DNA of 63,944 bases, counting the filler, from Collodictyon triciliatum (lineage: Eukaryota): assembly GCA_043381765.1 (NCBI GenBank). It is 20 parts of 20 records of this genome, joined end to end, with 100 filler letters (N's around TTAATTAATTAA, not from the genome) between each part and the next. Parts side by side here need not be neighbours in the genome. Positions count along the whole stretch, not along the records: positions 23,195 to 26,403 come from JBHJMP010007643.1; 19 more parts are not named here. One strand, written 5' to 3'. Each line of letters opens with the position of its first letter. Position 1 is the first letter of the stretch. The position numbers were made by a program, and so were the translations under genes. Positions 1 through 63,944 of this stretch are shown here, piece after piece. The notes below the pieces were generated by a model. The model was not told the origin of the DNA. It saw only the letters and a program-made list of their open reading frames with translations, and did not search any database.

Positions 1-13346: not shown

Positions 13347-16261
13347 CTATCAGAGCGACTGAGTGGAACATTCCAGCAGAAATCTTGGTTACAAAGCGCC
13401 TGTCCAAAGTTTCGACCTCACAAGGGAGATATCGGTCGCGTTTAGGGTCAGCGGGAATGGAGTCAAATATTGAAGGCGGTAGATTTGTTTGCCCATGATT
13501 ATGTCTCGAATCTCGAAGGCGGGTGCGCTTTTCCATCACAGATTCCTGGCGAGTTTCCGCAACAATGCCAAGCTGCCCATTACTATTTGAACCCCAGCTG
13601 TATAATATGCCTTGGTCTTTTGTCGAAAAAATTAAATATGATTAAATAAAGATAGATACAAAAGAAAGCTCAGAAAAATTAGTCAAGATGGAATAAAAAA
13701 TATTTTTTTTCCTTTATGCGATTCAAAGCAAGATGGAATAAAATTAATTAATCTGAACGGGCAAAAGATCGAGATTGATTGAAAATAATCATTTATTGGC
13801 TTAAGAAGCTTCATTACGCAATACAATTTCATTACCTGTGAGTGCGTGGGAATGGTAATATCCACATGCAACCGAAGTGACTTTTCCATCGAAAACAGTA
13901 GGGTCTACTTTTCTTGGCACATGTTGATTGATTGTCAGCCCCAACCCAAGTTGCCCATGCTGGCCTCTTCCCCAACTGAAGACATCCCCGACCACTGGAA
14001 TATAGGTATTATTAAGTGGTGATGAATTCTCTTACAAAAAAAAAACGTATCCTTGAGCAAAAGAATATTATATACCAAAAAAATTAAATTGGAAAGTATA
14101 GAGTAAAACAACCGTTAACGAAAGCTAAAATACTGGAAATCAACCACTGATCAAATGTGTCAAAATATTATAAATAATATATTGCTGTAGAAATATTTAT
14201 ATAGCGAGTGTATTCAGAGGGATATGTATCTACCTGTAAGAAGAAATGCCCCGATATTTGATTGATTTTTTGATTTTTTGGTTGTTTTTTGGTAAGTCAT
14301 GGACAGTACGTACCATGGCAAGTATTTATTTCTTCAAACAAAGCTCCTTAAAAAATGGTTTACCTGTTAGTGCTATAGTGTGCTCTGCTCCACAGCTAAC
14401 TTCGTGTATTTTGACATGCTGTAGAGTCATGACGCGGGTGAATTGGAAATATATTCGAGTATCTCCATGACCAAGCTGACCGTATTCATTCGCTCCACAT
14501 GTGTAGAGGGCTCCTTTACCTATTAATAAATTTTCAAATCAACCATTTATTCACCTTTTAGACTCTAAATGAATAATATGAAACAATATATTCATATGTC
14601 CAGTATTTGATAAGATGACCAGGACATATCATTTTCTTTATTTCTTCTTTTTCACTTAATTCGGCCAAGCGCTTGTTTTACCTGATATAGCTGCATTGTG
14701 CATCCAGCCACAGCTAACTTTTTGTGCTCGGAATCCTTCTTCCACTTGATCAACCTCTGTTTATTTTTCAGATTATGGATTGAGTACATAATTTTGTGAC
14801 AGTTTTTCGATGAAATTTTTTTTAAATGAATACAGGGTCTGTATGTAAAGAAGCTTATCTAAAGCAATTATTTGTAACCTGCTTCATCTAAATCAAGTTT
14901 ATCTCTGGAATTTGAAAAAATCTTCGATTTGCTGAGGGTGGACGAAAGCTTGTTCTTGTAGACGCTCGTATAAACGATAAGCGTGGTTAAGTAGAGTTCA
15001 ATCAACGACTCTACTTTTAAAAAGAACCCCTGATGGCGATGAATATTGATAAATAGATATCATAAATAATCAAGAAGGTATTTCAATTTAAGTCATTTAT
15101 ATTCATTACCGATGGAAATAATTGCAGTAATTATCATTATTACTATTACCAAAGCATTTGTATACTGACCTCGTCTACATCAACACCCCGAGAAACATGC
15201 GATTCTGGTAGAATCCTAGCATGGTTCATTCTCTGGACTAGGTTCGGGAATTGAGATCCATTCGGATCCAAGAACGAAACCAATTCGAGCTAACAGATTT
15301 GATTGAATGTTAAAAAAAAAAAAAAGCACATAAACATTTGTACAGCACTATCGATAATATAAATCACAGGGGGGAACTGGATTAAATGTCACAATTTATT
15401 CTTATCACACACCATTTGAGTTCGATTGAGCAACGGGAGCAAGGAAAGTATGCGGCTGTAATGAAACGAAATACTACTATTGTCTTCCATCATGACCTAT
15501 ATCAATTTTTAAGCAAACAAACTCAAGTACTTGATATGGGCTATTATTGGATAATCAGATGTTAGATTGAAGATGAAAGGAATTAGACAAAGAGGAAAAG
15601 AAAAGATAGTCGTTACCTGCAACTTTTCAGAAAGCTCTAAACCATCAAGCAATATCCCATCTGATGATAAATGCAAATACTCTCCATATCCATAGTCCTA
15701 CGTTAAAAAAGAAAATTTCAGCACAGGCTATATGCGTGTATTTATATTTCACTTTAAATAACGAAGAAATGGTTGTAATAAAAGAGCTAAAATTCAAACT
15801 TTTATAAAGAAGCTGGCAAGACTCAAAGAATGAATAATGTAGATTTATTTCCAGTTGGTGTTTCTAATAGTAACATGTCAAATAGTGTAAAAATATTATT
15901 ATTATTAGATTTACTTACACGAAGAAGCTGCAATTCCTGCTGATTGATATGAAAAAGGCCGCGATTTACCAGCATACTAAGTGCTCTCTGCATGATACCG
16001 TGGTGATGTGCAACCTGTGAAAATATGAAAATTGGGATAAAGCATCTTAAAAAAGTACTAATGAGGGAAATCATGCACTATTTTTTCATCTGGAACAGAT
16101 ACCATAAAGAACATATCCTTCATTCCTGAAGAAAGGAGAGTTGTAAGTGCAGATGCGACTGTATAATTTTGATTTTCTTTCAAAAATGACTGTAAATCCC
16201 TCTTCAGTTCTATCTGGAAAGAAAGTTGTAATTGATTTTCCCGTTCTAGATAATCTCCAAA
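13347..16261 (-). CDS. RCC1-repeat-containing protein, partial, at least 10 exons
   Basis: Exons encode KVSCGWMHNAAIS, ALYTCGANEYGQLGHG, EVSCGAEHTIALT, VFSWGRGQHGQLGLG, VACGYYHSHALT, LYSWGSNSNGQLG and ISAGMFHSVALI, preceded by a helical region. Confidence 0.9.
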
Positions 16262-16371
16262 CTTTTTTTCCTTTATTCGATTCAAAGAAATAACCTCCAA
16301 ACTTAATAACTTGTGAAAATTTTGGTTGCAAACATTGTAATGAAAAGTAAGGTATTTAAAAAAACGTTCGC

Positions 16372-16468
<97 letters not shown>

Positions 16469-16570
16469 TTNNNNNNNNNNNNNNNNNNNNNNNNNNNNNN
16501 NNNNNNNNNNNNNNTTAATTAATTAANNNNNNNNNNNNNNNNNNNNNNNNNNNNNNNNNNNNNNNNNNNN

Positions 16571-16728
16571 CATCTGTGAGCCTGCGGGCCTTGTTCTTGT
16601 TGTAAACGACTTGCTCGACCCCGTGCAAAAATACTGTCCGCTCAGACAGACTTGCAGGCGGCTTCCTTGCACGGATCTTCCTAGATTTACGTGCCACTCG
16701 GGGTCTTTCCGCACCAGCGTTGGAACCA
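16571..16728 (-). mobile_element. 5' end and ORF1 start of non-LTR retrotransposon family A (cut by contig end)
   Basis: The reverse complement is highly similar to 20600-20757 (ARKSRKIRARKPPASLSERTVFLHGVEQVVYNKNKARRLTD). Similarity starts at TGGTTCCAACGCTGG in both copies. Confidence 0.75.
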
Positions 16729-17201
16729 GAAGAACTGGCTGCAACTTGCCAGGCCTTCGAATTGTATTTTGCATTTACCTCGGGTTAGAAAGCGCTTCGC
16801 AGCTAACACGTTTAAAATACACGGTTCGACCCCTTTGCGACCTTTATCAAGATTATGCGTTTATTCAAATTGTGTACTTTTTAATTTTCTGCAGGGATTT
16901 TAGTTAAATTACCAAATTGCTTGGCATCTTTATTAAACTAATCGCAGTACATATATTTTCCACTTAAGCATTAATCTTTATGGAAATTCTGGCGGCACAG
17001 AAGCTAAATCAGAAGTCTCGCGCAAGTCAAATCAAAGCAGCCCGCTGCAGCCATCGCACCACAGCGAGTCGCAAGTGAGCTTTGCTTGCCCTTCTAAGAC
17101 ACATCCATCACCCGTCCCGATCACAGGAGGATCTGTCCAGTATCTGAGCTTCTTTCTCACCCCCTTTTTTTCTTCATCTGAAACAGACAGAAAGAAGACA
17201 G

Positions 17202-17603
17202 ATGTCCAGCGCAAGTGCCTCAGAAAGTGGTGTTAACGTGGCCTTTGAAGCTCGGCTGGCCAAACTGGAGGAGTTTTTCTCCTCACCTGAGCTTACGTCG
17301 GCTATTGGTGAGTTTGGGACAAAGAATGCAGGCAAGTTCGACCCAAGCAGAGAGGAGCAGACGCACGAGCAGTACCAAATCTTTGAGGAGTATGTGGCCG
17401 TGGTTGACGCACAGTTGGATGCTTTCTTGATCAAGGAAGGAATCTCGACAGATGAAATGTTCGAGGCGTGCAACTATGCAAAAAAGACAAAAAGCGGAGC
17501 GGAAATGTGCGTGGACTACCTTCTGGCTTGTGCGGATTACGACAGTTTCAGGAACCTGATGTACGACTTTTGGGAAATGCAACAATACAGCGAAGATATG
17601 TGA
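17202..17603 (+). CDS. BART-domain protein (ARL2BP/CFAP36-like), intronless
   Basis: 133-aa ORF with EQTHEQYQIFEEYVAVVDAQLDAFL..GIS..EMFEAC and DYLLACADYDSFRNLM, the BART domain pattern. Confidence 0.85.
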   Translation: MSSASASESGVNVAFEARLAKLEEFFSSPELTSAIGEFGTKNAGKFDPSREEQTHEQYQIFEEYVAVVDAQLDAFLIKEGISTDEMFEACNYAKKTKSGAEMCVDYLLACADYDSFRNLMYDFWEMQQYSEDM

Positions 17604-18787
17604 CTTGGCGAGCCCTGCAGAGAGGCTGTCTCATCGTCATTCCAACCACACGGTAATTATGATTGCATATACAATCTTTCTTTGTATGTATTTTTTTTCT
17701 TATTTCTCTTAAATCACCGCCGCATTATCTATGTTTTTTTTTTTTAAAAAATTAATTAAAATAATCATTATAATCACAATCATAATCATTCGACAGTATA
17801 AGAATTATCCGAAACCAACCGCATGCATTATTTTCTTGATAACACACATTTGCTATACTAGAACATACCATGATACTTCGACATCCATCATTTCCAACGC
17901 TTGTCGAAAATCTTTGCAAAGACCATTATTGATTGGTATTTTTTTTTTTACCTCAACGCGGGAAGAGAGTGGAAACTTTCATCGTTGGTTCCTCTTCCTC
18001 CTATTCCAATACCCCTTCCTTTTTTGATTAAATAAACAAGCCAAGCCAAGCCAAGCCAACCCAAAACCAAAGTCAAAGACGCCTGCGGTTGGGGCGACGG
18101 AGGCCCAGAGCCACGGGACACCCACAACACAGGAATCTGACCCGCGATGCAACAGATTCCGCAGATATAGGACGGCCCCAGGCTCCACCCTTTTTTATTC
18201 CAATTGAGGATCCCTAACGGATTTCCGTTACAGTAGCAAAGCATAGCCTTGCGTATCCACCAATAGCGCGGTGGGCTATGTAAGGTAAGTGCGCATCATT
18301 CCCAAGCATCGATTGTCGCGGCACGCAATGAATCTGCTGCGTGTCTGATGCTTCCGCCAAAGTTGAATCCCGAAAACACGCCAAAGAGAGACTCAAACGG
18401 GGTCGTAGGTTACACAGTCTTTGCCGATGAGACACTATGCACGGCGAATATATGGGCGTAGTCACATCATCGGATATTCTCAATACCCTGGGGTCTTCAC
18501 AGCTCATTTTTTTACTTATTTTTCTTTACTTTTCGCATCCCTTTAGCGGAGTTCTTTGCATTTTCTTTGCTATTTCCCTCTCTCTCTATTGGGAAAGTTG
18601 ACTCTCCTGTTATTGCTCGCTGCTCTCTCTCTCTCTCCATACTTACCTCTTTCTGCACCGCATACATAGAATGAGAGAGAGGAGAGACGACTCAATATAT
18701 ACCACATCTGTTGTCTGCATCATTCTATAAGCAGAGTCTCTCGTGTAGGGCAACCGCAAGAAAGAAAGAAAGGAAGAGAAGAAAAAA

Positions 18788-19607
18788 ATAGGGCAGATTG
18801 TGTCTGGTGGTCGGTGCGGCGCATCCTGCATCGATTCTGTTGTGACGGCCCCTGTGAGCCGGTTGGGTCAGGCTGATCTATTGGATTTGTCCAAATCAAC
18901 ACACTGTGAGTAGCATAGAATTGTTATCACCAATCGCCTGCCATAGTGGTTGTTGCACAAACTAAAGATATGGTGAGGACAAATAGTCTTCACCAAGAAG
19001 GCCTAGTTCATAGCGGCTGCAATATAAACAGCCTCCATATATGAAATGAAGGAATTTGCAATAATATAAACGAAGTGTTATTCTCTATGCAACATATTTG
19101 CCCCCTTTTTGTTATTAAAATAAAAGAGAGAATGATTTAAGCCTCTCCGCATATTTTCTATGAATCCTGTCGTGGTTTGAACCGTTATTCGTGCAAACAC
19201 GGCCTTGCTCATATCACTGCTCTTGTAGTCACTCAAGATGAAATACTGAATCTGTTTGAGCATTTCAAGAGTATAAGCGGTTCAATCAACCTGGATAATG
19301 TGATCGACAAGTCCGAGTTTTTACAGGTAGTTCATCACATTCTATAGCTGTTGATTTCTTCTCTGTTCTTTTAATTGTTTGTTTCTTTTTATTAAGCGAC
19401 ACCCTATGTGGTAAGTGACATCAGACAGCCACTAACTTTTGCTCGTGCTTTGCCATTCTAAGGCTTTGGGATTTCAAGAGACCATCGTATCTGAGCGCCT
19501 ATTTCGGGTTTTTGATAAGAACGGCGATGGTTCTATTACATTCAAAGAGTTTGTAACGGGCTTATCGATATTTTGTAGTCGAGGAACGCTGGAGGAAAAA
19601 CTTGCAT
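18788..19607 (+). CDS. Calcineurin B-like EF-hand calcium sensor, partial
   Basis: Exons give [42 protein letters not shown]...[39 protein letters not shown], matching CBL/CNB EF1-EF2. The start is ambiguous (see findings). Confidence 0.88.
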
Positions 19608-19882
19608 GTATAATCTCCAATTCGTGAATTTCAATTTAAATGCAACCTAATCTTGATTTATGGCTGGACCTAATCCGCTTTTCTTTTCTTTTTTTTTTTT
19701 TAAAAAAAAAAAAAAATTCACTCAACCCCCTCCTTTGTAGCATGGAGTCCATCAAATTTGAAGTTGAGTAACTCTATATTTTNNNNNNNNNNNNNNNNNN
19801 NNNNNNNNNNNNNNNNNNNNNNNNNNTTAATTAATTAANNNNNNNNNNNNNNNNNNNNNNNNNNNNNNNNNNNNNNNNNNNN

Positions 19883-20030
19883 ACAAATGAGAATACAAAT
19901 GAGAATACAAATGAGAATACAAATGAGAATACAAATGAGAATACAAATGAGAATACAAATGAGAATACAAATGAGAATACAAATGAGAGTACAAATGAGA
20001 ATACAAATGAGAATGCAAATGAGAACATAA
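19883..20030. repeat. 12-bp tandem repeat (ACAAATGAGAAT)n, intronic
   Basis: About 11 directly visible units. Confidence 0.9.
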
Positions 20031-20196
20031 TTGAAAAGACAAATGAAAATGAAAAATAAGTATATAAAAGATAATACACAATATCCTCCACGATTATTGA
20101 GCGCGGTACTGACACTATTTCAGCATAAAATCTAAGGCACGTAAAGCGAAAAAAAGCCGTGAGCAGAAGTCGCACAACAGGGACTGACCTGAGCAC

Positions 20197-20367
20197 CTGA
20201 AAGGCGTCTGGAGACGGAAAAGCAGGCGGCCTACGCGTGGCCATCCACTTCATGGCAGCGGTGGCGGCCGGATCGCGCCACGTGGACCACGGATTGCGAA
20301 ACGTGCCGCCAGGGCGATGATGCTCTTTGTTGTGGGTTGATTCCTTCACACCTGACGAGTCGCCCAT
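20197..20367 (-). CDS. First exon of an NAPE-PLD-like metallo-beta-lactamase-fold protein
   Basis: MGDSSGVKESTHNKEHHRPGGTFRNPWSTWRDP..KWMATRR followed by CAG|gtgctc. HH..G.FRNPW.TW is the typical N-terminal motif of NAPE-PLD/RomA-like proteins. Confidence 0.65.
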
Positions 20368-20599
20368 GCCGGAAGTCTGAGTCGAAAGCAGGTGGTCGAA
20401 TCACTAGTCGCTAAAGAAAACGAAGGGCAGACAATGGATGTGCATGCGAAGAGACAGGAGTCTCGGGGCAAGAAGGACAGCTGCAAATATAATCTCTTTC
20501 TTTATGCCGCAGCCAACATGCTCGTAACTGGGGTGCGCTTTGAGTAGCTTTTTCTTTCTTTGCTTCGAGGTAGAATCGGCAGTTATGCTCTGATACGAA

Positions 20600-22215
20600 T
20601 GGTTCCAACGCTGGTGCGGAGTAACCCCGAGTCGCACGTAAGTCCAGGAAGACCGTGCAAGGAAGCCGCCTGCAAGTCTGTCTGATCGGACAGTATTTTT
20701 GCACGGGGTCGAGCAAGTCGTTTACGACAAGAACAAGGCCCGCAGACTCACTGATGCGCTCGCCTCCTTCTTGAAAGCGAACAAACTTTGGGAAGAGTCC
20801 ATCCAATTGCGCTTACTGAACAGCGAAGACATTTGCCTGATTTCCTTCCGCACTGCGGAAATCGCCCGAAAGCTTCTGGAGCTGAAGCAGGTAAGTTTGA
20901 GCGATGTTACGATCAGCTTCAGCAGAAGTAAACCAACAGAGACATCGGTGATGCTCTACCAACTACCACTGGACATGTGGCCGCAACTACTTCGTGAGGA
21001 GCTGAAGCCGTTCAGACCGACCCAAGTGGAGATATAAAAAGGACAAAGGCTTCTTCACAGACACGGCCGTGGTGAAGCTTCTTTGTCACAAGAACCAGCT
21101 CCCTTCAAAGTTTACGGTCATGGGTAAAAAGTGTCCAAAGCGTATCTCAAAGAGCGTCCGCCAGCTGCGAACAACGAACGACAAGTAAAAGCCCCGCAAA
21201 ATATACACCCGCCAAGCAGACAAGCAGCAACGGGTTCAAGGAAGCCAAGGCCAAGTAACAACAGAGTCCGCAACACTCACAGCAGATACGCGCATACAGC
21301 GACAGCGACGATGACATGGAAGAAAATCTCGGTTCCTCTTCAGAATCCTCGCACTCGAGCCCTCCACTGCCAAAATCGGACAAGCCCGTGCATTGCAAGA
21401 CCCAAGAGCAGCGCATCACCAAACCCCGAAAGAAATCCCCTTAAACTACCCATTCAGACTGACGTGAATATGGTTAACATAGGAAGCATCAAGGCAGTCT
21501 TCGTTACTTATCCGAAAGGATACTCCAAAGCGAAGGCAACACAAGAACCAGCGCCCACCAAAGGTAGTCCGTTTACGCTGCTCCAGCCCGTCGCACCGAG
21601 AACCAAGGAGCAAGAGCAAACAGCACAAGTAGAATCCAAGCTTGGAACTTCACACACCAAAGACAGTCCGAGCAAGCAGGAGCGTATGTTTCTAAAACAA
21701 CAAATGCGTATCCATACTCTGGTTAAGCAAAGTCCACTGCCGGCTACGCATGGTTCCGAAACCAGAGGACGGTCAAGCGCCACTTCCGTGAATACCAGAC
21801 AAACAACAATGTATCGCCATCTGTTTGAATCACCCAGCAAGAAACGCAAGGAAAGTGACCCGTAATCTCCTCAAAAGATTCATCCAGTGGAATGAGATAG
21901 GATGTAAACCTTGTCTGAGATAGACAGTTGAAAGTACTCGTCGGAATCGATTTTCCAAGTAACTGCCATGTGCGTACTTTCATCGACCCGACAACTTTAT
22001 CCGCTCTTCTTTCAGTCCTTAATGCACCCAGAAATCGCGTTGGATTTGAACCACTTCTGGTAGAATAGTCTGCGTGTGAGAACACTTTCTCTCTTTTCTT
22101 TTTTCTTTTTCTTTTTTTCCAAAACACAAAAACTCCAACCACACGACACGGGGATTTCCACTGCCTCGTCCACAGCTCATTTCTTGTCCTAGAGGCGAAG
22201 GCGGTTTCCTCGGCT
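20600..22215 (+). mobile_element. Non-LTR retrotransposon family A: ORF1 region (frameshifted) and downstream pyrimidine tract
   Basis: Multi-copy (16571-16728 and 43040-44208, both inverted) and intronless. Two RRM-like segments (TVFLHGVE, SVMLYQLPLDM) are followed by a basic/Ser-rich tail, as in L1/Tx1-type ORF1. No RT is attached in the window, so the class is inferred. Confidence 0.65.
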
Positions 22216-22399
22216 TTGTTTTCTCTCAATAAACTGTTGGAATGAAATAAAAATGTCTAATTCCAAGCTGTTTCGATGTATAGATTTATCAGCCTGAATC
22301 CTTATAAACTGGGAAAAATTAGTGGATGGGCCGAAAACACAGGCATTATAGACCTACCGATAGCCAAAAGCTGAAGGCAAGTGTATAGCTCAGCTGATT

Positions 22400-23094
22400 C
22401 CCGAAGCGCTGCACCCACCGCTCAATAATTCCGACAGAGAGCTATGAAAAGGTGTGCGTGTGGTTCATGCGACAAAGGAGATGTGGGAAAGCGTCGTAAG
22501 ATATCCCTCGTCACATCCCAGTCCCTGATACCTTCACAATCAATCAACCTGTTGGCATGCTCGCACAAAAAACTCGCTGTCACTGATTCCTTTCTAGTAA
22601 TGGCCTTTACTAATAAGTTTTTCATACTTAGGTTTGCTTTCCACCATGTTCCCTTGACCTTCCCTCGTATAGTTCAACCTTCTTGAAGTAAAAGTTAAAC
22701 ACAAAATGGAAAGTTTGATTTAACACTCCCAATTTATAAAAAAGAAGAAACCACTTATGATTTATATTATCATTTTTATTGAGATTTATTGCTTTCATTT
22801 CAGCTTGATTGAGCGAGAATGGTGTCCACATGAATGGAATGATTTTGAGGATATCATTTGAGATTCTGATATCTGTTTTGCTTGATACCAAGCCTCCTAC
22901 TTTTCGTCCAAAACAGTTACACCGTCATAGTTCGGAGCACTCACAATCCCCAGCAGTACTTTCATCGGTCTATCAACGGGATTAGTATCGCAGTAGTCGC
23001 TCAAATGGCTTATCGCGTCATTTTTCTGGGCGCTTGTCATTTGAGTGAAGTGCTGGAACGGCATGGACGCGTTTTGCTTGGAGTTTGATTTGCT
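22400..23094 (-). mobile_element. Degenerate dispersed repeat, probably a retrotransposon ORF2 C-terminal fragment
   Basis: Homologous to 26504-26720 and 50760-50940, with the shared minus-strand peptide K.SV.ASWSGGRPNWLIGC (here KESVTASFLCEHANRLIDC). Many stops. Confidence 0.5.
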
Positions 23095-23399
23095 NNNNNN
23101 NNNNNNNNNNNNNNNNNNNNNNNNNNNNNNNNNNNNNNTTAATTAATTAANNNNNNNNNNNNNNNNNNNNNNNNNNNNNNNNNNNNNNNNNNNNTTTTTC
23201 TCTCTTTTTCTCTCTTTTTTCTCTCTTTTTTCTCTCTTTTTTCTCTCTTTTTTCTCTCTTTTTTCTCTCTTTTTTCTCTCTTTTTTCTCTCTTTTTCTCT
23301 TGGGAGTCACTCGAGGACAAAAACAAAAGCAAAAAGCGAGTTGCAGAAATTAAAAAGTGGATAAAAAAAAAACATACACCTTCCTCTTAAAAAAAAAAA

Positions 23400-23524
23400 C
23401 AGACTGTTGGATCTCATCTGACAGCCTTCATCACTACACAATCTTTGCGAAAAAAAAAAGCTGTGAGACCTTGGATACTTGCGGACCAGGTTAACCAGTC
23501 GAAAGATTGGTATACCCCTTCTAG
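23400..23524 (+). ncRNA. Orphan copy of the Fanzor 3' module: candidate omegaRNA scaffold with Helitron-like 3' terminus
   Basis: Colinear with 59178-59298 (CAGCCTTCA.CAC.ACACAA.CTTTG.GAAAAA..TGAGACCTTGGATACTTGCG.ACCAGGTT). Ends in hairpin ACCAGTC-GAAA-GATTGGT (23494-23511), a 9-nt spacer, CTAG (23521-23524) and then T. Confidence 0.7.
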
Positions 23525-24085
23525 TCAAATAAAAACAACGAACCGGAGAACAAACAAACAAAAAAATCAATTGAAAGCCGTTCACAAACGATCCATCCCA
23601 ACGCCTGTCGTTTATTCAACCGGCCGTAAAAGAATGGCACGACTTTGAATACGTCACATCGCAGGCATTGAGGGAAACCTGTCCATGAAGCACCTTTGAG
23701 ATGGGCGTGTCCTTGCATGCCTCATGTTCTTGTTTATGCGCGTGAGCCACGCCTCAAAGTGCCCGCTCAGACCCCGACTCTTGTCATCGACTCGTTTCAG
23801 TCCGCAGTCCGCACCATAACATTACCTTTTAGTTACCCTCTTGCTTCCTTCTTGCTTCTTTCTTGCTTCTTTCTTATTTCCTCCTTATTTCCTCCTTATT
23901 TCCTCCTTATTTCCTTCTTATTTCCTTCTTATTTCCTTCTTATTTCCTTCTTATTTCCTTCTTATTTCCTTCTTGCTTCCTTGCTTCCTTCTTGCTTCCT
24001 TCTTGTTTCCTCTAAACCCAAACAAATCGAAAAAGAAAGAAAAGAGAAAAGAAGCACCCCAAGAACCGTCATTTTCAGCCCGTGA

Positions 24086-25994
24086 ATGACAACACAGCGG
24101 CCTCGATCGACGCCACCACTTCGCCCAACATCCTCAACGCCACTGTCGCGTCAGGGTTCATCTCTCGGCCAGAGCGGAGCGCCGTCTACTCTTCCTCTGA
24201 GTCAAAGTGCCAATCCCAGTCGCGATGCTGATTTCAAAGGCACCCTGACAATGAAAGACTTGATGATTGTAGGTATTTGGTGTACAGACTTTGGTTTCTA
24301 TTGTAGATTCACCGTCTTCGAGGATTTTGATTTCATTCTTGATAAAAAATGAAGAAGAAAAAGAGAATGACACGATTAATTATTGCATACCAGTATCATG
24401 CAAACTTCGCTTGGTTTCAATCTTTGTTTGATATTTGTGTTCATGTTTGTGTGTTTAAGCTCTTGTTTTTTTTTTTTTTTGTATTCTTTTAAATTCAATT
24501 TCCAGTGTCCCTTTTATATATGTATAATATTAATAGCTTATTGCTGCTTTAAATATAAATGTGTTTGAACTTGCAAACTCCCAATAGAACCAATCCACTC
24601 CAGCTATTCTCCGTTCGGGTTCACCCAGTAATTACTATTCTGTAAACAAACTTGTCAAAAAACTTGTTGGTCCCAGTGGAGACAAAAGCCTGGATGGCCC
24701 TCGACCAATATCAGCAAGCTCGACAATATCATCTGCGGCATCAAAGGTAGTCTACATGGATAAAGCGTGTTTATTCGTTTTACTTGAGTGCCGACACAAG
24801 ATTCATTTTCTAATGTCCATTTCGAAAGACTTTTTTTTGTTTATATGCATGAATAATATTATTACGCTATCCCTTTGAATCAAAGAAAGAGAAAAAAATG
24901 TTTTTGTGAAATCTGTTTCTATTTTTTATGATTTAAACCCAATTTTGCAACTTATGAAAGTCAAGGGACGTATCTTACTTGTCTGACCGCCAGTTCCATG
25001 GGTATTATTTGGAAAAAAGGCCTAAATCAGCATCTGAGAAAACAACTCCAATACCGACCACCAAGATTCCAAAAGAGTTCCACATAACAGACTATTGTTG
25101 TAATATATATATATATATATATGTATATATATCCATAGTAATGATTATGATAATTTAGCGATAGCCTCATTAATTTTCTTTTATCGGCATTAAAAAATAA
25201 TTCTCGTAGCCGACCCACAAATTACACCTGATGCCGAATGGGATGGTTTGCCTCAATTTATTTGCAAAATGCCCCATCATTATTGATTTATATATGCGCA
25301 TCGTGCTTCGTGATTCGAATATATATTTAAATCATGTGTCGCATCAAAGTATATTTTATCGCATTTAGACGAGACAAATATGTGGAAACGTATTATTTTT
25401 CCATCTATGATTCCGTCAGGACGAACAGAAGTATGTGAAATAGATGATGCTTCAATGTTGACTTCCGTACAAAAACTCATCAATTTTACTCTGTAGGTTG
25501 TGCTCCTTGAAGAGTGTTTTGATAAAATGTTTTTGGAATGGGAAAGATCGTTGAAATCTAAACAGTCAGAAGACAAACAGCTGACACTTGGTTCGTTTGA
25601 TGCTATCTTAAATCCAAATCCTTACCTTTTTATTGTGGGCCCTAATCAAATAAATAACACAGAGGATTTTGATGCAGCGAAAAAGATATACTTGATTTGT
25701 TTTGTTGAAATTGTTCGCCAGGTTTCTATCAAATCCTCATTACTTTTTGTACATACATAAACTGTTTCGATTCACTTAATTTGACTTTATTCATTTGTTG
25801 TTATTATTGCTTAATCCTATTATTGTGGCTGTGGTTTTTATTCTAACAGCAAAACTTATTCAGGGTAATTAATGACTTTACTATATTGATTCAAATTTAT
25901 CTTTGAAAAGGTATCAGTTCAATGTGTAGAACGAGGAAGATTATTAACTAAGCTATGGAATGCATTTGTGGCTATGAATGACAAACAGAAACAA
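24086..25994 (+). CDS. Axonemal dynein light chain domain-containing protein (AXDND1/p28-like), partial
   Basis: Exons give IPKEFHI, IFPSMIPSGRTEVVLLEECFDKM and IYLICFVEIVRQ|VSVQCVERGRLLTKLW, matching the ELIRQV..C.ERG.LL signature of the Ax_dynein_light domain. Confidence 0.82.
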
Positions 25995-26162
25995 GTACAT
26001 GCACATGATGATACTTAACAAACAGCGTTTTTCATTATAATCATTAATATATTACCCATTCTTTCCAAAGTATATACTTTCTTTATTGGATACGATGCAA
26101 GGCCATCTAAATGAGCGTAAGAAGAATTATCATGAACTGTGTGTCCTAATTTTAAAAAAAAC

Positions 26163-26235
26163 AATTTTATTGCATGGTTTTTTATTCTTCCTTTCAATTT
26201 TGTGCAGAATGGTGGAGATAATTTAATTACATGGT
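26163..26235 (-). mobile_element. Short poly(A) retro-insertion with TSD (family D)
   Basis: CTGCACAAAATTGAAAGGAAGAATAAAAAA on the minus strand, same core as 55581-55615, between aattttattgcatggt and aatttaattacatggt. Confidence 0.7.
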
Positions 26236-26327
26236 AGCAATTAGAAAAAAACACTGTAGATAGTTCTGAAATACTGCATTTATAATTGCGATTTGTTTTT
26301 TTTGTTTTTGTTTTTTTGTTTTTTTTT

Positions 26328-26403
<76 letters not shown>

Positions 26404-26503
26404 NNNNNNNNNNNNNNNNNNNNNNNNNNNNNNNNNNNNNNNNNNNNTTAATTAATTAANNNNNNNNNNNNNNNNNNNNNNNNNNNNNNNNNNNNNNNNN
26501 NNN

Positions 26504-26990
26504 GGGAATGTGTCGTAAGATATCTCCCACAGCATATCCAACCCCTGCTACCCACGCAACCAATCAACCAGTTGGGACGCCCACCTGACCAGCTCGCTAT
26601 CACTGATTTCTTTACAGTGCTGGCCTCTCCACGGTAGTGTCTTCCCCTGCTCGTATTTGCTCTCTCCCATGCGCACCTACCTCACACCTTATGTGACATA
26701 ACCTTGCTGTACTTTGAATAGAAAAGGAGAGAATTTTCAATCCCCCTCAATATTTCAATCTCCTCGGAGAGCGTGGGAAGAGAGGAAGACGAGGTGTCCG
26801 GTGGCGGCATTTTTTTTTTTGTTGAGATAACCAAAGAGAAGCCAAGGATTCAAGACAATCCTTCTAAACTTACGCACTTCGGGATGGAGAAAGCTACCTC
26901 GCCTCTTTTCGTAGTTAAAGGGTTGAGTGAGTGGAAGTGATTCATCAATGATTATTGTAGACGAAGGGCAGTAGAGTGACAACGAAGACA
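26504..26990 (-). mobile_element. Degenerate dispersed repeat, same family as 22400-23094 and 50760-50940
   Basis: Shares CAATCAACCAGTTGGG.CGCCC.CCTGACCA.CTCG.TATC.CTG with the 50788-50835 region. Confidence 0.55.
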
Positions 26991-29528
26991 CCGAAGAAGG
27001 GTTTTGTTATAGACTCTGACTTCCATTCCTTCACACGACTTCCATTCAATTGCCTTGTTGCAGGTTCACTTTTTTTCCACAGAACAGTTCTGCCGTGGAT
27101 GGAAGAAGGAAGAAGCGAATGGAAGCGAATACAATTTTAATCATACCAAATTAAATATGTGGTCTATATACAGAATCTGTACGAATTTGTATAAAATCCT
27201 GAACATCCGTTTCTGGCACCAGAGGAACAAAATTATACAAATAAAGAAAATTAAGTCAAATATTCTATTAACAAATCTATTTACGTATCATTTCTACTTA
27301 ATTTCAGGATAATTGTGGTCTGATTGTTGGTTTTTTAGTTCACATATGCTGGCGCAAGATGCTTAGAACTCGAGAAAATCGAACATTAACTCGCTGCGCT
27401 CCCACACAAGATGATTTGTTCTATGGAATCATTCGAAAAATCCAGTGATTTCCCGATTATATCATCGGGTTTATATTCCGATGTCCCTTCTTTAACTTCT
27501 AAATAATGCCGCAGGTTCTCGCTGCTAACAGTATCCACTGTGTGCTCGGGTTCAACATTGCTCAAGGCCTGGAATTATATTCTTGCTTCACTGCCCGGAA
27601 TGTCCCCAAAGGATGAGTGTCGATTACTCAAAAGCCTAGAGACAAGAGGACGCAGGTAACATTAGTCACCCATGCCAGTACAACCACTCCTCCTCACGTG
27701 ATATCAACTTTGCCCAAGGCACTTGAGTGTCTATTTTTTCTACCACTTGTAATTTTTTTTCATTCAGTGTTCTTTCGGTTGGCTTAACACATCGGAGAAA
27801 TTACACGTCTAATACGTGTTTTCGTTTGCGCTCCCGTACCCTAATGAGATAAACATGGATCGAAAGTTTCTGAGGACACCAGACGCTAACGGAAAGGGTT
27901 GACCCGCTCATACGTTAAACACCACACTACCTCCACCATACAGCAATCGTTACATTTTTACAACTCTTGCTCCACTAGCACTATATCTGTATATATGACT
28001 TCAGAATTAAATCCTTGCCATATATCTCTGTGTACCCAGAGGGCGAGCAGAACATCGCAACAAAAATGTCGGACACTTTCAATGAAGAGGTTCTTAAGAC
28101 ATGATAATCATCGCACTTCATGAAATATACCATATGAAAAGGATTTCCAATCATTTTACCGCACTTTTTTTTCCGAGTGTAACATAGTTTACATTTTGGT
28201 GAACTTAAGACCCCTCCCCTCTCGAAAAAAAGGACAAGAAAGAGGCAAATGAAGCATTTTGAAGCCATTATCGCCTGAAATATTAGGTTGGGTTTCGGAA
28301 TTTAGAGAAATTTTCTGCAAGGAGAATCCTAAGGACCAGCCTACCGAACAACGCGATATGTGCAACATCGTCTTAAATTTTTGGGTCTGACATGTGCGCA
28401 TTCAGATGGGGCGATACATGAAAGCTAAGACTTAATGAATTTCTAAGAATGTAGGAACCGATGTGCATGTCTTTTTTTATTTATATGCCAAACTTACTAT
28501 GACAGGTGATATTTGTGTACATCATAGTTAAGCCACGTACAATAGGCAGTAACCTAACAGTCTCCTGCTGTGTTAGCAACGGAACATTGGACATAATAGA
28601 GTTTATAAATTTGACAACTGTAAGCGGAATATCATTTTCGCTACAGTCAAGAGCGGGCCGAGAGATAATGAGAATTTTTCCAGATATTATACATGTTGTT
28701 TCGGTACTTTAGCTATTTGTTGTCATTTGGTGCCTAGAATATACGTGTTTTGTTTTATCCTCAATTGACGTAGTCTTTTCCAATAAATATAAATCAAACT
28801 AAGAGGAAAAAAAATCGTCATATTATTCAGCGAAAATTTAAAAAACAGCGACAAAGGTTCTTTACCACTCATTGTGCCCATGCGTCTTCACGCCGCCCAG
28901 CCCAATAGAAACTTATTTTCAGACCCCAAAACACATGAACTACAAATCTACTTGGCAGAACCTAAGAAAATATTGTTATATGTCACACTCACGCAATACT
29001 CTAGAATATCATAAGATTATACGTACAGGAAAACTTTTTATCTACCTTTTCGTGCCCTACGCACAACAAACTGATATCTCTCATGGACTGGAGAAAAACC
29101 AACTTGTTTAACTTTCTGTGTTTTTATTACTGTTCTTAATCAAATGACAAAGCATTACATTTTACCTGCTACCTGTAGATTTCACTATATTGTTAAATAC
29201 GTATCTTCCTACTATCGTCTCTACCTTCACGCTTTACTATTTGCCTCCTGTACATGCCACTCACACATTTCGCACATCTCGTCAGTATCCTCGCAGTCCA
29301 TACACCGTCACCATTATACTTACCTGCGGTGCTGTTGATAATCAGATTTTAATAGACAACTCTGATTTCATGTTGACATGATCGAATTTAAACATTGTGT
29401 CCTTGTGAATCTGATATGTAGTATTTCCCATGAAAACGCTCTATGTTCCCCAACATATATATACCTCTAACACGTTCATATGTCTAATTAATTTTGTTTC
29501 AGTTATTACTTGATAATTTATATTTCTA

Positions 29529-29718
29529 CCCCTTTGGTTTTGCACAGAAACCACGTTTTCCTTTGGTATTGCACAAAAATCACGTTTTCCTTTTTTTTTC
29601 CTTTATTCGAAAAACCACGTTTCCCTTTGGTTTTGCACAAAAACCACGTTTCCCTTTGGTTTTGCACAAAAACCACGTTTCCCTTTGGTTTTGCACAAAA
29701 ACCACGTTTCCGTTTCCC
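29529..29718. repeat. 29-bp minisatellite (CCCTTTGGTTTTGCACAAAAACCACGTTT)n, interrupted by a tiny retro-insertion
   Basis: About 5-6 adjacent units with no spacers. Insertion TTTTTTTTTCCTTTATTCGA at 29591-29610. Confidence 0.9.
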
Positions 29719-30027
29719 NNNNNNNNNNNNNNNNNNNNNNNNNNNNNNNNNNNNNNNNNNNNTTAATTAATTAANNNNNNNNNNNNNNNNNNNNNNNNNN
29801 NNNNNNNNNNNNNNNNNNGTGTTTTGTTTTTTTTTTTTTTTGGTGTTTTATTTTTTTTTTTTTTGTTATAATTTTTTTTTTTTTTTTTTTTTTGTAACTT
29901 AAAATGATGAACCATGATTATTCCTAATTCAAGACCATCTGTCCGGCAAGAACTGCTTTTTTTCTTTTCAAGGACGGACCACTTTGTTTCTCGAAAATAA
30001 TTAAGATGATGACTAATCACTTTTTAG

Positions 30028-31611
30028 GCCGGTGAAGTTTTCGGAGAATTGGCTCTTCTAGGGAATACAATTCGAACAGCTTCAATCACAACAGGAAGCA
30101 AGGTTATAAGGCAATTCATTGAAGCATTCAAATATACAATTAATTAATAATAAGATAAAATCAGGATTACAGTAAGATTGATAATAAACATGCGTAAACA
30201 ATAGTTATGATATGAAACCATCACTGAATAACCACTCCTATCATTCCAAATGGAGAATCAGTGATATATTATTCAAAGAAACTGGGAAATCATTAATGAA
30301 TATTTATATTACAAGTACTGCTCTAAAAGATTCTATTTCTATAATCTCCTCTCTTATATTATTTATAGCAATGTTTACTTCTTTCTTTGAAATCGGAAAA
30401 CTTTCAAAATTTTATGACCATTGTTCCAGAAGTATCACCCGCATTGCAGGCCCTGGCTGAAAGGTTCCGACAATCAATCATTCTTATATCATGCGCAACT
30501 TCAGCTTTCATGGTTTCGATGATTTAGTTTGCACTGTGACTAATATCTCGAAATCATGTATTATCCGATTTAAATAACTTTAGGAGAACGGCAAATAGTC
30601 TCAAGAAAATACCTTTGTTTGACTGCATTCTTGAGAATAAGCCATGGAGTAAACTGGATCTTCTTGGTGCACTCTTCACATTTGAGTCTTTTCCACCTAA
30701 CACTGTTGTATGTTCCGTAGACATCACCAACGTATTAATGATGATGGCAATTATTTTATTCTATTTGCTGATTATCACCATCAATACCATGTTCTTCATT
30801 CTTGTTTTTATTACCATTATGCTTAGTTTGTGGAAGAAAATGTCGTTGATAAGAAGTTCATGATTGTTGTACAAGGAGAAGCAAGAAGTACTATCAATAT
30901 TCGTGGACAAGACACAGAATTAGAGGTATGTGTTCAACAATTGGAAACTTGTGTCGCTATTTTATTCTTTTCTTTCTATATTTTCATATCTCTATAAATA
31001 CCCGGACTTTTTTTTTCCTGTACAGTTTTACCGTATCACATTTGCAATCAATATGTAACTTTTATGCTAGTAGTTTTTTTTTTTAAAAAAATATTATTGT
31101 AAGATACTTCGTCCAGGAAGCTGGATAGGAGAGCATTCTCTTGTCCAATCTGAGGCCGTTTACCCGAAAATTTCCTCTCTTCAAGAACATATTCTCCTTC
31201 TCTCACTTTCTTCGGACAAGTTTTCCACGTTCTTGAAGGCACAACTTTTTACAGTTTTTTTTTTTCTATTTTCTTTTCTTTTTTTTTTTTAACTCCTTGC
31301 TTGCAATTTTACTCTTATTTATAACCTTTCCATACATGATATTTCTATGCGGAGCTAAATCTGATAATTTCAAATACCTTATCAAAATTACGCCGATTAC
31401 ATAGGTTGTTCCGGAAATGCTCCCACACTTTCAAGACGTGGTTCGTCGCAGACGCGTAAGCCTGTATCTATCCCTGAAGTAACTTTGCACCACCAAATAT
31501 GCTATAATACGGTCTCAATAAAGCGTGTGTTTGTGTGTTCATGCGGTTCTACTGCAGGCAAAGTCTATTGAAGTCTCGAGTTTCGGTCCGCTGCCGTCAT
31601 CCTCAAAGTGA
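30028..31611 (+). CDS. Tandem cyclic-nucleotide-binding domain protein, 3' part
   Basis: AGEVFGELALLGNTIRTASIT, then LKKIPLF...KFMIVVQGEA...ILRPGSWIGEHSL...FSTFLKVVPEM, ending SSSK*. This is a cNMP phosphate-binding cassette followed by a degenerate second domain. Confidence 0.88.
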
Positions 31612-31973
31612 GTGCCAGAGGTGAGTCTTGCATGATTCAACTATATGTTTTTTTTTTTTTTTTTAATGATTATAATTATTATTCCCTCCTTTTTTATTTT
31701 TTAATTAAAAATTAACAAAAGTTTCATTTAAAAAAAACGAATCGAATATAGCGCTTTGTCCTTCTCACTTTTTTAACCGATAATTATTGAAGTAGATAAG
31801 AACGTTTGCTCTGAGGAGAAAGAAAATCTGATTATATTCTTAACATTCATCCTCGAGATTCTTTATCTCACCAAAATTACAAAAATAAAAAATATTTTAA
31901 TTTTTAAAACAACCGAAATCACACAACACGGATTTCATCTGAATACGTGCGAAGTTTTGCTGCTATTATGCGT

Positions 31974-32854
31974 TTATTCTGTGCTTTGAGTCAAGAGTCC
32001 GCGTATAGTTACGTCATACACAACTTCTTCAATTTTCTTGACATCGTATTTGATTGTGTCCATTCTCCTTCGCAGTCCTTCAAATTGCAAGCAGTTCGAC
32101 AGAGTGATTTATAAAATAGGAATGAAAAAGAGTTATTACACCATAGCCATGTGATGTGGATGTTATCACAGACGGTTCCTTCGGCGAGCGAATAATCATG
32201 TGATGCAAGAAAGGAAGCAGGAGGTTATCATTCAATTTAGTATAATATCAGTGAAAAAAGGGAGAGGGAGAGGGAGAGGGAGAGGGAGAGATCGACTATG
32301 AACAGGAGACATACCATCATTTTTTAAATTTAAAAGTCGAAATCCAGAATACAACTCATTAACGAATTTTTGGATGCGAAGGGGGAAACTGTAATCCTTT
32401 GCAGTAACTGCGTTGACACAGAATCGTGCCTGTGGTAGATGAAAGAAAAAAGAAAAGTTACACCGCCAAGGATCTTAAATATCTCTATACCTTTTAATTA
32501 TTGACAAAGATCTATTTCATATTTTTTTTTGTTTTGTTGTTTGTTTGTACGAATCCGAAGGACGATGTACATACGAGGTCAGAGGGCAAGCCACATACAC
32601 CCATAAGATAGTCGTCAGACTCTATGTAAAAGTCTGAAGTGTTGGAGTACAAATGAGCGTTTGAACCATTGTAGCAATATAAAGCCAATTGTATCATAAA
32701 TATACTGTTTGGTTATTACTGCCGAATGCTTCATGACACACCTAATTTTTGAGTTGTAGATGCTATGCTGATGAGCTCATTATGGGTGAACCAATGTACG
32801 AATGCAAATATTTGGATAATGTCCGATAGGTTACTTCTCCAATGGTCGTGGTAC
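31974..32854 (-). CDS. TSN: Translin (C3PO subunit), 3' part, 4 exons
   Basis: RYHDHWR...TQKL(G)..FYIESDDYLMGVCGLPSDLARFCVNAVTAKDYSFPLRIQKFVNELYSGFRLLNLKNDGLRRRMDTIKYDVKKIEEVVYDVTIRGL, the near-diagnostic translin C-terminus. Confidence 0.95.
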
Positions 32855-32929
32855 CTGTGCGGTACAATTTTCTTTATTACTGCGATATAGTGGATTATTC
32901 TATAGGGTGAAGTGTGCGATATTTTCATT

Positions 32930-33020
<91 letters not shown>

Positions 33021-33544
33021 TTGTGTNNNNNNNNNNNNNNNNNNNNNNNNNNNNNNNNNNNNNNNNNNNNTTAATTAATTAANNNNNNNNNNNNNNNNNN
33101 NNNNNNNNNNNNNNNNNNNNNNNNNNTTGTCTTTGTCTTTGTCTTTGTCTTTGTCTTTGTCTTTGTCTTTGTCTTTGTCTTTGTCTTTGTCTTTGTCTTT
33201 GTCTTTGTCTTTGTCTTTGTTTTTTATGAACTTGGTCACGCTTTTTTTATTTTGACTGGAAATTATTTACTGCACCTCATGAAACGATTCACAAATCTAT
33301 TGATATTGTAGAATCCGATTTATTCACCGCCAAAGATAAGTGCTGAAAAGCCTGTGAATTTGAGTAAGTATTCTAGCCATGTAATCGTCGTTTATTATGA
33401 AAATCCTGTTTGTTCAAATTTGTTGCTGAGAGGTACCCAGAAAGAAAATCGACAAAATAATATACTATCAAAACTTGGCAACTATTTATATTATAAAGTA
33501 TCAGAAGTTTACAGCATCTAGTATTTCAATATTATTTTCATCAG

Positions 33545-36017
33545 ATTCGCCAGCCAAGCGACCAATCCAACAGCAACACCAGATGCCACCAAAGCAAATG
33601 TAATGAGGCTCACATATTTACTCCATTGTTAATATAAGTAACCTTTTACATTCACGACAGCTACCTACGTATTATCTAAAAGACAGAATTTTTCTTCAAG
33701 TGGCAGTTGTGTGGTTAGGGTTTATGATTCTTACGTTTGCACCATCCCAGATACAGACCACCTCTTGTCCAAGCGCCATTCTCTGATGCCGAAAGCTCCT
33801 TCGCCTCGACCGACTGTTTGTATTCCATAATTCATCTCATATGATACTAATTTATTCATGGATAAGCATGAAGTCCAGAAGGGCAAAATAAGTGATGACC
33901 ACCAAGTGGTTGCCGTGTCGTGCGAGATTTGTTTCTGTACTTCATTATGATTTGTTGGTTCAATAGTTGGAGATTCGAGCATAGCAAACTCTGCAGCTAC
34001 CACTGAAATCGACATGGAAGATTTGAAACTTGCTGTAAGATACAGTCGTACTCTACCCGAAGAAAAACGGCACTCATTCTTCGAGGAGTTTGCGCAATAC
34101 TTTCGTGGTTTTGAAGATGTAGCTTATAGTTATTCACTTCAATCATTATTTTCACTTTGATTCGCTTTATATTCAAAAATACAATCTCCCTTCTCCTCCT
34201 CTCTTTTGATTATCTTGTAATGTTTCGTCGATGAATTGTTTAAAATTAACGGGGAAAAAACAAAAAAAAAGTAGTATTATTATATTCTTAGTATTTCAGT
34301 CAGATCTTAATTAGAAAAAATAATAGAGCACATTCAGCTCAAATCATAGCCGTGCGGATGATTCCTATTCATATGCACCTTCAGAACGCAGTATCTCCCG
34401 CTCGTCAGTGTCATCGTCAGTTGCACGCAAGAGAAAAAGTAATAGCCAAAGATATTATAATAATGATAATCATAATCATAATAAAAAATAATACGTCCTT
34501 TCAGGTATCTATCTCAATAAAGTAGCTGTGTGATTCTCAAACCCCTAATCTATAGCAGACCAGAAACCGATGGAAGATATACCTTCTCCACTTGACTTAA
34601 AACTCGTAATTATATTTATGACACACAATTTTCAAGAGACAATCTGAGATTTTTTTTACCATATATCTGGAAGGCAATTTATGTTATCAAATTAAACAAA
34701 TGAAAACATCTATGCACGATATGTAGTACATCGAGAGAAACTCTCGAAATGAAGAGAGATTGCTTGCTCTTGTCGAGACGCTGAAAAAGTGGCCTTTATT
34801 TTTATCCATCGTTCTCTATAGATATTCACACTCGCATATCTTTTTATTCTCAGAATTTGGAGGCTGACTTGGATTAATGTGCATGCTTTAAATTATCAGA
34901 ATCGAATCAGGAGCTCTCCGAAGTAAAGCTGAAGGGATGCTATTTTCCACAAGGTCTCCAATGAAAAAGCCCCAGTCAGTCTATGTTAAAAATTTTATTC
35001 AAATTAAGCTGCTTTCTTCAAGTCATCATCATCCTTTGTTGTATTTTCTCTCGGAAGTTGCTTACGAGACGCCATTTGTAGACCATTATCCATAGAAAAT
35101 GCATCACGCAGGAGCCCGAATCAGATCGACCCTTCTGTTGCAAAAACTTCAACATCAACATCAACAAAGACAGCTGCACCGATTTCGACTGCGGGCCCAA
35201 GCAAGGCACAAGTTCCACCACAAAAGTAAAAAAAATAATCAGAAAGAAAATAGAAGAAAATAGGGGAAACGAAAGTCATGACACCGTTAACGAAATCGAG
35301 TGCACATGTGTCTGGTCAAATGAAACACTGGAAATAATGAATGAATCGCACCAAAATTCAATTTACTTTGTTCAAAAAGAACAGCATAATTCGTCCTGTT
35401 TATACCCTGATCCAGAGTTTATACAACACCAGAGTGCTGCCGGAAAACTACTTCCTTCTCAACCTGGAGCTGGAATCACCGAATAGATTTCCAGTTAGTA
35501 TACCTCTCAACCAATTCATTTTATTAAATCCTCCTGGTTTTAAAGCTTGAATAATTTTTGCCATTAATTGTACTATCTTTCTTATCACAATATGCAACAT
35601 TTTTATCACCAGGATGAGCAAAGCACAAGTGGTAGTGACCGCCAGAGTGGAGCAGAATGTAAGATAGAAAGCGAAATAGACGAGTACTTTTCTAGATGCC
35701 ATGATGAAGCTATCGAAGGAGACAGCTATAGTGCCGAGTCATTGCACGATATAATCCACGGTATGCCGATGCTCACCACCTGAAGTTTTATCGAAGAATA
35801 TGATTTAGAACCTATTTTGATATTTTTACAAGTTATGCGACTGTATTTTGTGGGGACTCACAGAATTTTTCAATCGAATTTAGAGATTTGTATTCGCTAT
35901 TATTGTTCGCTGGTGCGCTCCCTTATCATTTCGTTTAAAACTAATTCATAGGACCAGAGCAACCATATGACTATTCAGAAACGGCGGACTCTCTCAGCTC
36001 CATCGCAACAGAGCTGA
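33545..36017 (+). CDS. Putative multi-exon gene, unknown product
   Basis: Several AG/GT-bounded open segments (e.g. EIDMEDLKLAVRYSRTLPEEKRHSFFEEFAQYFRGFED and ECKIESEIDEYFSRCHDEAIEGDSYSAESLHDIIH). No family recognised. Confidence 0.4.
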
Positions 36018-36234
36018 CAGATATTTTATCAACTGTATTTGTTATGCATTATATCACGTTCTCTCACACGATTAACACGCTCTATTCCTCGAGAAAAGCA
36101 GAAAAGATAGAAAGGAACTACGCACCTGCTAAATCGGCATTTTTAAAATGAAAGGTATCATCAGACCGAGGTCAAAGTCAGAGCAAAGATGAAGAGGAAA
36201 GCATCGAAACCACCTCGACAGTTATTCTTGATCG

Positions 36235-36331
<97 letters not shown>

Positions 36332-36431
36332 NNNNNNNNNNNNNNNNNNNNNNNNNNNNNNNNNNNNNNNNNNNNTTAATTAATTAANNNNNNNNNNNNN
36401 NNNNNNNNNNNNNNNNNNNNNNNNNNNNNNN

Positions 36432-36710
36432 TTTCGTGTTGTAGATAAGGGTCGACAGCATCACTTGGTTCCACAACCTTACTTTCCCCACGTCCGAGAG
36501 ATGAAAGTTGCTCCACACTGATATTTTCGACTTGATGTCCTTAACCAGTCTTGTTCATTTGCTATTCGATTGTGGACCGAATATGATACCAAGATACTTG
36601 AGTGGATATGTCGGTGGCTTCCACACAATGTTTCCTGGAAACATCAGTCCATCCTGAAACCCAAAAAGAATTCCATATGTTTTGTCGTAGTTGATTTTTC
36701 CTCTAAAACT
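36432..36710 (-). mobile_element. L1/Tx1-like reverse transcriptase fragment (end of RT and thumb), 5'-truncated, one stop
   Basis: GKINYDKTYGILFG...LKYLGIIFG...*TRLVKDIKSKISVWSNFHLSDVGKVRLWNQVMLSTLIY. The KIN..KT, KYLGI and W....LS..GK..L.N.V motifs are those of L1-clade ORF2. Confidence 0.85.
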
Positions 36711-36921
36711 GTAAATATATAATTATTGTAAAATTTTTATTCATGAGAAATTTAGTTATCAACTACGGTTGAATAACCTAGCTATGAATGAGGATGTTTT
36801 TCCTCCCAAGATACTATCTCATCGGTATGAGACAAGAGTCAGAGCTATATTAATCCAATGCCTGATGAAAGTAATTATATCCTGCAATGAAACGTGAACA
36901 CATAATGAACTCTAAAATATT

Positions 36922-36983
36922 AACCAGAGAACAAGATACTTTGAATCGAATAAAGGAAAAAAAACCAGAGAATAAGATACTTT
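36922..36983 (+). mobile_element. Ultra-short poly(A) retro-insertion CTTTGAATCGAATAAAGG(A)n with 17-bp TSD (family B type example)
   Basis: aaccagagaacaagata-[CTTTGAATCGAATAAAGG AAAAAA]-aaccagagaataagata. Other copies at 6432-6449(-), 12969-12996(+), 16265-16287(-), 29591-29610(-), 38804-38821(-) and 58865-58907(+). Confidence 0.85.
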
Positions 36984-37760
36984 ACTTGAATTTTATTACG
37001 ATACCACAGTTTATGCCTCTAGTTGTGGTGATACTACAGTAATATACTCTGGTAATTCAATTTTTCGGTAATTTTTCTCATTTTTATTATTCTCAAAAAA
37101 ACAATCACTGGTTCATAATTGAAAAGCAATATTTGCGCGATATTTAATTAGAAATATAACTAAATATCCAAGCATACACAATACTATCATTTTCAAAAAA
37201 AATTATTCTGAAATGTATTATCATCACTGTATGCGCAATATCAACAAAATAACTCGACTTAAATCACAATCAAACTAGAGATATAGTCACGAATGGTGGA
37301 TAGATATCATTTAATGTGTGTTAATTCTATGACAATATCTCTCCCTGCTGAACAATTTATGAAAAAGACTTCTTTCTTCAAGTGACATTTTGGCAGAGAT
37401 AATAATTGGTGTTCACGAGGAATATTTGTTTGCTTCTTTAAAAGACTATGAGAATTTAATATGATGTCAGTGAATTGGGATTTGAAAGCCTTTGAATTAG
37501 AGAATTTTAATCGAGAGCCAAAAATGGAACAAATTGATGAAAAGACAGGTATGTGAATATTTTATTCAAGATTCTTGTATTTCACAAACCCGCTCACAAC
37601 CGTTGCCTTTAATAAAATATATTGATAAAATTCAGACATTTCGTCAAATACAGCGCACTGTTATGATTAACAATATCATTAATATGAGCTCCCATATACA
37701 ATAAACCAGTATATTTAAGTTTATAAATCATAATGATTTTTTTATTCACGACAGACTTAG

Positions 37761-38114
37761 CTGTTGGCGCCCGTGCCAACAATTTTAAATCGTAATTATC
37801 TTCCCAAAGAATCCAGGAAAATACGGTAGTATATTGTGTTGTTTTTATCCTCTATTTTTCCACTGAGAAAAAATAATTTCAATAATTTTTCTCTCATTTT
37901 GTGCAAGATGGGAGAGCATTAACCATGATTCGGATTCATTCGTTTACATTGAGATTGATGGACCCCAGGTAACTGATAAGTAGTCTTTTATCAGCGATTT
38001 AATCACTCTATTTGACTCGTAGCAGATTCTGATGAGAGATGGCCCAGATAGTATAGCGCTGAATATTTTTGCCCGTAATACCAGACACTGGGGCTTGTTT
38101 ACTCTTCTGGAATA
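37761..38114 (+). CDS. 3' exons of an unknown gene (or pseudogene)
   Basis: Three phase-compatible exons: LLAPVPTILNRNYLPKESRKIR|WESINHDSDSFVYIEIDGPQ|ILMRDGPDSIALNIFARNTRHWGLFTLLE*. Confidence 0.4.
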
Positions 38115-52943: not shown

Positions 52944-53629
52944 CGCATCAGTCCTGACCTCCTCTATGGGTATACCGACCATCATGCCCATACCCTACCC
53001 CAAACGAACCCATTAACAGACTCCCTGAGCCGGGAGACTGCAGGCAGCTAACACCTCATGACACGTGAGTCCTGAATAGCTGACCAAATCCACTTGCAAG
53101 ACCTGCGGTAACAAAGCCACAACTCCCGACTTTGGTTGAGAGGGACACCAGGGTATGGAAGCTTATAGCCATAGGATTCTTTTACAAGCAAGAGGGAGAG
53201 GTCCCTTCGACAACCCCTACTGAAAAGACCCTAATACGGTCTGGAAGGAGGTGAGTCAATCATGCAGAGAAGTCCTCTTTGCACTCGACCTAGTGCTTAT
53301 CAAACGAACCTCACTTCTCTTTTCACCATCCTTTTCGACAGCTTGCGCCATCAAAGCAGTATTCCCCCACCTCCATCCAATCAATATCACCCGTCCTTTT
53401 TTTTTTCTCATGCTCGTGGGACACTATCACGCGTCCCCGAAAGAAATCCATGCGTCTCTTATCAAGCCTCAAGGACACCTCTTTTCCCTTTTTTCTTTAT
53501 TTTTATCCCTGTTTTTCTTTTCTATCTCCCACACATCCCCACCTACTTTGGAACTACTTGCCTGATGGTTGAATGAAAGATTGTTGAGACGGGCTCAACA
53601 GCTAAGATTTTTAGAATAAAATAAAAAAA
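52944..53629 (+). mobile_element. 3' portion of a decayed non-LTR retrotransposon (family C) with A-rich tail
   Basis: A decayed ORF with a CKTCG..TTPDF zinc-knuckle-like remnant and a pyrimidine-rich 3' UTR. The terminal ~70 nt are shared with the TSD-flanked copy at 7880-7947. Confidence 0.65.
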
Positions 53630-53920
53630 TTATAATTCGTGAATAAAAAAATAAATGTTAACCTCTGTCTTGATTGACACGCCATGTTAATCTGATAATT
53701 CCACAAATGTATATTTATTAAATCTAAAATATTTATCTCAATTTGGACATCATAGTTTAGGCGTGTTGCGGCTTGTGTTTTGGCGCGAGTGGGATGAGTA
53801 AATCAACGCAACGCGTGCTTGAGAGTTGTGCGAATGGCGTCGGGTGATGGAGGCGAGAGGTTTTCTTTTCTGTGTGGCTTTCCCAGATAACCCGCTGATC
53901 CCTGCTTTGTGCGAAGGAAA

Positions 53921-54784
53921 ATGTCTGTCCGGGTTTTGAGCGAGCGGATCATCAAGAAGGGAATGGAGGGGAAGGTGATTGACTTGATGCAGAAGATGCG
54001 CTCCTCTGCTATATTTGCCCGTGGCTTTGTGTCGGCCGAGGCTGTGCGGTATGATTTCACTTTTTCTTTTTCTTTTTCTTTTTCTTTTTCTTTTTCTTTT
54101 TCTTTTTCCGATGTGTGTAACTCCGACAGATTTTCCCCCATTTCCCTGCTTCAAAGCCAATTATACAGCTTTTTTTTAATTAAGTGTATGATATCACATG
54201 CATTAGTCATTTACAATCGAATATTTAGTGAGGTTTCGCAACCACAGCGTTATGTCATTTGGTCGACCTGGCATCATATGGACGACTGGTTTATCATCTT
54301 TCTTTTTCACCTGCTTTCCACTTATTTTTATTTCCACTATTTCTTATTTCTTAGTTCATCTTTTATATTTGAGGTTGTGTATCCGCGATTACATCACAAA
54401 TATCTCACGCTTACAATTGTACCCTAAAAAACATCGTAACAATTAATGGAAAAAATAACTAAAAAGCTAAATTACAAAACAATCCTTGTATGTGCATAGG
54501 ATGCGCTGGGTGAATGATACAAGTCGCTCTGGTATGTATTTCCCAATTAATAGTTTTTTTATTCATATTTTGAAACTGGGGCATGCTTTGAATTATCACA
54601 TCATATAATACGACCCTTTCATTCTTTTCTTCTTTTTTCTTTCTTTCATGTGAATCGTATGAAAAATATTTATCTTATCATATGTAACACAGACCTTATG
54701 CGTGAGATGGACAACTGTCTTGAAGCCCCCGCCACCCACCGCATTTTCCGCACCTCCCAGGAGAAATATGATCTGGTCCATTAA
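53921..54784 (+). CDS. Antibiotic biosynthesis monooxygenase (ABM)-like dimeric alpha/beta-barrel protein, complete, 4 exons
   Basis: MSVRVLSERIIKKGMEGKVIDLMQKMRSSAIFARGFVSAEAVR|EVSQPQRYVIWSTWHHMDDW|MRWVNDTSRS|DLMREMDNCLEAPATHRIFRTSQEKYDLVH*. The GF.S.E, Y...STW....W..W pattern and ~105 aa length fit ABM. Confidence 0.82.
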
Positions 54785-55564
54785 ACTTATTAAAATGATA
54801 ATAAAAAAAATAAGGTGGACAGAACCAAGAAAGAAATAAAATAAACAGCATAAGTTAAAATAGAAAAACAAAGAACATTAGTAGCATCTCAATGATTAAT
54901 CCCACTCGAGAAAATATTGACTCAGTCCAAACCTTCTGACAATTTTTATAACATAAAATTTTAATTTTGCAAAGTAATATTATCGCTGCTCATATGATAA
55001 CCCGATTATGTCGCAATTATCAAGAAATTTTGAAGTTGTAGCTATTCTCTTGAAACAAAGCTAACCAATATTTGAAAATTGTTTTATCAGGTAACCTATT
55101 ATTATTTTTGTTGTTGTTTTATAACTAGTGTATTGAATTTTGGTGACATCATGCACATTTAAATTCCGTCTTTATTTTCACCAGAACCAGGATGATGTTA
55201 TCATGTGCATGTCATCAGGTTGTGAAGAAAGGTGCAAAAGTGTGACTTTTTATGTTCATGTTTGCCCCTGAGATGCGTTTCTGTGCTCCTTAGCAAATCA
55301 AGAACACACATGCTGTGTTTTGTCGGGTTGAAAATGTTGAGTTTATCGTTCTTCAAGCACCCTCCATTTTCAAATGCAATATCTACCGAGTCCGAGTTGC
55401 AGCTTTACAGAATGCATATTTCATTTCAAGAACTTCACGCTACAGCGGCGCCAATTAACCCCCCCACCCCCAGGTGGGTTTTATTCAGGCTTTGGTGGAC
55501 GCCCCAACTTGTCCTGCCTGATGGCTCTATTAAAGTACGAATTGCTTCGAACATCGCAACCATG

Positions 55565-55641
55565 AAACATGGCTTAAGATTTTTTTTTTTTATTCTTCCT
55601 TTCAATTTTGTGCAGGACCGAGGGTAAACATGGCTTAAGAT
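55565..55641 (-). mobile_element. Short poly(A) retro-insertion with perfect 16-bp TSD (family D)
   Basis: aaacatggcttaagat (55565-55580 and 55626-55641) flanks (T)n ATTCTTCCTTTCAATTTTGTGCAGGACCGAGGGT. Confidence 0.85.
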
Positions 55642-56050
55642 AAAGATACCACAGGAAGGTTTTGTTTATTCGAGGGAAGTCCTCATGCGATTGGGAAGGG
55701 AATAGAAACTTGGTCATGTTTAATCAATCGAAACCTAAAACAAAAGAGGGGCATTGCGAAGGCGGATGTGCGTTATTATTTGTAAAAACGATGTGCTTAT
55801 TTTACTGTCGCTAATCTGGCTCGAAAAAAATAAAGAATTAAAACACCCCACTTTTTTTATTCTCCCCAGTCCGACTGCGCTGTATGCCATGAAATCCAAT
55901 CCTGTTTGCACATTCAACGTGCTCGTTGTTGGTATTCTCTGTATTTTCTTTCCATTGAAACAAACAGCGCAACAACAAACAATTCGGGTGAACCCCACTC
56001 TTTTTTTCTGAATCCCTGGAAAACTACGATTTATAGAGCCGTCGCACTCC

Positions 56051-56146
<96 letters not shown>

Positions 56147-56247
56147 NNNNNNNNNNNNNNNNNNNNNNNNNNNNNNNNNNNNNNNNNNNNTTAATTAATT
56201 AANNNNNNNNNNNNNNNNNNNNNNNNNNNNNNNNNNNNNNNNNNNNG

Positions 56248-56321
<74 letters not shown>

Positions 56322-56759
56322 GATGTTGCTGTTGTTGTATTTTTCCTTATCTTTCTTTTTTCTTTTGTTTTTTTCTCCTTTTTTTCATTTTCCTTTTCTT
56401 CTCTTTTTCTTTTCCTCTGTCGTTTCCTTTCCTTTCTTTTCGGTCTCATTCAGCCTGTAAATGGATAATCATCATTACAAAGGTTGTGACGAACTTGGTT
56501 TTATCCCTTTCAGGACACTGCACTTTCTATACAACGAAAGTGTACCCATATATAATGCATTTTATTGCACAGACAACCATCGAATTAAATCTGGATTGAC
56601 AAGAACAGGAGCTTTGATAAATCCAAGAAGCAACCTGAAAAATATAATAGTATAGTTAGTATATATAATAAGGTTAAAAATACTAAATAATCTCATTTAT
56701 TCATATAATCAATTTATATTTTATTTTTCATTATGTAATCCGGCCACCAAGTAGCGTCC

Positions 56760-59228
56760 ATGCAAACGATGGCTAGCGAACCAAAGCCAACANNNNNNNN
56801 NNNNNNNNNNNNNNNNNNNNNNNNNNNNNNNNNNNNNNNNNNNNNNNNNNNNNNNNNNNNNNNNNNNNNNNNNNNNNNNNNNNNNNNNNNNNNNNNNNNN
56901 NNNNNNNNNNNNNNNNNNNNNNNNNNNNNNNNNNNNNNNNNNNNNNNNNNNNNNNNNNNNNNNNNNNNNNNNNNNNNNNNNNNNNNNNNNNNNNNNNNNN
57001 NNNNNNNNNNNNNNNNNNNNNNNNNNNNNNNNNNNNNNNNNNNNNNNNNNNNNNNNNNNNNNNNNNNNNNNNNNNNNNNNNNNNNNNNNNNNNNNNNNNN
57101 NNNNNNNNNNNNNNNNNNNNNNNNNNNNNNNNNNNNNNNNNNNNNNNNNNNNNNNNNNNNNNNNNNNNNNNNNNNNNNNNNNNNNNNNNNNNNNNNNNNN
57201 NNNNNNNNNNNNNNNNNNNNNNNNNNNNNNNNNNNNNNNNNNNNNNNNNNNNNNNNNNNNNNNNNNNNNNNNNNNNNNNNNNNNNNNNNNNNNNNNNNNN
57301 NNNNNNNNNNNNNNNNNNNNNNNNNNNNNNNTCTAAAGTCGATTGTAAAGAATGCAGATGACTATGATAAAATCAAGGCACCGTTTTATTGTGTCATAAT
57401 TCGGTTACCGACACTTGTCTGTTTGCAAGATGTTACATATTGAAATCACAACAACTCTCAACAATTGATGAAATGTTTTTTTCGCACGCTTTAAAGACAA
57501 TCGGAATAGTTTCAAAAGATAGACCCACAAAATGAAAGCATCCAGAAATGAGAGAAGACATGATGACATTTTATCTCTACGATTTTCGATTTCCTTTGTC
57601 TCGAGAAGAACGCTTTCCGTTGGTTGGACTGTCTCATGTATTACCGTACTTGGAGAAGCAAATGTTAACTTATCATAATAACATAAGGAACATTTTTTAA
57701 AGAGGTTTCTGCGCTTTATAAATCAAACAGTTCCTGAAGATGAGAATATTACTGAAGCTATTAAAAAATGCAGAGCTATGGAAAAAAAAAAGCCATCTTC
57801 AAGAATCTCGAAATACCAAAAACCACAAAGATGGACTGTAACGCATTTGAATCGTATCATCCCAGCGATATTGTAAAAGGTGTCGGATATGACGCCAAAG
57901 TCAATCCAAAGAAGTACATTCCATGTCTGATTTACATAAATGGCATTTTTGGGGCATTCTAGCCAAACTGCTTCAACCATTCTCTATAAGAACTACCAAT
58001 ATACGAAGTCATATTACTCTAGATACCGCATGTTTGATATATCTATTAGTACCAACTGGAAAAACATCATTAATGAAGAATACATCAGGATGCTAAGAGA
58101 CCATATGGGATAAGTTCTTTGAAATGAAGAAGAGGGTCATTCATCAAAGAGACTACAATTTTATATACATGATACAAACAGACGGCTTGGCGGTGTCATT
58201 ATTGTTTGAAAAGAAAGGTATTTCAAATTCAAAATCCAAATATAACCAAAAACCCCAAGAATGTGTTTATACAGATGAACTTTCCGAAGAGCATTTATCT
58301 TCATTAGCGACAAAAAAAAAAAAAAAATAGTTGGAGTGGACGCAGGCAAGTTTAATTTGGTTTACATGGTGGATGAGACAGGTAAGAAATTACGTTACAC
58401 GGCACACCAAAGAAGACATGATAGCAAATCTCTTAAAAATCACAAAATGCTCTTGCGCGAGAAAAAAGAAAAATACAATTCTTCACGGATATGCATGACA
58501 AACAGGTTTACAAAGTGCTGTTTCTTTTGGTCTCATGGCTTTTGAAGAGAATCAGCAGTTTGAGGCATCAAGAGTATCTTTAATCGATTTAGAGATAGAA
58601 CTGAGTAAATATAATTCATGTACGGTCGATTATGAAAAATTTCGAAAATATGTATCTATGAAGTCAAGATACCAGATAGAATTATCCACATTTTATGAAC
58701 AAGTAGCTTTTCAAAAGATGAGATGGAGACAATATGTTAATACAAAAAGAAGTGAACCATTGTTAATGGACCGAATCGAAAAGACATTTGGCAAGGATGT
58801 TGTACTGGCGTATGGAGACTGGAGCAGAAAATGTCCGATGAAACATTTTATGATATCAATCGGAGGACAATGCATCATTTTTGAATCGAATAAAGGAAAA
58901 AAAAAAAATGATATCAATCGGAAGAGGGTTACGAAAAAAAAACTATCCAAACGTTTTGAAACAGTGAGTGTATATGAATTTAGAACTTCCAAGTTGTGTT
59001 ACAACTGCGAAAAAGAACTGGATTATATGACACTGAAAGGAAATACAAAAAAAAAGTGCATAGATATCTCATATTTAAAGAATGAAATCGGTCAGAAAGC
59101 AAACTGCATTCTTGACAAAGGACTTTAACAGCGCTTATAATATACTCAACAAAGTTCTTTCAATCCTTCAAAATATGCAGGTTGTTGGGTCTTTCCTGGC
59201 AGCCTTCACCACCACACAACCTTTGTGA
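56760..59228 (+). pseudogene. Fanzor1 (eukaryotic TnpB/Cas12-related RNA-guided endonuclease), disrupted
   Basis: Across frameshifts: LKSIVK..; YLEKQMLT.HNNI.EHFLKRFLRFIN; YDAKVNPKKYIPCLIYIN; KLLQPFSIRTTNI.SHITLDT; YNFIYMIQTDGLAVSLLF; RuvC-I IVGVDAG (D at 58339); LAYGDWS; RuvC-II VYEFRTSKLCYNC (E at 58976); RuvC-III KDFNSAYNIL (D at 59121). No introns. Part of the N-terminal region is hidden by the N gap at 56793-57331. Confidence 0.9.
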
Positions 59229-59298
59229 AAAAAGTGTTGAGACCTTGGATACTTGCGCACCAGGTTTAATCAATCTTTCGACAGTATATTCCTCCTTG
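59178..59298 (+). ncRNA. Candidate Fanzor omegaRNA scaffold / element right end
   Basis: Overlaps and follows the end of the Fanzor ORF. Conserved with 23400-23524 up to CTTG|T (CTAG|T there), after which the flanks are unrelated. Contains stem-loops CACA-ACCTT-TGTG and ACCTTGG..CCAGGT. Confidence 0.7.
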
Positions 59299-59545
59299 TA
59301 TATCCATAGCAATCCGCCAGAAAGACACCGCACCGATCGGAGCACAAAAGAGATCCAATAATTTTGACAGGCGCCGATGGAAAAGCTGCCAATATCACCC
59401 GAAAAGGCATCACGATGATTTCACCGAAAATTCCCCCGCCTTTCGNNNNNNNNNNNNNNNNNNNNNNNNNNNNNNNNNNNNNNNNNNNNTTAATTAATTA
59501 ANNNNNNNNNNNNNNNNNNNNNNNNNNNNNNNNNNNNNNNNNNNN

Positions 59546-59662
<117 letters not shown>

Positions 59663-59670
59663 GCATTTAC

Positions 59671-61011
59671 GACGTAGTCAACAGCTAGAAGCGGTTGGAA
59701 AACAACTCGTGAACGCAGATCACCTAGAGCCTCGTAAAGGTTTTGCTGTTCACCAGAATGTAGTCCGTCAGCCCAGGAGAAGGTCCGGTCGATGTTAAGA
59801 GCGATGGTACGGGGATTATAGCTCTTTATAGATGGGTATATTGATTATTTTCAAGTGTCATAATTGCGTGATTTTTTCTTTTTTCGAAATGAATAAAATA
59901 CTTGATGATATTTTTTTATGTGATACAAGTCCATCTGAGCCTTTTAGTATCTACGCCCCTATCTACCTTAATCAGTGCCACAGCTTGCTCTAATTCTCCT
60001 TGATAAAGCCCGATAAAATCGTTCCTCTTGACTCCATCGGGGCCATTGTATAAAACTATGACAGTGCGTCTCCGTCCAAAGAATCTTTTTATTTTAAAAA
60101 AAATTATTATTAACAATCATAATCATAAAAATCACACTGATACTACTAAATAACTAAATGAGTAAATAAATACATAATATTCAGCAATTATCTTGATTCA
60201 ACGAGAAAAATGAAATAGGACAAGGAGAATGATAAAAATTGATGATGAGGAGAAGGAACCACTGGGCAATTAGTCAATATTTATCAACCTTGTAGGATAC
60301 TTCAGACTCCAGAATACAGTGTCCTCAGCATACTCGAGCATGGAAAGAAGCCAAACATCGACGCTGTATTCTTTCATAAGCTTTGGGAGGACTGTATTGA
60401 TCCTAAGTTTCGAATATATAGTTAGAAGAAAAAAAATACCATTCATGTATATACACATCACCGGAATGATTTCTTGTGAATATCGAGTTTCCAAAATACA
60501 AGGAACCTTTCGTTAAGCCAGACATCCATCTCAGATGTTTGTTGTCTCAGAGAAGGAAGAGACGATCGGACGATAGCACCATCACTCAACTAAACATTAG
60601 AAAAGACAAGGAAGGGCATTAGAAGCCGACTACAAAATACAACACAAGACGCAGATAACGTCGAAAGAAGGAACATGACAACATAGAAGAGAATACACAA
60701 AAACATCACAAAGACAAACCAATAAAAGAGACGGCATGGAAATAATAGAAGGGAAGGCAAAGGGTTTGTTTTTGGTAAAGAGGAACGTCGAAGGTAATCA
60801 CGGCGGTGGTTATTCTGTCAAACAACTTCTCCATCTACTTGATTGCAGCAAACACAAGTCTGCATCAGTCTTTGGTTTTTTTTCTTTTTTTCTTTTTTTC
60901 CTCTTTATTCGATTGTCTTTGACTCTTTGTTACCTGCTGAATCGGAACCGAAGCAACCAATGGGATCGCAGTCGCAAATACAAGCACAGCGACAAAGAAG
61001 GAGGCCTTCAT
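59671..61011 (-). CDS. Secreted M24-family (Xaa-Pro aminopeptidase-like) metallopeptidase, 5' part
   Basis: Signal peptide MKASFFVAVLVFATAIPLVAS; LPSLRQQ...WLNERINTVLPKLMKEYSVDVWLLSMLEYAEDTVFWSL..TRFFGRRRTV; YNPRTIALNIDRTFSWADGLHSGE. These motifs match the N-terminal domain of a bacterial/fungal M24 subfamily. The catalytic domain lies beyond the contig. Confidence 0.78.
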
Positions 61012-61369
61012 TCTGCTTGTTTCATAGAAAGAAGAGTTACTGAGTTGCTTCAGCCGCAGCAGCGAAAGGCGACGGAGGCCATGATAAATCAACAGTTGTG
61101 ATGTTCGGCAAAGAGCCCAGAAAGACGCGAGAAAACAGATCACTGATCGACGTTTGGAGAACAAGATTATTATATAGGAAGAATAAAAGATGTAAAGTTT
61201 TTTCAAAGAAAAAGATACTCGAAGACAAAGTAAACAAAGAAAACAAAGAAAAAGAAAACAAAGAAAACATAGAAAACTGAGTCGCAAAGGATACATTCAG
61301 AAATCAAACACGTCTTTTCGTGTTTACCATACTGGTTTGCAAGACTGCATGCGCGTGACATATATTGAT

Positions 61370-62170
61370 TCAAGGTGATTTATAGGACGAGTCTTCTGGG
61401 CATTGAAAGAATGAGTGTGCGCTATCTGCACACGTTCCTTGAGCCATCAGTTCTGAGTGAGGCGAAGAATATCCTATCGGGGTGGAGAAAAAAAGAATAA
61501 AAATCAAACAGATAAATAGTAACCATCTGTTGTTTCCTTCATCGCTGCCGATATAATAATAACAATCACACATGTAATACAAATTGTTCGGCTCAACACG
61601 GCGATATGATACATGAGCCGTGGCAGACGAACAAACCTGCAGAATGTTTCCGGCAGACTTCAAGCGGTTTAGAGTCTTTCTTGATTGCTCAATAGGCACA
61701 TCCGAAAGTAAATCAGTCTCGGGCTCGTCGAAGTGAAGCTCTTGTGTGGCCAGCGCGATGGGGGTGGGGAGCTTTTGTCTTTTGTACACGGGAGTCTGAG
61801 TGTTTCGTGGATTTGTCCTCCGCTTAATTTTTCGTGATGTCTCTTTGATTTATGATGATTGATTCTGGATTCATGCATGTATGTATGTAACATAAACTCT
61901 TTATCACAAGATATGGGAAGGAGAGTTTATGATATACATCGATGACTGCAATAAATATGTAGCAATATTATCACGCCAATCCTTTTTTCTTCTTCTAATG
62001 ATTACCACAGGTGACATCGGGATATCAGTAAGAGTGGGTTTAGTAATGCTGTTATTGGCGGGTGGTTTTGGAGACGAGTGATCATTTTTATCGTTCGGGC
62101 CCTTGTCTGATTCCGATGATGAATTCCGCTTTTGCAGCGCATTAAGCTCAGATTGAAGGTCTAGCAATAG
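61370..62170 (-). CDS. 3' exons of an unknown low-complexity/coiled-coil protein
   Basis: Exon-like segments DLQSELNALQKRNSSSESD..IPMSP, YKRQKLPTPIALATQELHFDEPE..AGNILQ and GYSSPHSE..KSP*. Confidence 0.45.
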
Positions 62171-62890
62171 GACAACAGTAATTCACTGATTCTAAATAAA
62201 TCCACATGAATTTTAAATAAAAAAGAAGAAAAGATGAGAAAATGAATCTAAGTGAATGAATTGATTGTATCTTTTCTCTTGTTTTCCTTTATATCTTTTG
62301 CGTACCTCGTAGCTCATCTTTGAGTCTCTGTATTATCTCAGAACTTTGAGCTTTGTCCTCATTATACTCTTCCTTTTTTTTATCATGTGTGTAAATTAAA
62401 ATGATTTCAGACTATTCTCAACGTTTAGTTATCAAAATGAGCTCCATGCTATGAAATATAATTCCAATACTGATGTGGTTAAGTAAAATCACAAGTGAGA
62501 TAAACACAAATCTTTAATATAATTCCATTAACAACCCTAAGAATAACGAGCTGCTCAAACGCATTTTCGTACTTTATTGAAATATCGTCAATTAAGGCCA
62601 TGTTTTCTCTAAAATGTGTATTTGACAATTACCATCGTGAACCCGAATGCAGTAATAGTAAATCATATATAGAGCGAATATTGGACAGGAAATTCGTATA
62701 TTCATGCACTAAGGATTATGATATCACTATTATTACCGATCCCGTNNNNNNNNNNNNNNNNNNNNNNNNNNNNNNNNNNNNNNNNNNNNTTAATTAATTA
62801 ANNNNNNNNNNNNNNNNNNNNNNNNNNNNNNNNNNNNNNNNNNNNTTTTTTTTTTTTATTTTTTTTTTTTTTTTTTTTTTTAACCAAATA

Positions 62891-62929
<39 letters not shown>

Positions 62930-62949
62930 CGTATATATGAATCTAACAG

Positions 62950-63734
62950 ACCGAAATTTTGTAATTGCCCTGTGTAGCCAAAGCCAACCCCCATCAAACG
63001 TCACTCCGGATGGCGCCTCTTCTGCACCAATTGTATTGGACTTAAAGAATTGTCCGGCGGGCCCTTTGCCGGTGGAATTGAAGATGCGCAAACGACCACT
63101 ATCAACATTATTCTGCTCCACAGAGACCATACCATTTCATCTGGAGACATCGAAAAAGGATAGTATTGTTGTTAGAGCCATAAAAACTCCTATCCAGTCT
63201 AAAAATTGGGTCAATACAAATTCCAACGTAAAAAGTGCACAGCTGGAAAGAGATATTAGAAAGGTTACTGACTATATTGCCGACTTTAGTGATCTAAAAT
63301 TGATGCCGGATGAGCTGAAAGAACAGAGCGGTCTGCGGTTTGTTGCATACGAGAATTATGGTAATTCTGAGCAAAAGGTTGTGGGTTTCACCCGAGCCAC
63401 ACCAGTAAATATATGTGACACAGTTCACTCTCGTAAATTATTATCCATGGAGCGACTGCTTTTCAATGCTGGAATATATGTGTGTTTTAAGTTTGCATAC
63501 ATATATCAGAAAATTTTGATAGCATATTTCATTTTGTAATCGTGTGCTTGCAGACCACGAATGACTAAGCATGAGCACAAAATTAAACCATCCAGGTAAA
63601 TCACCCGAAGGCTGCTACGACATGGGAGAAGATTAGAAATGGATTATGTAATTTTTTCACATATTCAATGGGGACTGGATGCAGAAAATTGAGTGATGCC
63701 GATTTGGAGTACATCGCCTCTCGGATGAAGTTAG
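62950..63734 (+). CDS. Divergent STAT-like protein: DNA-binding and linker region, partial (exons 62950-63479, 63596-63734)
   Basis: ALCSQSQPP..; ADFSDLKLM..LRFVAY..ATPVNI; then a phase-0 splice to HPKAATTWEKIRNGLCNFFTYSMGTGCRKLSDADLEYIASRMKLG, resembling the STAT linker pattern W......L...F......R.L...DL.Y.....G. Confidence 0.55.
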
Positions 63735-63944
63735 GTAACATAATATCATAACTCCAAAAGGACATTAAGAAATACCTGATCTTTCCAAACAAGATTATTA
63801 TTAGTAGTGTTATTATTTATTAATAATTTTAGTANNNNNNNTAGTATTAGTATTAGTATTAGTATTAGTATTAGTATTAGTATTAGTATTAGTATTAGTA
63901 TTAGTATTAGTATTAGTATTAGTATTAGTATTAGTATTAGTATT

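Follow-up and report, generated by a model that had tools for sequence, protein, structure and literature searches.

Canonical Helitron1 elements, in the passages of PMC3627910 devoted to them, begin with 5'-TC, end with CTRR-3' and carry one subterminal hairpin; the same passages list PGv-1 and ESv-1 as TA-duplicating elements. For Fanzor nucleases, portions of Saito 2023 (PMC10432273) report 134 ghost loci with working scaffolds and raise the idea of guides acting in trans, and Jiang 2023 (PMC10530073) describes, in the relevant section, 20 extra fRNA copies in Chlamydomonas beside Helitron2-borne Fanzors. Both Fanzor guide loci lacking the nuclease gene and the concept of a guide repertoire acting in trans have already been published. 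Fanzor1 scaffolds are described as varied (Xu 2024, PMC11423790) and as closed by a helix in which bases of the target take part (PMC10711439), and an overlap of the omegaRNA with coding sequence has been reported for GtFz1 too. Craig 2023 (PMC10288648) proposes, as excerpted, that cutting by Fanzor together with an HUH enzyme gives rise to target duplications. We recognised no paper on the Fanzor family described below, which supplements could nevertheless list.

The DNA analysed here (the window) is a stretch of 63,944 nt from Collodictyon triciliatum (assembly GCA_043381765.1). It is made of contigs of ~3.2 kb chained by N linkers with a TTAATTAATTAA core, recurring every ~3.3 kb; because these linkers join unrelated contigs, distances across them are meaningless. 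One segment had been proposed, from sequence alone, to be a stand-alone omegaRNA locus with its own guide. We consider it quite probable instead that this orphan module is a right end of a multi-copy Fanzor1 transposon, truncated on its left and decayed; it likely encoded the omegaRNA scaffold of that element and has probably become a fossil without function.

The orphan right end and its source element

The orphan lies on contig C7643, 200 nt from the contig start, as the sequence-only reading had correctly placed it, and occupies positions 23375..23524 of the plus strand, to which the features of the module given below also belong. It comprises the last ~26 codons of a Fanzor1 element followed by ~70 nt of non-coding sequence; the module proper consists of ~55 nt of coding sequence and the same non-coding portion. 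Stem A (23401..23427) is situated inside the last codons and has 11 pairs in the family, one of which is broken in the orphan. Stem B with its inner hairpin (23428..23466) follows, with three pairs broken and an expanded A-run in the orphan; the stop codon of the family falls in this region, where the orphan reads CGA. A predicted closing helix has its 5' strand at 23477..23481 (ACTAG in the family; ACTTG, a mismatch, in the orphan) and its 3' strand at the element end, CTAG plus the first flank base T (23521..23525). The subterminal hairpin with a GAAA loop and 7 pairs (ACCAGTC-GAAA-GATTGGT, 23494..23511), the 9-nt spacer and the CTAG/T junction are all present as originally noticed. The right flank (23525..23540) begins with a possible target duplication; were the scaffold transcribed, this flank would act as its guide.

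Of the peptide KWIKKKHTPS, formerly read as a possible C-terminal remnant, HTPS is indeed the in-frame end of the Fanzor ORF, as supported by the C-terminus of the closest intact protein, P0001 (KIPHTKLFKKQAVG), and KWIKKK derives from the flank and an A-run. The orphan's substitutions are real, because a 151-nt contig from an independent DNA sequencing run spans 23372-23522 without a changed letter (0 substitutions, two homopolymer gaps). An Rfam scan of 23200-23700 gave 0 matches at E 1, and a scan for bacterial promoters and terminators, with models not apt for a eukaryote, found nothing. The AXDND1 label attached to the neighbouring gene found no Pfam support in the two exon-like frames searched. 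Elsewhere in the window, positions 46344-49277 hold a 977-aa open frame with cysteine-rich repeats of the Ephrin_rec_like/TNFR type.

A longer relative of the orphan is located on another contig in the window (56290..59298, plus strand), where it forms a decayed Fanzor1 pseudogene, disrupted by stop codons and frameshifts and also containing an N gap and a short nested insert. Its Fanzor1 motifs (QTDG, GVDAG, RTSKLCYNC and KDFNS) survive in decayed form and in different frames, and its Fanzor fragment matches P0001 at 55% identity (E 3e-50); a Pfam search with this fragment returned nothing. The resemblance between the two copies, from which the omegaRNA proposal had started, is borne out over 101 nt (23392-23492 with 59170-59266; 78% identity, E 3e-18 within the window) and includes the near-identical word first pointed out. 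It fades over the last 35 nt, which barely align because the hairpin of the longer copy (59262-59285) has its loop inverted to TTTC and is decayed. The longer copy ends in CTTG/T (59295-59299), not in the CTAG/T that both copies had been thought to share, so the boundary is not readable from this pair.

The nested insert (58872-58925) is very short, ends in GAATCGAATAAAGG plus an A-run and has duplications of ~15 nt at its sides. With further occurrences at 6433, 12973, 16271, 36943 and 38805, the window holds six GAATCGAATAAAGG inserts of this kind, and 17 of 116 element copies contain one as well; they resemble the 3' tail that heavy truncation would leave of a retroelement.

Assignment of the encoded protein draws on P0001, which matches three Fanzor1 proteins of solved structure, GtFz1, PpFz1 and SpuFz1 (from G. 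theta, P. parasitica and S. punctatus), at E 2e-28, 3e-24 and 4e-23, respectively. It carries all of the TDG, RuvC-I DPG, TS-x-x-C zinc finger and RD motifs, as defined in the pertinent parts of PMC3627910 and PMC10711439; in Pfam, it yields a weak TNB match alone. Fanzor1 proteins of giant viruses are the next closest, at 43-47% identity to P0001. Judged by protein similarity and motif content, the element's gene is a Fanzor1.

Family size, ends and insertion

The sequence-only reading had treated the orphan as a lone second copy, an impression dispelled by a genome search with the orphan, which yielded at least 264 candidate right ends; all 40 of those scored were matching. An exact 14-mer of the module occurs 182 times in the genome (0 for a control), and DNA of the Fanzor gene lies upstream in 26 of 29 other loci from the orphan search. 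Eighty copies were retrieved by means of the 14-mer, these being the first 80 new ones among 100 listed of the 182. Across this set the CTAG boundary proposed earlier is sharp and shared, with C, T, A and G at 79, 85, 85 and 82%, respectively, followed by T in 81%, then A in 60%, and then by unrelated A-rich flank.

Full-length copies measure 3.4-3.7 kb and combine one Fanzor1 gene with the fixed CTAG/T right end and with left ends reading TTTG(C/G)... or TTTC... ahead of a GTTT array. No terminal inverted repeat of 12 nt or more was listed end to end in three copies (decayed repeats of 8-11 nt would escape such a comparison), and the family ends show neither the inverted repeats nor the TA duplication of Mariner-type cut-and-paste elements. 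A retrotransposed origin was set aside, because CTAG is the exact end of the copies and no poly(A) tail follows it.

The family is rich in internal deletions, nested inserts and expanded microsatellites. Eight of the 80 copies cover <300 nt of a long copy, two of these being cut by a contig end or gap. Some (L060, L071 and L114) are short left-truncated copies resembling the orphan; a 554-aa frame near L060, considered as a possible Fanzor, proved to be an unrelated host gene. Three others (L061, L076 and L081, on C469, C1085 and C1253) are minis of ~215-220 nt in which the left end is joined to the last ~65 nt. Part of stem B recurs as a subterminal word close to the left end, and it is through this repeated word that the deletions in the minis are joined; L076 shows a duplication of the 12-of-13 type. 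As candidates for ghosts, these minis surpass the orphan. Several copies have identical breakpoints of internal deletion (L143/L349, L152/L350 and L169/L351; L047 and L055), which argues that deletion derivatives multiplied as non-autonomous subfamilies.

Target duplications of 10-16 nt in part of the family are probable, although not settled, from comparison of flanks. A first test of 22 copies with left ends gave p 0.0001, and among 22 curated copies with full left ends, seven score high, compared with 6.9% of mismatched pairs (permutation p 0.0006). Small new sets of 7, 11 and 4 copies show no such signal (p 0.29, 0.38 and 0.33), automatic anchoring of left ends gave nothing significant, with many anchors wrong, and at the BLAST-defined junctions of 55 copies, many of which are microsatellites, N gaps or nested inserts, duplications match the null. 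The left junction itself is biased in composition, with A at positions -5, -3, -2 and -1 in 19, 20, 15 and 17 of 22 copies. Inspection by eye showed an A preceding the duplication, as an A/T target would predict, in 8 of 12 cases, no more than A-rich flanks give.

At the orphan, the candidate left duplication is a 13-nt, A-rich segment at the truncation junction (23362..23374), partly overlapping the element's own A-run and identical to 23525-23537 at 11 of 13 positions; 1 of 115 other flanks matches as well at the exact junction, which was picked after the match had been seen. This match bears on whether the orphan arrived truncated, or is instead the remainder of a longer copy that subsequently lost its upstream part to a deletion or had it displaced by another insertion, the 13-nt match then being due to chance. 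We regard the latter as unlikely. It would accord with the rearrangements common elsewhere in the family, with the presence of A-rich 10-of-12 matches, irrespective of position, in 8 of 116 flanks, and with the CT-rich repeat in which contig C7643 begins 200 nt upstream, which resembles a CT array inside the element. The 88 nt that separate this repeat from the module are, however, unique in the genome search, and the rarity of equally good matches at the exact junction also speaks against it. The preferred reading, arrival as a truncated copy, would involve an insertion anchored at the right end and halted after 150 nt, leaving the 13-nt duplication, and carried out by a putative enzyme, probably a rolling-circle-type transposase acting in trans.

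The right end had also been called a textbook Helitron 3' end. The description fits that end itself, and fails for the left end and the probable target duplications, which do not suit canonical Helitrons. The family is not a canonical Helitron, because its left ends read TTTG, inverted repeats were not seen and some copies probably have duplications of 10-16 nt. A stricter version, in which the module is a canonical Helitron1 terminus, its hairpin serving as a DNA replication terminator only and the module having no RNA role, seems to us very unlikely. The hairpin 9 nt before CTAG/T is what it would predict, RepHel genes are present in the genome, and the loop tolerates inversion; against these points stand the TTTG (not TC) left ends, the probable duplications, and the lack of end similarity in 10 Helitron-bearing stretches, several of which are cut by contig ends. 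Stems A and B and the closing helix, moreover, have counterparts in giant-virus Fanzor elements with inverted-repeat ends. A search for a Y1 transposase found none, nor was a transposase with the same ends as the family found. One RepHel gene (L131/L135, on C6377) is truncated by the contig end, with an open frame of 1194 aa, and possibly belongs to a recent Helitron with ends unrelated to the Fanzor family.

The loop inversion seen in the window recurs across the family. By rule, GAAA is inverted to TTTC in 22 of the 80 copies, one of them a false call; a pattern search cannot tell the two loop forms apart, as reverse-complementing either yields the other. Copies with TTTC are unclustered on the tree, where 12 of them need 12 changes, at least four forced by strong branches, and L128 holds both forms side by side. 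Template switching is known for four-base loops (PMC8794818, in the section concerned), and repeated template switching or recombination among copies could be the source of these inversions.

A putative guide-RNA scaffold in a decaying family

The module of the family was most probably the omegaRNA scaffold of an active ancestral element, a reading that rests on its position, on the predicted fold of fresh copies and on pairing across lineages. By position, a structured right-end block overlaps the last codons and is followed by variable flank, a feature of omegaRNAs. The fold predicted for three fresh copies (z -6.5, -3.6 and -3.3) comprises stem A, stem B and, around the GAAA hairpin, a closing helix in which ACUAG is predicted to pair with CUAG plus the flank U. 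This helix is part of the minimum-energy fold of 38 of 105 copies; ACTAG is combined with CTAGT in 47 of 107 copies, and ACTGG with CTAGT in seven. Relatives from giant viruses and metagenomes can be aligned to the module (MAFFT) across stem B and at the word that precedes the helix. At the helix site, these pair TTTAC with a GTAAA end, 24 of 40 rows being fully paired and one (L273) showing a double change; 10 of the 16 rows not fully paired are motif-finder errors (wrong upstream word in 7, off register in 3). These right ends (L170-L328) also show strong stem covariation, and would make a good covariance-model set.

In the ancestor, transcription would have continued past the right end. The RNA would have folded into stems A and B and the GAAA hairpin, the scaffold being closed by pairing of ACTAG with CTAG and the first target T, and the ~15 flank bases beyond would have acted as guide.

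The family as a whole nonetheless looks dead, as judged by a star-like tree, branches of ~9%, a neutral ratio of non-synonymous to synonymous changes, and the failure to find an intact gene or covariation. The tree, built from those 82 of 116 copies with a continuous gene body, has a median end branch of 0.092; the ratio is 3.71, with 3.30 expected from the mutation spectrum. The longest Fanzor frame among 87 copies is 253 aa, and no intact gene was found in 68 scored loci of 1130 protein candidates, stops being present in every long match; an intact gene could be missed, given that fraction scored and an assembly fragmented into 14,576 contigs. Among 57 pattern-picked copies the module has accumulated 0.108 changes per site versus 0.075 in the gene body, and is the less diverged of the two in nine, although loop inversion inflates the module figure. 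Covariation among stems, which the omegaRNA proposal had led one to expect, equals that of shuffled alignments on 108 copies (the 116 minus seven short or disrupted and one duplicate): 0.103 versus 0.102, with 175 of 500 shuffles as high, and all five measures used fall within the shuffles (175-277 of 500 as high). Double changes in stems number 27, with 26.8 expected. Single changes keep a pair in 39% of cases as opposed to 29% expected, and nonsense changes are fewer than expected (309 observed, 455 expected); these two deviations may reflect some selection, probably among source elements.

The orphan has fared worse than most of its relatives. It carries 18 differences in 120 columns (median 12; 92 of 108 copies have fewer) and 6 of 44 pairs broken (median 4), and its fold scores a z of about -1.2 (-1.0 to -1.4), with 82 of 109 copies folding better. 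Its ACTTG breaks the predicted closing helix. The claim of an omegaRNA scaffold therefore divides in two: it is upheld, as likely, for the module of the active ancestor, and does not extend to this copy as a working guide. That the orphan might be a live ghost locus, supplying a trans guide to a Fanzor encoded elsewhere, is in our estimation extremely improbable. Ghost loci with working scaffolds are described in S. punctatus (PMC10432273, in part), and the orphan keeps the terminal hairpin, CTAG/T and one pair-preserving double change in stem A, its allele being the same in the independent DNA run. These points are outweighed by its decay beyond that of most copies, a fold like that of shuffled sequence, the closing-helix mismatch, the missing left end and the failure to see an intact gene among the loci scored. 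Its flank shows no excess of genome-wide near matches (29 versus 23 for a control), and no contig covers the orphan in the other three sequencing runs, one of them RNA; the latter counts as weak evidence and as no test of expression, since metatranscriptome contigs cannot show RNA ends such as the extension of 14-15 nt past the element end expected of a Fanzor-bound omegaRNA. On the fossil interpretation that we prefer, the orphan would have drifted neutrally since insertion together with the rest of the family.

Comparison of closing helices admits a more far-reaching scenario, possible in our view but doubtful, in which Fanzor1 switched carrier between an inverted-repeat transposon, as in its giant-virus relatives, and a repeat-less element of rolling-circle type, rewiring all five closing-helix pairs (TTTAC/GTAAA versus ACTAG/CTAGT) to the new end, with hybrid insertion, a guide library and repeated loop flips as further components. 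Insertion would then have joined the CTAG end to T; another break, perhaps the work of Fanzor itself, would have followed an ATAAA-like word at a distance of 10-16 nt and given the target duplications, and truncated copies such as the orphan, together with the 215-220-nt minis, would have served as a guide library for as long as the family lived. Both lineages appear, from their aligned sequences, to pair at the helix site with different letters, in keeping with the closure of Fanzor1 scaffolds described in PMC10711439.

Relation to described elements

Canonical Helitron1 elements and the family have in common the CTAG end, the hairpin 9 nt upstream and the T that comes next; they differ in that the family's left end is not TC, some of its copies probably have duplications and no RepHel partner was found among 10 Helitron-bearing stretches. 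As the corresponding passages of PMC3627910 describe them, CRe-1, CRe-2 and CRe-3 of Chlamydomonas reinhardtii resemble the family: they are Fanzor1-only, with no terminal inverted repeats, are often truncated at the 5' side or deleted internally while the 3' end stays intact, possess a subterminal hairpin, and have target duplications of variable length (7-19 bp) in part of their copies. Unlike them, the family has yielded no Helitron sharing its ends and no visible asymmetric inverted repeats; at the left junction its probable duplications terminate with a word resembling ATAAA, its copies need no introns, and none of those examined has an intact gene.

The orphan itself is best compared with the Spu-1 ghosts of S. 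punctatus as set out in the relevant part of PMC10432273, which likewise consist of a right-end scaffold without a nuclease gene, followed by variable flank, and have ~70-75 nt between stop codon and end. A ghost retains its two inverted repeats around a conserved body of 550 nt, whereas the orphan has one decayed end; the ghosts occur beside 19 full-length genes and work in assays, whereas the orphan has no known intact partner. The hallmarks of this type (both ends, a strongly conserved scaffold and an intact Fanzor in the genome) were not found for the orphan, which as a single locus, a decayed transposon end, matters little.

Giant-virus Fanzor1 elements (L170-L328) share with the family the order of stems and the position of the internal word that pairs with the end. 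They differ in having terminal inverted repeats of ~30 bp ending in GGTG/TA, absent from the family, and in pairing TTTAC with GTAAA where the family pairs ACTAG with CTAGT. The family provides a second example, of modest value, of Fanzor elements with a rolling-circle-like end and, probably, variable target duplications. It bears on the proposal, still open, that Fanzor cutting causes such duplications (PMC10288648, as excerpted), and represents a natural case of co-adaptation between scaffold and element end, of the kind proposed in the part of PMC10711439 that treats it.
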